Position numbers and translations under genes: made by a program. Shown in pieces: positions 1 through 64,000 of a stretch of 64,000 nucleotides of DNA. The first letter of the stretch is position 1; each line of letters begins with the position of its first letter. The notes under the pieces are model-generated. The model saw only the letters and a list, made by a program, of their open reading frames with translations. It searched no databases and was not told where the DNA came from. Where the stretch lies: the sequence record MK250019.1. One strand, written 5' to 3'.

Positions 1-1
1 C

Positions 2-3000
2 ACATTAAAAGGAGAGAAAGACAATCATATTTTTGTTAGTTATGAAACTATAAATTAGTTAATTGACTCTATAGATGATTCATTAGATGATTATGATACT
101 AGCTTAATATATATTCGTAAGGAAGTTATGAATAAACTTTCTGTTTTAGAAGATGAATAGACTAAATTATCAAATAAGGTTGATAACATCTTACCAGATA
201 TGCAACCAAAGTTTGATGAAATATATACAAAGTTAGAATCATTAGAATCAGCAGGAAAAGAATATACTGATACAAAAGTTAATGAATTAACTGAATATGT
301 TAATTCTTCTGTAATGGAAAAGATTAATAATTATGAAGGCACAATGTCTGATATGATATTAGATGCATCTTCTAAATTAGATAACATGCAGAAGGAATTT
401 GAATCAAAAGCGAAAGAAATTCTTAACAGAAGTGAAGATGTATATAATACTCTTGATGTTTCTCTTCGTAATTATGTTGATAATGAAATGTTGGGAATGC
501 AACAGTTTGTTCATTCTGAAACAACACAAGCAGTTATTGACATGAATGCAAAATATGCTGTTTTGAAAAAAGCAGTTGCATCTATAAATGCGTCAGTTAA
601 TGATGTAGATATTAAACATAACAAAAAGGAAACAGAATTAAATAGAACTATTGTTGAAACAGCAACACAATTAACAGAAGATTTATAGGTTGCTAATGTT
701 TCACTTATTAATTATATTAATCAATAGTCAGAATTATTTAATAAGAGAATCGATAAGAAGATTGATGAACTTGAATTTAATGTAAAATCTAAAAATATTG
801 ATTTAACAAATACAGTAGAAGAATATCAGCATAATATTAAAAATGATATTGCTGTATTCAATACATCTATGAGAACTTTTGTTAAATCAAGTCTTGCCAC
901 AGTTTAGACAGATGTAAATTCAAAGTATTCAGAATTAAAAACATATGTTACATCAAATGATGCATCTTTATTAAATTATGTTAATGCACTTGAAGTTGCA
1001 TAGAAGACATATATCAATAAGCATGATTCTGAAATTAAATCTTGGATTGCAACTGCTAATACTTCTTTATTTAATATTGTACGTTCAACTGATAGTAAGT
1101 TAAAGGATGATATTGATGCAATGGATTCACGTCATCAGGCAATGTATCGTTCAGTAGAATCAAGACTCGATAATCTTATTGATGATATTTCAACAGATCT
1201 TAATATCCTTGTTAATGAATATAATAAGGAAATTAAAAACTTTACACGTAAACATGTAAGCGATCTTGAAAATCAACTTAAAGTTCAAAATGTAAGTCTT
1301 GTAAATTATATTGACGATAAAGCACAGGAAGGGGTTAATGAAACTCGTTTACTCAATGCATCTCTTCGCACACAATTAAAGAATACTGTAAATTTACTTA
1401 ATACAAGTATTAACAATTCAATTCAATATACAGACGATGAAATTTCTAATTTGAAAACATATGTTGATAATGAAAATTCATCTATTATAACTTATGTTGA
1501 TAATCAAGATTCAAAAGTTAAGTTATATGCTGAATTAAAAGATAAAGAAGTAAAAAATTATATTGATGAATTAGAAGAGCAACTTAAGAAATATTCTAAT
1601 GAAGGAGATTCTTCTGTTGTTAATTATATTAAATTAACAAAAGATAATATTGAAGAGTTTGTTAAAAAACAGGATGAAGATACATTAAAGAAAGCATATA
1701 TTCATGATGATGAAATCAGAAATAATATGATTGCAGACTATAATGCATTTGTTCGTAAGCAAAAAGATATTGATGCATCTTTATTAAATTATGTTAAAAA
1801 TACAGATACTTCATTATTTAATTATATTAAGAATAGAGATGAACAAATAAAGAGATGGATTGCTATTGGTGATACGTCAATTTATAATTATTTCAAGTCT
1901 ATTAATACATCATTATTTAATTATGTAACAAAGAAAGATACCGATTTACAGAATACTATTGTAAATACAGGTACAAAGTTACAAAATGATATGGAAGTAT
2001 TCAAGACAAATGTTAATTCAAAGATTGATTCTGCGAATATTAATCTTGATAATAAGATGAATTCTTATAATACTTCAATGATGTCTTATATACAGTCTAA
2101 TGATGTTTCTATTATAAGTGCTGTTAACAGTAAAGATCATGATCTTGAAACAAAATTGAATAATGAAATTTCTAAAGTAAAAACACAATTAGAAACATAG
2201 GATTCATCAATTTTGAATTATGTATTAAATGCTGATTCATCTATTAAGAATAATATAGCTATTATTAATGACACTATTAATAATGAACTTAGAATTGATA
2301 TTAAGAAACTTAATACAAAAGTTGATGTAACAGAATCTTCTATTGTTAATTATATCAATACTAATGATCATAAATTAGGTTCTTATATTGATACAGAAAT
2401 TACTAAGGCTACAAATAATTGTAAAGCAAATGATTCATCTGTTGTTAATTTTATTAAGAAGGAAGATTCATCTATTGTTAATTATGTTAATGGTACAGTT
2501 AAGTAGGATTTACTTAATATGATTAATGATACAAATACATCAATTATTAATTATGTTGCTGCGAATTCTTCATTATTTAATTATATAACAAATAATGATA
2601 CATTACTTAAAGCTCTTATTGAAAGTAAAGACGGTTCTATTCTTAATTCATTAACATCTGCAGATGCTTCAATTATTAATTTAATAGAAAAATACAATAC
2701 AGAATTAACAAATAAAATTAATTCAAATGATTCTTCTATTAATTCAAAAGTTGATAAGTTCAATGCTTCTACATTTAGTCATTTTACATTACAAGATGCG
2801 AATATTCAAGCTAAATCAGATTTAGCAGATACATCTATTGTAAGTTATGTAGACTCACAATTTTCTGGATTTAATACAAGTATTAATCAATCAGTTTCAA
2901 ATATTAATAATAAGATTGATTCTGTAAAGAATGATCTTGAAAATACTATAGAAACAAATAATACTTCTATTGTTAATTATGTTAAAGCACATGATGCTGA

Positions 3001-6000
3001 TATTGAAAACATGATTACAACAAATAAGGAAGTTTATAACTATATTAATACACAAGATACATCTATTGTTAATTTTATTAAGAAACAAGATTCAGAACTT
3101 GATAATAAAATTGATATTGTAAACAGTAACCTTAATAATAAATTAGATACACAGAATGCAGAAATACGTCAGGAAGTTATCGATAAGGCAAATGAGGTTT
3201 ATTATACATTATCAAATAAGATAACAGATTTAAGTAATACTGTACATGATAATGATACTTCTATTCTTAATTATGTTAAAGCATCTGATACTGATTTAAA
3301 CAATAATTTATTACAGTTAGATACTAAACTTCATAATGAATTAGATAATAATAAGACAGAATTAAATAATACTATTAATTCAGCTATTACAGATTATGAA
3401 AATAAGAGAACTGATTTTGAAACTAATGTTAATAATGCTATAAGTGAATTTAAAACAGATGTTTCAACAAAATTCTCTTCATTCAATACAAAGCTTCATA
3501 ATGAAATGAATGAATTAATATCTAATGTTAATACAAGCATTAATGTTACAAATTCATCTACTATTAATTATCTTGAAAATGAAATTTCTAAAATTGATAA
3601 TAAAGTCAATAATTAGAATTCTTCATTATCAGTTGCATTTGAAAATTATAAAACAGCAACAGATACAATTCTTAATAATAAATTAGAAACAGTTAAATCA
3701 GATCTTGATAATACAATAAAAGATAAATTCACTGAAGTTGATATTACTCTTGACAAAGCAAAGACTGAATTAATTGCAACTAATGAAATATTTAAGAATG
3801 AAATTAATAATGATATTATTAATTTAAATACAGAAGTTGACAATAAATTAAATGATTTGAAATCATATGTTGATTCTGAAAATATCAGTCAGGATATTAA
3901 AAACGAAACACGTTATAATACTTTAAAGAATGATATTTCAACATTAGATAATCAAGTAAATACTCGTATTACTACACATGAGAAATTATGTGCAGCTGAT
4001 ATTGAAAATGCAAAAATTGAAATCAATAATAAGGTTAATACTGTTAATTCATCATTAGTAAGTTATATTGATAAGAATGATACTGAGATTAAACAGGAAT
4101 TTGCAAATAGATTAGCTGATTTAACAAATTATGTTAATACACAAGATGCCACATTAGATAGAAAGATTGATAAAGTTAATCATGATTTAACTGAAACAAT
4201 TACAGATGTAGATTTACGTGCAACTACCGGTATTAATAATCTTAGAACTGATATGAATTATGAGATAGATAGATTAGATAATAAGATCGATGCTACTGAA
4301 AGAAGTATTAGAACTGATTTTGAAACTGCAGATAATGCATTACGAGAAGAAATAACAAAGGTAAATCATGATATTCGTCAGGATATGAATTCTCGCGATG
4401 ATGATTTACAATAGCAAATAACTGATGTTAGCAAAGATCTTAAACAATTTGTTGTTGATTCATCTAATATGATTACAAAACATATTGCTAATGTTTCTTC
4501 TGATATTCATGATGTTATTTCTGATACATCTGCATTAATTTGGGGTTATATTGATAATACATCTGATGCAATTGTTAATTATGTTAAATTATTTGATACA
4601 TCACTTAAAAATTATTCTGATATAGAAGATAATAAATTAAAATTAAGAATTGAAAATGTTTCTTCTAAATTGATAGATGTAAGTAATGCATTAGATAAAC
4701 TCATGGGTACTGGTGATGTTACTACAGCTATAGATACATTTAAGGAAATTGAAGAATTCTTAAAAGCATACAGTAATAAAGATTCATTATCAGCATTATT
4801 AAAAACTAATTCAGATACTGATAAAGCATATGCAGATTCAATTTTAAAACGTTTTAAAGAATATATTGAGAATTATATATTAGACGGTTCTACTGATATT
4901 ATCAATAAGATATATAATACATCAAATGATATTGTTCACTTTATTTAGGATGTTTCAAATAAATTTAAGTCTTATATTGATATTCAAGACGGTAAATTAG
5001 ATGGAAAAATTACAGTATTAAGAACAGATCTTGATACTACAAATAGTAATATTACTGATTTAAAAGAATATGTTGATAATCAGGATGCAGCAATAAACAG
5101 AAAGATTACAACTTTATCAAATACAGTAGATCAAAATAAGACAGATATTAATCAGAAAGTTGATTTATTGAAAGATTATGTTAATAATGATGTTTCTAAT
5201 AAGATTGTTGCATATGTTAATAATGTTTCAAATAACATTGTTAAATATATTGATAATACATCTAATAAAATTGTTACATATGTAAATAATGTTTCTAATA
5301 AGATTGTAACTAAATTTGACACAGAAGTTGGAAGATTAGATACTCGTATTGATAATACCTCTGACTATATTGTTCATTATTTAAATGATACATCAGATGC
5401 TATTGTTGAATATATCAAAACAAGATCAAATACGCTTAACACTAAAATTGATAATGTTTCAGATTATATTGTTCATCAATTTAATGATGTTTCAGACGGT
5501 TTATATAAATTAATAACACTTAAGTATAATAATTTATCATCTTCTATTGGAGACACGATTAAGAAACATAATGAAGATATTTAGAATATTCAACGATATG
5601 TTAATCAATAGATTGCAGATACAACTGATACATTAAGACAAGAAATTAAAGTTGTATAGGATAATGTAACTGAAGTAGATAGAAAATATAATGAAAAGTT
5701 TGTTACTTTATATAATAAAGATCTTAAAGATGTTAATTCTTCTATCAGTAAGTTAAGACAAGATTTCGTTCAGGCTGATTATGATTCTAGTACATAGATT
5801 TATAATTATCTTAATGGTGACTTTAAAAATAGCATTACTAATAATATAAATAGTGTTAATAAAAAATTAACAGATTATATTAGAGATAATAATAAAGCTG
5901 TATCAGATCTTAATACTAAGGTTGACAATACTAAGACAGAAATAATGACTCATGTTAATGCAAGTTATATAGAAGTTACAGGTAAAATCAATTCTGTTAA

Positions 6001-7891
6001 TACAACATTAGCAAAAGATATTAATACAAAATATAATACATTAAATGATAAAATTACTTCTGTTAATAATACATTGACAGAAAAGATAAATACAAATTAT
6101 AATACATTAAATGATAGAATTACTTCTGTTAATAATACATTAACAAAGAGTATTGAAACAACAAATACTACTTTACAAGGTAATATTGATTCTGTTAATA
6201 ATAATCTTATTAAACGTATTGATTCATATAATTCATCATTAGCAAATTATACTGATGTTGAATCTACTAAATTATCAACTGCAATTAATAATGTAAATTC
6301 CACATTAACTTAGAAAATAACATCAGAAATTTCTACTGTAAATAGTTCTATTAAGGAGCTTAAAACATATGTAGATACTACATATTGGCAAAAGATTACA
6401 AATCATGTTGATACAAAAACATCTGAGTTATCACAACAGATTAAAACATTAGAAACAACAGTTAATAATAAGTTAAACGATAATTTTGTAAGTAATGATG
6501 ACCTTAATTCATTTGAATCAAAAATTAAACGTTATGTAGACGATCAGGATAAGTTGTATGATGGTTCTGTAAATGATTTATCAACAAGATTATCAACTAC
6601 TAATACAAATCTTAAAAATCTTAAGGATCAATTTACAGCATTAACATCAGAAAACGTAGACGGTACTATTAATACATACAAGGAAGTAGAAAAATTCTTA
6701 AAGAATATTAATGATACAACAACATTAGTTTAGTTATTAGCAACTAATAAACAAGAAGCTATTGATGCTGCTAATCAATATACAAATACAAGTATTAATA
6801 ACTTTAAGAATAATTATATTACACCATAGTTTAATTCATATAATAGTAAATTTGATGCTATTGACGGAAGTGTAAATAATATTGAATCTAAAGTTACAAA
6901 ATTAACATAGCAATCAAATACTTATTTAACTGCTATCACTGCTGCAACAACAACAGCATTAGGTGGTATTAAATTAGGTTATGTTGATTCTGAAAAGAAT
7001 GTTGCCGTAAGACTTTCGGAACAGAAAGCATATGTTACTCTTACAGATACTGCTATTAAGAAAGCACTTGGTTTCACACCAGCTGCACAAAATGCAAATG
7101 GAGAAGCATATACATTAACTGTTGCAAGTGATATTAAATTAGGTGGCATTAAAACAGGATATACTCCAACAGGTGCAAATGCAAGTAAGCAATTACCCGT
7201 TTCTGTTGATACAAACGGTGCCGCTTATGTAACACTTACAAATTCAGCTGTAACTGGAGCATATTCATATACATTACCAACTGCAAATCAATCTGAACTT
7301 GGTGGTATTAAAACAGGTTATAGAGATAATGGTAATAACATACATGTAAAGGTTGATGGTACAGGAAATGCATATGTAACACTTACTGAAACAGCAGTTA
7401 AAGGTGGATATAGTTATACATTACCAACTGCAGGTACTTCTACACTTGGTGGTATTTGTACAGGATTTAGTAATACTGGTTCAAAAGTAAAAGTTGATAT
7501 GAGTAGTAATAATGCTTATGTCGAGATTACAAAAGCTGCAATTACAAATGCGTTAGGTTATACTCCATCTCAACCAGTAACAGATGGAAATGGAAATCCA
7601 GTAGCTTATGTATTACCAACTGCAACTGGAAGTGTATTAGGTGGTATTAAAACCGGCTATACTTTATCAAAGAGTGGTACAACATTAAATGTACCTGTTA
7701 AAGTTGATGAACATGGTAATGCATATGTAAGTATAACATTAGCTGATTTAGAAGGTATAGGTACAATAACAACAAATAATATTGCTGGAAATGTTACTAC
7801 TATAATATAGTCTGATGAAGCATGGGTTACAAAACAATATTATGAAGGATTAACAGATAAAGGTAGTAAGACTTATTACATTTATGAATAA
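2..7891 (+). CDS. Giant coiled-coil virion fibre protein, at least 2,629 aa, 5'-truncated by the window edge, TAG=Gln
   Basis: All nine + ORF fragments from 200 to 7810 share one frame. The gaps I translated are interrupted only by TAG (about 20 in total), and the frame ends at TAA 7889-7891. It has more than 25 [DN]-[TS]-S-[ILV]-x-N-Y-[VI] and YVD coiled-coil motifs, and five C-terminal repeats of the type YTLPxAxxxxLGGIKTGY...VxVDxxGNAYVxLT. Confidence 0.85.
6032..6141 (+). repeat. 66-bp-period tandem duplication inside the fibre gene (22-aa unit)
   Basis: tataatacattaaatgata(a/g)aattacttctgttaataatacatt occurs at 6032 and 6098 with one mismatch. Confidence 0.9.
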
Positions 7892-7914
7892 TAATTCATT
7901 AATATTAAATAATA

Positions 7915-7949
7915 AAAGAGGTATAGAAATCAAAATTCTATACCTCTTT
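7915..7949. terminator. Bidirectional intrinsic terminator
   Basis: 14-bp perfect stem aaagaggtatagaa/ttctatacctcttt with A/T tracts, between convergent genes. Confidence 0.9.
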
Positions 7950-7953
7950 ATTT

Positions 7954-8301
7954 TTATTCTGTTTTTTTATTTCTTGTTCTTCTTGTTTTCTTTGGTTTAT
8001 TAATACCAAAGTCTTTTTCTATTTCATCTATAAAAGAATCTATTGATACTAATGCAGCAGGATCATCAATAAAAGGATCCAATTCTAACAGAAACTGTGC
8101 GAAATCGTTTCTATCTCGAAGAAATGCATTTAATCCTCTTCCTGAATCATAAACAAACTGAATTATAATATAACCGTCTGGATCATTAATAAAACTAAAA
8201 CCAATTGTTTGCTTTATATCAACAAATGTTTGCCCAACTCTTATAAATGATTTTAATTTTCTGTTTTTGAAAAATTCTTCATTTAATTCTAAATTATCCA
8301 T
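7954..8301 (-). CDS. Hypothetical protein (115 aa)
   Basis: Clean ORF ending in TAA, 2 bp downstream of the RNase H gene. Confidence 0.75.
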   Translation of the reverse strand: MDNLELNEEFFKNRKLKSFIRVGQTFVDIKQTIGFSFINDPDGYIIIQFVYDSGRGLNAFLRDRNDFAQFLLELDPFIDDPAALVSIDSFIDEIEKDFGINKPKKTRRTRNKKTE

Positions 8302-8303
8302 AA

Positions 8304-9503
8304 TTATTCAAATAATGCATTTGCTGTTTTTACTGTTCCATCTGTATTGATGTACTTATCCATTCCCTTAAAGATTTCTGCTTCAATTGCTTTCTTCTTA
8401 TCATATCCTTCATATTGTGTACCCTTAAGCAATACTTGTGATTTAAGATTCCAAAAGCTTTCAGATGGAATATCACCAATCATATAATCCAATGATTCTT
8501 TATAATCTTGTATATATTCAGGAAATAGTTTACTATTAAGTTCTACTAATACACGTTGACGCATTAATCGCTCACTGAAATCAATATCATTTATATCACG
8601 TTTACATACCTTCTCAAATACTGGTTTCAATTTATATTCAGAATCTACCAAATCCTGTACAGTGTTGATACCGATTATTTCACGTACTTTCTTTTCCTTA
8701 CCAGGAGTAATTCTTACTTTACGTCCATCTTTATACCAATTATAAAATGAAGGAACACAATCTCCATCATCACCACAGAAAATTTTATCAAGAACAACAT
8801 CATTAGGATTCTGTACAGATAATTCCATTATTGTATTTGCCTGAAGTAATTGTTTAATGTATGTTTTTGACATATCTTCATTTTCAAAGAAAATATCAAA
8901 ATTTGAATCCGCTGTATTGTACCATGTTTCAAATGATTCAGGAACATAAATATGTCTTTTACTTCCTTTTCCTTTACCTGTTGTATTATAGACAATACAA
9001 TATTGATGTGTTATAGGATTAAAATCAATAAGCTATCTAATATCAGCATCTGCACTTACTATAATAACATTATAATTTGGATATTTCTCAAAAACAATTT
9101 CTTTACACATTGCTGCAATATCATCTGCTTCACAATGTTCAACTTTAGCAACATGCATAGAATTTTTTGATAAGATCTTAAGAAGATCATCAGAACACTG
9201 AAATATATTATCCCAATTAATTGACTCTGATTTCTTTCTATTTGATTTATATCCAGGATTTAAATCATCTCCTGGTAATACATCTTTACGCCATGCATGC
9301 TGTGAATCTGTTGCGATAATTACATTTGTTGGCTTAAATATGTTAAGAATTGAACATACATCCGTTGTAAATTTATACATAAATGAACGTACATCTTCAA
9401 TTCTATTATAACCATTAACCTAACCATACAGACTATTCATAAATAATGATCTGAATAAAAGGTTAGACCAATCCAATACCAATAATACTTTTTTACTTTC
9501 CAT
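8304..9503 (-). CDS. rnh: T4-type RNase H / 5'-3' exonuclease (FEN family), 399 aa, 2 in-frame TAG
   Basis: Joins ORFs 9033-9380 and 8304-8873 and extends to ATG 9503. Motifs LLVLDWSNLLFRS, GYKSNR, EADD, SADADIR(TAG=Q)L and GDDGDCVP. Confidence 0.92.
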
Positions 9504-9530
9504 TTCTCTAAAATACGAAACTCGTTTTAT

Positions 9531-9559
9531 TTTATATAATTATTTATTAGTATTGTTTA
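9531..9559 (-). promoter_or_regulatory. Sigma70-like promoter (class II)
   Basis: TAAACA-N17-TATAAA upstream of rnh. Confidence 0.55.
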
Positions 9560-9586
9560 GATAAAGTCATTTTTATATAAGCAGTA

Positions 9587-10909
9587 TTATTGTTCAATGA
9601 TCTTATACCAATATAAATTATAATTTGATTTCTGTTGTTCAACTTTATTTGTAAATCCTTTTACAGCTAATGCATAAGATGCTTTAATAGTCAATTCAAA
9701 TATAGGAGTCTTATAAGATGATAAATTTGCTATGTTTTCTGATTCTATATTTGTAATATTAGTATCTTGAGTAATTATATGTGTTTCTTTTTGGTTTAAT
9801 TTTTTCCCTTCATCTGTATTATATAATATAGGAATATTCTTAGATGAAAAATTGTCATGATTTGAACCGGTAACAACATCTATTATTTGCTGTTTATCTG
9901 AATTATTATCATTTTCTTCATCTTTAACAGTTATCTAAACATTATAGAAAGGAACTATAAAAACAGAATCTGCATATGATGCTAGATCGTCTTCTTTAAT
10001 TTCTTGTCCATATATATTTGATATAAGAGATGTAAGTTGTTTTTTAAAGTCTTCTGTTAATTTTATATCAAAAATAGATTCCCATTTAATTAAACAACCT
10101 AATTTCTAATATAACATTATATCACATAATTTTAATGGTTGCTAATCATTTATAACATATTGATCTGTTTTTGATTTTAATTTGTCATCATTTATAAACA
10201 ATGTAGGCATATATTTATTATTGAAATAAACCTTTCTACAATAATCCAAATTTCCACTAGAGATAACAATATATAATTTACCAGACAGCAACTCCTAAAC
10301 AGTCGGCACATATGTTCCATCATATTCTACCGTTTCTGTTCTATCTTCTATTTCTTTATTTTTCTGTTCTTTATCATAATTAATATATTCATATCCTATT
10401 GGCATTATAGAATAACTGTTTTCACTACTATTATCAAAAAAATATAATCCTTTATAGTCATCCTATGCTATATATGAATCATTTAACGCCTTTAAATATT
10501 CATATCCATATTCTACAAAAATATCTTCTAATGATGCTTCATTTGCATTAGTTGCGAATACAGGATTAAGTACACATCCAGCAAACTGCATTGCATTATA
10601 TGTTTTACTTTCATTATTTGGATCTTTATATTTTTGAAAATACGTATAATCATAATAATTGTCATTTAATTCATTATTATCAAAATATGTTTCATTTTCT
10701 TTAACAATATATTCTTCTGCATTTATATCATGTCTATATGTACCATAATTTCGATAAAAATCATTATTTACTTGATGTTCATCTGATGCAATATCAGCAA
10801 CTTTTTTATTTTCAATATCATATGATAATCTATCATAACGTGAAAAATCAAATATATTAGTATATGTCCTTAATATTTTCTCATATTCATTATTAACAAT
10901 ATCTGCCAT
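9587..10909 (-). CDS. Hypothetical protein, 440 aa, 5 in-frame TAG, probably late/virion
   Basis: ORF 10463-10909 reads through TAGs at 10463, 10295, 10142, 10106 and 9935 (all checked in frame) to TAA 9587. Confidence 0.8.
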
Positions 10910-11007
10910 ATTTATATGTACGTATAAATATTTATAATATTTATTAAATGTATATTAACTATTTAAACAAATAAATATTTAAATCAATTTTAATACAATT
11001 TTATTAA

Positions 11008-12897
11008 ATGGAAACAACAAAAGATAGTAATAAACTTACAATATATAAAGGTAAATCAGAAGAATATGCATTTATTCCTTTAGATGTTTCTGAAAAAACT
11101 TATTATAACTTTACTAATGGTATTATTTATAATGATGGTAGTACATATATTAAAAATATAACGGCTGATACATCACTATATAATTTTATTAAAGCTAAAA
11201 TCATGGATGCTTCTGCAATTAGAGATCCTGATACTATAAGTATAACTAATGGAACATATAATATAAACGGATATTTAAGTAATAATATGTTAACACATAA
11301 CATAAAATTATATTATATTGAAAATTTTAAATATACATTGGATACATCACAATATACTAAAGGCGATGATGAAAATACAAACGTAGTAAATAGAGGAAAT
11401 ACTTATATGTTTACTATTATACCTAAATTAACAAAAGACGTCTCTGTACTTGAAGCATCTCAAAAGCCCGTTGAACCAGGAGGAGGATCTGGTGCTGGTG
11501 GAGGTGATACAAGTTCTGGTGAAACAGAAGATCCAAATAAAAAATATGATATTGTATTTAGTGTTGATGGAAATCAAACATTATCATTAACACGAGTAGG
11601 CACAACAAATAATTATAAATTAGGTGGAACTTTAGTTATTAAATATAATCAATCTGATAATTCTATTAAAGGCGATGTTGGAACAATTAGTACTATTACA
11701 AATAATAATAGTATTTATACATTTGTAATATATTTAGGTTCAGTTTCACAACCTTGTGTGATATAGAGAATTGATGGATATAATACAACATCAAAGTTAT
11801 GGGAAGGTAAAATTAATATAAATTTAGATGAAATGATACCTCATATTACATATACGTTATTAAGTCCCGGTAGTACAATAAGTTGTGAGTTACGTATGAA
11901 CATATCCAAAGATGTACCTATTTTTTCAAAGCATGGTTCTCGATTAAATTCATATATTGTAGAGAATGGGAATAGTTATGGTAAGGATAATTTTGGTTTA
12001 TATAAGTTTAAGTTAAACACTATTTCTGTTCCAAAAGCAGGTACAGCAAAAGCATATTTCTTATAGTCTTTAATAGGATAGTATGGAACCTGGGACCAAA
12101 CTGCATTAAATGTAATGAAAGTTAATAATATGTTTGGTTCGAGAACTAGTGGTATTTTTATTATTGTATCAGATGGCAAATATCTAAATTACGCTAATAT
12201 TTCTAGTAGTATTACGTCAAGCGTACCAAATTATTTAGTTGGTGATTTTAAATTAGCATCAACTGGTCATAATAGTATATTCACATCTCCGCTTAATAAT
12301 AATAATACCACTGTTGTGCTAGATGGTCCTCCGATATTTTTGTATGATGAAAGTAATAAGCAAACAAAAATAGACAAAACAAATGGTTATGAAACTGATA
12401 ATAATATATTTGATGAAACATATTTTAAACATAAGTCAGGAAATAAATTCCCTGTTCCTGCTAGTACAGAACGTAAAAAAAATATTATTAACTTAAATAA
12501 CTATAAATATCTTATGTATGAAAAGAGTTCTTCAAAACCGAATCATTATTGTGGTAAACAACTTACTAATGCAGATTTAAGTGCATATGAAGGAAAAACA
12601 TTTAATGTTGTATATGAAGTATGGACATATAAAATAAATTCAGATTTTTAGCCTTCTATAAATACACCCATAAAAAATAAAGATGGTGAACATATATTAA
12701 CATCTGTAAGTCCATCATATAATTTAAACTAGAAAATTGATAGAATTGATTGGGAAACAGGAGGAGGTGGAGGAACAACCATCAAACCAGTAAATACTAC
12801 ATATACTGCAACAGTAACACAGTATAAATTATATAGTTTTAAATTATCAAAAACAGATTCAACAACAGGTGTATATGAATATACATTTACAGATTAA
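11008..12897 (+). CDS. Multidomain beta-rich protein with Gly linkers, 629 aa, TAG=Gln, probably virion
   Basis: ORFs 11008, 11833 and 12115 share a frame and are separated only by TAG; the gene ends at TAA 12895. Contains linkers GGGSGAGGG and GGGGG. Confidence 0.8.
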
Positions 12898-12902
12898 ATA
12901 TA

Positions 12903-12940
12903 AAAGAGAGATAGAACTTAACAATATTCTATCTCTCTTT
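12903..12940. terminator. Bidirectional intrinsic terminator
   Basis: 14-bp stem aaagagagatagaa/ttctatctctcttt between convergent genes. Confidence 0.9.
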
Positions 12941-12944
12941 ATTT

Positions 12945-14792
12945 TTATGAAAATATTATATATTTAATTTTTATAGGAATTTCATTAGGATTATACACTA
13001 ATAAACTCTATAATAAGTTTTTAACTTTTAATTGTTTATCATCATCTTTACCAATTATCATATATCCATCTCCAATTCTTAACCATAAATCATTTGATGA
13101 TAAGTATTCCATATACTTATATAAACCTATTACACATTCTACTGACGTATCATCATGTGAATCAACAAATTTTACATTTGTTTTATTAGGATTATTTTCC
13201 CATAAATCATTATCTTCTGAATTTCTATTTGCATCTATATACATATCAGGATCATGATATTTTATAGGCTCATCATCAAAAACTCTTTTTTCTTGTGTTG
13301 CAGGTAATCTATAAAACTCATCATTTATATTCCAATCTGTGTCATATGCAGGTATATATAAATTATCAAAACTGTTTGTAAAACCATCATTTGATGAAAT
13401 ATCATTTAATGGTAAATTATCATAATCTTCTATATAAGCACGTTTCTCTTCTGGTATAAGTGCATTTATCTATACAGTAGCTAATGCTTTTTCAAATAAT
13501 GTTGCTTTCTTTTTTGATATAATATTACCTTCATAGTAATTACTTAATCTTTCAATTGATACAGGTACACATATTTCCAACTAATCTGCAACATGATTTA
13601 CCCATAATACATTTGAGTCATATTCTTCATCATTTGGCCAATTAGGAATTAATACAATACCACGCATTGCTCCATTAGGATATTTTACATTTCCTATACG
13701 TCTGTTTAAATCTTCATAACAATTAGATGGTCCAACCGAATTCATCATTTTAAATATAAAATCTTTAATAGCATCTAATATTTTAACTATATCATATATA
13801 TTATACAATGATAAAGGTTTTGTAAAATATTTCTAATAAATCTAAGGATATTTTTGTATTATAATATCATTGAATTTCTTTGAAAATATTAAAACACCAT
13901 TCTATTCAAAACATGGTAGAAAGAATCTTTTGATAACATCTATTTCATAAACAAATGTATTAAAATCATCTGTTATAGTATCACTCAATTTTAAAAACTC
14001 TCTGTAAATATCACAATTAATTTTATAATTATTAAGTTTAGAATTATCTGTTTTATCACCTATCAATCTAGGTTTATATTTTTCCAATAAACTTATAATG
14101 AAATCTTTTGTAATAACAGGTTCAACAAATGGAGAATCTTCAAATTCACCAATATCTCCTTTATTATTTTCATCATTTCTTAATATAGGAATAATCTTAA
14201 CATTCCTTACTATAAAATCATATCCTTCTTCCGTACTTTGAAAGTTTATATAGTCTATTTGCTTGTTAGAACTCTCTGTATCGTCATAACTTTTAATAGA
14301 TATAGAAACAGGTACCTTCAATTTATTTAATTGATTCTGGACCAAATTTACAAATGTTCCGTATGTTTCTCTCACTGTTTCACTCTCTACATGAACATTA
14401 CAAATTTTATTATTTTGTTTATATAAAATATCAAATCCTATATTACAATAACTTTCATAATCTTCTATAGATGAAATAATATCGCTTATTAAGAAAAACT
14501 GTGATTTATATGTTTCTCCGTATTCATTACCCTGTAAAAGATATGCGGAATGTGGTTGAAGTATTTTAGTTTCTACTGTATACTAAGTTATACCGGCAGC
14601 ATGTATAGTCGATAAATCAATAGATGCAAGAATATTTCCATTTGAATCTGTTATTTGTCCTTCTGAACCAGATATATCAAATGATGTATCCTTTTCATTT
14701 ATTGTTGATGTACATGCATAACCAGAATTTGCTACATTATTATTTTTTGAATATAATTGATAAAATAAATTTTTATTCTTTGTTGTTGCCAT
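12945..14792 (-). CDS. Hypothetical protein, 615 aa, TAG=Gln, probably structural
   Basis: Four - ORF fragments (13008, 13581, 13902, 14583) share a frame; the first TAA after the last fragment is at 12945. Confidence 0.78.
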
Positions 14793-14883
14793 TTCTGGTA
14801 TATAATTTACTTTCTATATTTATTAAAAAATGGAATCTATAACAATAATAGATCCCATTTTATTAACTATATAATTTTTATAA

Positions 14884-17800
14884 TTAAGCATTTCTGAAGA
14901 AACCATCGATTGTAGTATTCTTGAAATAGAAAGTAACTCTACCTTGTGTAGGTATATTATTACCATAATAATTATGATTTGTCTAACCTGGACGTAATGG
15001 ATGTTGAATACCTTTTTGCTGAGGTATAACTCTATTACCAGCTGTATGAGCAGGTTGCTATACATTATTATGTTGTTGAGTATTAGTTGACGTACCTGTA
15101 TTAGTTGTGATAAGATCTAATAATTCTCTAATACCATCAAATCTATTAAGAATTGCATTCTCATCAAGTCTATCAAATGAAGTCTTCATTCTATCAACTG
15201 CTACTGCAATATTATTAATCTTATTAGCAAATTGCTATAATGCATTATTACGTGCTTTTTCCTTATTAATAATTTCATCATCTAATGATTTTAATGCTCT
15301 ACGTGCAGCTTCAAGTTTAGTTGTATATATTTCGACTTTACTTGTAGTAACTTGTATCTATGCAGTAAATGTTTTTAACCTTGCAGTATATGTACGCATA
15401 GAACCAGAAGTAACATTCATATTTCTATTAATTTCTGGAGATGTTAATCTCTTTATATTATTAATAAACATATTTATATGTATTCCTAACTGTTTCTGGC
15501 GTTGCATTTCTCTTGACAGATAAATCATTTTCTTTGCAATCTCTAAATAAAGATCCATAAATTGTGATGTTCTCCTAAAATCAATACTATCTGATGCTTT
15601 TGAAACACCTATCATTTGTCGTTGCATTTTTGTTAATATATTACCAAAATTAGTAACTGCTGTAATAGGTTTAACTTTAGTATTAAATGATAATTGATTT
15701 ATTATTTTTCTATATACACCAACAACTTTATATACAGAAACTACAAATTTCTGTGCAATATCAGCAGATGGTTTTGAGGTTTCAAATATTTTACCACTTA
15801 TACTAAAATATGTAGCTAACTATGTTAATACAGATGTAAACTTAGATGCAACTTCATTTCCTTGTGATAAAACTTTACCCTTATCATCTGTCATTGCTGT
15901 TATTATTCTCTTAAGATTATCTACAGATGTTTTAATTGTTTTCATTACAGCATTGACTACTTTAGCGGTTGATTGAATTTTATTATATTTTTCCATATTT
16001 TCTTTTTTAGAAAGATTATTAGAAATAATAGTAATAAAATCAACAAATGCATTTGCAATGTTTTGAGATATTGTTCTTATGAATTTAGGTTGTAAACATA
16101 AATAATCCTTTGACTATGCAGTAGTTCCCTTTTTATTAGATGTTAATGATAAGAAAGGTTTTAATGTATTTGAAAAATCTTTTACTGCTTTCATAATAGG
16201 ATTAATAGTATTCTTTATAATATCTGCAATACTTTCCGCTTTCTCTATAAAACCTTCATTTGCAAAACTCTTTACAAGGTAATTTATAAATTCTACAAAC
16301 ATCCTACCTACTTCTCTTGCAGCGTTAGTAAATGCACCACGTTTTAATTTCTTCGTTATCGGTATTAATTTACCATCTTTATCTTTAACATAATGATCTA
16401 CATATACACCTGTTGCTAATTTAAGAATTGCATCAACATACTGACCAACTCCTTCCATAACAGGTCCAATAGAACCACCTATTGCATTTAATGCATCTTC
16501 CGTTTTATTCCCCCAGAATGAACCATGTCGTTCAAATACTGTTACTAATTGATCTACAAAATAAGAAAATGTTGTAGCAACAGAAATTGCTGCCATTATA
16601 AAATCAATTGGTGTCACTTTAGCAAGATGTGGTACAGTATAATTACCATCTTTATCTTTCATATAATAATCTGTATATGTACCCGTTGCTAATTTCATAA
16701 TAGCATCAACAAATTTACCTACACCTTCCATAATAGGCATAATAGAATCTTTCATTGCATCCATTGCCCATATCATATTAGGTTGTAATTGATTAAAAGA
16801 TTTTCCTAACTAAACAATGAAATCACCAAAACGTTCTGAAACAAATGTTGCAGATGTAGAAAATATAGAAGGATCTACCTATTCATATTCAGGTTTACCA
16901 TTTTTATCATAACCTGTTACAATCTACATAGTAGAAACTTTAATTACTGTATCAACAAATTTTGATACTGCATCCATAACAGGTTCCATTACCTAACCAA
17001 CAGTTGATATAGCAAACATTGCTTTAAATGACATCTTATCAAATGCATCACTTAACGACTATAAGAATATATTAAACTGAGATGAAATTGCAGTTGCTGC
17101 CTTACTAAAATCGGTAGCAGTTACTTTTCTAAATATAGGTTTCTTATTATTATCATAACCAATTATATATGTACCTGTTGCAACTTTCATCACAATATCG
17201 ACAAAAGTACTAACCTATTTCATAATAGGATCCATTACCTACATTAATAATGATATTCCTAATATTGATAATGCATCAAGTTTTTTAAAACCATCACTTA
17301 AACCTGTTAAAAATTCTGTAAATCCTTTTGTAACAGCAGAAGCTGCATCTGCAAATACAGTCGCAGGTAAATGTTCATACATAGGTTTACCATTATCATC
17401 ATAGCCAGCAATATAATTCATTGTTGCAACTTTCATAATAATATCAATGTAATCAGATATTGTTGTTAATATAGGACGTAATGCCATCGAAATTATTAAT
17501 GCCATTGCAGTTCCGTCAAAATCGCTAAATGCTTTAACAATTGCTTGCATTGAACCAAGAACACTATTAACATCATCTTTTGATTTGCCTAACATTATTT
17601 CTGAAAATGTTTGAATCATCTTTGAATCACAAATCTCTGTTATATATTTCATCTACATAACAGTTAATGTTAATACACCAAATACTGCCATAATAATAGG
17701 AGCAAATGCGCCAGCGGCAATTGCCTATGCCATTTGTATAGGGTTCGGTGCAGCAGCTTTTATAACATCATACATTACTTCATATAATGCTACCGCTGTT

Positions 17801-20800
17801 TTACCAGTCTCCCTCATTTTCTATTCATTCATTACCATAACAAGTGATAATGCTTTCATAAATAATACCATAACGCCTGATACAACTGTCATAATACCAC
17901 CTATTACAGTTAATACTGCACCACCAGCAATAATTAAAGGAAGTAATGGTGTTAACGCACCTATAGCAGTAAATACAGTTCCCATTATCGCGAATAATCC
18001 AATCATTGTTGCAGCACCTAAAAATACAGCACCACCTTTGTTCAAATCATCAACTTTCTTCGCTTCATATGCAAATAATAACAAAGTTGCGCCAGTAATA
18101 TCCATTAATACTCCTATCGCTGTCATAACAATACCGCCGATAATAGTATCTGGTAAGAATTGTTCTAACTTAGAAATACCAAACATTACTGCACCCATTA
18201 ATGCTAATGTTCCTATCATTGTAGCAGCACCTAAGAATACTGCACCGCCTTTATTTAATTCATCTATCTTCTTTGCTTCATAAGCAAATAATAAACATGC
18301 TGTTCCTGTAGCTAACATAACAACTGCAACAGCTGTCATAATAACTGCACCAATTGCTAATTCAACCGCAAACTTATCAGCAAATTTTCCTATCAAGAAT
18401 AATACGGCACCAAATATTGCAATAATACCTAACACAACACCTGCACCAATCAATGCTTCAGGCCACATTTTACCTATAGGAATCAATATATCTTTAGTAA
18501 TTAAGGAAATTCCCAATAAGATAAATGCCATAGCTGCAGTTGCTAATATAGCGTATCCTGCTTTTTTACCATCAACTTTAGATAATATATATGTACCAAA
18601 TATAAGAGCTGCGATAATGAATAATGTTATACCCATACCTATACCAGCTTCTTTACCATTCTAACCAATTGGTATTAATAAATCTTTTGTAATTAAAGCA
18701 ATACCCATATAGATAACAGCTAATACAACAGTTGCTGCTAAACTCCATAATGCATGTTTACCATTAATTTTTGATAACATATATACACCAAATATTAATC
18801 CTGCAACAATAAACATTGTTGCTATTGCACCTATCATTATATCACCAAAATTCTAACCAATCGGAACCAATATATCTTTAGATATTAATGCAATACCCAT
18901 ATAGATAACAGCAAGAATCGCAGTTGCTGCTAATCCACATAATGCACGTTTACCATTTACCTTATTTAATAATTGAACACCATATATTAAACCGCCTATT
19001 ATAGCAAGTGTTATAATTGCACCACCTATTACATCATCTGCTTTTTTACCTATAGGTATTAATAATGCTAATGATATAATTGAAACTAATGCAAAAATTA
19101 ATGATATTTTTAATAAATTAGATGCACCTTGCTCTATATCTTTATTTGCTTTAGCTATATATTTAACTGCAAAAATACCCAATGCTATAACTAATGAAAC
19201 AACAAGTCCACCTGTCATAACATCTCCTAAACTATTACCTATTGGTGCTAATAAAGTTGCAGATACCAAAGCAATTATAGCAAATACTCCTGCAATCTTT
19301 AACATTGCATTTGTTGATGCGTTAAGATTTTTAGAATCTATAGAAGATAATTTATTCACAAGATAAACTGAACCTGCAACAAATAATGTCAATATTCCTA
19401 ATGATGCTATAATTGTTTTAACACTATTATTCTTTACCGTTAATGCTAATAATAATAAAGACACAGACAATGACATTACCATTAAACCAATACCAGTTAA
19501 TACACCTTGAGCATATTTTAAACTTTTATCAAGTTTCTGATCTGATAAATCTTTTATTAGATTCTTAAATCCATTTACAGCAGATCTTAATATTAATAAA
19601 CTGACTACTACTGTACCAATACCAACTAATTTAGTTACTAACGATAATGCTATTAATATACTACCAATAGTTCCTATTGATATTGATAACATTTCTATAA
19701 TAGTGCTGGAATCTTTTACATCTTTTTTATTTAAATCTGTTACTAAATCTGTTACTGTAGTTTTCATGAATTTAATTAAATAACGAACAACAAGTACAGA
19801 TTCAACTATTGTTTTAAATGATGTAACCTTTATAGTTAATGCAATGAATATAACACCTAATAATAATGTACGCATTGCATTATTCCAAGCATCAAAAAAT
19901 CCAGATATTGCATTAACCTAGTCTGCATCCCAATTTTGAGTTAATATTGTATTAAAGAAATTAACTAATTTCTATGCACGTTTCTCTGTTAATGAACTTA
20001 CAGCGAATTTAAAGTTCAATACCTGCATTTTTTTAATGTCGAATAAAACAGTTAATATTGCAACCATACTGTTAACTGTTTTATATGCTTGCTCTTCCTT
20101 TGGTATTTTATTAACAAATGTTGCAAAGAAATCACCAAGTATTGTAGCAGTAACTTTATTTAATGTTCTAGCTAATTTAAAAACAGAAAATTTCTGTTTA
20201 GGATCTGCAAGTTTTACAAGAGGATCTAATATACCACCTAAATATTTTATGCTTTCATCTACTTTTAAATCACCTTTTAAATATTTAGAAATTGATGTTA
20301 TAAACTAACCTAATTGTCTACCTAATAACCAACCTCTAATAGGATTTAAATTGATTTTCATTTTAAATACATTAGAATCAACTAATTTAGATATACCACC
20401 CATTAAATCTCCTATTGGTTTAATAAGCTTTTCTATATCTTTCTATTTAGGATTTGCTTTACTGATAGAATTAATTAATGTGGTAATAAATTTACCCATT
20501 CGCTTTGCTGATTTTACATCGAGTCTATTAATATTTGCCTATAGTTTAATCATATCTATAGCAACTAAAGTTCCCAGAGTTTCAACAACCGCTTTTATAA
20601 TACCAACACTTTTACCTACCTATTTAGAATTCTATAATGTTAATCCCTAAATAAAATCAACAATATTCTTTGCACCTTCTGCATTTATTTCAGTCATCTT
20701 ATTAATAGCTTTCAAGAAACTATCAATATTATCAAATGTATCATTATCGACTTTAAGACTTGATAAAACAGTATTTACATTTCCTATAGATGTGGCAACT

Positions 20801-21048
20801 TTATTTAATACGTCATTATCTATTGATTCCATTGCAACTAGACCTTTTGATAATTTCTCTAACTATTCACCGACTGTTGCTGCTGATTCATCTTTAGCTG
20901 TCTCAACAATACCCTATAACAAACTTACTATAGTACTATCAGCTTTCTATTCAAGAGTTTCTTTCTTTTTCTCTTCATGCTGATTTACCATAGTATCAAG
21001 AATGTTAAAAATACCGTTAAGTGCTTCTTCAGAAGACATTTGTGCCAT
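14884..21048 (-). CDS. Tail tape-measure-like protein, 2,054 aa, more than 20 in-frame TAG
   Basis: Six - ORF fragments in one frame, from ATG 21048 to TAA 14884. Long Ala/Gly/Ile/Leu-rich hydrophobic helical repeats flanked by coiled-coil regions. Confidence 0.7.
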
Positions 21049-21070
21049 ATCGTTTTAAATCGTTTAATTT

Positions 21071-21436
21071 TTATTTAGATGTTGTTTTCTTTTTCTATAC
21101 AACATATTGGTTATGTTTTATCTATTTAACAGTATATATAATACCTGTTGTTTTATCATATAATGTTGAATATTCATATACATTATTATCATCACCATCT
21201 TTAATAGGTGTTTTTATCCATTTATTATATCCAGGTAATTTATCTGCTTTTGTTAATGAATCTAATTGTAAAATATCTAATGTATCATTTTTCATTGTTT
21301 TTACTGATTTAATAGAAACGGAATATGTAGAATCATTTGATTTATTGTTTCCTGTATTCTATTTTAAATCACAAGAATTAAATGAAAAAGTAAGGCTTAA
21401 TAAAGAGCCTAATAAAATATACTTCAAACTTTTCAT
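21071..21436 (-). CDS. Lipoprotein, 121 aa, 3 in-frame TAG (absent from the ORF track)
   Basis: MKSLKYILLGSLLSLTFSFNSC: signal peptide ending in a lipobox Cys; ends at TAA 21071. Confidence 0.75.
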
Positions 21437-21488
21437 AATTATTTAAATATTATTAGTTAAAATATTTAATATATTTATTAGTTATAAA

Positions 21489-21517
21489 TAGACAATATCA
21501 ATGTTTATAACTATAAT
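21489..21517 (+). promoter_or_regulatory. Sigma70-like promoter (class II)
   Basis: TAGACA-N17-TATAAT, 28 nt upstream of ATG 21545. Confidence 0.65.
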
Positions 21518-21544
21518 AAATTAAGTAAAATTATATATTCATAT

Positions 21545-22051
21545 ATGGGAAGAAAAAAGAAAGACAATAATGAAGATGTTGAAAAAATAAAAACACCTAA
21601 AGCTATTGGTCCATATGATATTATTTCTATGATGTGTACTAATTTTGAAGGATTCAATAAATTATCTGATACGATATTAGATAAAAATTTCTTTTTAATT
21701 AATAGAGTATTTAGTATTAAATATCCTTTACAAGGTGCATTATTTAATAAGAATACAATTAATACAGCAGGTGTAATTAAATCATGGGCAATGTTTATAT
21801 CAAGTAAAGAAGGATATGGACGTGTGCCTTATTTTGTTTATACAAAAGGTGCAAAAAAATCTGCTAACACATCATCAAAGACTGATAAAATAGATAAAGA
21901 ATTAATTAAGGAATATTGTAAACGTTATAAAATTAATCTCAAAGATTTTGAGACATTAAAATCTTTATATTATGATGAACTTATAGCAGATGTTAAACGA
22001 TATGAAAAATTAATTTCAATTAAAGAACAAGAAAAAAATATTTCAAAATAA
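21545..22051 (+). CDS. Hypothetical protein, possibly gp62-like clamp-loader small subunit
   Basis: Clean ORF. NFFLINRVFS and ELIKEY recall T4-like gp62, but this resemblance is from memory and weak. Confidence 0.4.
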   Translation: MGRKKKDNNEDVEKIKTPKAIGPYDIISMMCTNFEGFNKLSDTILDKNFFLINRVFSIKYPLQGALFNKNTINTAGVIKSWAMFISSKEGYGRVPYFVYTKGAKKSANTSSKTDKIDKELIKEYCKRYKINLKDFETLKSLYYDELIADVKRYEKLISIKEQEKNISK

Positions 22052-22067
22052 ATCATAATAAACAAAA

Positions 22068-22697
22068 ATGATGAAGATATACCCAGAAAAATTAGTGAAG
22101 TCAATACAAACAATAATTGACTCAGGTAAAGTAGAAATTTCTACATTCAATTCATATGATGAATTTATTCCAGAAATTAATTCATGTGAAATTCATATAA
22201 AGTTTACAAAGAATTCAAAGGGAGATCGTGAACCTATTATTATGGTTAATAATAGTGATATTACATCCCAATTTATCAATAGTTGGCGAACATCTGCTCC
22301 AGGTAAATTTATGTGTAAAGATTATCGTAAAGATAAAAAAGATTTTATTGGTAATACTTTATATCATGTAGTTAAATTTACATTAGATGGTGTTAAGATG
22401 CAAATGATGGTAAGGCTTCTTACTGAAATTACAGAAGATTGTACAGAATCTGATAGAAAAGAACTTATTAATGAATATGGTGATTTATCTATCAGTGGTA
22501 AGATCTTTTCTATTATTAAGATAATGCCAGATGATGGTAGAAATGGATGGAATTGTTGGGATCGATATAAATCACGTGATAATAATTACATTATTAATCT
22601 ATATGAAACAAATTCAGCTTATATTGATGAAGCAAACGATGACAATGACAATAATGAATGTGATGAAGATTCAAATGAATCTGAACCATTGTTTTAA
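22068..22697 (+). CDS. Hypothetical protein (209 aa, acidic tail)
   Basis: Clean ORF in a + operon. Confidence 0.75.
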   Translation: MMKIYPEKLVKSIQTIIDSGKVEISTFNSYDEFIPEINSCEIHIKFTKNSKGDREPIIMVNNSDITSQFINSWRTSAPGKFMCKDYRKDKKDFIGNTLYHVVKFTLDGVKMQMMVRLLTEITEDCTESDRKELINEYGDLSISGKIFSIIKIMPDDGRNGWNCWDRYKSRDNNYIINLYETNSAYIDEANDDNDNNECDEDSNESEPLF

Positions 22698-22699
22698 TA

Positions 22700-23755
22700 A
22701 TGATTAAGGATATAACACAAATAGGAAATAAACCTGTTAGTTTTATAAAGGAATTTATTAATAATTGTACGATAGAAGAAAAAATAGATACTCATTATGT
22801 CATTGTTGAGATAACATCTAAACAAACTATAACAATTAAAAAAGCAACAGGAAAAGTCGTTGATAGAGTTGACATGATACTTAATAATATGTGGAGTCAA
22901 CTTGTAACTGATTGGAATTTTATTAAACTTGCAAATCAAGATTTATTTAAAGAACATGTAGGTTATAATATATCAATGTTTTACTTCCCTAGTAATAAAC
23001 CTTTATTAACAGAATATCCTAATAATATTAAATATCTTATAGATAGAATTACATATAATGATGAAAATATTAATCCTGATTCATTTATTAATAAAATCAG
23101 ATTAAAAGACAAGTTTAATATATCGATTAAACATAATTTAAAAAAATTATTAACTAATGATAATATAATAAATCTTATTAAAAATATTAATGGTGATACA
23201 AAACTTAATTATGATTATAAGAATTTATTTTATGAGTTAATAGATAAATCTGACATATTAGCAAAAGAGCCAGAAGGATATATATTTAAATGGAAAAAAA
23301 ATCTTTATCAACTTATATTTAATAACAGAGAACGTATAAATCCAGAGAAAACACAATATGAATATTTGTTATGTGATTTTGTTTCTTACTGTAAAAGTAT
23401 AAAATATCAAGATAAGATTCATCATAGTTATGTAAAAACAGTATGTGCATTATTTAATGATTATATAATAAATTGGGAAGAACAGAATCATAATATTGAA
23501 AATAATATAGATATAAATAGTATTCAATCACCAACATTAGGAACATCATTTGATATGGGATATGAATATATACCTGATATTATAACAATGAATTTATGTA
23601 AATCTAATGAATTATATAAAAGTATATTTAAAGTATTATTAGCAAATCTCAGAAGAGGTAAAGATAATAGTAAATGTATATACATGAATAAGAAGCAAGT
23701 TGATGATTGGAATATTATAATGAAAAATATTAAGGTAAGAACTTTAACAATTTAA
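22700..23755 (+). CDS. Hypothetical protein (351 aa)
   Basis: Clean ORF in a + operon. Confidence 0.75.
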   Translation: MIKDITQIGNKPVSFIKEFINNCTIEEKIDTHYVIVEITSKQTITIKKATGKVVDRVDMILNNMWSQLVTDWNFIKLANQDLFKEHVGYNISMFYFPSNKPLLTEYPNNIKYLIDRITYNDENINPDSFINKIRLKDKFNISIKHNLKKLLTNDNIINLIKNINGDTKLNYDYKNLFYELIDKSDILAKEPEGYIFKWKKNLYQLIFNNRERINPEKTQYEYLLCDFVSYCKSIKYQDKIHHSYVKTVCALFNDYIINWEEQNHNIENNIDINSIQSPTLGTSFDMGYEYIPDIITMNLCKSNELYKSIFKVLLANLRRGKDNSKCIYMNKKQVDDWNIIMKNIKVRTLTI

Positions 23756-23795
23756 GTATTTAATAAATATATAAAGTTAAATGTTAAATTAGGTT

Positions 23796-24062
23796 ATGAC
23801 TAAAATTATTTATAATATTACAAGTACACATGTAAATCCAGAAATTCCTGGTGACAATATATAGATATGTAATGAAAAACCAGTTAAAGTTGAGAAAATT
23901 CCTGGTTGGATGCATATAGATCCTATTAATACATAGATAGATTTAGAATCAGTTGCATATCAATTATCTGATTATAAATTTACACCTGGATTTACTGTAA
24001 CAGTGGATGATTTACTTCATCCTAAACCATTAGATTATGAAGCAACACCTAAATTTAAATAA
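23796..24062 (+). CDS. Small hypothetical protein, 88 aa, 2 in-frame TAG (absent from the ORF track)
   Basis: ATG 23796 to TAA 24060, preceded by TAATAAATAT at 23761 and followed by a terminator. Confidence 0.65.
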
Positions 24063-24067
24063 TAAGA

Positions 24068-24100
24068 AAAGAGGAATAACACCATTTGTTATTCCTCTTT
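24068..24100. terminator. Bidirectional intrinsic terminator
   Basis: 13-bp stem aaagaggaataac/gttattcctcttt. Confidence 0.9.
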
Positions 24101-24104
24101 ATTT

Positions 24105-24386
24105 TTATAGTGACAAATTAATATTCATTAAATCAAATAATTTATTTAATTGATCTGTTGTTTGAACTTCTACTGAAGCAACAGTTTCCATATCATCATT
24201 TTGAATAATACAATTCCAATCTCTACCAATCATATTGGTATGACCATTATTAATTGTTATTGTAAATGTATGATTAATAGGACCTACTGTTTTTGTGAAA
24301 ACATCCATAGATTCAAAATCACCAAATCCACTATCATAATCATATTCAAAATTATGAAAGATTAATAAATCTTTTGTTATATCCAT
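24105..24386 (-). CDS. Hypothetical protein
   Basis: Clean ORF. Confidence 0.7.
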   Translation of the reverse strand: MDITKDLLIFHNFEYDYDSGFGDFESMDVFTKTVGPINHTFTITINNGHTNMIGRDWNCIIQNDDMETVASVEVQTTDQLNKLFDLMNINLSL

Positions 24387-24404
24387 TTTAAAATATATTT
24401 TTAA

Positions 24405-25256
24405 TTAAATATCTTCTTCATATGTATCATCATCCTCGTCATCATGACTATTTAATTTATCATATGAATCCATAATAGCTTGTAATACTTTTTTCCCTTC
24501 TGTAATATATTGTTCATCATAATGCCAGGATTGACCAGCATTTCTTGAATTACAAAAAGTTCCATTCAATAAAGCTAATGTATTAATAAAAGAACACCAC
24601 TCTATTGTAGCATCTGCAAATACATCCCAATTTACTACAGAATTATTATAAAATCCCATAGATCTTGGTAATGTAGATAACAAATTCCATGTATACATAT
24701 TTGGCATATAATCATGATATTTGTCATCTTGTAAATCTGCTTCAATCTTAATACGATCATTTACATTATAATCAAATATATTATCATATGTACCTATTTT
24801 ATGAAGAATTTCTTTCATTAAATCAATGTCATATGTCATTGATTTATATATTGAATACTTCTCATATATAACAGTATATTCATTCTGTTCAGTAGGTGCA
24901 TATCGAGCTTTACTTATTGTATCTAATTTTGTAAATAAATCTTTAACTGCATCTGGTTGTTCATCATATTTTTTATACTTATTCCAGTTATATAAAATAA
25001 TTTCTGTAATTTTGATGAAATCCATATTAAGTTTACCTTTAAGTATTCTTGTAGTTTCATCTTCATCGTAATCATCAAATACACCATAATCGCCCATAGA
25101 ACCTATAACAGGAATATGCATAGGAATTAATGGACTTTCCAAATAACAAGGAATATTTGAAACATTCTTATTTTTCTTACAAATAATAGCTACAGTTGTT
25201 TCACCTCGTTTTATAGGAACTCGTGAAAAAAATCCGGATACACAAAAATCACCCAT
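24405..25256 (-). CDS. Hypothetical protein (283 aa)
   Basis: Clean ORF. Confidence 0.75.
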   Translation of the reverse strand: MGDFCVSGFFSRVPIKRGETTVAIICKKNKNVSNIPCYLESPLIPMHIPVIGSMGDYGVFDDYDEDETTRILKGKLNMDFIKITEIILYNWNKYKKYDEQPDAVKDLFTKLDTISKARYAPTEQNEYTVIYEKYSIYKSMTYDIDLMKEILHKIGTYDNIFDYNVNDRIKIEADLQDDKYHDYMPNMYTWNLLSTLPRSMGFYNNSVVNWDVFADATIEWCSFINTLALLNGTFCNSRNAGQSWHYDEQYITEGKKVLQAIMDSYDKLNSHDDEDDDTYEEDI

Positions 25257-25257
25257 T

Positions 25258-25752
25258 TTATCCTATGTTTTTAATATAATTATTTAAAATATCAGTCCAT
25301 TTTTCATTATCTGCAATATTACAGATATATCGTATTGCACTAGAAAAACAATTTTCTAATGTATTAAAAGACAAATAAGATTCGCCTTCATTAACATGTT
25401 TTTCCCATAGCTGGTTTGCAACAGTGCTTACAGGAATAATAACATATGACCATTCCTTATTTTCTTTACTATATGTTGGTTGAATGATAAAACCCATATA
25501 TTTTTCAAACCAATCAATAACTTCAAAAACAGTAGGTGCTGGAATCCAATTTGCAGATGGATAAGTAATACCCCAATCAGAATTATGTGGTTCCAAATCT
25601 CCTGTATGCCATACACGTTCAGCAGTTGGGTTTTTAGGATCTCCTTTAACTGCTTTAATACCTACAGGTGCCTTTAAATATAAATCTTCAGTATATTCAT
25701 CAAAACCTAAGTTATTAAGAATTACTGATAAATTAAAATCAACATGTTTCAT
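25258..25752 (-). CDS. Hypothetical protein
   Basis: Clean ORF, coupled to its neighbours. Confidence 0.75.
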   Translation of the reverse strand: MKHVDFNLSVILNNLGFDEYTEDLYLKAPVGIKAVKGDPKNPTAERVWHTGDLEPHNSDWGITYPSANWIPAPTVFEVIDWFEKYMGFIIQPTYSKENKEWSYVIIPVSTVANQLWEKHVNEGESYLSFNTLENCFSSAIRYICNIADNEKWTDILNNYIKNIG

Positions 25753-25757
25753 TATCT

Positions 25758-26186
25758 TTATAATTTAATATCATCTGAATTTAATAATGTATTTCTCTTA
25801 TTATCAACAAGAATAAACCGTGCATTAATATATAACAGTTCATTCTTTAATTTTTGAACATCTTTTTTAGATGTATTTTCAAATATAATAAATTTATATG
25901 ACGAAAAATATTCTAATAGTTCTTCAAAAATATTTCTTAATTGTAACATATCACCAAAACGTTCAAAATTATTATAATAACGTTCATGTGGAATTGGTTT
26001 ATTATTACAAATATTTTCTACCAATTCTATAATTTCATCACATTTTTCAAATAACCTTAATATATCATCTTTTTTATCATTATTATGATATTCTGGTTTC
26101 TTTGAATATAAATTCCACATATGACTAAATATATAGCGATATATAGAAAATCTATTATTATAAAACGTTAAATCAATTCTTTCCAT
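25758..26186 (-). CDS. Hypothetical protein
   Basis: Clean ORF directly downstream of a class I promoter. Confidence 0.75.
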   Translation of the reverse strand: MERIDLTFYNNRFSIYRYIFSHMWNLYSKKPEYHNNDKKDDILRLFEKCDEIIELVENICNNKPIPHERYYNNFERFGDMLQLRNIFEELLEYFSSYKFIIFENTSKKDVQKLKNELLYINARFILVDNKRNTLLNSDDIKL

Positions 26187-26200
26187 TTATATATTTTATT

Positions 26201-26236
26201 AATACAAAGATACACATTTATTTTTAAATATAAAAA
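26201..26236 (-). promoter_or_regulatory. Bacteroidota-type (host RNAP) promoter, class I
   Basis: Minus strand TTTTTATATTT-N-TGTATCTTTGTATT contains the TAnnTTTG -7 consensus; one of six copies sharing an exact 14-mer. Confidence 0.8.
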
Positions 26237-26237
26237 T

Positions 26238-26678
26238 TTAACGTGCACGCATTACTTCAAAATATTGTTCAATTAACTTATTAATTAAAAGTTCATATGT
26301 AAATCCATAAGGATTGTTTGGACCAAATACTTTCATATCTGTTGGTGATATAGCATATTGTAATTTCGTATCACCTATTTTTACTTTATTAATATTATCT
26401 TCTGTCAATGGAATATCACTTATATAACTAAATAATCGTATAGTATAAGATTTAAATACAGGAGATAAAAAAATCTTCGCATATAGATATGGTGTAGATG
26501 GTGAATTTAATTTATATACATATGTTTTACCTGCCCAATCATCATATGTAAATAACCATTGTAAAGGATATACATCTTTAAATTCTGGTAATATATCTAT
26601 ATTCGAAACTGATTTAGTTACAATTTCTGGATCTAATTTTGGTTTACCTTTATTTAATAGTTTATCTATTATTTTCAT
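26238..26678 (-). CDS. Hypothetical protein
   Basis: Clean ORF. Confidence 0.75.
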   Translation of the reverse strand: MKIIDKLLNKGKPKLDPEIVTKSVSNIDILPEFKDVYPLQWLFTYDDWAGKTYVYKLNSPSTPYLYAKIFLSPVFKSYTIRLFSYISDIPLTEDNINKVKIGDTKLQYAISPTDMKVFGPNNPYGFTYELLINKLIEQYFEVMRAR

Positions 26679-26682
26679 ATAA

Positions 26683-27345
26683 TTATTCTATAATTTTTAA
26701 ATCATCTGGTATATAACAATCACTACCTAAATATTTGATATATTCTTTAACTGGTTTCTTTACTTTTTTCCAATATGGTAATTTATCATCTTTACTTTGA
26801 TAATAGATATAACTATCAAAATATGTTATTTCCTCTATTTTACCATCATGTTCAACTTTACATGTTTTATAATTATCTTCATCGAAATAGCTTGCAAGAT
26901 CCATCCATACTAATAAATCTTCTAATATCATTATTGAAAATGGTATAGTAATATATGCTGTATTCGTTGTTTTCTTTTCATATATAATATTTCCCATATT
27001 ATCCTTTGAAACTGTTAATCCTTTATAATCGCCTGTAATTTGCCAATTCGGATTATCAATAAAGTATTGTAATAAAAATTCTAATGGTTTTCTTTCTTCA
27101 GGAATTATAGAATAATCTATTGATAAATTATATTCACCAAATCTTAAATTATCTGCTATGCATTGTCTTACATCAATTACTAAACGTTTTCTTTGTTCTT
27201 TATTAAAATTATCAAATTCATATTTTGCTATATTTAATGCATGTTGATGTGCAGCAATAGTATGTCTACCTATTGCATATCTATATGACATCCATACTAA
27301 ATCTTCATGATATGCATTTAAATATTCATCTTTCTATTTTTTCAT
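26683..27345 (-). CDS. Hypothetical protein; probable start at 27345 with TAG at codon 4
   Basis: In-frame upstream ATG gives MKK(Q)KDEYLNAYHEDLVWMSYRY; the alternative start is 27291. Confidence 0.65.
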
Positions 27346-27355
27346 ATAAAATAAA

Positions 27356-27393
27356 AAAGTCTGTTTATATTTTATACAATATAAACAGACTTT
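27356..27393. terminator. Intrinsic terminator downstream of clpP
   Basis: 15-bp stem aaagtctgtttatat/atataaacagacttt. Confidence 0.85.
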
Positions 27394-27400
27394 AGTTTTA

Positions 27401-28090
27401 TTATTTACTAGTTAATATCTTATCAATCATACCCTTTGTTCCGTATGATTTAGCCTCTTCTGAACTCATCCAAAAATCTCTATCAGCATCTTTCTTAATT
27501 CGAGAAAGTGTTTGTCCTGAATGTGTAGATATAATATCATATAATTCATTCTTAAGTCTATTAACTTCTTTACATGTAATCTCAATATCACTAGCTTGCG
27601 TATGTGGTCCTGTAGACGACATTGGTTGGTGGATCATCACACGTGAATGTTTCAATGCGCATCGCTTTCCTTCTGCACCTGCACATAACAAGATACTCGC
27701 CATACTTGCAGCCATTCCAGCACAAATAGTTGAAACATCTGGTCGTATAAGTTGCATAGTATCATAAATCTCAAGTCCTGAATAAACATCACCACCTGGA
27801 GAATTTATATACAGATATATATCTGCCTTTTTATCTGTTGTGTCAAGATATAACAGTTGAGATGCAATAATATTTGCACTATCTGGTGTTACTGGATTAC
27901 CAAGAAAAATAATTCTATCCATCATTAATCTTGAAAAAACATCCATCTGTGAAACATTAAGTTGACGCTCTTCAAGAATTGTAGGATTCTGATAACCATT
28001 ATAAACACCAGATTTATTAATATAATCATGTAAGTATAAACTACTTACACCATTTGAAATCATAAACTTTTCAAAATCTGTTTTTACCAT
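27401..28090 (-). CDS. clpP: ATP-dependent Clp protease proteolytic subunit (host-like)
   Basis: DVFSRLMMDRIIFLG, YINSPGG, AASMAS (Ser), MIHQP (His), RDFWMS (Asp). Confidence 0.95.
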   Translation of the reverse strand: MVKTDFEKFMISNGVSSLYLHDYINKSGVYNGYQNPTILEERQLNVSQMDVFSRLMMDRIIFLGNPVTPDSANIIASQLLYLDTTDKKADIYLYINSPGGDVYSGLEIYDTMQLIRPDVSTICAGMAASMASILLCAGAEGKRCALKHSRVMIHQPMSSTGPHTQASDIEITCKEVNRLKNELYDIISTHSGQTLSRIKKDADRDFWMSSEEAKSYGTKGMIDKILTSK

Positions 28091-28581
28091 ATATTTTTAT
28101 ATTTCTTTCTATAACAATTTTTCAATAATGATGTTACGTGAATATTAGGATAATCACAATGATTATTAGGATTTGTTTCTGTATATATATCAGGATAAGA
28201 ATCTAATATAAATTTAACAACACCTTGTGACCTTGAAATTCCTGCTGAACAATGAACATAAATATCTTTACCTAAATTTCTTTCTATGAAATTAAATAAT
28301 TCATATGCTTGCTCATCTGATAAACCTTTAATTGATTTAGCATATTCAGTTTCCTCTTCTGAAATATCATTTCCATATGCATATGTTAAATCATAATCAG
28401 TAATATCATAGAAATCTAAATTAATAACATTTTCTGCTGAATTAAATATATGATATTCATCTGAAACATTTGGTTCACATATAGAAATTATAGCTACATT
28501 ATTTGGTAAAGTGCGATTATTCCAATTATTCTTTTCCATTAATTTTTTAAATCCATTGAAGGATTCACACCATATCTTCAT
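28084..28581 (-). CDS. Protein-tyrosine / dual-specificity phosphatase-like protein
   Basis: CX5R P-loop VHCSAGISRS. Confidence 0.85.
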   Translation of the reverse strand: MKIWCESFNGFKKLMEKNNWNNRTLPNNVAIISICEPNVSDEYHIFNSAENVINLDFYDITDYDLTYAYGNDISEEETEYAKSIKGLSDEQAYELFNFIERNLGKDIYVHCSAGISRSQGVVKFILDSYPDIYTETNPNNHCDYPNIHVTSLLKNCYRKKYKNIW

Positions 28582-29185
28582 ACTCTTTTATTTGTTTTTC
28601 AATTAACGTACATTCATCCTGATATTTCTTTACAGTTTCTAATATATTATTAATCTGCTTTTTCTTTTTATCTAATTTCTGATTCAAATGTCTAATAATA
28701 AGTTTTTTAATATCTACATAATCCGCAAAAATATTTAAAACTGCATTTCTAAATTGAATTGCACGCTGTAAAATTTCAGATATTTTTGTGTCTGTAATAT
28801 CACAACAAAATATATATGGTAACTTATCATTTAATTCATCACATGTTGACATAAATTTAGATATACAACATGATAATGCTAAATGTAACATAGAAGGTTC
28901 ATATGTTTTTGGTTCATTATCATCTTTATTTGAATCATCTATAATATCATCAAAGAAATCATTAAGCTGATAAAAAATATCTAAACATAAATCTTCTGAA
29001 TCATATATATAATCTCCTAATGTTATATTATAATCCATATAATAATCAGGAATATTTGTTAATATATCACAGTTATAACTACCAAATATATCTAATAAAA
29101 TTTTTGGATACCTTTCAGTTCCTTCTGTTTTACATAAATCAGAAAACTGTTTATATAAAGTTTTTAAATCATCATAACTTACCAT
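28565..29185 (-). CDS. Hypothetical protein
   Basis: Clean ORF with C-terminal coiled coil. Confidence 0.7.
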   Translation of the reverse strand: MVSYDDLKTLYKQFSDLCKTEGTERYPKILLDIFGSYNCDILTNIPDYYMDYNITLGDYIYDSEDLCLDIFYQLNDFFDDIIDDSNKDDNEPKTYEPSMLHLALSCCISKFMSTCDELNDKLPYIFCCDITDTKISEILQRAIQFRNAVLNIFADYVDIKKLIIRHLNQKLDKKKKQINNILETVKKYQDECTLIEKQIKEYEDMV

Positions 29186-29188
29186 AAT

Positions 29189-29884
29189 TTACTTCAATTT
29201 ATCTTTAAGATTAATTAATGTATTATTTACATTCATTGTAAAATGAAAAATTGCTTCTTTTGCACATTTATTAATATAATTATACAAATCAGTTTTTGTA
29301 ATAAAATCCATAGATTCTTCTGAATTCATCCATGACTTTGTAATAACTGCATCATGATTGCTTATAAATTTATATTCAATATGATCCCAATTATCACCGC
29401 ATAATCTGAACTCATCATAATTTATCCACACTCTATTCATTTTAATATCTACTGACTTTAACATGATATATGTTTCATCAAAATCAAAATAGTTATCATC
29501 ATATGAATTATCACCTTGTGTTATATTCTGATAAAAGATACAATTAACATCTCTTATTACTTTACCAGTATCAATATAATTATGAAGAATATAATCTCTT
29601 AATTCTATATTGTACTTTGATGAAAAATCAGTAACAGGACATTCATTTGCAATATACTCTAAACGATATAATGGTATATATCTAATATCTTCATTATTCA
29701 CATTCAAATAACGTCGTTTTACTAGTTTAAATGTATATGTATTTTTACCTATTTGAATTGTTACTTCTTCTTTTGCACAAAAATCTTGATATGTATGTAA
29801 TTTATTAAGTAGTAACTTTATATAATTAGTTACCATTTCATTTCCAAGATTATCTATAGGAATTTCATAATATTCGTATTTCAT
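29189..29884 (-). CDS. Hypothetical protein
   Basis: Clean ORF. Confidence 0.7.
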   Translation of the reverse strand: MKYEYYEIPIDNLGNEMVTNYIKLLLNKLHTYQDFCAKEEVTIQIGKNTYTFKLVKRRYLNVNNEDIRYIPLYRLEYIANECPVTDFSSKYNIELRDYILHNYIDTGKVIRDVNCIFYQNITQGDNSYDDNYFDFDETYIMLKSVDIKMNRVWINYDEFRLCGDNWDHIEYKFISNHDAVITKSWMNSEESMDFITKTDLYNYINKCAKEAIFHFTMNVNNTLINLKDKLK

Positions 29885-29961
29885 ATAACTAACTTAATTT
29901 AATAATTAAACAAAAATAGAGATTAAGAATTTATAAACAATCTTAATATCTATATAATTCT

Positions 29962-30165
29962 TTACTTATTACTTGATGAACGAATAGGAAATAGTAATCG
30001 TGAAACTGCCATCAAACACATTGCATGAATATATGTAATCTTTGGAAGACCAAAAACAAATGGCATTACATAATTCCAGCAAATCATAAAAAAGATTGCA
30101 CCAATTATAATACAAATAATTGAAATAATTACGATTCCTACAAGTTCAAATAAATGTTCCTTCAT
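29962..30165 (-). CDS. Small membrane protein
   Basis: 67 aa with two hydrophobic segments. Confidence 0.7.
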   Translation of the reverse strand: MKEHLFELVGIVIISIICIIIGAIFFMICWNYVMPFVFGLPKITYIHAMCLMAVSRLLFPIRSSSNK

Positions 30166-30273
30166 ATTACTTATTATTTTTGTTTATTATTTGTTTTATT
30201 ACTTAATAAACAATATAAAATAGAGGATATAATTTCTCTTTTATATCGTTTTTTAGCATATCTACCTTTTGAT

Positions 30274-30513
30274 TTAACTAAGGTTTCTTGTTTCATTTTT
30301 CTCATTATTATTGTAATAATTTATTAAATCAGCTTTCATTTCTTTACGAAACTGAGTATCTCTCTTTCTATTTCTAATTACTCGATCTTCTGCAATTTCA
30401 CAATTATAACGTCTCCATTTATTTAAAATAGAACGTTTATACTTAGGTTTAATTTTACCTTTATTGTCATGCATATAATCATACGCAGCTTGCTCTTTAA
30501 AATTATTACTCAT
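30274..30513 (-). CDS. Small basic hypothetical protein
   Basis: Clean ORF. Confidence 0.6.
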   Translation of the reverse strand: MSNNFKEQAAYDYMHDNKGKIKPKYKRSILNKWRRYNCEIAEDRVIRNRKRDTQFRKEMKADLINYYNNNEKNETRNLS

Positions 30514-30544
30514 TGTATCTTATATATAATTTTAGTAATGTCAG

Positions 30545-31330
30545 AAAAAGAAAAAATTAAACTTCATAAATTTGCGTTTCAAAAATTTGCTGCTACTTAC
30601 CAAATCTACAAATATGAAGTTTAATCATTTGTATTAATCTATACTGCAGAAAAATTATTATAGTATAAGTTTCATTGTAATTGAACTTTACAACTATAGT
30701 GATAATCCACTTATACCTTCTTTTACTCTAAAGACTTTTATATGCAACTTCGACATATGTAATTTATCTACATACCGTTTACATTAAAGTTACTTTATTT
30801 CATCATGCTTTTATAACCATATTCACAACCCTCTGTATATCACCGATTCATTTCTTTTCATATAGAAATCAGGGTCTTTAAGCCTCACTGTCATTGGCTA
30901 TAACTATTATCCTCAAGCACTACCAGATAAAGTCTTTTTGTTTTTATGGTGCATCTCTCATGCCTCCTTTTATCATAAAACAAACAAAACTAGTAAGACA
31001 AATAACGTTTCTTACAACTCCTACGAATTTAACTCCAAAATTAAGATACATCTCTTAATATTAAGTTGGACACTTAAATTAAGTGGATAAAGTTGTACGA
31101 CTTGAAAATATAATCACCAAAAGAATAATAATATTTTCTCAGACTTTATCATAAACGATTCACTAAATTCTTTTATGGAACTTATTTCTAATTAAATGAG
31201 GACTCATTTAAAATAGGTTCTCCCGAAACATGCGGTTTATCCATACTCATTTAAAACTTTAAATAAGCGTTGTTTATAGCACTCATCAGAATTTATTATG
31301 TATTAACATTTATAACACATCATTTGTATT
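30545..31330 (-). ncRNA. Candidate large structured ncRNA C (about 780 nt), family unidentified
   Basis: No ORF in the track between 30514 and 31501. Many helices, e.g. gataaagtct 30926-35 with agactttatc 31141-50, taaatgag/ctcattta, gtataagt/acttatac. A terminal hairpin aaacttcata...tatgaagttt is followed by a U-tract. Promoters and a boxA-like leader lie upstream. Confidence 0.6.
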
Positions 31331-31346
31331 TAATTATTCTATATAA

Positions 31347-31375
31347 CTTATATAGATATAAACACAAATTGTTTA
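31347..31375 (-). promoter_or_regulatory. Sigma70-like promoter (class II) upstream of ncRNA C
   Basis: TAAACA-N17-TATAAG. Confidence 0.45.
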
Positions 31376-31432
31376 ATAATCTAATAAACAAAATTATTAA
31401 TATTATGTTATCTTAATGTTAATTAAGAAAAA

Positions 31433-31444
31433 ATTTCAAAGAAC
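31433..31444 (-). promoter_or_regulatory. boxA-like antitermination element
   Basis: GTTCTTTGAAAT, identical to 37495-37506; resembles the bacterial rRNA-operon boxA. Confidence 0.5.
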
Positions 31445-31461
31445 ACTTTGTTTTTAATAAC

Positions 31462-31497
31462 AATACAAAGATACACATTATTTTTGAATTAAAAAAA
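31462..31497 (-). promoter_or_regulatory. Bacteroidota-type promoter, class I (points into the ORF-free region)
   Basis: Exact AATACAAAGATACA 14-mer plus the A-tract seen in the other copies. Confidence 0.8.
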
Positions 31498-31522
31498 TAT
31501 ATTGAAGAAAAAATTAATATTT

Positions 31523-32350
31523 TTATTGAACCCATGCAGATGCATATCCATTTTCTACTTTTATAATAAGGACTTCACCATTCAACCATGTATGTTCAAG
31601 ATCATAACCTTCATCTTCACTTTGCATATCTTTATACTTAGTAAGAATAAAGTTTGTAATCTCTTCAATACTTCCCTTATGATATTCAGATGTATTCAAT
31701 AATTTCAAATAATCAACATACTCTCTTGCATTCTTCATACAAGAATCAATATCCTTAAAACATGTAGTATCTATATATTCATTATTTCTATTAATAATAG
31801 ATGCAACAACACCATTAGCTAACAATTTAGAGATATTAGTAATATCCTCAAGTTTTTCGAGTTTTTCAAATTCATATTTTAACATATGTTCTGAATCACT
31901 ATCTCTATAACGTTTAATATTAAGAGTTACTGAATTCCACGTATCTACCCATGTTTTAATTGCATCTTCAATATATCCACCAAAATCATTATCACCAAAT
32001 TCAAAGGTAATCATGAAACTCTTATCAATAATATTATTATCACTAAGTTCATATGGATCACCTTTAAATTTATGTCCTTGATATAAACCATCCAAATAAG
32101 CAGTTGATATAAGATTATTAATATCTGACATTAAAGAAGGCATGAATGTTTCTTTTTTATCTTCTGATATATCATCAAGTACAATAGATGTATCAATAAT
32201 AGCTTCTATATGCTTCTTGTTATCTTTGATATATTGATTTGCAAAATCAACAAACTTCTTTCCGTATACATCAATATTCATCTTATTTACACCCTCTGCT
32301 AAAGTTTCATTAAGATTTTCTAATTCTTTCTTTATATCTACTTTTTCCAT
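31523..32350 (-). CDS. Hypothetical protein (275 aa)
   Basis: Clean ORF. Confidence 0.75.
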   Translation of the reverse strand: MEKVDIKKELENLNETLAEGVNKMNIDVYGKKFVDFANQYIKDNKKHIEAIIDTSIVLDDISEDKKETFMPSLMSDINNLISTAYLDGLYQGHKFKGDPYELSDNNIIDKSFMITFEFGDNDFGGYIEDAIKTWVDTWNSVTLNIKRYRDSDSEHMLKYEFEKLEKLEDITNISKLLANGVVASIINRNNEYIDTTCFKDIDSCMKNAREYVDYLKLLNTSEYHKGSIEEITNFILTKYKDMQSEDEGYDLEHTWLNGEVLIIKVENGYASAWVQ

Positions 32351-32369
32351 AATAAATTTTATTTAAATA

Positions 32370-33305
32370 TTACATTGATCCATCATTTGGCTGCAAACAC
32401 ATAATACCATGTTCTCTCCACATTTTTACTACTTTTGAAGAATCTTCCAAAACAAATAATACATTATAATATGGTTCAATAAATGTTTTATATAGGTTAT
32501 ACTTACAATCTGGGCCCTTTGTAAAATTCTTATATGGTCTCATCATAACCATATCTACATCACCATCCAAATTATTTTTTAACCATGTTTCAGTTGCTTT
32601 TCGTATATCAGGTGTATCTTCTCTACCTGTTAAAATAATAACTTTTACATTATCATCTTTAATATACTTATTAACTAACTTACAAATTTGTTCACATGGT
32701 ACATCATTTGTCATTGTATCAGAAGCGCCATTACCATAAAATGGTCTACCTTGCAAATTAAAACAAAGTGTTGCATCCATATCTACAAGAATACAATCTT
32801 TCTTATCCTTATCATATGGAACAAAACTATTATATTGCTTCTTATTAAGCTCTGTTGCTATAAAATTTCTATATTGACTATATGTTCTCTTAATAACAGA
32901 TTCTCCAATTGGATTTGTTCTCATTGAATCTCGCCTAATACACTCTTCAACTGAAACATCAAAGAAATCTTTAAATACAAGTTCATATTGATATTTAGTA
33001 TGTGTATTATTATAATTATCAATTCTATCCTGCATTTCTTTCCATCCCTTTGGATTAAGGTTCATATTATCCATAATAATATTTAAACCATTTTCCATTG
33101 ATGATTTAAAAAATGCATCAGTCATTTCTTTAATAATGTTTAATTTTTCTCTTTTCTCTACCCAATACTGTCCAAACATATTTCTAAGAGAATCCCAATT
33201 AATTCTAATTCGTTCTGTTGGTTTTTCCTTTGCCCATTGTTCTGCATAAGTTGACTTTCCAGAAGCTTGAATTCCCCTTGTTAATATAATTTCTCTTTTT
33301 TCCAT
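32370..33305 (-). CDS. pseT: Polynucleotide 5'-kinase / 3'-phosphatase (T4 PseT-like)
   Basis: N-terminal P-loop GIQASGKST, DSLRNM, C-terminal HAD motif DMDATL and LED. Confidence 0.9.
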   Translation of the reverse strand: MEKREIILTRGIQASGKSTYAEQWAKEKPTERIRINWDSLRNMFGQYWVEKREKLNIIKEMTDAFFKSSMENGLNIIMDNMNLNPKGWKEMQDRIDNYNNTHTKYQYELVFKDFFDVSVEECIRRDSMRTNPIGESVIKRTYSQYRNFIATELNKKQYNSFVPYDKDKKDCILVDMDATLCFNLQGRPFYGNGASDTMTNDVPCEQICKLVNKYIKDDNVKVIILTGREDTPDIRKATETWLKNNLDGDVDMVMMRPYKNFTKGPDCKYNLYKTFIEPYYNVLFVLEDSSKVVKMWREHGIMCLQPNDGSM

Positions 33306-33323
33306 TATTCTTTTTATTTCTAT

Positions 33324-33863
33324 TTAAAATTCATAACCAATACCAATATACCAATTGTATTTTGTATATGTACCTTGGATATTTACATGATTAATATTAA
33401 ATACTACAGCGGCACCATAATCAAGTCCTTCTACTTTTTCATCGATATTAAACTTATTATGAATACCATTACGGTCACAACTCCAATTATAACCATCTGT
33501 TGTACCAGTTGCATCATATGCATAACCTACCATAGGAATAATTCGCAACCAATTAGTTACAGGAACCTGATAACCAAGATGACATGTTATCGCTTTATCA
33601 TCATCCCAAACATCTACATCTACATCACTTCCATGCATACTAGGCCAACCGCCAAAATCAGCATATACACCTTTAATAGTTGTACTTACCAAAAATTCCT
33701 GTAAACCAAGATCCTGTGAACAACCAATACCTCCAAAATGTATAGCCATATTAAATGTATTATTTGCTTTCTTAAATACATCTTTATATGAATTTTGTGC
33801 CATAACATTATTAACACATACAAATGAAAGCAATACAGTCAGCATTATAATAATTTTCTTCAT
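33324..33863 (-). CDS. Outer-membrane beta-barrel protein
   Basis: Sec signal peptide (..VMA/QN), alternating beta-strand pattern and C-terminal YIGIGYEF BAM-type signal. Confidence 0.8.
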   Translation of the reverse strand: MKKIIIMLTVLLSFVCVNNVMAQNSYKDVFKKANNTFNMAIHFGGIGCSQDLGLQEFLVSTTIKGVYADFGGWPSMHGSDVDVDVWDDDKAITCHLGYQVPVTNWLRIIPMVGYAYDATGTTDGYNWSCDRNGIHNKFNIDEKVEGLDYGAAVVFNINHVNIQGTYTKYNWYIGIGYEF

Positions 33864-33905
33864 AATTTTTATTTTTAATAATTAAACTTATTGTTCTTTA
33901 TTTAC

Positions 33906-33940
33906 AATACAAAGATACATATATTTTTCCTAAATAAAAA
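33906..33940 (-). promoter_or_regulatory. Bacteroidota-type promoter, class I
   Basis: Exact 14-mer copy upstream of the OMP gene. Confidence 0.8.
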
Positions 33941-33967
33941 ACATAAATCTAATTATTTTCCTAAAAA

Positions 33968-34180
33968 TTATTCATTATCCATTGACATCCCTATAGTTGC
34001 ATTTCTCATACAATCTAAATAACCTTTCGTATATAATGATTTCATATGTTCATGTAACTTCTTTAATTTATCCGGTATATCTGTTTCTATATCTTCTGAA
34101 ATTTTATCATCACCAAATAAAGATATAAGTGAAACTCTTGATTTATAATCAGCAATATTTTTTAATTTTTCTATATTCAT
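33968..34180 (-). CDS. Hypothetical protein
   Basis: Clean ORF. Confidence 0.65.
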   Translation of the reverse strand: MNIEKLKNIADYKSRVSLISLFGDDKISEDIETDIPDKLKKLHEHMKSLYTKGYLDCMRNATIGMSMDNE

Positions 34181-34191
34181 ATTTTAAATCA

Positions 34192-34887
34192 TTATAAGTT
34201 AGATAAGACTAAACCTAAACAATATTCGTTATTAATATCACAAATAAATTTATTAAGTTGACCTTTTAACATTTCAGTGTTTATTTCAAATTCTTCTAAT
34301 ATCTCTTTTTCTTTCTTTATAGTATTAATATCTGTTTCTTTCAAATAACTATAAGTATCTTTAGTCTTAAAATTAATATTAGATATTGTATCATTTCTGA
34401 TAGAATTTATAATTAACATTACAGATAACTCATATGTATTTTCATTTAATGCTGAACCATGATAACCACATATACCTTTATTTTTCAGTTCAAAAAATAC
34501 AGGGCCATAACAGTATTTTCCTTCATGTACAATAGTTCCCAATGATTTCAAACCAAATGTCTTACATATATTAAACTTCTTATCAAGATAATCATTAAAT
34601 AATTTATTAATAAACATCATCTGATATGAAATAAAGGTATCAGCATTTAATTCTAATTTAAAATGTGTCTTATCTAAAATATCATACATTAAATCTTGTA
34701 TATTCATATCACCTAATTCTTCTTTATATAAAGATGATAAACACATATATAATCTATGTAATGTTTCTTTAATATCATAATTAATATGAACATTTTTCAA
34801 TTTATTTTCATAATAATTTAGAATTGATTTATTAATTAATGTTGCTGCATTATCAATAAAATATTTTCTATTTTCATCATATGTCAT
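34192..34887 (-). CDS. Hypothetical protein
   Basis: Clean ORF. Confidence 0.7.
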   Translation of the reverse strand: MTYDENRKYFIDNAATLINKSILNYYENKLKNVHINYDIKETLHRLYMCLSSLYKEELGDMNIQDLMYDILDKTHFKLELNADTFISYQMMFINKLFNDYLDKKFNICKTFGLKSLGTIVHEGKYCYGPVFFELKNKGICGYHGSALNENTYELSVMLIINSIRNDTISNINFKTKDTYSYLKETDINTIKKEKEILEEFEINTEMLKGQLNKFICDINNEYCLGLVLSNL

Positions 34888-34900
34888 ATAATTTAAAAAA

Positions 34901-35098
34901 TTATTTTTCTTTCATTCGTCTTAAGATATGTTTAGGTTCTGTATAATAAAAATAATCTTTTGTATTATCATCGATAATATTAAGATTGTATAATGCTTGT
35001 GAAAACCTTATATCTTTATATGTAGTGAGATATTTCTTCAGTATATCTAATATTTCCATATTAGCCTTATATCTCTCAAATGTTTCTTTATCTTCCAT
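34901..35098 (-). CDS. Hypothetical protein
   Basis: Clean ORF containing RFSQAL. Confidence 0.65.
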   Translation of the reverse strand: MEDKETFERYKANMEILDILKKYLTTYKDIRFSQALYNLNIIDDNTKDYFYYTEPKHILRRMKEK

Positions 35099-35140
35099 TT
35101 AAAATAACGGATTAATTTTTATTTCATCTGTTTTAGAATA

Positions 35141-35497
35141 TTAAGTTACATTTAATCTCAATGTTTCATTTAACCATTCTGCAATTAAATGTCTATGACA
35201 AAATTCATCTGGTTTTTCAAAACAACATAATGCGCAGTCATTTCCATTAGATATAAATTTAATTCTATCTACAAATATAGATGGATCTTTAAATAAAGAT
35301 AAAACTTCATTTTTATATCGTTTTCTGAATTCCTGATGATTAGATCTACAGTTATTTAATATATCAGGTGTAGGAGCAATTGCTATTAAATTAGGTCCAT
35401 GAAAATCTTTTGGTGGATAACAGCATATTCCTATTGGAACTATATTATTCTCTTTTAATTTCTTTAGATTTCCAAAATAACTCGTATATATCTTCAT
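35141..35497 (-). CDS. DUF488-like protein
   Basis: IYTSYF, LCCFEKPDEFCHRHLIAEWL. Confidence 0.7.
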   Translation of the reverse strand: MKIYTSYFGNLKKLKENNIVPIGICCYPPKDFHGPNLIAIAPTPDILNNCRSNHQEFRKRYKNEVLSLFKDPSIFVDRIKFISNGNDCALCCFEKPDEFCHRHLIAEWLNETLRLNVT

Positions 35498-35500
35498 ATA

Positions 35501-35716
35501 TTATTTAAAAATATCTTCTAATTTTTTATATTCATCTTTTGATATATCATATTTAACAACTGAAGATGAATGAGCAGAACTCAAAGTATTACAAGTATCT
35601 ATATGGTAAGAATTATCATATCTATCAAGATAAAAACGTACTATACATGAAATATTAATATAACCGGCACTTTTTGTATATATAAATTTTGTCTTATTAT
35701 TCTTCAACTTTATCAT
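35501..35716 (-). CDS. Hypothetical protein
   Basis: Clean ORF. Confidence 0.6.
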   Translation of the reverse strand: MIKLKNNKTKFIYTKSAGYINISCIVRFYLDRYDNSYHIDTCNTLSSAHSSSVVKYDISKDEYKKLEDIFK

Positions 35717-35776
35717 AGTATAAAAACATTATTATATATTTTTTATATAATATTAAATTGATTTTGTTTAATATAA

Positions 35777-36100
35777 ATGGCAGGTTTTGTATATCTTATT
35801 TGTAACCCTGATTAGAATTGTTATAAAATCGGAGTAACAAGGGATTTAGCATAGAAACGATTAAAATAGTTATAGACAGGAAATTCATCAAAATTACATA
35901 TAGTTCATTCTGTATATAGTGAATATCCATTTAGGTTAGAATCTATGTTACATAAAACATTTGATTCAAAACGTTCTGAAGGTGAATGGTTTAATTTAGA
36001 ATAGAAGGATGTAATTAATTTTAAAGATATATGTAATGAAAAAATTAATATTATTAATATTATGAAAGATAATCCATTCTTTAATAAAGATTTAAAATGA
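35777..36100 (+). CDS. T5orf172/MUG113-like GIY-YIG-superfamily protein, 107 aa, 5 in-frame TAG (absent from the ORF track)
   Basis: GFVYLI...YKIGVT...KRLK(TAG)L(TAG)TGN...ESMLHKTF...GEWF; ends at TGA 36098. Confidence 0.88.
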
Positions 36101-36102
36101 AT

Positions 36103-36140
36103 AAAGGTGATATAAGAATTCAATAACTTATATCACCTTT
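36103..36140. terminator. Bidirectional intrinsic terminator
   Basis: 14-bp stem aaaggtgatataag/cttatatcaccttt between convergent genes. Confidence 0.9.
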
Positions 36141-36145
36141 ATTTT

Positions 36146-36412
36146 TTACTTGTTTAATTCTTTATTTAATTCAATCATTTCATCTTCAGGTAATTCATGT
36201 AAATTAATGAAATTATCTATATCTAATAATCCATATTTCAGCATATATGCAATTGTCATTCTTACTGCATAATCTGCTACATCATATGTAGATGCAATTT
36301 CCATATTAGATAAATCTGGATTTTGTAATGTTATTGTTGAAATATTATCTGATAAATCATTAATTGCATCCTTTAATGAATTTATCTGGTTATTTGTTAA
36401 TGTATTACTCAT
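36146..36412 (-). CDS. Hypothetical protein
   Basis: Clean ORF. Confidence 0.7.
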   Translation of the reverse strand: MSNTLTNNQINSLKDAINDLSDNISTITLQNPDLSNMEIASTYDVADYAVRMTIAYMLKYGLLDIDNFINLHELPEDEMIELNKELNK

Positions 36413-36436
36413 TTTATTTTTTATTATAATTTAAAT

Positions 36437-36475
36437 AAAAAAGATGTTATTAAATTGTGAAAATTTAATAACATC
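36437..36475 (-). terminator. Intrinsic terminator closing the ncRNA A/B unit
   Basis: 13-bp stem gatgttattaaat/atttaataacatc followed by a U6 tract on the minus strand. Confidence 0.8.
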
Positions 36476-36529
36476 AAGAACTTATGAAAAACTGCTTAAA
36501 AATATTCTATTCTTTTTATGGAATATGTT

Positions 36530-36945
36530 TTAGATTTTTGTACAAACATAAGGTTCTGCCCCTTATGATTCATTTTAACGTTTGCTCGTTATAATGAATG
36601 TTCATACTGAACTTTGTTATGTCCATGAGGACAAATGGCTGAGAACTTGACCAACACCGACTCTCTATGCTGTAACGTTGGAGTTACATGTTCACACAAC
36701 TCTTATTTCTAAGAGGTAGAGAGCATACCCACGACTTTTGTGAAAAATCGTAAACTCTTACTTGATAGGTTTCATAGAAATTCATTTCATACCAACTTCC
36801 TTGGAAGGATTCAATATGTCCCCACATTTAGCACGATACTACTTTTACTATTCTCATGTCTTTCCTTGCGGTACTCGAATCATGTCTACATATTTCAGTA
36901 GAATAAGGGTATTTTAACCACCAAGTGTCGCACACTTTTGCTTTT
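36530..36945 (-). ncRNA. Candidate structured ncRNA B (about 410 nt), family unidentified
   Basis: About 40% GC in 36601-36720. Nested hairpins include ctctta-GAAA-taagag, cc-GCAA-gg, ctctcta/tagagag, tgtaac/gttaca, cataagg/ccttatg and ctac-TGAAATAT-gtag. No ORF. Confidence 0.7.
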
Positions 36946-37009
36946 GTATAATTTATATACTTAAATAATGTAATCCTAATATTATTATTCTTTATATATT
37001 ATATTTGAT

Positions 37010-37510
37010 TAGACTTGAAAGACGAGGTGCGACCAATAGCATTTCTTCCTTTTGAGAAGAATCCACTAAATCGCCTTTCTGAATTTACATTGCACCATAC
37101 AATCATAATTCTACTCTTATAACTTAACTACATATTTCAGTAGTAATCTTACCATTTCTGAACAAGTTACCAGCTTGCATGGATTATTTGGTTTATAATC
37201 CATATAAGATTCATTATAACAATTAATATCAGCACTGGGAATTGGTATTCCGATCACCGAATATCCATAAACATAAACCTATTGTATTACTACTCACATC
37301 AGTTGTATATTTCACTTCCAATGTATTTGAACTTCATCTCAGAAAGTTTTCCCTTGATTTCCCATTCAAACAGGTTATTTATGTTTGGTTTTCTGTAGAA
37401 TGCTCATTATTCATAAACATCAACCAACATGTCTACTGTTGATTTTTATTACATCACTGCTTTATCCTTAACTCCACCGAAACCATGGATTCATATTTCA
37501 AAGAACTCAT
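37010..37510 (-). ncRNA. Candidate structured ncRNA A (about 500 nt), family unidentified
   Basis: Hairpins atggatta/taatccat, ttcttc/gaagaa, tattc/gaata and ctac-TGAAATAT-gtag. Begins with the boxA-like element, downstream of a promoter. Confidence 0.62.
37495..37506 (-). promoter_or_regulatory. boxA-like antitermination element
   Basis: GTTCTTTGAAAT, identical to 31433-31444. Confidence 0.5.
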
Positions 37511-37546
37511 TTAAAATGAAATAATCTTCAAATTAAATTGTTATTA

Positions 37547-37575
37547 TTTATATAACCTATAATTTAAAAAGTCTA
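37547..37575 (-). promoter_or_regulatory. Sigma70-like promoter (class II) for the ncRNA A/B unit
   Basis: TAGACT-N17-TATAAA, about 40 nt upstream of the boxA-like element. Confidence 0.6.
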
Positions 37576-37764
37576 TATTTTAATCAAAAAATATTTTATT
37601 TTTTTAATTACTTTATTAACTATATGTGTCTTTATCTTCTTTTAATTAATAAAATATGATTTAATTAAAAACTTAATAATTTAGATTATCAATATGTTTC
37701 AAATTTAAATATTATATATGATAATAGAATAATTGTCTATATTTTATAGAAAAAATTTAAAAAA

Positions 37765-37941
37765 TTATTTTAAACAATATTCTAAATCAAAAATAAAACT
37801 CCCTAATAATTCAATTTTATGTCTAATAAGTTCTGCTTCAAAATTAAATTTATGTTCTGAACAAAATGATAATTCAGATAATAATTTATTTCTTTCAGTT
37901 TTCCACTTATTTATTAAATCATCTTTAGATAACTCTTCCAT
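37765..37941 (-). CDS. Small hypothetical protein (58 aa, below the track cutoff)
   Basis: MEELSKDDLINKWKTERNKLL...EYCLK-TAA, co-oriented with its neighbours. Confidence 0.6.
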   Translation of the reverse strand: MEELSKDDLINKWKTERNKLLSELSFCSEHKFNFEAELIRHKIELLGSFIFDLEYCLK

Positions 37942-37966
37942 AATACATTTTCTTCAATTTATTTCA

Positions 37967-38242
37967 TTATTTAATTGTAACTTTGATTTTTGAATCAGTT
38001 ACTTTGCCATTAACAACAGTATTTATAGTATCAATAGAAATAGAATCAAGGCTCTTAATAAACATATTAGGTATCTTTACAATTGTATCTACACTATCTC
38101 TTATCTGAATTGAATCTTTAGTAATATTAATAGTATCATGAATAGGTTTATTATCTGTTACATATCTTGGATTAATCCAAAAATACTGAATAGCAACACC
38201 TACAATAATTCCTATAATAAATGTCCAAAAAATATGTTTCAT
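37967..38242 (-). CDS. Membrane-anchored hypothetical protein
   Basis: N-terminal TM helix followed by a DTI/DSI beta-rich region. Confidence 0.7.
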   Translation of the reverse strand: MKHIFWTFIIGIIVGVAIQYFWINPRYVTDNKPIHDTINITKDSIQIRDSVDTIVKIPNMFIKSLDSISIDTINTVVNGKVTDSKIKVTIK

Positions 38243-38262
38243 TTTATATTATAAATTAAAAA

Positions 38263-38472
38263 TTAAACTTTATTTATTAAATCAACTAAATCATTATATG
38301 TTATCTCTTCATATTTTGTTTTATTTCTACTAATAAAAATAGGTTTATTTAATGATATATTAACATCTTTTAATATCTCATTCTTATCATTCTCTAAAAC
38401 ATACCAATGTGTTTGTTTATCTAATATTTTTCCAGATCTAGTCTGCCCTAATCCCAACCGTACTATTGTCAT
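38263..38472 (-). CDS. Hypothetical protein
   Basis: Clean ORF. Confidence 0.65.
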   Translation of the reverse strand: MTIVRLGLGQTRSGKILDKQTHWYVLENDKNEILKDVNISLNKPIFISRNKTKYEEITYNDLVDLINKV

Positions 38473-38599
38473 ATGAATATAATATTTAATATATTTTTAA
38501 TATTTGAAAAAATCTACCTTCAAAAAAGAAAGAACCAAAGAAAAATAATTTTTAATCAATATTTAATTAGATTTATAAATTAAATTTTTTACATATATT

Positions 38600-38960
38600 A
38601 TATATAAATCTATCACAANNNNNNNNNNNNNNNNNNNNNNNNNNNNNNTGTTTTACCAAAAAGTCTACATTTATCTTAATTATTTTTTAATCGGATTAAA
38701 AAATAATTTATAACTAATTAATAATCAATAGATTAAATAAAATATTTTTCATATATATAAATTAATATAAAATAAAAATTCAGATCTAATTATCAAAAAT
38801 TAAATCTGAATTTAACTAATATAAAAAATTTAAATATTATATATAATATCTATCTCAANNNNNNNNNNNNNNNNNNNNNNNNNNNNNNNGTTTTGAGAAA
38901 AAGTCTACATTTTTACAAAATATTTTTAATAAATTCTAAAAATAATTTATAACTAATTGA
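38600..38960. repeat. Degenerate 240-bp-period direct repeat in an extremely AT-rich intergenic region, each copy containing an N-run
   Basis: tctatc(a/t)caa-Ns-ttt...aaaaagtctacattt...aaaaataatttataactaatt occurs at about 38608 and 38848. Confidence 0.65.
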
Positions 38961-38967
38961 TATATAA

Positions 38968-39678
38968 TTATTTAAGGTATTCCATTACATCATTAAATGC
39001 TTTATTATATTCATCTTCTGATGAACTCTCTAATTTTTCATAATATATACGTTCCTGTAATATCTCTTTAATATCTGCATATTCTCGTTTAATATTATAT
39101 ACAGGTTCACCATCAGACCAAGTCTTAACAATAACTCGAGTAATATCTAAATATCCTTTATATACATTATCTAACCCATGAATTTTAATATATTCATATA
39201 TTGGCATAAATGTTTCTTTTATCAATGATTCTTCATCATCTTTTGAAAGATTCAATTCTTTAATTTGATTTAGTTTTTCTGTATATTCTGCTTTATGAAA
39301 TTTAAGCCTTAATGTTCGATAATGTATATATGATGTCGGAACAACAGGAACAATATTTGTTTCAGGAAAATCTGAACATAAAGGATAAACTTGATCTAAT
39401 ACCCAAATAATATATATGTTATTTACATTAAATTGATATAGATTATAAGATTGACGTTTATCATTACTTAGTTCCCATAGTTCTTCACTATATGGCATTA
39501 CTGCAATATAAGTTTCATTCCATATAGGATTATCTAATTTATCGATATGAATACTTCGTTCATTCGATCTATCTTTATTGATACAATATAATTTTACATC
39601 ATCAGGAACAAGAATTTTATCTACATATGAATCATATGCAAATCTCCAAATTTTATATTCTTTATAGTTTTTATTCAT
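38968..39678 (-). CDS. Hypothetical protein
   Basis: Clean ORF. Confidence 0.75.
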   Translation of the reverse strand: MNKNYKEYKIWRFAYDSYVDKILVPDDVKLYCINKDRSNERSIHIDKLDNPIWNETYIAVMPYSEELWELSNDKRQSYNLYQFNVNNIYIIWVLDQVYPLCSDFPETNIVPVVPTSYIHYRTLRLKFHKAEYTEKLNQIKELNLSKDDEESLIKETFMPIYEYIKIHGLDNVYKGYLDITRVIVKTWSDGEPVYNIKREYADIKEILQERIYYEKLESSSEDEYNKAFNDVMEYLK

Positions 39679-39698
39679 TTTATAGAAATGTTAAATGA

Positions 39699-40058
39699 TT
39701 ATCTTCCAATAGCATCATCATCGCCCCATCTGTTTTTAATAACATATCCGTTTTTATCTACAAAACAATTTGCAAATTTAAGTAATTGTAAATATGTTAT
39801 ATTATTGGTATCACATGGTAATGAACCATATATTACATAATTACCAGGTTTCATTTCTTCTACAATATTACCATATGTTTCTGGATATTTTGGATATGAT
39901 GCGGTTTTCTTAGCAAATGCAATATTCAATTCAAGAATATGAAGCTTTAATTCAGTATTTATATTATCTATTGAATCTATTTTAATAATATTATTCATTT
40001 TATTATTAATTAAAATAATTATAGAAAAAATCGAGAAAAATGATATAAAAATACTCAA
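39699..40058 (-). CDS. Hypothetical protein (start uncertain, possibly the internal MNNIIK)
   Basis: Clean ORF. Confidence 0.65.
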   Translation of the reverse strand: MSIFISFFSIFSIIILINNKMNNIIKIDSIDNINTELKLHILELNIAFAKKTASYPKYPETYGNIVEEMKPGNYVIYGSLPCDTNNITYLQLLKFANCFVDKNGYVIKNRWGDDDAIGR

Positions 40059-40154
40059 ATTTTCTCAATTTTTCTTATGTTTTTGATAGTATTTTTCAAA
40101 CCAGTAGAAGTATACTGTAATACTTTAAAATATTCGTTTTAAGTATCTAAAACA

Positions 40155-40802
40155 TTACTTTGTAGAACTGTTAAATTCTGCTCTAACTTTCTCAATTGCA
40201 TCACACATATTCACCTTCTTACCAGTAGTACGATCTATCTTTGTACAATCGTCATTATTATTACTGCCATAAATAGATACATATACATCATATGCCTCAG
40301 GAAATTCATCTTTCAACTTATTCAATGTTGTAATGTTATTCAATACACAAAGAACTTCTTTGGACCATTTATTGATTTTATATGCATCCAATATAATTTC
40401 ACGACATTCTGCATACAACTTAGGATAATGAATCTCTAAATATGTTGCAAGTGGATGATTATCTGATGAATAACCATTATGAACATTGAAATTATTATAA
40501 AAGTTATTCAGAAGTTTTGATAATTTAAATGCAGGTGCAGAATAATATCTGAAATTACTATCCAATTCGTTACTTCTAAAAAAGTTATAACCATACATGT
40601 TATATTCTCTTGCATTCACATATTGAGGATACTTATCATAAAGATCTTTTACTTCTGTTGGAACTTCATTCCAAAGTGCATCTTCAATCTCCTTTGAAAT
40701 CTTTTCAACTCGATCATCAATTTCCTTACGACGTCTCATAGTCTCCATTCTACGTGAAATAGTCTGACGCTCATCTTTTGTTAATTTCTTATATGCTACC
40801 AT
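40155..40802 (-). CDS. Hypothetical protein
   Basis: Clean ORF. Confidence 0.75.
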   Translation of the reverse strand: MVAYKKLTKDERQTISRRMETMRRRKEIDDRVEKISKEIEDALWNEVPTEVKDLYDKYPQYVNAREYNMYGYNFFRSNELDSNFRYYSAPAFKLSKLLNNFYNNFNVHNGYSSDNHPLATYLEIHYPKLYAECREIILDAYKINKWSKEVLCVLNNITTLNKLKDEFPEAYDVYVSIYGSNNNDDCTKIDRTTGKKVNMCDAIEKVRAEFNSSTK

Positions 40803-40827
40803 TTTATCTAATTTTTAAAAATATTTG

Positions 40828-41430
40828 TTAAACCTTTGTTCTTTTCTTATTATATGGATCATTCCAAATTCCTTTAATAATAAGTTTATCAATATCAATA
40901 TTAAACTTATTTGCAATATCTTCAAGTGAAATCATATTAGCTGAATCAGATTCTTTATCTGCTTTAATCTTCTTTCTAAGAATCTTTTCAGTTTCTTTAC
41001 GATAATACTCTGCATCACCTGGACTATCAAATAACTTAATATCAAAATTAGTTAAATCTGTAACTTCATTTATATTCAAAAATTGAAGTTCACTATATAT
41101 TGATAAACCAGATGTATATCTTATATGAGACCATGCAATATCGAACATTTCTTTTGCAGTTTCAACATAATGATACTTATCATTAAAAGATGTATTAAGA
41201 CTAAACAATACATAACAACCTTCACTTGAATTATTATAAATCATCAATGGAAATACATAATTCATTTGAACTTTCTTATCATGTTCACATATACCACATC
41301 CCCATATAATTTTTGAATAAGGGAAAATATCATTATTATTTGGCGAACCAATTGCATAATGACGATATGTAAAATCATCATTAATAAGATACTTATCTAA
41401 GTCTTTAATATCTTTAATATTATTAAACAT
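40828..41430 (-). CDS. Hypothetical protein, paralogue of 41501-42136
   Basis: Shared L(D/N)KYL, AEYYRK/AETYRK and EDIANKFNI/KEIADALGV motifs. Confidence 0.7.
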   Translation of the reverse strand: MFNNIKDIKDLDKYLINDDFTYRHYAIGSPNNNDIFPYSKIIWGCGICEHDKKVQMNYVFPLMIYNNSSEGCYVLFSLNTSFNDKYHYVETAKEMFDIAWSHIRYTSGLSIYSELQFLNINEVTDLTNFDIKLFDSPGDAEYYRKETEKILRKKIKADKESDSANMISLEDIANKFNIDIDKLIIKGIWNDPYNKKRTKV

Positions 41431-41500
41431 ATAATTCTTCTTTTATATTAAAACTTTTTTAACTCTTATTAGTATAATAATTACTAATGTGTCTTGTTAT

Positions 41501-42136
41501 TTAAATATGGTCAGCAGAATCAAATAATACATTCATATTTTCAATTGAATCAATTATCTTGAAATTAGACGTTTCAACTCCTAATGCATCTGCGATCTCT
41601 TTAATTGTAAAATAACCTTCTTTTGCTTTTTTAATAGCATTACGTGTATATTCTTCAAATGACTTGCGGTATGTTTCAGCAATATCAAATGAGCTAAAAA
41701 TTTTAGCGGGATAATTTTTTGTAAAAAATACGTCAGAAAAATCACATGAATATACACGAGGTGTAAAGAATGTACGAATTGTCTTCTTATTCTTACTAAG
41801 ACTAGAAGGATATATACATTCCAAAACACGTTTTGGAATTGCATGCATATGATAGTATGGAGTATTAATACAATTATAATACTTAACAATAAGTATAGGT
41901 ATAATATAATTATTAACAATACGGTTATTTCTCTTTAAAATAATCGTATACCAGCAAATATTATAATCTTCTCCTAATTTAGGAGTAGATACATCAATAC
42001 TATTATTAATAATTTTTTCTGCAATATCTTTATCAGTAAGATACTTATTTAATTCTTCGAAAGAATTAATAGCAGATGCAGATGCATTAATTAATGTATT
42101 ATGTGACTCTGATAAGTAATTTTTATTTGATTTCAT
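41501..42136 (-). CDS. Hypothetical protein, paralogue of 40828-41430
   Basis: Same shared motifs; first gene downstream of a class I promoter. Confidence 0.7.
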   Translation of the reverse strand: MKSNKNYLSESHNTLINASASAINSFEELNKYLTDKDIAEKIINNSIDVSTPKLGEDYNICWYTIILKRNNRIVNNYIIPILIVKYYNCINTPYYHMHAIPKRVLECIYPSSLSKNKKTIRTFFTPRVYSCDFSDVFFTKNYPAKIFSSFDIAETYRKSFEEYTRNAIKKAKEGYFTIKEIADALGVETSNFKIIDSIENMNVLFDSADHI

Positions 42137-42169
42137 ATTCTTTAAATTTTTAATTGTTTATTATTTTAT

Positions 42170-42205
42170 AATACAAAGATACATATTTTATTCCAAATAA
42201 AAAAA
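42170..42205 (-). promoter_or_regulatory. Bacteroidota-type promoter, class I
   Basis: Exact 14-mer copy. Confidence 0.8.
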
Positions 42206-42249
42206 TGTCTACAAGAATATATTTCAATTCTCATAGACATATAATTATA

Positions 42250-43425
42250 TTAATATATTACTAATCTTACTGTGTTCATTACTTTTCCACCTGGTGTTTT
42301 GAATGTAATAATAGCATAATTATATTCATAACCGTCCCATTCACATTCACGGTCTTCACCATATCCATTATAACGGTCACCATCTTCCAACTTATATTTA
42401 AATTCAATAGTTGCTTTCCAATTTGGCTTCTTTATAGATTGTAATGTTGTTTTATAATCCTTACATTTTTTTGCATCATGCGCAAGTAATCGTAATCCAT
42501 ATCTTTCAAAAATTTGACCACGTTTTCCTGCAACACTTTCTGCTGATACTGTTGTTATTTCTAATGGTTTACATTTCAATACATTAACAATATACTTATT
42601 CAATGATTCAAATTCCTTACAAGGTTTTGAAATATAATGAATAATATCGACATATGTACTACGTTCGCTTCTTAACCACCCGCTAGGACTATGTATCTCT
42701 GTTTTTTGTATATATCCTGGAACATCCGCCTTATAAAGATCATATCTATAAATATCTTCCTCTAATTGATCTACATCACCGTTAGGATAAAATTTAGATA
42801 ATACTTTTTCATTCTTAAAATAAAAATCAACAATATTAATTTCAATTACTGGTGATTTTTTTGATTTCTGCTCAGTAATTTCTTTCTTTATAAGTTTTTT
42901 TAATATACCAACTTTATCATTTGATGATATACGAGGTTTTGATGTAGTTCTTGTATTACTAATTGTATTTGATGAACTGTATGTATTCATACTTTTATCA
43001 GTAATACCAAAATCTTTTAATGTAATAGTACCTCCAATTTTAGTATTAACCCAATTAATAACGTTATTTGCATCTGCTGTATTACGTCTAAATAAATTAG
43101 TAAATGCTTCAATAGTTGCATTATCACGCTTAGGCATTTTTGCTTCAGCTTCACCAACAAAAGTCCAGATTAATTTAGGATTACCAAATGAAGCAAGTTT
43201 ACATTTTCTACCTTGTTTAATAATACGTAGAACATATGATTGTTTTTGTGTTTCATCAACTAAATACAAATAATATACTGGATAACCAGTAGTACCATTA
43301 GCAATAAGTTTTATAATACTACCTCTGTAAGGTATATCATTAAAACTTGCAATATTTTCAAAATTAAACTTAACAACTTTTTGTTCAGTTGTTGAAAGTG
43401 CTTCGAATAATCTATTAAATTTCAT
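42250..43425 (-). CDS. Hypothetical protein (391 aa)
   Basis: Clean ORF; N-terminus MKFNRLFEAL. Confidence 0.75.
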   Translation of the reverse strand: MKFNRLFEALSTTEQKVVKFNFENIASFNDIPYRGSIIKLIANGTTGYPVYYLYLVDETQKQSYVLRIIKQGRKCKLASFGNPKLIWTFVGEAEAKMPKRDNATIEAFTNLFRRNTADANNVINWVNTKIGGTITLKDFGITDKSMNTYSSSNTISNTRTTSKPRISSNDKVGILKKLIKKEITEQKSKKSPVIEINIVDFYFKNEKVLSKFYPNGDVDQLEEDIYRYDLYKADVPGYIQKTEIHSPSGWLRSERSTYVDIIHYISKPCKEFESLNKYIVNVLKCKPLEITTVSAESVAGKRGQIFERYGLRLLAHDAKKCKDYKTTLQSIKKPNWKATIEFKYKLEDGDRYNGYGEDRECEWDGYEYNYAIITFKTPGGKVMNTVRLVIY

Positions 43426-43454
43426 TATTAAAAATATTTTAATGTTTAATATAT

Positions 43455-44153
43455 TTATTTTCTACGAATTGCTCTAATTGGTAATGATGATAACATATCA
43501 TATATAGTTATACCAACATTATTTGCATTTAATATTTTATATCCATAATTAAAATCATATCCATCATACTCAGTAGAACTCCAGAAACATGCATCTGTTT
43601 TATCCTGTACTTTCTTTCCTTTAATATAACCTGTTGAAGGAATAATTATGAATTTATTAGGATTTTTTAATGATGAAACTTTAAATGCAATACCATTTCT
43701 TCCTACTCGTATTTGTGATACATCTGTATTATTAATTAATTCTTCAATATCTTTTTTAGAAGGTATATCCCAACTGGTTCCTAATATAAATTCAGGAACT
43801 GAATTATATTTTATTGTTTTATTTTTTAAACGACTATATAATAACTCTACATAAGAATCCCAGTTAATACCAGCTGCACTATCTAGTGAAATTTTATCTA
43901 ATGTAAATCCTTTTCGTCTAAAATAACCTCCTGTTTTTGTTGGTCTAGTTGCTCCGATATTTCTATCACACCATAAGTTTCCTGATGGTAAATCTAAATC
44001 AATAGCTTCATATTCAATTTTATCTTTTCCTATAGTTACACCTGTTACTTTTTCGGCAAATACCGTATCTATGGAATCTTTATCTGATGCTAAAATATTA
44101 TCAGTTTCTTCATCAAATAAAGATTCCATAAGTATTTTTATATTTTTATTCAT
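43455..44153 (-). CDS. Bacteroidota 'DLGLPSG..W' domain protein (DUF1566 / C-type-lectin-fold-like) with an acidic leader
   Basis: YEAIDLDLPSGNLWCDRNIGA, WDIPS..DIEEL, IIPSTGY, FWSST and C-terminal LPIRAIR. Confidence 0.7.
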   Translation of the reverse strand: MNKNIKILMESLFDEETDNILASDKDSIDTVFAEKVTGVTIGKDKIEYEAIDLDLPSGNLWCDRNIGATRPTKTGGYFRRKGFTLDKISLDSAAGINWDSYVELLYSRLKNKTIKYNSVPEFILGTSWDIPSKKDIEELINNTDVSQIRVGRNGIAFKVSSLKNPNKFIIIPSTGYIKGKKVQDKTDACFWSSTEYDGYDFNYGYKILNANNVGITIYDMLSSLPIRAIRRK

Positions 44154-44183
44154 TAATACTATATTAATATTTAAAATATTTAT

Positions 44184-45329
44184 TTAATAATAACGCCCAT
44201 ATTTGCCACTTGGCTTATCTAATGTAAACTCATTTGTTATAACCCAATATGAAATGCCGACATTATAACATAGTATAATAATAAGAATTGCGATATACCA
44301 ACCAATACTTAATTCTATACTTAGATAATTAAAATCATTAAATTCTTTTCTATGCCAATTTTTATCAATTTGTGTATCTAACCATTCAGCATAATCTTTG
44401 AAATTAATATCAGGATGTTTTATAAAATAATCTCTTGTTTTAACTTCAAGCATAGGTTCATCACTCCACGAGAATGGATTACACCAAATAACTGTATTAT
44501 TTTTCACACCGAGACACACGACAAATTCATTTTTATTTCCACCTTGCCAATATGCTTTTTGCATTTCCGCAACTTCTAATGAAGGATTATTAAAGCATAG
44601 AATAAAAACATGTATTTGATTTTTTGGACCTCTATAACCATTTAAATATCGTACTGCATCAATATCAGTATCAGTCGCAGTGAAACCAAGAATAGGATTT
44701 TGATCATTATTTTTAATTTCTGGATAATCAAATAACTTATTTTCCTTAATTTCTTCTTCACTCATATTTCCGTATTTGAATATAGAATATGATGAAGCTT
44801 TAACTTTATTTTGATATAAATGTGTCCACGTTACAGGATAAGAGTTTTCTCTTGTTCTGTTCCATGATGTAACATATGCATCGCCATCTTTTGATCTATA
44901 TGATCTATGCATATCTTTAAAAACAGCTGGCATATTTAATTTATAACAAATTAATTTATATTCATCTTCAGATACATCATTTGTTTCACCTGTTACTGTT
45001 TCATATACATATCGTTTAGGATGATAACGCCGTTCCGGAACTACATATGTTTCTGTACGAGTTTTACCTTTACCACATGAAACCGTTCTTGTATGTGTTA
45101 CCATAACAGTTTCATCCCAATCTTCATAATATGTTATTTTACTTACCAAATCACTTAAATATTCTTTATCTAATGATGATATATAAACAAATGAATATTT
45201 AAGAGCAAAAAATAACAATATTGAAGGAACAAGTACAACTACATATTCCCAAAGTGCTGTTTTTTCTCTGAATTTAAATGCAAGTATTCCCACTGTAACA
45301 ATAGGAATTAAAAAGATTAATATTTCCAT
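44184..45329 (-). CDS. Membrane protein (381 aa; two N-terminal and one C-terminal TM segment)
   Basis: Hydrophobic termini; clean ORF. Confidence 0.75.
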   Translation of the reverse strand: MEILIFLIPIVTVGILAFKFREKTALWEYVVVLVPSILLFFALKYSFVYISSLDKEYLSDLVSKITYYEDWDETVMVTHTRTVSCGKGKTRTETYVVPERRYHPKRYVYETVTGETNDVSEDEYKLICYKLNMPAVFKDMHRSYRSKDGDAYVTSWNRTRENSYPVTWTHLYQNKVKASSYSIFKYGNMSEEEIKENKLFDYPEIKNNDQNPILGFTATDTDIDAVRYLNGYRGPKNQIHVFILCFNNPSLEVAEMQKAYWQGGNKNEFVVCLGVKNNTVIWCNPFSWSDEPMLEVKTRDYFIKHPDINFKDYAEWLDTQIDKNWHRKEFNDFNYLSIELSIGWYIAILIIILCYNVGISYWVITNEFTLDKPSGKYGRYY

Positions 45330-45365
45330 ATTTAATTAATACTATTTACTGATATTCATATTTAT

Positions 45366-45401
45366 AATACAAAGATACATTTTTATTATTAAATAAAAAA
45401 A
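45366..45401 (-). promoter_or_regulatory. Bacteroidota-type promoter, class I
   Basis: Exact 14-mer copy. Confidence 0.8.
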
Positions 45402-45423
45402 TCTTGAAGATTTTACATTATCT

Positions 45424-45876
45424 TCAAGATTTCTCATATTTCTTTTTTAATTGTTCATATAATTTACGTTCATTATCTTCATTTTCTTTTTTATTCTTTT
45501 CCTCGATATATGTTTTGAATCTATTATAACGTTTATCACGCTCTTTATAATAGTCATCTCCATTTTTCAGAAAGTCTTCAAGTTGTTTTGCTGTTAAACC
45601 TCGCGTTGAATAATCATCATGCTCACCTCTTCCATAATAATCATCCCACTCAATATAATATAACCCATTAAATTTAGATATTTCAATATATGTTATATTA
45701 CAAGATTCTACATCTACATCATCATTACAGAATGAATGAAGAAACTGCTTATATGATTTTTTACTTGTAAATTCTTTTATAAACTTCTGTTTATATTCTT
45801 TGTATTTCTGTAATGAATTATTGTATTCTTTTTCTATTTCATTAAATTTCTCAAATGAAAAATTAGTATTATCCAT
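45424..45876 (-). CDS. Hypothetical protein, tandem paralogue of 45966-46412
   Basis: MDNTNFSF...ERKLYEQLKKKYEKS. Confidence 0.8.
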   Translation of the reverse strand: MDNTNFSFEKFNEIEKEYNNSLQKYKEYKQKFIKEFTSKKSYKQFLHSFCNDDVDVESCNITYIEISKFNGLYYIEWDDYYGRGEHDDYSTRGLTAKQLEDFLKNGDDYYKERDKRYNRFKTYIEEKNKKENEDNERKLYEQLKKKYEKS

Positions 45877-45879
45877 ATT

Positions 45880-45936
45880 TTAATAAATTTTAGTAAAATT
45901 ATTATAAAAATCTTATGCATATCTTACAAAATATGG
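45880..45936 (-). pseudogene. Relic copy of the 3' end of gene 46415-46948
   Basis: Closely matches 46415-46471; PYFVRHAEDFYDNFTKIY becomes PYFVRYA*DFYNNFTKIY. Confidence 0.7.
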
Positions 45937-45965
45937 AAAAAACCTTTAAAGACGTTGTATTATCT

Positions 45966-46412
45966 TCAAGATTTCTCATATTTCTTTTTCAAACGTTCAT
46001 ATAATTCTCTTTCTTCTTTATCTGGATCTATATATTCATTATTTTTTGCATTTTGAATACGTTCATAACGTTCTTTAACTTTCTCATAATATTCATCTCC
46101 ATTTTTGAAAAAGTCATCAATCTGCTTTATTGTTAAAGGTTTAGTCATGAATGATTCAGTTTCACCAAGGAAAGAATCATCCCATTGAATATAAAATATA
46201 TCACCGTATCTTAATAACTGAATAAATGAAATATTTTGATTAAATACATCTATATCTTTATCATCTCTATGTTTATTCAAGAAATATTTATATGATTTCA
46301 TATTCTCAAATGCAACACTAAAAGATTTTATATGTTCATTATATTTACGTAAGATGTCTGCAAATTTATCATCATCTTCTACATACTGCTTAAATGAAAA
46401 AGTATTATCCAT
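45966..46412 (-). CDS. Hypothetical protein, tandem paralogue of 45424-45876
   Basis: MDNTFSF...ERELYERLKKKYEKS. Confidence 0.8.
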   Translation of the reverse strand: MDNTFSFKQYVEDDDKFADILRKYNEHIKSFSVAFENMKSYKYFLNKHRDDKDIDVFNQNISFIQLLRYGDIFYIQWDDSFLGETESFMTKPLTIKQIDDFFKNGDEYYEKVKERYERIQNAKNNEYIDPDKEERELYERLKKKYEKS

Positions 46413-46414
46413 AA

Positions 46415-46948
46415 TTAATAAATTTTTGTAAAATTATCATAAAAATCTTCTGCATGTCTTACAAAATATGGTCCATCTGGACAATCATCATATAATGCTT
46501 TATAAAGAATAAGATTATTATTTTTTCGCCAATAATAATTATTTCTTTCTATATATTCGCCATCAATACAATCAGGTTCAATATCAAGATCTTTAAATAA
46601 AATATTTTCTTGAATAACCTCATATTCTCGATGATCAAAATCTTTTGCATTATTGTATATATAATGTCCTATACCCGTTTTTGATTCACATATATGTTCA
46701 GTAGTATACCAAAAATCATTAAAATCATAATGTTCATCTGGAACTTTATCTTTATTCATATATTGTTTTTCAACATGCAATTTTGTTACTGTACATTTTG
46801 CATAACTTCCAAACCAACATATTTCAAATATTGTTTCATTATAGAATTCATATATGTTTAATATTCTTTTTGGTTCAACTAGTAAAGGAAATTCTTTACA
46901 TTTATGAAATATATAATCTCCAATTTTTAATTCATTGAATGTTTTCAT
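46415..46948 (-). CDS. Hypothetical protein with a C-terminal DUF1653-like segment
   Basis: ILYKALY...YFVR..EDF. Confidence 0.6.
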   Translation of the reverse strand: MKTFNELKIGDYIFHKCKEFPLLVEPKRILNIYEFYNETIFEICWFGSYAKCTVTKLHVEKQYMNKDKVPDEHYDFNDFWYTTEHICESKTGIGHYIYNNAKDFDHREYEVIQENILFKDLDIEPDCIDGEYIERNNYYWRKNNNLILYKALYDDCPDGPYFVRHAEDFYDNFTKIY

Positions 46949-46952
46949 ATTA

Positions 46953-47633
46953 TTAACTTATAATAGATAAAATATTTTCTATTTGATTAAATAAACTTTC
47001 TTGGTGTTCATCAATTAATTTTAATGAATATGATAATTTCATATCTTTCCATGAATCCATAAGAAATTTAATATGGTTTCCTAAAAATAATTTCCAATCA
47101 TTAATACGTAATTCATCTTTTAGACCTATTGCGCATTGTGTAAAATAATCGGATGAAAATGAAACGAGTATATCACATTCTCTTAATATACGTTGATATA
47201 AATTAAGTTTATCATCTTCTATAACATATGGATAACATGTTGCTATGATATTATCATGAACAATTTCTTTAATTCGTTCAACTGTATCTATATCATTAGG
47301 GAATTCTCTTGTAAAATAATCTTCCATAATTTTACATGCATTACTTACATTTATATCATCTGTAAATCTTCCTGCACTATGATTAAAATCATGAAATATT
47401 GCAGATACAAGCAAAATATATAAACCTTCTGAATCTAATTTAAATTCATAATCATCTTTTTGACTTTCCTCATATATACAACATATATGATACATCATTG
47501 ATAATGTATGATTAGCATTATGATATGGATTAGAAAGTGTTATACAGTTATTAACATAAAAAGAAAATATTTTCTTTAAATTATCATTTCCATTAATGAA
47601 ATTAAATACTTTATTATAATCTATATTAATCAT
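46953..47633 (-). CDS. HD-domain phosphohydrolase (PDEase-like)
   Basis: PYHNANH, LLVSAIFHDFNH, RECDIL. Confidence 0.8.
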   Translation of the reverse strand: MINIDYNKVFNFINGNDNLKKIFSFYVNNCITLSNPYHNANHTLSMMYHICCIYEESQKDDYEFKLDSEGLYILLVSAIFHDFNHSAGRFTDDINVSNACKIMEDYFTREFPNDIDTVERIKEIVHDNIIATCYPYVIEDDKLNLYQRILRECDILVSFSSDYFTQCAIGLKDELRINDWKLFLGNHIKFLMDSWKDMKLSYSLKLIDEHQESLFNQIENILSIIS

Positions 47634-47682
47634 TTTTAAATTTATTTTTTAACTTATATTTTCTTATATATGTATGAATATA

Positions 47683-47720
47683 AAAAGTCCTGATTAACAT
47701 TCGAATTAATCAGGACTTTT
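47683..47720. terminator. Intrinsic terminator
   Basis: 15-bp stem aaaagtcctgattaa/ttaatcaggactttt downstream of the prohead protease gene. Confidence 0.9.
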
Positions 47721-47753
47721 ATATATATTTAACATAATTTTATTTAATATTAA

Positions 47754-49508
47754 TTAAATATTATCATATGTTTGCTCAAGAATCTTTGCATAATCCATAT
47801 GGTAACCAAGTGGATGTTCTGATTCCTGTACAGGTTTCATAATAGGTTTTTGTGCAACTTTATAACGACGAACGAATTCTTCATTCATTACTCGCTGTGC
47901 TTCTCTTGTACGAAGACCTGTTTTCTCCCAGAATTCATCTACATCTTGTTTATTTTCGAGAACCCAGTAACGAGCCATATTTTCAATTGCATCCTGCTCT
48001 TGAAGTGGTGCTTTTGTATAAAGTTCAATATCTTTAGGATCTGCTAATCTTAACCAGTTTTTGAGAACACGTTTTTCTGCAAGTAGAGGAACATTCCATT
48101 GATTGTTAATATCTTCTATCTTATAGATATTATGTTCAACTACATATTTCATACACTTCTTTTTCTGTGTAGGTTTAAGAGCTGCAAATTTAGCAAAATT
48201 TTCAGGAGATAATGAAATAGAGAATGGATAACGTGAAACAATTTGTTCTTTAATACTTTCTTTCTTTTCAAGATTATCAAGGAGATCCTGGAATTCTTCC
48301 ATATCTTTTTCCGTTTTTGCTGCAATTCTTTCTGCTTTTTCTGTAGATGTTTTTGAGTCTTCATCAGCTGGAACTGCATCATCTGCATCATCATTTGCAG
48401 TATCTGTATCAGAAACATCTTCTGAATCATCTGACTTATCTGCATCACCATCATCGGCTTTATCTTCATCTGACTGTCCTTCAATGTCGATAATATCCGC
48501 ACGTTTTTCATCTTTATCATCACTGTCTTCATCAGATGATTCACCATCAGCATCTTCTGATGTAATATCAAGAATTAAGGCACGCTTCTTCTGTTTCTCT
48601 TCATCTGTTGGTTCTGACTTATTATCATCTGTAGATGCATTTGTATCATTATCCTTATTATCATCTGATTTATCATCTTTACTATTACTATTAGATGATG
48701 AATTATCTGCACCATCAGGTGTTACATCGGCTTCAGGTAATTTGAATTCTTCTTCATCTTCCTCAAGTAATGGTTTAGATAAATCTTTTAAGTTAACTGG
48801 CTTGTTTTTCATTTCCATACATTTTTCATTAATTGGTGCTTCTTGCTCTAATTCATTAACAGTAACGCCTTCCATAAGAACTTTATATTTCTTATTAGTT
48901 GTTTCTTTCTGTGATTTTTGAGCAGAAACAGATTCATTAAGATATGACATAGTATTTACACCAAGTGATTCATTGATTCTATCAAGACGTGCTTCTGCAA
49001 AACCTGGTGTACATACAATATCATAAGTGAATATTTGAGCGATTTCAACTTCATGTGTTTTTTCATCTACATCACCAGCAGCACGAGAAGATACAAATAA
49101 AGGATAACCAGCTTCAACTAATTCCTGGGCGATTTTACCGTTTGGCGTATCAAGGATTTCAAGTTTTCCCATTACATTATGGTTTTCCTGATCATACCAA
49201 AGATCTGTAATTTTATGAGAGGCTTCTTTTAATTGAATATCAAAACGTCCTTCAGGATGATCTAATTCACCAAGAATTGAACCACTTTGTTTAATCATTT
49301 CACGTAAATATCCAAGATGACGTAAAACTTCCTTTTCAGGATAACTTCTATTGTTTCTGTTAATTACAACATGTCCAGGTACAGAGCATGCAGTAAAAAC
49401 ACCAGAGAATATATATTTCTTATTATTTGGTGTACTGTCAAAGGCTTCATTAAGAGTAAGAGGCTGCAATGACTTACTTTTTATCATTAATTTACTATTC
49501 TTTGTCAT
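47754..49508 (-). CDS. T4 gp21-like prohead core protease with a long acidic, scaffold-like C-terminal extension
   Basis: NRNNRSYP, LGELDHP, ASHKIT, GKLEILDTPNG, VSSRAAG, TYDIVCTPGF, followed by an Asp/Ser-rich low-complexity region. Confidence 0.9.
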   Translation of the reverse strand: MTKNSKLMIKSKSLQPLTLNEAFDSTPNNKKYIFSGVFTACSVPGHVVINRNNRSYPEKEVLRHLGYLREMIKQSGSILGELDHPEGRFDIQLKEASHKITDLWYDQENHNVMGKLEILDTPNGKIAQELVEAGYPLFVSSRAAGDVDEKTHEVEIAQIFTYDIVCTPGFAEARLDRINESLGVNTMSYLNESVSAQKSQKETTNKKYKVLMEGVTVNELEQEAPINEKCMEMKNKPVNLKDLSKPLLEEDEEEFKLPEADVTPDGADNSSSNSNSKDDKSDDNKDNDTNASTDDNKSEPTDEEKQKKRALILDITSEDADGESSDEDSDDKDEKRADIIDIEGQSDEDKADDGDADKSDDSEDVSDTDTANDDADDAVPADEDSKTSTEKAERIAAKTEKDMEEFQDLLDNLEKKESIKEQIVSRYPFSISLSPENFAKFAALKPTQKKKCMKYVVEHNIYKIEDINNQWNVPLLAEKRVLKNWLRLADPKDIELYTKAPLQEQDAIENMARYWVLENKQDVDEFWEKTGLRTREAQRVMNEEFVRRYKVAQKPIMKPVQESEHPLGYHMDYAKILEQTYDNI

Positions 49509-49720
49509 ATAAACAAAATAATTCTTATTTTTATTATTTATTCATTCTATATATTTATTAAAAATGCAATTTAAAATAAATATTTAAATATGATATAACT
49601 ATAATGAATAAAAATATAAAACATTTATTAGAATATATTGTTAACGAAGAAAAAATATATATAAAAGAGAACAGAAATAGTTAAATTCTTCAACTAAATA
49701 AAAAGTAAATGGATAACTTA

Positions 49721-50332
49721 TCATCGAGATAAGTTATCCATTTTTTGTTTACAATTATCAAATATGTTTTTAAGTTTTGTACAAAATGAATCAATATCAT
49801 CAGGTGAATATCCATTAAAGGTAATTTCCCATAAAACTTCAGCAATAATTGTATTTTTATTGAAATTCTTTAAGGTATCTGGGTGAATATTCAAATACAA
49901 AACATTACACCAATCCATAAGATCTATTGCATAACTAACATCTCTTTCTTTAATAAAACCAGATACATTGATATATTCATCATGATTTCCTAAATATTCA
50001 TCAATTACTGTATTTAAACATATGTACATATTAAATGATGGTTTAATAGGCTTCATATTAGTTAAAATTTGAAATGCTTGTTTATAACCATCAATATTTT
50101 TCTTTTCATCATGATGATGTACATACATTGCATTCATAATATCATTAAATGATGAATTCATTATTAATTCCTTAAAAGAAATAGTACGATCATTATTTCT
50201 TTTTGGACATGTATTTAATGTATTCAATGGTCTAATGTTATTTAGAGTCGGTTGAATTAAGTTGTATTTACAACCATGATGAGAACAATTCTTACACCAA
50301 ATTTTCCCAATTTTACAATAATTCTTACTCAT
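49721..50332 (-). CDS. Hypothetical protein (possibly DUF6557-like)
   Basis: YAIDLMDW...IIAEVLWEITFNG; the family call is from memory. Confidence 0.55.
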   Translation of the reverse strand: MSKNYCKIGKIWCKNCSHHGCKYNLIQPTLNNIRPLNTLNTCPKRNNDRTISFKELIMNSSFNDIMNAMYVHHHDEKKNIDGYKQAFQILTNMKPIKPSFNMYICLNTVIDEYLGNHDEYINVSGFIKERDVSYAIDLMDWCNVLYLNIHPDTLKNFNKNTIIAEVLWEITFNGYSPDDIDSFCTKLKNIFDNCKQKMDNLSR

Positions 50333-50484
50333 AATTATTATTTTTTATTCACCTTATTTAAATATTCTTGTTTCATACACATATCAATATATTCATCTTC
50401 TAACATACCTCCGATGAAATCACAAAAACATTCTTTAAATTTTATGAAAAACTTTTTCATATAAATATTAATTTTAATTATAAC

Positions 50485-50520
50485 AATACAAAGATACATA
50501 ATTATTTTTAAATAAAAAAA
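50485..50520 (-). promoter_or_regulatory. Bacteroidota-type promoter, class I
   Basis: Exact 14-mer copy. Confidence 0.8.
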
Positions 50521-50581
50521 TAGTTTAATGTAAATTTTATAATAAAACTATATTTTTTTAGAAAAATATCAAATATTTATA

Positions 50582-51967
50582 TTAATGCTTATTTATTTTT
50601 ATTTTATTTGAAATTGTTATCATTGCATTTTTCCCTTTTATAGATAACACACGTTTAGTCTGATTATTTAATACTTTAGGCGCTGTATATTCATCAAATG
50701 ATTTTATACTTTTACCGTCATCTGTTATATATTCTTGTGGTAAAAGTACGTAAATAGTATCAATATATATACTATTCTTATAAATAATGTAAGATATTAT
50801 TATTCCTAAATCATTTTCTGCACGTATAGGATCATTTATTGAATTTGATATATTTTTCTTCTATATAATTTTTATTTGTGTTTTATATGTCTAATTATCT
50901 AACGTAATAGTACCATCATATATTCTCTAACCATTTTTTGCTTGCTCTATATTATCCTGTCCATATAATTTAGCATTTATATCATTTAAAGACTTACTTA
51001 TACATTTTATAATAGCATCTTCTACCATTAGTCCAGCATACTAACCTAAATGTTTATATAATTTATATGATTCACTATTATCTACATATGGTATATCACA
51101 TGATAATTGTATATTTTTAATAAGTGGTATGCTGTCTTTTTCCATTTTTTGCATTAAATTAAATAATACATCTGATAATTTTGCATATTGTTCAGCATTA
51201 ACATCGTTAGTAATAGTAGTTTCATTGATAACACCCTCATATATAAGTTTAATATCATTACTTGTTAATTTATGATAAGATTCTTTAATCGATATAGGTT
51301 CAACTCTACTAGAAAAATCTTCGATACATTGTTTTGTATCAAATTCTATATTTCTACCAAGTCCTCTTAATTTATTAAGGTCTTTTTCCTTATCTAATAT
51401 ACCATCTTTAACCAATTGTTTAAATGCATACATATCATCTGATATAAAAGTTTTACCACCTTTCTTCCATTCATCTGTATATGTTTCAGATTTATGATCA
51501 TATTTAGGATCACAATTACCAAATAAACGTTTTACGTCTTTTCTGTATGCATTTCCTTTTTCTGGTATATAACATCTGAATTGTTTACCATCATAATATA
51601 CCATAATACATATAGGACATTCCCAGTCACCACCAGCATACATAATAATATATGGACATCCTTTTACTGTTCTAAGACTACCACTGATTTCAAAATTTTC
51701 CCAATCTGGTTTAATATCTTTAAAGTCTTTATGAATAGTAGATTTATCATCATAATATGATTGTCTGACTGCACGTGGTAAAGTTGCAATAATTTTATTT
51801 GATGCATTTGTATTGTTTATTTTATCAACTGTATATTCGTCATCTTTACAAACATTTAATATAAATGCTTTAGCTTTTTCAACAAACTAAGTTTCACTTA
51901 GTTTTGCAATTTTTCTACCACCTTTTCTTAATTTTATATTGTTATATAATGAATAATATTTACTCAT
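50582..51967 (-). CDS. Hypothetical protein, 461 aa, 5 in-frame TAG
   Basis: ORF 51041-51643 extends upstream to ATG 51967 and downstream to TAA 50582, crossing only TAG. Contains internal IKES/IYEG/INET motifs. Confidence 0.8.
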
Positions 51968-51969
51968 AA

Positions 51970-53355
51970 TTAATTTTGTTTAATTTTATTAATCTCATTA
52001 TTAATGTTTAACAAGAATTTCTTAAATTCATTGATATTCCATCCTGTATATGAATTAAACTCTTCATATTTAATATCTAACGATAATAATTCTCGTTTAA
52101 TATAATATTCTATATTAGTATTATCTACAATTTCTTTTATATCGTATAAGTCATTAACAACTTTATTTTTTATAAGAATTTTCATTGGTGGAAATCCGTC
52201 TCCTTTGTTAACATTATCTTCTGAAACTTCTGAACATATATCATATAATAATTCAAATTCACTGTATGTTAATACATCTATTGTTAATAAATCTTCATTT
52301 TGATATGTATCTGGATCCTATCCTTCTAATGTGATAATATCTTCTAAATCCATAAAATAATCATCATCTGTTAAATGATTAATTGCATCAATATCGATGT
52401 TTACTCTATATATTTTAGGATAATAATGGTTATCCCCACCATCACCATATTCAAATTCACCTACATCAAACTGTTCTGTACTTCTATCAAATCCAAGTTT
52501 TAAGAAATCCCATTCATCCAATACTCTTGCAGATTTATGTTCTTTCTATGTTTTTGTACCTGTATCATACAGATCAAAATAACCGTTTTTAAATGAACGT
52601 AAATCAATTAATGATAAATCCTAATTAAATGATGTACAACCATATAGTAAATAACTTATATCCATATTTTTTGTTATATTCCATTTCTATATAGGCTAAT
52701 TGAATTTTCTACAATTATAAAACATATATGATAAATTTTCAGCACTAGATATATCCCAATTACTTATATCCTAATTAAATGATGAACACCCATAAAACAT
52801 AGAATCAAATCTTGTAACTTTACTTACATTCCAATTACTAATATTGCTGTTGAACGTTGAACATTCATAAAACATATTTACCATTGATGTTACTTTAGAT
52901 GTATCCCATTTACTTAAATCACAAATATCTTTACATCCGTTAAATGTACCAACCATGGATGTTACATGTGATGTATCCCAATCTGAAACATCCCAAAATA
53001 TATACTGTCTGTTAAATGTACCCACATTAAATAATTGGTCTAACATTGTAACATTAGAAATATCAAGCCAATTTAAATTAAAAGCATCAACTTTATCTTT
53101 ATATAATTGTTGTTTTATATCTGCTATTATATGAACCAATTCACTAAAATCTTTTACTTTATATTTAAATGCATCCTAACATACTAATTCTAAATCATCA
53201 TCAGATACAACCATACCTTTTAATAATTGTTCATGTATTTTTTTAGCATCATCTTCTAATAAATCATTAGTCATACTTATGTTATCATCATTAAATAATT
53301 CATCATCGTCATCATCAAATAACGATTCTAATAATTTCTTTATTTCTTTAATCAT
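51970..53355 (-). CDS. BspA-like / DUF285 leucine-rich-repeat protein, 461 aa, TAG=Gln
   Basis: Three fragments share one frame. Repeats W[DN]xSxVTxMxxMFxxCxxFN(TAG=Q)[DP]; acidic leader MIKEIKKLLESLFDDDDE. Confidence 0.88.
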
Positions 53356-53382
53356 AAAAATAATATGTGTATTTTTTAATAA

Positions 53383-53709
53383 TTACCAATGATAACCTAA
53401 TTCTGCACCCATTGCAGCTAATACAAGTCTCGATGTTAGTAAATTTCCTAATGTACCTTTTTCATCTATACCTAAACATTTACATATAGCTTTCATAATA
53501 CTCTACCCAATTGTTGATGAAACTGCACTTCCCAATAATGCTGTAAATAAACCTTCATCTACTATATCATCTAAAGGAACACCTTCTTTTTTTGCAATTT
53601 CATTTGCTTCAACAATATAATCATATACTTTTTTACTATCCATTATTTGCTTAGGTGTATAATTACTTAAATCAATACCTTCAAATAAATTATTATATTT
53701 TTCACTCAT
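53383..53709 (-). CDS. Small hydrophobic protein, 108 aa, 1 in-frame TAG
   Basis: Reads through TAG 53503 to TAA 53383. Confidence 0.75.
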
Positions 53710-53845
53710 AATAGTTATTATTTTAGTTAGCTTATTTTAAGATATTTATTTTTAATAATAAATAAGTTAAATAAATAATAAAAAGATAATTCAACTATAT
53801 GAATTGTTTTTATAAAAGTAAAAAATAATTTTCGAAAATTATAAT

Positions 53846-55096
53846 ATGAAAAAAACAACAAAAACTGTAAATAGCATGAGAAGTCAGAAAGCACTTTATA
53901 ATGCTATTATGGAATCAGTAACTCCTCAGATTGCTAGATTAGTAAAAGAAGCGGAGGAAGCAGATGATGAAGACAAAGCATCTGATGATGTAAAGGATGC
54001 AGAGAAAAATGAATCAAATGATGTTGATGAAGCAGCACTTAATGAACTTTTTGGTTTTGGTTCATCTGTACAGAAACCAGAGAAAGCATTATCTCTTGAA
54101 AATTCTGATGATGAAAATGCAGATTTATTTATTGCATGGTGTGCATACTATATGTCTAAATGTAGTAATGACGCAAAGAAAGGAATGGATGCATTTTTTA
54201 AAGCTTCTGGTGATGTTATTAAGAAAGCACCTATGATGATTGTAAAAGGTATTCTTAAGTTAATGTCAGGTGCAATTAAAGGTTCTGTATTTGGTGTAAG
54301 TACAGTTGCAGCTGTTGTTCTTGGTAGTATCTCTATGTTGGTACGTTTAATAGTTTCTGGTGTAGAAAAAGCAAAGGAAGCACTTGCACAATTATATAAA
54401 ACAATTAGTCAAGGTATTACTACATTCTATAAGAATTTTACTGGTGGTGCAGAGAAGATGGCATAGGATTCATCAGATAAATTAACTGTATGGCTTGGTG
54501 TTATTTCTGGTGCACTTATGGCATGTGCAAATAAGGTTCAAGGTGCAGTTGAAACATTAGGTAATTTCTTTAAACAAGTTCTTGCAGATGCAAAGGCAAA
54601 GAAAGATGGAGCTGTTCTTCTTGTGAAGACATGGTTACAGGCGAAATCAGAAGCAGTTAAATCATGGATTACTGAAACCGGTGGTGAGATTCGTAAGACT
54701 GTTATTGAAGCATGGAATGCAATGGATAAGAAAGTTCGTAATGCATATGATAAAGTTGCAAAGAAACTTGAAGACTGGATGAATGATATTAAGGAATTAG
54801 TTCAGGAAATCGGTACAAAAATTTCTGATGCTGCAGATAAAGCAAAGGATGTTGTTATTGATAAGAAAGATAAGGCACTTGTATGGGGTATTCAGAAAGG
54901 TGTTAAGGGACTTTCAAAGAATTATACAGAAGATCAAGTTGTAGCACTTGTTCGTAAATGTTATAATGAGTCTGTTGTACCTAATACAAGAACCGGTAAT
55001 ATTGTTATCAATGAAGCATATTTACATGCAAAAGGTTCTAGAGCACGTGTACTTTATGAAAGAAAACAAGCACGTCGTGGAAAACTTTTAAAATGA
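53846..55096 (+). CDS. Amphipathic helical protein, 416 aa, 1 in-frame TAG (possible internal virion / ejection protein)
   Basis: ORFs 53846 and 54518 are in frame and separated by a single TAG; ends at TGA. Central hydrophobic segment. Confidence 0.75.
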
Positions 55097-55117
55097 TTTT
55101 AATTAATATATAATGAA

Positions 55118-55152
55118 AAAGAGATAAATCTATCGAATAGATTTATCTCTTT
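55118..55152. terminator. Bidirectional intrinsic terminator
   Basis: 15-bp stem aaagagataaatcta/tagatttatctcttt. Confidence 0.9.
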
Positions 55153-55157
55153 ATTTT

Positions 55158-55385
55158 TTATAATGTAAATGTAGAATATTGTTGTATTGTGTCTACAGTT
55201 TGTTGTGCAACTGGAATTTTATATTTAATCAATAATTCAATTAATTGTCGTTGTGTCAATTCAATTTTATCAGATTTAACATAAACATATTCTGTACGAA
55301 CACCTGTTTTGCTTAAATCAATAGGTTTGCACTTTTTATCTTCCGTATCAATACTTTTAATATTACTGAAATCAATCGAAATCAT
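55158..55385 (-). CDS. Hypothetical protein
   Basis: Clean ORF. Confidence 0.65.
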   Translation of the reverse strand: MISIDFSNIKSIDTEDKKCKPIDLSKTGVRTEYVYVKSDKIELTQRQLIELLIKYKIPVAQQTVDTIQQYSTFTL

Positions 55386-55414
55386 ATATAAACTAATTAT
55401 TTTTAATTATTTAT

Positions 55415-55690
55415 TTATGCAGATTCTCTCATTTGCCTTTCTTTATTCCAACGCTCAAATTCCCTATTTAATTTTTTAACAGACGCTGGTGATTTACCAA
55501 ATTTTAAGTCTCTAATAAATAATGGTAATTTCTTTTCAGCATCTTCTTTTATCTGTTTTTTATGAAGTCTATTTTCTCGTAGAATCCCTGCATGAATTAA
55601 ACCATTATAATGCTTTTTACTTCGGACAATAGATTCATCAATAACTTTCTTTTTATTAGAAATTACTTTTCGATTAAAAACTTTTCTCAT
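55415..55690 (-). CDS. Basic hypothetical protein
   Basis: Clean ORF with IDES and MRES motifs. Confidence 0.65.
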   Translation of the reverse strand: MRKVFNRKVISNKKKVIDESIVRSKKHYNGLIHAGILRENRLHKKQIKEDAEKKLPLFIRDLKFGKSPASVKKLNREFERWNKERQMRESA

Positions 55691-55693
55691 ATT

Positions 55694-55918
55694 TTAATAA
55701 GGATCAATTTTTATATATTTAGATAACATTTTATTTAAATCTAAATATGGTTCTATATCAATATAATTACTTTTATTTTTAAAATTATTTTGTAATTTTT
55801 GTTTTAGTTTTTCTTTCTCTTTTTCTGATATATAATTGTTATATGAGTCATTAAGTATTTTATAAATAAGGTCTATTAACTTATTAATGTTATTATTCTT
55901 TTCTCTGAATTTAATCAT
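55694..55918 (-). CDS. Small protein with MIKF-type N-terminus
   Basis: MIKFREKNN. Confidence 0.65.
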   Translation of the reverse strand: MIKFREKNNNINKLIDLIYKILNDSYNNYISEKEKEKLKQKLQNNFKNKSNYIDIEPYLDLNKMLSKYIKIDPY

Positions 55919-55920
55919 AA

Positions 55921-56490
55921 TTATTTAAAAACTTTAAATAAACCCATAAATTTCTTTTGCTTCATCTTTTCAATTTCTTGTTTAAGATCTGTATTTTCAT
56001 TTTCAAGTTCTTTATTTTTCTTCTTAATGTCGATATAAAGATTTTCAATTTGTTCAAGATCTTGCTTATAATAATTGAATGCATTTTGATGTTCTTCTTT
56101 ATTACAATGATTTATACATTTAACAAACATTTCAATAAGGAGAACAGATGATTCTTTTTGCAAATCTACTAACATTGCATTTTTTCTATCAATGTCATTA
56201 TCGAAATCGAGACCTTCATATTCTTGTGTTTTCTTTGCAAGAATTGCAGTTGATCTTATTTGATATTCATTAAATAAATCTTGAATAAATTTTCTGATAC
56301 TATTAATTATATCTATTTCTTCTTTTGTTTTACCTTCAAGATCTTTTGCATCCCAATTAATTTGAGAACATACATTTTCAGGATTTGTGCCAGCTTCTTT
56401 AATTGCATCAAGTTCTTCCTGTATGTTACTTAATTCATTTTGAAATAATGATTTAATAATTTTATCTCGCTTTGTACTTAAATTTTCCAT
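55921..56490 (-). CDS. Coiled-coil hypothetical protein
   Basis: Clean ORF. Confidence 0.7.
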   Translation of the reverse strand: MENLSTKRDKIIKSLFQNELSNIQEELDAIKEAGTNPENVCSQINWDAKDLEGKTKEEIDIINSIRKFIQDLFNEYQIRSTAILAKKTQEYEGLDFDNDIDRKNAMLVDLQKESSVLLIEMFVKCINHCNKEEHQNAFNYYKQDLEQIENLYIDIKKKNKELENENTDLKQEIEKMKQKKFMGLFKVFK

Positions 56491-56549
56491 CTTATAATTA
56501 TTTACTATTATATAAATTATATAATTATTTTCTTAATATGTTTATTTTT

Positions 56550-56945
56550 TTATTCTGTTAATTCATAATATGTCAATACTTTACAATATCCACAATCCCA
56601 TGAATCATAATAAAATCCATTTATACATGCTACTACATGTCCTCTTAAATTTAATAAAAAATGACCATTATTATGTTGTTTAACAAATTCACTTACTGTT
56701 AAACGATGTTGTCCTTTATGCAGTTTTCCAAATGAACGTTTAATATAACCATGATTCTTTAACCAAAGTTCTATAATTTTCCATTCATTTGGCATTCGTT
56801 TCTTCTTTCTACCTAAATCACAAAGTTCATCATAACATGTTATCCAATCTCTATCAGTCAATTTCATCATTGCACGTATTGCACAATCATCTGCATTCTT
56901 CTTTTGTGATTCAAATTTTATATAACGGTCATTCATAATAAACAA
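56550..56945 (-). CDS. Hypothetical protein with a papain-like Cys/His/Asp motif pattern
   Basis: DDCAIRA...GHVVACI.G.YYDSWD. Confidence 0.55.
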   Translation of the reverse strand: MFIMNDRYIKFESQKKNADDCAIRAMMKLTDRDWITCYDELCDLGRKKKRMPNEWKIIELWLKNHGYIKRSFGKLHKGQHRLTVSEFVKQHNNGHFLLNLRGHVVACINGFYYDSWDCGYCKVLTYYELTE

Positions 56946-57024
56946 TATAAATTTATATAATAATATATTAAACTATTTCTTAAAACGATAAAATCTGGAA
57001 ACACACCATTCCCAGATTTTACTA

Positions 57025-57978
57025 TTACATATCATATTCATGTTTCTTATCTAATTCAGAATCGATTACTTTATAAAAGTCATATATATATTGATTAAAA
57101 TAATCATTAAAGAAATTATATATTTTCTTTGCAGTTATCTTATCATTTCTTGTTAATTTATAATCGAACCTTTTTATCTTTTCAATATAATCTTTATCAA
57201 TTCCAAAATCTCTTACATTCAATTTTGTTAAGAAATAACCTAAATAAAATACAGGTCTTATTTCGTTAGGATCTTCATCTATAAAATGGAATAAAAAGAA
57301 ATAAAATAAATTATAATAATTAGAATCAATAAAATTATTAATTAATGTACATACACGTTTAAATCCATGATTACCGTAACATATTAAATCAATCTGCTGT
57401 TGTGTTAACGCATTTACTTTATTTTGTATACATTCAATTCTATTCAATTTTTCTGATGGAGATAATAATGATAACATTCTTGTAGCAAATAAAAAATCTA
57501 CAGATGATATATCAATATCATTTTTCAAATAATGTACAAGTGTTATATTATCTTTTATATATACTCTATGTGTTAAACAGAATTCTAAATAAAATAATTG
57601 AGTTCTTAGATAATGTTTATATTTGTTAATATCTGTAGATACATAATGTACATTTATAAAAATATACATACCATCATCATTTAATTTAATATCTACATAT
57701 TGATAATCATTTTCATCATAATAATGAACATATATAGGAACAGTATCACCATTTTGTGTCATACAACCATATATGGCATACATACTTTCTGAATTCAATT
57801 CATATTTAATTGATAACTCAAATTCATGTTCAAAATTTTCTTCTATTGCAATATCAATAGCTTCATCTGCAATTTTTGTATGAATTAAAGAGCATTTTGA
57901 ATAAAATTCTTTTAATGAATTATATCTATATGTAGGAATTATTTCTCGTATTTTATTTACAATACATTTATTAAACAT
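57025..57978 (-). CDS. Hypothetical protein (317 aa)
   Basis: Clean ORF. Confidence 0.7.
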   Translation of the reverse strand: MFNKCIVNKIREIIPTYRYNSLKEFYSKCSLIHTKIADEAIDIAIEENFEHEFELSIKYELNSESMYAIYGCMTQNGDTVPIYVHYYDENDYQYVDIKLNDDGMYIFINVHYVSTDINKYKHYLRTQLFYLEFCLTHRVYIKDNITLVHYLKNDIDISSVDFLFATRMLSLLSPSEKLNRIECIQNKVNALTQQQIDLICYGNHGFKRVCTLINNFIDSNYYNLFYFFLFHFIDEDPNEIRPVFYLGYFLTKLNVRDFGIDKDYIEKIKRFDYKLTRNDKITAKKIYNFFNDYFNQYIYDFYKVIDSELDKKHEYDM

Positions 57979-58015
57979 TGTATTAACTAATGTTATTTAA
58001 TATATTTATTAATAA

Positions 58016-58234
58016 TTACTTATATCTATATGAAATACGTCCCTTTGTCAAATCATATGGAGACATCTCTACCTTTACCTTATCTCCAGTAATAAGTTTA
58101 ATATAATTCATTCTAAGTTTACCAGCAAGTACACAACTAATTTCAAATCCGTTTTCTAACTCTACTTTGAACCTTGTACTTGGAAGACATTCTGTAATAA
58201 TGCCATTCATTTCTAACGCTTTTTCTTTTGCCAT
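58016..58234 (-). CDS. infA: Translation initiation factor IF-1
   Basis: [24 protein letters not shown]...[34 protein letters not shown]. Confidence 0.96.
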
Positions 58235-58252
58235 GTTAAATTATCAATTTTA

Positions 58253-58447
58253 TTATTCATATGAGAAATAAACATTATGAGTTTTATACTCATCATTCTC
58301 ATCAAATACAGATATATTTATCTTATTTCCTTTAATACGTTTAATAAACAACTTTATAATATCTTTAAACGTTAATTCTATACCTTCAATATAAGGACCT
58401 TTTTCTGAAATCCTTTTTTCTACAATAAGTTTGTTTTGTAAATCCAT
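58253..58447 (-). CDS. Hypothetical protein
   Basis: Clean ORF. Confidence 0.6.
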   Translation of the reverse strand: MDLQNKLIVEKRISEKGPYIEGIELTFKDIIKLFIKRIKGNKINISVFDENDEYKTHNVYFSYE

Positions 58448-58464
58448 AATAATTATAAATAGTT

Positions 58465-58683
58465 TTATGAAGAAATTTTACGTAATTTATTAATTTGACA
58501 ATTAGTATTTTTTTGAATATCTGTTAGCCGTTCTTGTCCATATATATTTAAACCATGTTTATGAATATTAAAACATATATATAAATTTAAAATATTATTA
58601 TTAAGCGTTTCTATATTTTGTTCTAATATATCTAATCTTTCTTGAACATGTTTTACCTTCGTTTTTTTCTTAAATTTAATCAT
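58465..58683 (-). CDS. MIKFK / coiled-coil / HxH family member
   Basis: MIKFKKK...FNIHKHG. Confidence 0.75.
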   Translation of the reverse strand: MIKFKKKTKVKHVQERLDILEQNIETLNNNILNLYICFNIHKHGLNIYGQERLTDIQKNTNCQINKLRKISS

Positions 58684-58685
58684 AA

Positions 58686-58883
58686 TTAGAGCATTGGGCT
58701 TCCTGTCACATATTTTGTATAAATTCTATGTTTATGCTTATTAAATTTATTACGTAAATATTCATAATTTTTAATTATATCTTCTTGTGTATCAGTTAAG
58801 TTCTTTAATGAATCTAATATATTATCCATAGAATTTTCTATAACAGATATACGATCTTTTTTCTTTTCTTTAAATTTAATCAT
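58686..58883 (-). CDS. MIKFK / coiled-coil / HxH family member
   Basis: MIKFKEK...FNKHKHR. Confidence 0.75.
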   Translation of the reverse strand: MIKFKEKKKDRISVIENSMDNILDSLKNLTDTQEDIIKNYEYLRNKFNKHKHRIYTKYVTGSPML

Positions 58884-59097
58884 ATGATATTAATTTATGA
58901 AAACTAATGTGTTGTTGCATTGCTTTTTCTGATATATGACTTTTTGTATAATGATTATGATTCAAACAAAATTGTCTTAATGAATCCGTATTATGATCTA
59001 ATGCTTTAATGTTAGAATCATATGAATTAATTAAACTAATGAATTTGTTATATTCATCTATTGTTAATTCTTTTTTCTTTTCCTTAAATCTAATCAT
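58876..59097 (-). CDS. MIKFK / coiled-coil / HxH family member (start moved to 59097)
   Basis: MIRFKEK...LNHNHY; the start is adjacent to the stop of the upstream gene. Confidence 0.75.
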   Translation of the reverse strand: MIRFKEKKKELTIDEYNKFISLINSYDSNIKALDHNTDSLRQFCLNHNHYTKSHISEKAMQQHISFHKLISYD

Positions 59098-59098
59098 A

Positions 59099-59332
59099 TT
59101 ACATTTTATATTCAACCTTTTCATCTGTTCTATGTGAACATGTTTCAATCATACCACACTCAACAATATGTGAATGCCTGTTATATGCTGTTTTAAACCT
59201 TGTAAGATCTAAATATATCTTTTTAATTTTATCTTTTATTTGTTTTTGATCATTCATGATATTATCTAAAAACTCATAAATATCAGATAATTCATCTCTA
59301 ATAGGTTTATCTTTCTTTTTAAATTTAATCAT
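59099..59332 (-). CDS. MIKFK / coiled-coil / HxH family member
   Basis: MIKFKKK...YNRHSHI. Confidence 0.75.
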   Translation of the reverse strand: MIKFKKKDKPIRDELSDIYEFLDNIMNDQKQIKDKIKKIYLDLTRFKTAYNRHSHIVECGMIETCSHRTDEKVEYKM

Positions 59333-59363
59333 TATTAAAATTAAATTATAATTATAATTAAAA

Positions 59364-59864
59364 TTATCGAGTAATAGAAATATTCAAATCATCAAATACA
59401 TTCTGATCTGCAAGAAGAATCCATCTATATTTTCCGTCAGCTAAACCACATTTTCCAACAATACAATTATCAGATGCATAGATATAGTAATATTGCTCTC
59501 CTATACCTCTTGTTCCATATGATTTAATCCATTTTGACTCATCTATAAATTTATCAATATCAAAGATTTTTGTAACATTCTTATTATAATTACCAAATAT
59601 ACAATACCAATTATAATCGTCATATTTCTCATCTATGACTTTTAATTTCATTTCCTTAATAACATCTAGTATTTTACTAAAAAGTGTCTTAGAAATGAAA
59701 TCTGATGCCTTATATCGAGGATATTTATTAACAAGACTATTATCATTCATTGACGTAACAAATACTTTCCAGTTAACTGGATTAAAACAACTCTTTGCTT
59801 GCTCCTCTCTTTTATTTGTTGTCTCAAATAATATATTCATCGTATCTCTTATCTCTTTATTCAT
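59364..59864 (-). CDS. Hypothetical protein
   Basis: Clean ORF. Confidence 0.7.
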   Translation of the reverse strand: MNKEIRDTMNILFETTNKREEQAKSCFNPVNWKVFVTSMNDNSLVNKYPRYKASDFISKTLFSKILDVIKEMKLKVIDEKYDDYNWYCIFGNYNKNVTKIFDIDKFIDESKWIKSYGTRGIGEQYYYIYASDNCIVGKCGLADGKYRWILLADQNVFDDLNISITR

Positions 59865-59917
59865 CTATATAATTATAGTAATATTTAAATTAATTATTAT
59901 AATAATTAAAAATAAAA

Positions 59918-59947
59918 AAGTCTATAACCATATAAAGTTATAGACTT
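59918..59947. terminator. Intrinsic terminator
   Basis: 11-bp stem aagtctataac/gttatagactt with an A-tract (U-tract on the minus strand). Confidence 0.8.
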
Positions 59948-59954
59948 AAATTTA

Positions 59955-60968
59955 TTATGCTTGTTTTTTATTTAATGCATAAAAATAATTCTTTAATTCA
60001 GAAAATGAAAAGAATTCTAAATAATTTAAACCATGTTTTTCTGCTATTTCTCTTTTCATAATATCTCTAGTTGTCCAAACATTAATAGCTGAAATATAAT
60101 AATCTTTTTCTTTCGATCTCTTTTTCCATAAATTTAATTTCTTAATGTCGTCGGGATTATTTTTATCAAAACCATGTTTACCATGTGTCCAATGAAAATT
60201 ACATTCAATATATAAATCATTATCTGCAATATAAAAATCACAAGCAAAAGGATATTCTTCTGATTTATATTGTCTTTTAATATCAGTATATATTGTTTTT
60301 AAAAGTTCATATACTTTATCTTCTTCCTTTGAACATGTATGTGTTTTATGTTTCGTTTTAGATTCATGTATTTTGTCTATTGTTGATTGTAATTGTGTAG
60401 TNNNNNNNNNNNNNNNNNNNNNNNNNNNNNNNNCTTTTCTTTTTTCTTTTATAACTTCACATTTACCAACATTATCAACACCATACTTTTCTAGTACAGT
60501 TTCTTTACGTTTTTCCTTTACATAGTCACTGGCTAATGCCATTTCAGTACCATAACGTTCTAAATTCGTGGCTTTAATTTTATCCCATACTTTCTATGAT
60601 TTTGCAGGATTATCTACACCATAACGTTCAATATTTGTTTTCTTTATCTTTTCTTTAACACTTTCTAATTGAAATGGATTTGCAACTCCATATTTTTTAA
60701 TCATAGATTGCTTTTTCAGACCATATATACATTTAGAATTACCACAACTTTTGTGATATTTATAACCGTCACGTTTACATGGTTTTCCACAAATATGACA
60801 TCTTGGTACATCATTAGTATCATTTAATATACATAACAGTTTATCGATAATATCCATATCAGATTTATCGATAAACTGTGTATTTAAATATTCAATAATA
60901 TTAACAGGTATCTTATTTTTATTTAATGAATGCTCCTTATAATACTATTTTATATATTCATTATTCAT
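59955..60968 (-). CDS. Putative homing endonuclease: Cys-rich Zn finger, KYGVxNP repeats and a C-terminal PD-(D/E)XK (Vsr/DUF559-like) nuclease; 337 aa, 2 in-frame TAG
   Basis: Joins 60594-60857 and 59955-60542 via TAG 60594 and extends to ATG 60968. CHICGKPC...CGNSKC, [KR]YGVxN repeats, CDFYI..DLYIECNFHWTHG. Contains an N-run at 60402-60433. Confidence 0.78.
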
Positions 60969-60976
60969 AATGTTAT

Positions 60977-62524
60977 TTATGCACTTTGTTTTCTATGTTC
61001 AAGAATATGCTTTAATTCTTCATATTCTGTATTAGCTATTTTCTTATCCATTTTTGCTGCTTTTCGCAATGCAAAATAATGTGTAAGAATAGCAGGAACC
61101 ACAGCATTTGGATCTTTTTTATAAACAGCACCCGAACATGTTTTAATTTCATCAGATTTTGGTATATAATTCTCATCTTTAAATAAAAATGATTCTGGAG
61201 AAATCTGGAACTGCCTCATGATACTCGGATATAGGGAAGCGAAATCCAGTCCACCTATGTATTTGAAGATACCGGGTCTAGTAGGCCATACAAAAGCGCC
61301 CTGATAATCTCCATCTGAATTGTCTGTTTTTTTATAAGATTTCTCTGGTATTACTTTATAATTTGGATACACAAAGTTACACATTACGACATGTGTAGGT
61401 TGAATTGTTGAGAATGCAACATTTAATTCAAGTCTGAGTTCACATGCGAGCATATACCAGATTTCAGCAGTTTTTAGGAATTTATCGATATGTTCTACCA
61501 ATATTGTATCGATGCAATTATAAAATACATATTCTTTGAAATGTTCTTCATAGAATTCTTTGAATCCCCAAGGGTGATTAACTTTTTTGATGCCTAATGC
61601 TTTTTCTGCAACGAAGTCAAGTGTATTATTTTCTTTAGGTTGAATTGTCATATCCCATGTTTTATATACGAGTAAGTAGTCATATATAATTTTGTGCATT
61701 GGGACTTTAACATTAATTGTTTTACCTCCAGCGCGTGGTGTAATTTTAAAGTTTGTAAATGTTCTGGTAGGAGATATTCTTTCAATATCAATATTATTGA
61801 TTTTGCATCTATTATAGATATATAACCAGTCGAATCCAAGGAAATTCCAACCAGACATTGCAGTAATTGGTGTGATGAAGTCTATGAAGTCTTCAAGCAT
61901 TTCTCTTTCAGTAGGGAAATATCTGAATTCGAATTTATATCCTTTAGTTATATGGGTACCATTATTTTTTTCTGAATATTGTTCTATTTGTTCTTGAACC
62001 CAAATTTTTTCTTCTTCTGTTAGATTTTTCCTGGACCAAATAATTGTTTGTGGAAATTTGGTCATTGATATTGTATTGATTCTTGTAGATGCTTCTTCTG
62101 GATCAGGAAAACCATCTTCAGAAACTTCTGTTTCAATATCGCACCACCATGTTGGCGGAATATTCATTTCAAATAATGGGTCAACTGCTTTTCCGAATGA
62201 ATTTAGAATTTCATTTATACGAAGTTCTGGAAGTTTATCTACAGGATTTCTTCTAACCCATTTATTATCATATGATTTCCATTGATGCATAACAGGAGTT
62301 CCATCTGGATTGAACTTATATTGTTTTGTTGCAAAATCATATTCTTGAAATGGTTTATCTGCATTTGCTTTATTTGTATATTTCCATTCGAACATTGATT
62401 CTTTAGGAACAGGATATTGTAAAAATTTAACATCTCCTTTTTTATCTACATATGAAACAAGTAATTTCTTAGTAGGTGTTCCATCTGGTAATATAAAATC
62501 TATCTATTCTTTATTAATAATCAT
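60977..62524 (-). CDS. Family B DNA polymerase, N-terminal subunit only (exonuclease and motif A), 515 aa, TAG at codon 7
   Basis: ExoI CDIETE, ExoII GWNFLGFD, ExoIII YNCID, motif A DFASLYPSIM. Ends at TAA shortly after LRKAAK, without motif B or C. Confidence 0.9.
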
Positions 62525-62579
62525 ACTTATATTAATGATATATTTTGCTAATAATTATAGTAAGTTAATCAGTATAAGT

Positions 62580-63188
62580 TTAGATTACTTTACTGATTAA
62601 CTTAAGTTTTAATGCTTCATCTGCTGTTATTACCCAGTCTTTTTTCTTATCATAAATATCATCAAGATCTGCTTTTGTAATTGCTGTTTCTTTCATGAAT
62701 AAATCAAATATCATATCATTTAATCGTTTTGCTTCTTTAACAGAATCTTCAAGTTCTGCGACTTTACCAACAGCAAGAGATGAAACCGTATGAATCATAA
62801 ATGTTGTATTTTTATATGCAAATCGTTGTTCATATGGAACTGAGAGAAGAATAAATGTCCCAGCAGATAAGCATGCACCAACTGCATATATATTAACTTT
62901 ACAATGGTTATTAAGATTTCTTAACATATCATGTATAGCCCAACCATCATAACATGCGCCACCAAAAGTATTAAGATATACATTTACATCAGGCGGAATA
63001 ATTTTTTCCTTTAACTTTTGATTAAATGTATCTTCTAATATTTTGGTATTTTCTTTTATTATTTTATTATCTTTTATTATTAAGTTATTACAAAATTTAA
63101 CAGTATCAAATGATGTATCATTATTTATATCATCATTAATATAAAATACTCTGTCAGATAAATTGAATGTTTGTAATTCGTTTGTCAT
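62580..63188 (-). CDS. Divergent ClpP-family (S14) protease
   Basis: DRVFYI, YLNTFGG, CLSAG (Ser), FMIHTV (His), KDWVITADEA. Confidence 0.85.
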   Translation of the reverse strand: MTNELQTFNLSDRVFYINDDINNDTSFDTVKFCNNLIIKDNKIIKENTKILEDTFNQKLKEKIIPPDVNVYLNTFGGACYDGWAIHDMLRNLNNHCKVNIYAVGACLSAGTFILLSVPYEQRFAYKNTTFMIHTVSSLAVGKVAELEDSVKEAKRLNDMIFDLFMKETAITKADLDDIYDKKKDWVITADEALKLKLISKVI

Positions 63189-63218
63189 CTAATTTATTAT
63201 TATAATTTAACTTTAAAT

Positions 63219-63247
63219 GTTATATAACAGAAATTAACTTTTGTTTG
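63219..63247 (-). promoter_or_regulatory. Sigma70-like promoter (class II)
   Basis: CAAACA-N17-TATAAC upstream of the clpP-like / polB / endonuclease cluster. Confidence 0.55.
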
Positions 63248-63254
63248 AAATAAA

Positions 63255-63286
63255 AAAGGATATTACATTGTTGTGTAATATCCTTT
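63255..63286. terminator. Intrinsic terminator
   Basis: 13-bp stem aaaggatattaca/tgtaatatccttt. Confidence 0.88.
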
Positions 63287-63300
63287 AATATATTAATTTT

Positions 63301-63906
63301 TTATCTTCTACCACCAAAATGTCCTGTTCCTCTATTATTTGATGGGAAATGTCCTTGTGTTACTCTCGTTGAACTTCTTCTGGAACCAAAACCATTAGGT
63401 CTCCTATTAGATGGTTGACTATTAAAATTTGGTCTTCGATCCATTGGTGGACGTTGCTGATTTCCAAATGATGGTCTATAATTTGGTTTACCATAATTAA
63501 ATGGTGGTCGACTATCATGTGGTTTTCCATAATTTGGATTTCTATATGGTCTCATTGGTGGACGTTTAAATTCATAATCACGTGGACCAGGTCTCATATA
63601 ATGTCTATAACCCGGATTATAATGATATACATATCCATGAGGTCTGCAATAATGAGATGGATAGAAATACCAATAATTATTATATCTATATGGATAATAA
63701 TATATACCTCTATATAAATAGTAACTTAAAACATTATCAATATAATATGGTGTTCCATATCTAACAACTGTTGAAAATGTAACAGATGGTGTTGTATATG
63801 TATCATCATATTCATATGGTGATTGTGCAGATGCATATGTAGTTGAACAAGATGCAAATGTAATTACAGTAATTAGCAGAATCAAAAAATATTTAATCTT
63901 ATTCAT
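63301..63906 (-). CDS. Lipoprotein with a Tyr-rich middle and Pro/Arg/Gly-rich disordered tail
   Basis: MNKIKYFLILLITVITFASC: signal peptide ending in a lipobox Cys. Confidence 0.8.
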   Translation of the reverse strand: MNKIKYFLILLITVITFASCSTTYASAQSPYEYDDTYTTPSVTFSTVVRYGTPYYIDNVLSYYLYRGIYYYPYRYNNYWYFYPSHYCRPHGYVYHYNPGYRHYMRPGPRDYEFKRPPMRPYRNPNYGKPHDSRPPFNYGKPNYRPSFGNQQRPPMDRRPNFNSQPSNRRPNGFGSRRSSTRVTQGHFPSNNRGTGHFGGRR

Positions 63907-64000
63907 ATCTTTAAAATTTTTAATATTTATATATTAGTATATGTAAAAATGCTATTGGTAAATTCATATTTGTTAATATGAAATACCATATATTTTTATA

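What the first reader, a model, noticed from the sequence alone, without database searches (positions are those of the whole stretch)
36437..37575. Self-contained ORF-free transcription unit: promoter, boxA-like leader, two large structured RNAs, terminator
On the minus strand the order is: TAGACT-N17-TATAAA promoter (37547-75), GTTCTTTGAAAT (37495-506), about 500 nt of structured RNA A, an AT-rich spacer of about 65 nt, about 410 nt of structured RNA B, and a 13-bp terminator with a U6 tract. GC rises to about 40% (25/60 and 23/60 in 36601-36720), well above the AT-rich coding background. Hairpins tile the region and several end in GNRA tetraloops. This layout resembles a small rRNA-style operon of phage ncRNAs. 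I cannot match the RNAs to tRNA, tmRNA, RNase P or an intron. Large phage ncRNAs such as ROOL and GOLLD are the closest conceptual class, but I have not established identity. This may be an undescribed RNA system.
Basis: partly seen in the sequence, partly recalled or inferred. Interest (0 to 1): 0.9.

Follow-up and report, generated by a model that had tools for sequence, protein, structure and literature searches.

The report
Divergent GOLLD RNA in Lak megaphage
The ORF-free, highly expressed ~1-kb unit is one RNA, a divergent member of the known phage GOLLD family (a cage-forming giant non-coding RNA) carried by the Prevotella megaphage Lak-A2, and not two new RNAs.

Summary
The window is Prevotella phage Lak-A2 (MK250019.1). 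"RNA A – AT spacer – RNA B" is a single GOLLD RNA: a variable 5' domain, a 72-nt AU-rich linker, and the conserved 3' domain.

- **Rfam match:** the GOLLD model (RF02032) matches full-length (1-416) across the spacer at 65 bits, E 2.6e-16. This is below Rfam's 150-bit cut-off, so a default scan misses it.
- **Family continuity:** 38 viral records give full-length matches running from 305 down to 50 bits.
- **Structure:** the 3' helices and a pseudoknot covary strongly.
- **Linker:** the nearest non-Lak relative has a tRNA in the linker, a known GOLLD trait.
- **Expression:** metatranscriptome contigs from three studies lie only on the unit (k-mer depth 228-440 against 0-4 on the flanks). They cross the spacer.

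Lak-specific features are tandem promoter-like motifs, its own terminator, no nearby tRNAs, a 95-nt 3' extension, and a 5'-domain type shared only with one clade of large phages. The "boxA" and "two RNAs / new system" readings are not supported. Searchable papers do not report GOLLD in Lak phages. This is a new member of a known kind.

The parts
37712..37740 (-). Upstream promoter-like motif ATAGACA-N17-TATAAT
   Evidence: One search lists it as an 11/12 sigma-70-like match. Searches show a second ATAGAC-N16-19-TATAA motif lying 116-168 nt upstream of the proximal one in Lak-A2, Lak-B1 and G030, although the sequence between them differs. It may explain why the X2 RNA contig reaches 37598. That it acts as a promoter is inferred.
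37547..37576 (-). Proximal promoter-like block ATAGACT-N17-TATAAA (TATAAT in Lak-B)
   Evidence: Searches give the coordinates. One search shows the block is nearly invariant in Lak-A2, Lak-B1 and G001 while the upstream sequence is unalignable. One search finds the motif 4 times in the window against 0.91 expected. Its match to consensus is not above chance on its own.
37080..37510 (-).
   Evidence: It is homologous to the 5' regions of G012 (E 3.6e-11) and G038 (E 8e-43 by profile). In the 15-sequence alignment 94.7% of cells are paired against 36-47% for slid partners, and 45 pairs are compensatory against a shuffle maximum of 32. Lak itself keeps only some of the helices. MFE z is -2.4.
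37016..37079 (-). Pre-linker hairpin with a UCAAAAG loop (Rfam GOLLD model positions 1-65)
   Evidence: The alignment has high posterior probability here. Lak forms 18 of 18 pairs, 3 of them compensatory relative to its relatives. The gut-phage group shares this hairpin.
36944..37015 (-).
   Evidence: It aligns to the unpaired AU-rich stretch of the Rfam model. The same position in G012 holds a tRNA-Ser. Contigs from RNA libraries cross it in X2, X9 and X13.
36636..36943 (-). Conserved GOLLD 3' domain (AAGCAAAAGU ... UCUCAGCC)
   Evidence: It matches the Rfam model through position 416. nhmmer detects homology to the gut-phage GOLLD-like RNAs at E 6e-16 to 1e-4. Motif columns are invariant across 30 sequences. 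The subfamily fold has 66 pairs, 88.9% paired, with 53 covarying. The pseudoknot AUACCC/GGGUAU is 93-97% paired.
36541..36635 (-). Lak-specific 3' extension with four hairpins
   Evidence: It is conserved between Lak-A and Lak-B up to GTACAAA at about 36541. It folds into 4 hairpins with z -3.8. The gut group and canonical GOLLDs lack it; they run straight into a terminator or a tRNA. RNA contigs end at 36563-36591.
36437..36475 (-). Intrinsic terminator: 14-bp hairpin plus a U6 tract
   Evidence: One search gives dG -12.8 and z -4.2. Lak-B has a 15-bp hairpin of different sequence followed by a T run at the same place. The consensus scan misses it because the stem has only 2 G-C pairs.

Best explanation
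This is the GOLLD RNA gene of Prevotella megaphage Lak-A2. One primary transcript of about 1.0-1.1 kb is made from the minus strand. It probably starts at one or two phage promoter-like motifs (ATAGAC-N17-TATAA) and ends at an intrinsic terminator. The conserved RNA of about 970 nt (37510-36541) has the GOLLD layout: a lineage-variable 5' domain ending in a UCAAAAG-loop hairpin, an unstructured AU-rich linker, and the family-wide conserved 3' domain with its long-range helix and pseudoknot. Lak adds a 95-nt extension of four hairpins at the 3' end.

By homology with GOLLD env-38, whose cryo-EM structure is a 14-mer cage, it most likely folds into two separate 3D domains and self-assembles into a multimeric RNA cage with the linker inside. 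It accumulates to levels far above the neighbouring mRNAs during infection.

Shown here: family identity, domain layout, conserved structure, abundance in RNA libraries, and absence of coding potential. Inferred: the transcription start and end points, cage assembly, and any role in sequestering or scaffolding. The family's biological function is still unknown.
For: - The GOLLD covariance model matches full-length (1-416) at E 2.6e-16 and 65.2 bits, across the spacer.
- Each of two Lak-type records of 416 and 554 kb, equally AT-rich, gives exactly one GOLLD match, at the homologous RNA locus, so composition is not producing spurious hits.
- Full-length matches in 38 viral records run in a continuum from 305 to 50 bits.
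- nhmmer detects direct 3'-domain homology to intermediate members.
- Sequence motifs are invariant across 30 sequences.
- 18 of 23 RNAalifold pairs show double-sided changes across canonical-to-Lak sequences.
- The subfamily fold reproduces the Rfam helices, with 88.9% of cells paired against 34-46% slid, and 280 compensatory cells against a shuffle maximum of 112.
- The pseudoknot is conserved.
- The published GOLLD architecture of a 420-nt 5' region, variable linker and 413-nt 3' region matches this unit.
- The nearest relative has a tRNA in its linker.
- RNA-library contigs from three studies lie only on 36563-37598, at k-mer depth 66-440 against 0-4 on the flanks, and they cross the linker.
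- There are no ORFs under any plausible code.
- The terminator is conserved in function with a different sequence in Lak-B.
Against: - The score is below Rfam's curated 150-bit threshold. One central hairpin of the model (about positions 250-264) is deleted or replaced in Lak.
- No tRNA lies within the 64-kb window, whereas GOLLDs are typically next to tRNA arrays.
- Only part of the Lak 5' domain aligns to its relatives.
- The consensus folds were derived from the same alignments that were used for counting, so the covariation controls are partly circular.
- Logan contigs cannot show strand, transcript ends or single-molecule continuity.
- Cage assembly was not tested.
Confidence: 0.88

Rival explanations
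1. The unit yields two separate functional RNAs. The primary transcript is cut in or near the spacer, and the 5' and 3' halves act or assemble as separate molecules. This remains compatible with GOLLD ancestry.
For: - In X9 the 3' part and the 5' part are on different contigs at different k-mer depths (440 against 228), and one contig carries a 36983-to-37493 joint.
- In relatives with a tRNA in the linker, tRNA processing would be expected to sever the two halves. This is inference from general knowledge of RNase P and RNase Z.
- In the cryo-EM structure the two regions form separate 3D domains joined by few contacts.
Against: - One 929-nt X2 contig spans the 5' part, the linker and much of the 3' part.
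- The X9 and X13 contigs also cross the whole linker and break inside the pre-linker hairpin, not in the spacer.
- The joined form is absent from metagenome contigs.
- The joint has 4 nt of microhomology, which is typical of reverse-transcriptase template switching (general knowledge).
Confidence: 0.12
2. It is a new RNA class unrelated to GOLLD, and the sub-threshold covariance-model hit comes from AU-rich composition and a few short motifs.
For: The score of 65 bits is less than half the Rfam cut-off. The bias term is 18.9 bits. The AU-rich linker contributes to the alignment.
Against: - E is 2.6e-16 with a full-length alignment.
- There is only one hit in each of two AT-rich Lak-type genomes of about 0.4-0.55 Mb.
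- The score continuum runs through intermediates that nhmmer links directly to Lak.
- Helices and a pseudoknot shared with canonical members above 170 bits covary.
- The three-part architecture is the same, and a relative has a tRNA in its linker.
Confidence: 0.02
3. The region is a protein-coding gene under an unusual code, or a long 5' leader or riboswitch-like regulator of the downstream 88-aa gene (36146-36412).
For: Lak phages do show a signal of TAG reassignment in this window: the total length of long ORFs rises from 13,996 to 18,047 aa when TAG is read as sense. The 88-aa ORF starts 25 nt after the terminator.
Against: - Every frame carries 15-33 stop codons across the region. The longest open stretch is 95 codons or fewer under table 11, TAG=sense or TGA=sense.
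- A conserved terminator separates the RNA from the downstream ORF.
- RNA-library depth falls from hundreds to about 0 before the ORF.
Confidence: 0.01

Closest known systems
GOLLD RNA (Rfam RF02032; Weinberg et al. 2009; env-38 cryo-EM structure, Kretsch et al. Nature 2025, PMC12286853)
   Same: - The covariance model matches full-length.
- The layout is the same: a 5' domain, a variable linker and a conserved 3' domain.
- The motifs AAGCAAAAGU, CGCAAGG, GUGUGA/GUGGA and UCUCAG are shared.
- The same helices and pseudoknot covary.
- It has the pre-linker hairpin with a UCAAAAG loop.
- It is phage-encoded, about 1 kb long, and abundant in RNA libraries.
   Different: - It scores 65 bits against the 150-bit gathering score.
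- One central model hairpin is replaced.
- There is no tRNA beside or inside it.
- It is a stand-alone unit with its own tandem promoter-like motifs and intrinsic terminator.
- It has an extra 95-nt 3' extension.
- Its 5'-domain type is shared only with the G012/G038 clade.
- Its host lineage is Prevotella (Bacteroidota), through a 540-kb megaphage.
Sub-threshold GOLLD-like RNAs of 80-180 kb gut phage contigs and other huge phages (found here: L127-L140, G012, G038, G042)
   Same: The 3' domain is about 64-71% identical to Lak and alignable by nhmmer. The helices are the same, and the pre-linker hairpin is shared. G012 and G038 also share the Lak-type 5' domain.
   Different: These copies are flanked by tRNAs on both sides or hold one in the linker. 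They end directly in a terminator or a tRNA after UCUCAGCY. They score 70-99 bits.
ROOL RNA (the other phage cage-forming giant RNA)
   Same: Conceptually similar: a large ornate phage ncRNA with a disordered internal linker and very high abundance.
   Different: No ROOL match appeared at E up to 10 in the region. Its sequence and fold are reported to be unrelated to GOLLD.

Membership tests
GOLLD (RF02032) | Covariance-model score at or above Rfam's gathering threshold (150 bits) | tested here: not met
   The score is 65.2 bits, E 2.6e-16, with a full-length 1-416 alignment, and there is no hit in gathering mode. The threshold is an operational cut-off. Statistical homology is clear, and scores run in a continuum from 305 to 50 bits.
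GOLLD (RF02032) | Conserved 3'-domain secondary structure, supported by covariation | tested here: met
   18 of 23 pairs show double-sided changes across 30 sequences that include members above 170 bits. The subfamily fold matches the Rfam helices, with 88.9% of cells paired and 53 of 66 pairs covarying against a shuffle maximum of 45.
GOLLD (RF02032) | Conserved 3'-domain sequence motifs | tested here: met
   AAGCAAAAGU, CGCAAGG, the GUG and the CU of the 3'-terminal UCUCAG motif are invariant columns in the 30-sequence alignment, and Lak carries all of them.
GOLLD (RF02032) | Bipartite architecture: a less conserved 5' region of about 420 nt, a variable linker, and a universally conserved 3' region of about 410 nt | tested here: met
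   Lak has 495 nt (431 nt plus the 64-nt pre-linker hairpin), a 72-nt linker, and 308 nt plus a 95-nt extension. The 5' part is detectable only in a narrow clade, while the 3' part is detectable family-wide.
GOLLD (RF02032) | Long-range or pseudoknot pairing in the 3' domain | tested here: met
   AUACCC/GGGUAU is 97.5% paired in the subfamily and 93.3% paired across all 30 sequences, against 26-47% for slid partners, with 3-5 pair types at five of the six positions. It crosses the covarying ACUUGGUGG/CCUAUCAAGU helix.
GOLLD (RF02032) | Encoded by phages or prophages | tested here: met
   The region is 100% identical to Prevotella phage Lak-A2 and is present in all 15 Lak records.
GOLLD (RF02032) | Adjacent to tRNA genes or arrays, or holding a tRNA in the linker (frequent, not universal) | tested here: not met
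   The 64-kb window has no tRNA, and the Lak-B and G030 copies have none nearby. The feature is met in the nearest relatives: a tRNA-Ser in the G012 linker, a tRNA-Met upstream of G038, and tRNAs on both sides of the gut-group copies.
GOLLD (RF02032) | High RNA abundance associated with phage infection | tested here: inconclusive
   Metatranscriptome contigs from three studies are confined to the unit at k-mer depth 66-440 against 0-4 on the flanks. This shows abundance relative to neighbours. Strand, timing and induction at lysis cannot be read from contigs.
GOLLD (RF02032) | Self-assembly into a homo-14-mer cage | not testable with these tools
   This is known for env-38 only. It needs in-vitro transcription followed by mass photometry or cryo-EM.
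ROOL | Match to the Rfam ROOL covariance model | tested here: not met
   ROOL is not among the matches at E up to 10 in 36300-37700 or in the gathering scan of the whole window.
rRNA-style operon with a boxA antitermination leader | A boxA-like element conserved in the leader of homologous units | tested here: not met
   GTTCTTTGAAAT is conserved between Lak-A and Lak-B. In the G012 clade it aligns to GGCUUCGGCUGAAAAC, inside the RNA's 5' domain. The X9 and X13 RNA contigs begin just downstream of it. Function was not tested.

The most novel reading that the evidence does not exclude
Lak GOLLD may be processed in the linker, with its 5' domain ligated into a 511-nt circle (36983 joined to 37493, as in one high-depth gut metatranscriptome contig). 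In that case the cage would be built from separate or circular pieces. More broadly, a tRNA-free GOLLD with its own promoter in the largest known gut phages would show that the family's function does not depend on co-transcription with tRNAs.
Probability: 0.08. Interest if true: 0.7.

Novelty: new member of a known kind. Interest (0 to 1): 0.4.

Why it matters
GOLLD is one of the few natural RNAs known to build a protein-free cage, and its biological role is unknown. This result places a GOLLD in Lak megaphages (about 540 kb, Prevotella hosts). It also uncovers a large clade of gut-phage and huge-phage GOLLDs that Rfam's 150-bit cut-off misses, which widens the family's known host and phage range. 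Together these sequences offer many new entries for redefining the model.

The Lak copy stands alone, with its own promoter-like motifs, its own terminator and no tRNAs. It is by far the most abundant transcript of its neighbourhood in gut and wastewater metatranscriptomes. That argues the RNA's function does not require linkage to tRNA genes. For the scan, this candidate for an "undescribed RNA system" resolves to a known family.

Tried and rejected
- **Rfam at gathering thresholds:** the whole-window scan found nothing. Only the permissive scan revealed GOLLD. The other sub-threshold hits (snoRNAs, KRAS 3'UTR, sroH; E 0.9-6) were rejected as chance.
- **tRNA and tmRNA:** the scan of the window was empty.
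- **ORFs under alternative codes:** none were found. The longer frames seen under 'TAA=sense' or single-stop codes were rejected as artefacts of AT-rich sequence.
- **Own-assembly search:** the assembly is not held. One handle list was too long and the call was re-sent.
- **Named relatives of the gut group:** blastn of a gut-group element against GenBank phages found no match, so that clade could not be named.
- **Neighbouring proteins:** PHROGs and Pfam gave only hypothetical proteins and one DUF488, so context offers no functional hint.
- **The circular junction:** its specific 24-mer has no match in metagenome contigs, so the circular form has no independent support.
- **Promoter and terminator consensus scan:** promoter-like hits are at chance level, and the real terminator is missed because its stem has few G-C pairs.
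- **Lak 5' domain against canonical GOLLD 5' regions:** nothing was detected by sequence profile beyond the pre-linker hairpin.
- **Literature:** no paper links GOLLD with Lak, megaphages or huge phages. The published GOLLD alignment header contains no Lak, Prevotella or MK2500 name.
- **Not attempted:** covariance models of the full 3' domain, because a model of about 310 positions exceeds the calibration limit.
Full report
**Identity of the window and check of the observation.**
The 1,139-nt stretch is 100% identical to Prevotella phage Lak-A2 (MK250019.1, 98437-99575). It is present in all 15 Lak records: 99.4% identical in Lak-C1, 98.7% in Lak-A1 and about 89.4% in Lak-B1 to B9.
- TAGACT (37575-70), a 17-nt spacer, then TATAAA (37552-47).
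- GTTCTTTGAAAT (37506-37495).
- About 495 nt of GC-richer sequence.
- A 72-nt spacer at 12% GC (37015-36944).
- About 400 nt of GC-richer sequence.
- A perfect 14-bp hairpin (36475-36443) followed by U6 (36442-37).

GC is 0.30-0.38 inside the unit and 0.11-0.25 outside it. No reading frame is open for more than 95 codons under table 11, TAG=sense or TGA=sense. Each frame carries 15-33 stops. The terminator hairpin folds at -12.8 kcal/mol with z -4.2. Lak-B has a 15-bp hairpin of different sequence plus a T run at the same place.

**What it is.**
A default Rfam scan of the window finds nothing. A permissive scan of 36300-37700 gives one strong match. The GOLLD model RF02032 aligns over all 416 positions to 37079-36636 on the minus strand, at 65.2 bits and E 2.6e-16, against a gathering score of 150. 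That spacer aligns to the long unpaired AU-rich segment of the model, between a hairpin with a UCAAAAG loop (model 1-65) and the motif AAGCAAAAGU.

The published description of GOLLD env-38 gives a 5' region (1-420), a variable disordered linker that sometimes contains tRNAs, and a universally conserved 3' region (421-833). The two regions form separate 3D domains of a 14-mer cage (Kretsch et al., PMC12286853).

**Is the sub-threshold match real?**
- Composition is not producing spurious hits. The same model gives exactly one match in each of a 416-kb and a 554-kb Lak-type record, both as AT-rich as the window, and the match lies at the homologous RNA locus (59.3 and 67.8 bits).
- A scan of viral contigs for two short motifs shared by the model and Lak (AAGCAAAAGU, a gap, then CGCAAGG) returned more than 108 loci. 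Scoring 45 of their records with the Rfam model gave 38 full-length matches. Scores run in a continuum: 305 to 170 bits (15 above cut-off), then 137, a group of about 15 at 87-99, then 79, 79, 70, 68, 58 and 50. Lak lies at the divergent end of a real family.
- nhmmer with the Lak 3' domain alone detects the intermediate members at E 6e-16 to 1e-4.
- In a 30-sequence alignment running from members above 170 bits down to Lak, the motif columns are invariant. RNAalifold predicts 23 pairs, and 18 of them have double-sided compensatory changes.
- Within the 20 divergent members, the consensus fold reproduces the Rfam helices one for one.
  - 88.9% of cells are paired, against 34-46% when partners are slid.
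  - 53 of 66 pairs have compensatory changes, against a shuffle mean of 37 and maximum of 45.
  - There are 280 compensatory cells, against a shuffle mean of 82 and maximum of 112.
- A further pairing, AUACCC/GGGUAU in Lak, crosses the long-range helix. It is 93-97% paired, with 3-5 pair types at five of its six positions, from canonical GOLLDs through to Lak. Slid partners give 26-47%. This is a conserved pseudoknot-type contact, and it could be intermolecular.

One caveat applies. The folds were derived from the same alignments that were used for counting. The independent check is that they agree with Rfam's consensus.

**The 5' half and the linker.**
The Lak 5' domain has no nhmmer match among the motif-selected loci except in Lak-type records. 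It is homologous over about 470 nt to the 5' region of G012, a 93-kb contig (E 3.6e-11). Through a profile it also matches G038, a 412-kb phage (E 8e-43).

A second motif scan gave 11 viral and 28 metagenome loci of this type. A 15-sequence alignment shows 94.7% of cells paired against 36-47% slid, and 45 compensatory pairs against a shuffle maximum of 32.

Lak itself keeps the pre-linker hairpin (18 of 18 pairs), a GAUGUUUA hairpin (8 of 8), a GNRA-capped hairpin (GUA-GUAA-UAC against GUG-GAAA-CAC) and several sequence blocks. The rest of its 5' domain is lineage-specific. The profile reaches the gut group only at the pre-linker hairpin, and it does not reach canonical GOLLDs at all. This is the known GOLLD pattern of a variable 5' half.

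In G012 the linker holds a tRNA-Ser exactly where Lak has its AU-rich spacer. G038 lies downstream of a tRNA-Met. The gut-group copies are flanked by tRNAs on both sides, and the canonical copies sit in tRNA arrays. The Lak copies have no tRNA nearby.

**Expression.**
Logan contigs of four metatranscriptome runs were laid on 34500-39500.
- X2 (wastewater): one 929-nt contig covers 36670-37598 at k-mer depth 66.
- X9 (gut): contigs cover 36591-37037 (depth 440) and 37008-37493 (depth 228). One flanking gene piece has depth 4.
- X13 (sediment): contigs cover 36563-37061, 37167-37380 and 37328-37478.
- X10 (gut): only a 34-nt piece fitted, so this run was not informative.

Apart from short spurious pieces, the remaining 4 kb of flanks is empty. 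DNA carry-over is therefore excluded, and the RNA is far more abundant than its neighbours' mRNAs. Contigs cross the whole linker in all three informative runs. The breaks lie inside the pre-linker hairpin, not in the spacer. Contigs cannot give strand or true ends. No contig reaches the terminator. Conservation between Lak-A and Lak-B stops at about 36541, so the stable 3' end may lie around 36541-36590. This last point is inference.

**Promoter and the "boxA" label.**
The consensus scan finds sigma-70-like sites at chance frequency (11 against 11.4 expected).
- The block AAAATATAGACTTTTTAAATTAT.G.TTATATAA is nearly invariant between Lak-A and Lak-B, while the sequence upstream of it cannot be aligned.
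- A second ATAGAC-N16-19-TATAA motif lies 116-168 nt upstream in Lak-A2, Lak-B1 and G030, in otherwise different sequence. The motif occurs 4 times in the window against 0.91 expected.

Tandem phage promoters are therefore plausible, and they would explain why the X2 contig reaches 37598. From general knowledge, this motif does not resemble the Bacteroidota -33/-7 promoter consensus, so a phage-directed polymerase specificity may be involved.

GTTCTTTGAAAT is conserved within Lak. In the G012 clade it aligns to GGCUUCGGCUGAAAAC, inside the RNA. It is part of the 5' domain, and nothing supports a role in antitermination.

**Lak-specific features.**
- After UCUCAGCC, where other members run into a terminator or a tRNA, Lak has a conserved 95-nt extension. 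It folds into four hairpins with z -3.8.
- One central hairpin of the Rfam model is replaced.
- The unit is transcriptionally autonomous.
- The neighbouring genes are small hypothetical proteins plus one DUF488 protein, and they give no functional hint.

**Mechanism.**
The most likely picture has three parts, all inferred by homology to env-38. A stand-alone phage gene produces an abundant RNA of about 1 kb. Its 3' and 5' domains fold independently. The RNA oligomerises into a cage with the AU-rich linker inside. What the cage does is unknown for the whole family. Searches from 2025 onward show no functional study. The Lak copy shows that linkage to tRNA genes is not obligatory.

**An unexplained detail.**
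One X9 contig of 541 nt has identical first and last 30 letters. It joins 37493 to 36983, which makes a 511-nt circular unitig comprising the 5' domain plus half of the linker. The joint has 4 nt of microhomology, AATA. This could be a circularised processing product, reverse-transcriptase template switching on a very abundant RNA, or an assembly artefact. The junction-specific 24-mer is absent from metagenome contigs.

**Novelty.**
No paper in the searchable library links GOLLD to Lak, megaphages, huge phages or Prevotella phages. Kretsch et al. ran cmsearch at E 1e-5 or better over GenBank phages. The header of their GOLLD alignment lists every sequence with its organism name. It contains no Lak, Prevotella or MK2500 entry, and Bacteroidota appear only as partial hits of 150-290 nt. 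The gut-group clade has no counterpart among GenBank phages. This is therefore a previously unreported but unsurprising new member of a known family. It comes with a sizeable clade of gut-phage and huge-phage relatives that sit below the Rfam threshold.

Noticed in passing
window 36983-37493 (run X9): A 541-nt metatranscriptome contig at k-mer depth 228 closes on itself, with 37493 joined to 36983 through 4 nt of AATA microhomology. This implies a 511-nt circular or permuted form of the 5' domain plus half the linker. It could equally be template switching or an assembly artefact. The junction 24-mer is absent from metagenome contigs.
   Followed up: partly
window 37712-37740, 37548-37576, 59897-59925 (all minus strand) and 21488-21516 (plus strand): A recurrent ATAGAC-N16-19-TATAA motif occurs 4 times against 0.91 expected. 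It lies in tandem upstream of the GOLLD gene in Lak-A2, Lak-B1 and G030. It is a candidate Lak promoter motif and does not resemble the Bacteroidota host consensus.
   Followed up: partly
loci L127-L140, L005, L011, L016 and others (IMG/VR contigs of 80-180 kb): A large clade of GOLLD-like RNAs scores 79-99 bits, below Rfam's 150-bit cut-off. Each is flanked by tRNAs on both sides. The clade has no blastn counterpart among GenBank phages. Huge phages of 256-412 kb (G042, G038) also carry sub-threshold copies.
   Followed up: partly
L143 1219-1291 (G012) and L142 428-500 (G038): In G012 a tRNA-Ser(UGA) sits inside the GOLLD linker. In G038 a tRNA-Met lies directly upstream of the element, as reported for env-38.
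   Followed up: yes
whole window: Reading TAG as sense raises the total length of ORFs of at least 150 aa from 13,996 to 18,047 aa, with fewer and longer ORFs. This is consistent with the alternative coding reported for Lak phages.
   Followed up: no
window 38619-38648, 38859-38889, 60402-60433: Three runs of N, each 30-32 nt. The first two lie in an extremely AT-rich intergenic stretch with GC 0.085-0.13 at 38600-38900. They were left untouched.
   Followed up: no
window 35141-35497 (minus strand): A 118-aa protein matches DUF488 (PF22751 at 3e-11; PF04343) and phrog_2450. It is the only neighbour with a family match.
   Followed up: no
control genomes: Bacteroides thetaiotaomicron gave a GOLLD model match at E up to 1 but none at E up to 0.001. 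The published GOLLD alignment also lists 183-nt partial hits in Bacteroides genomes. These may be GOLLD fragments in Bacteroidota prophages.
   Followed up: no
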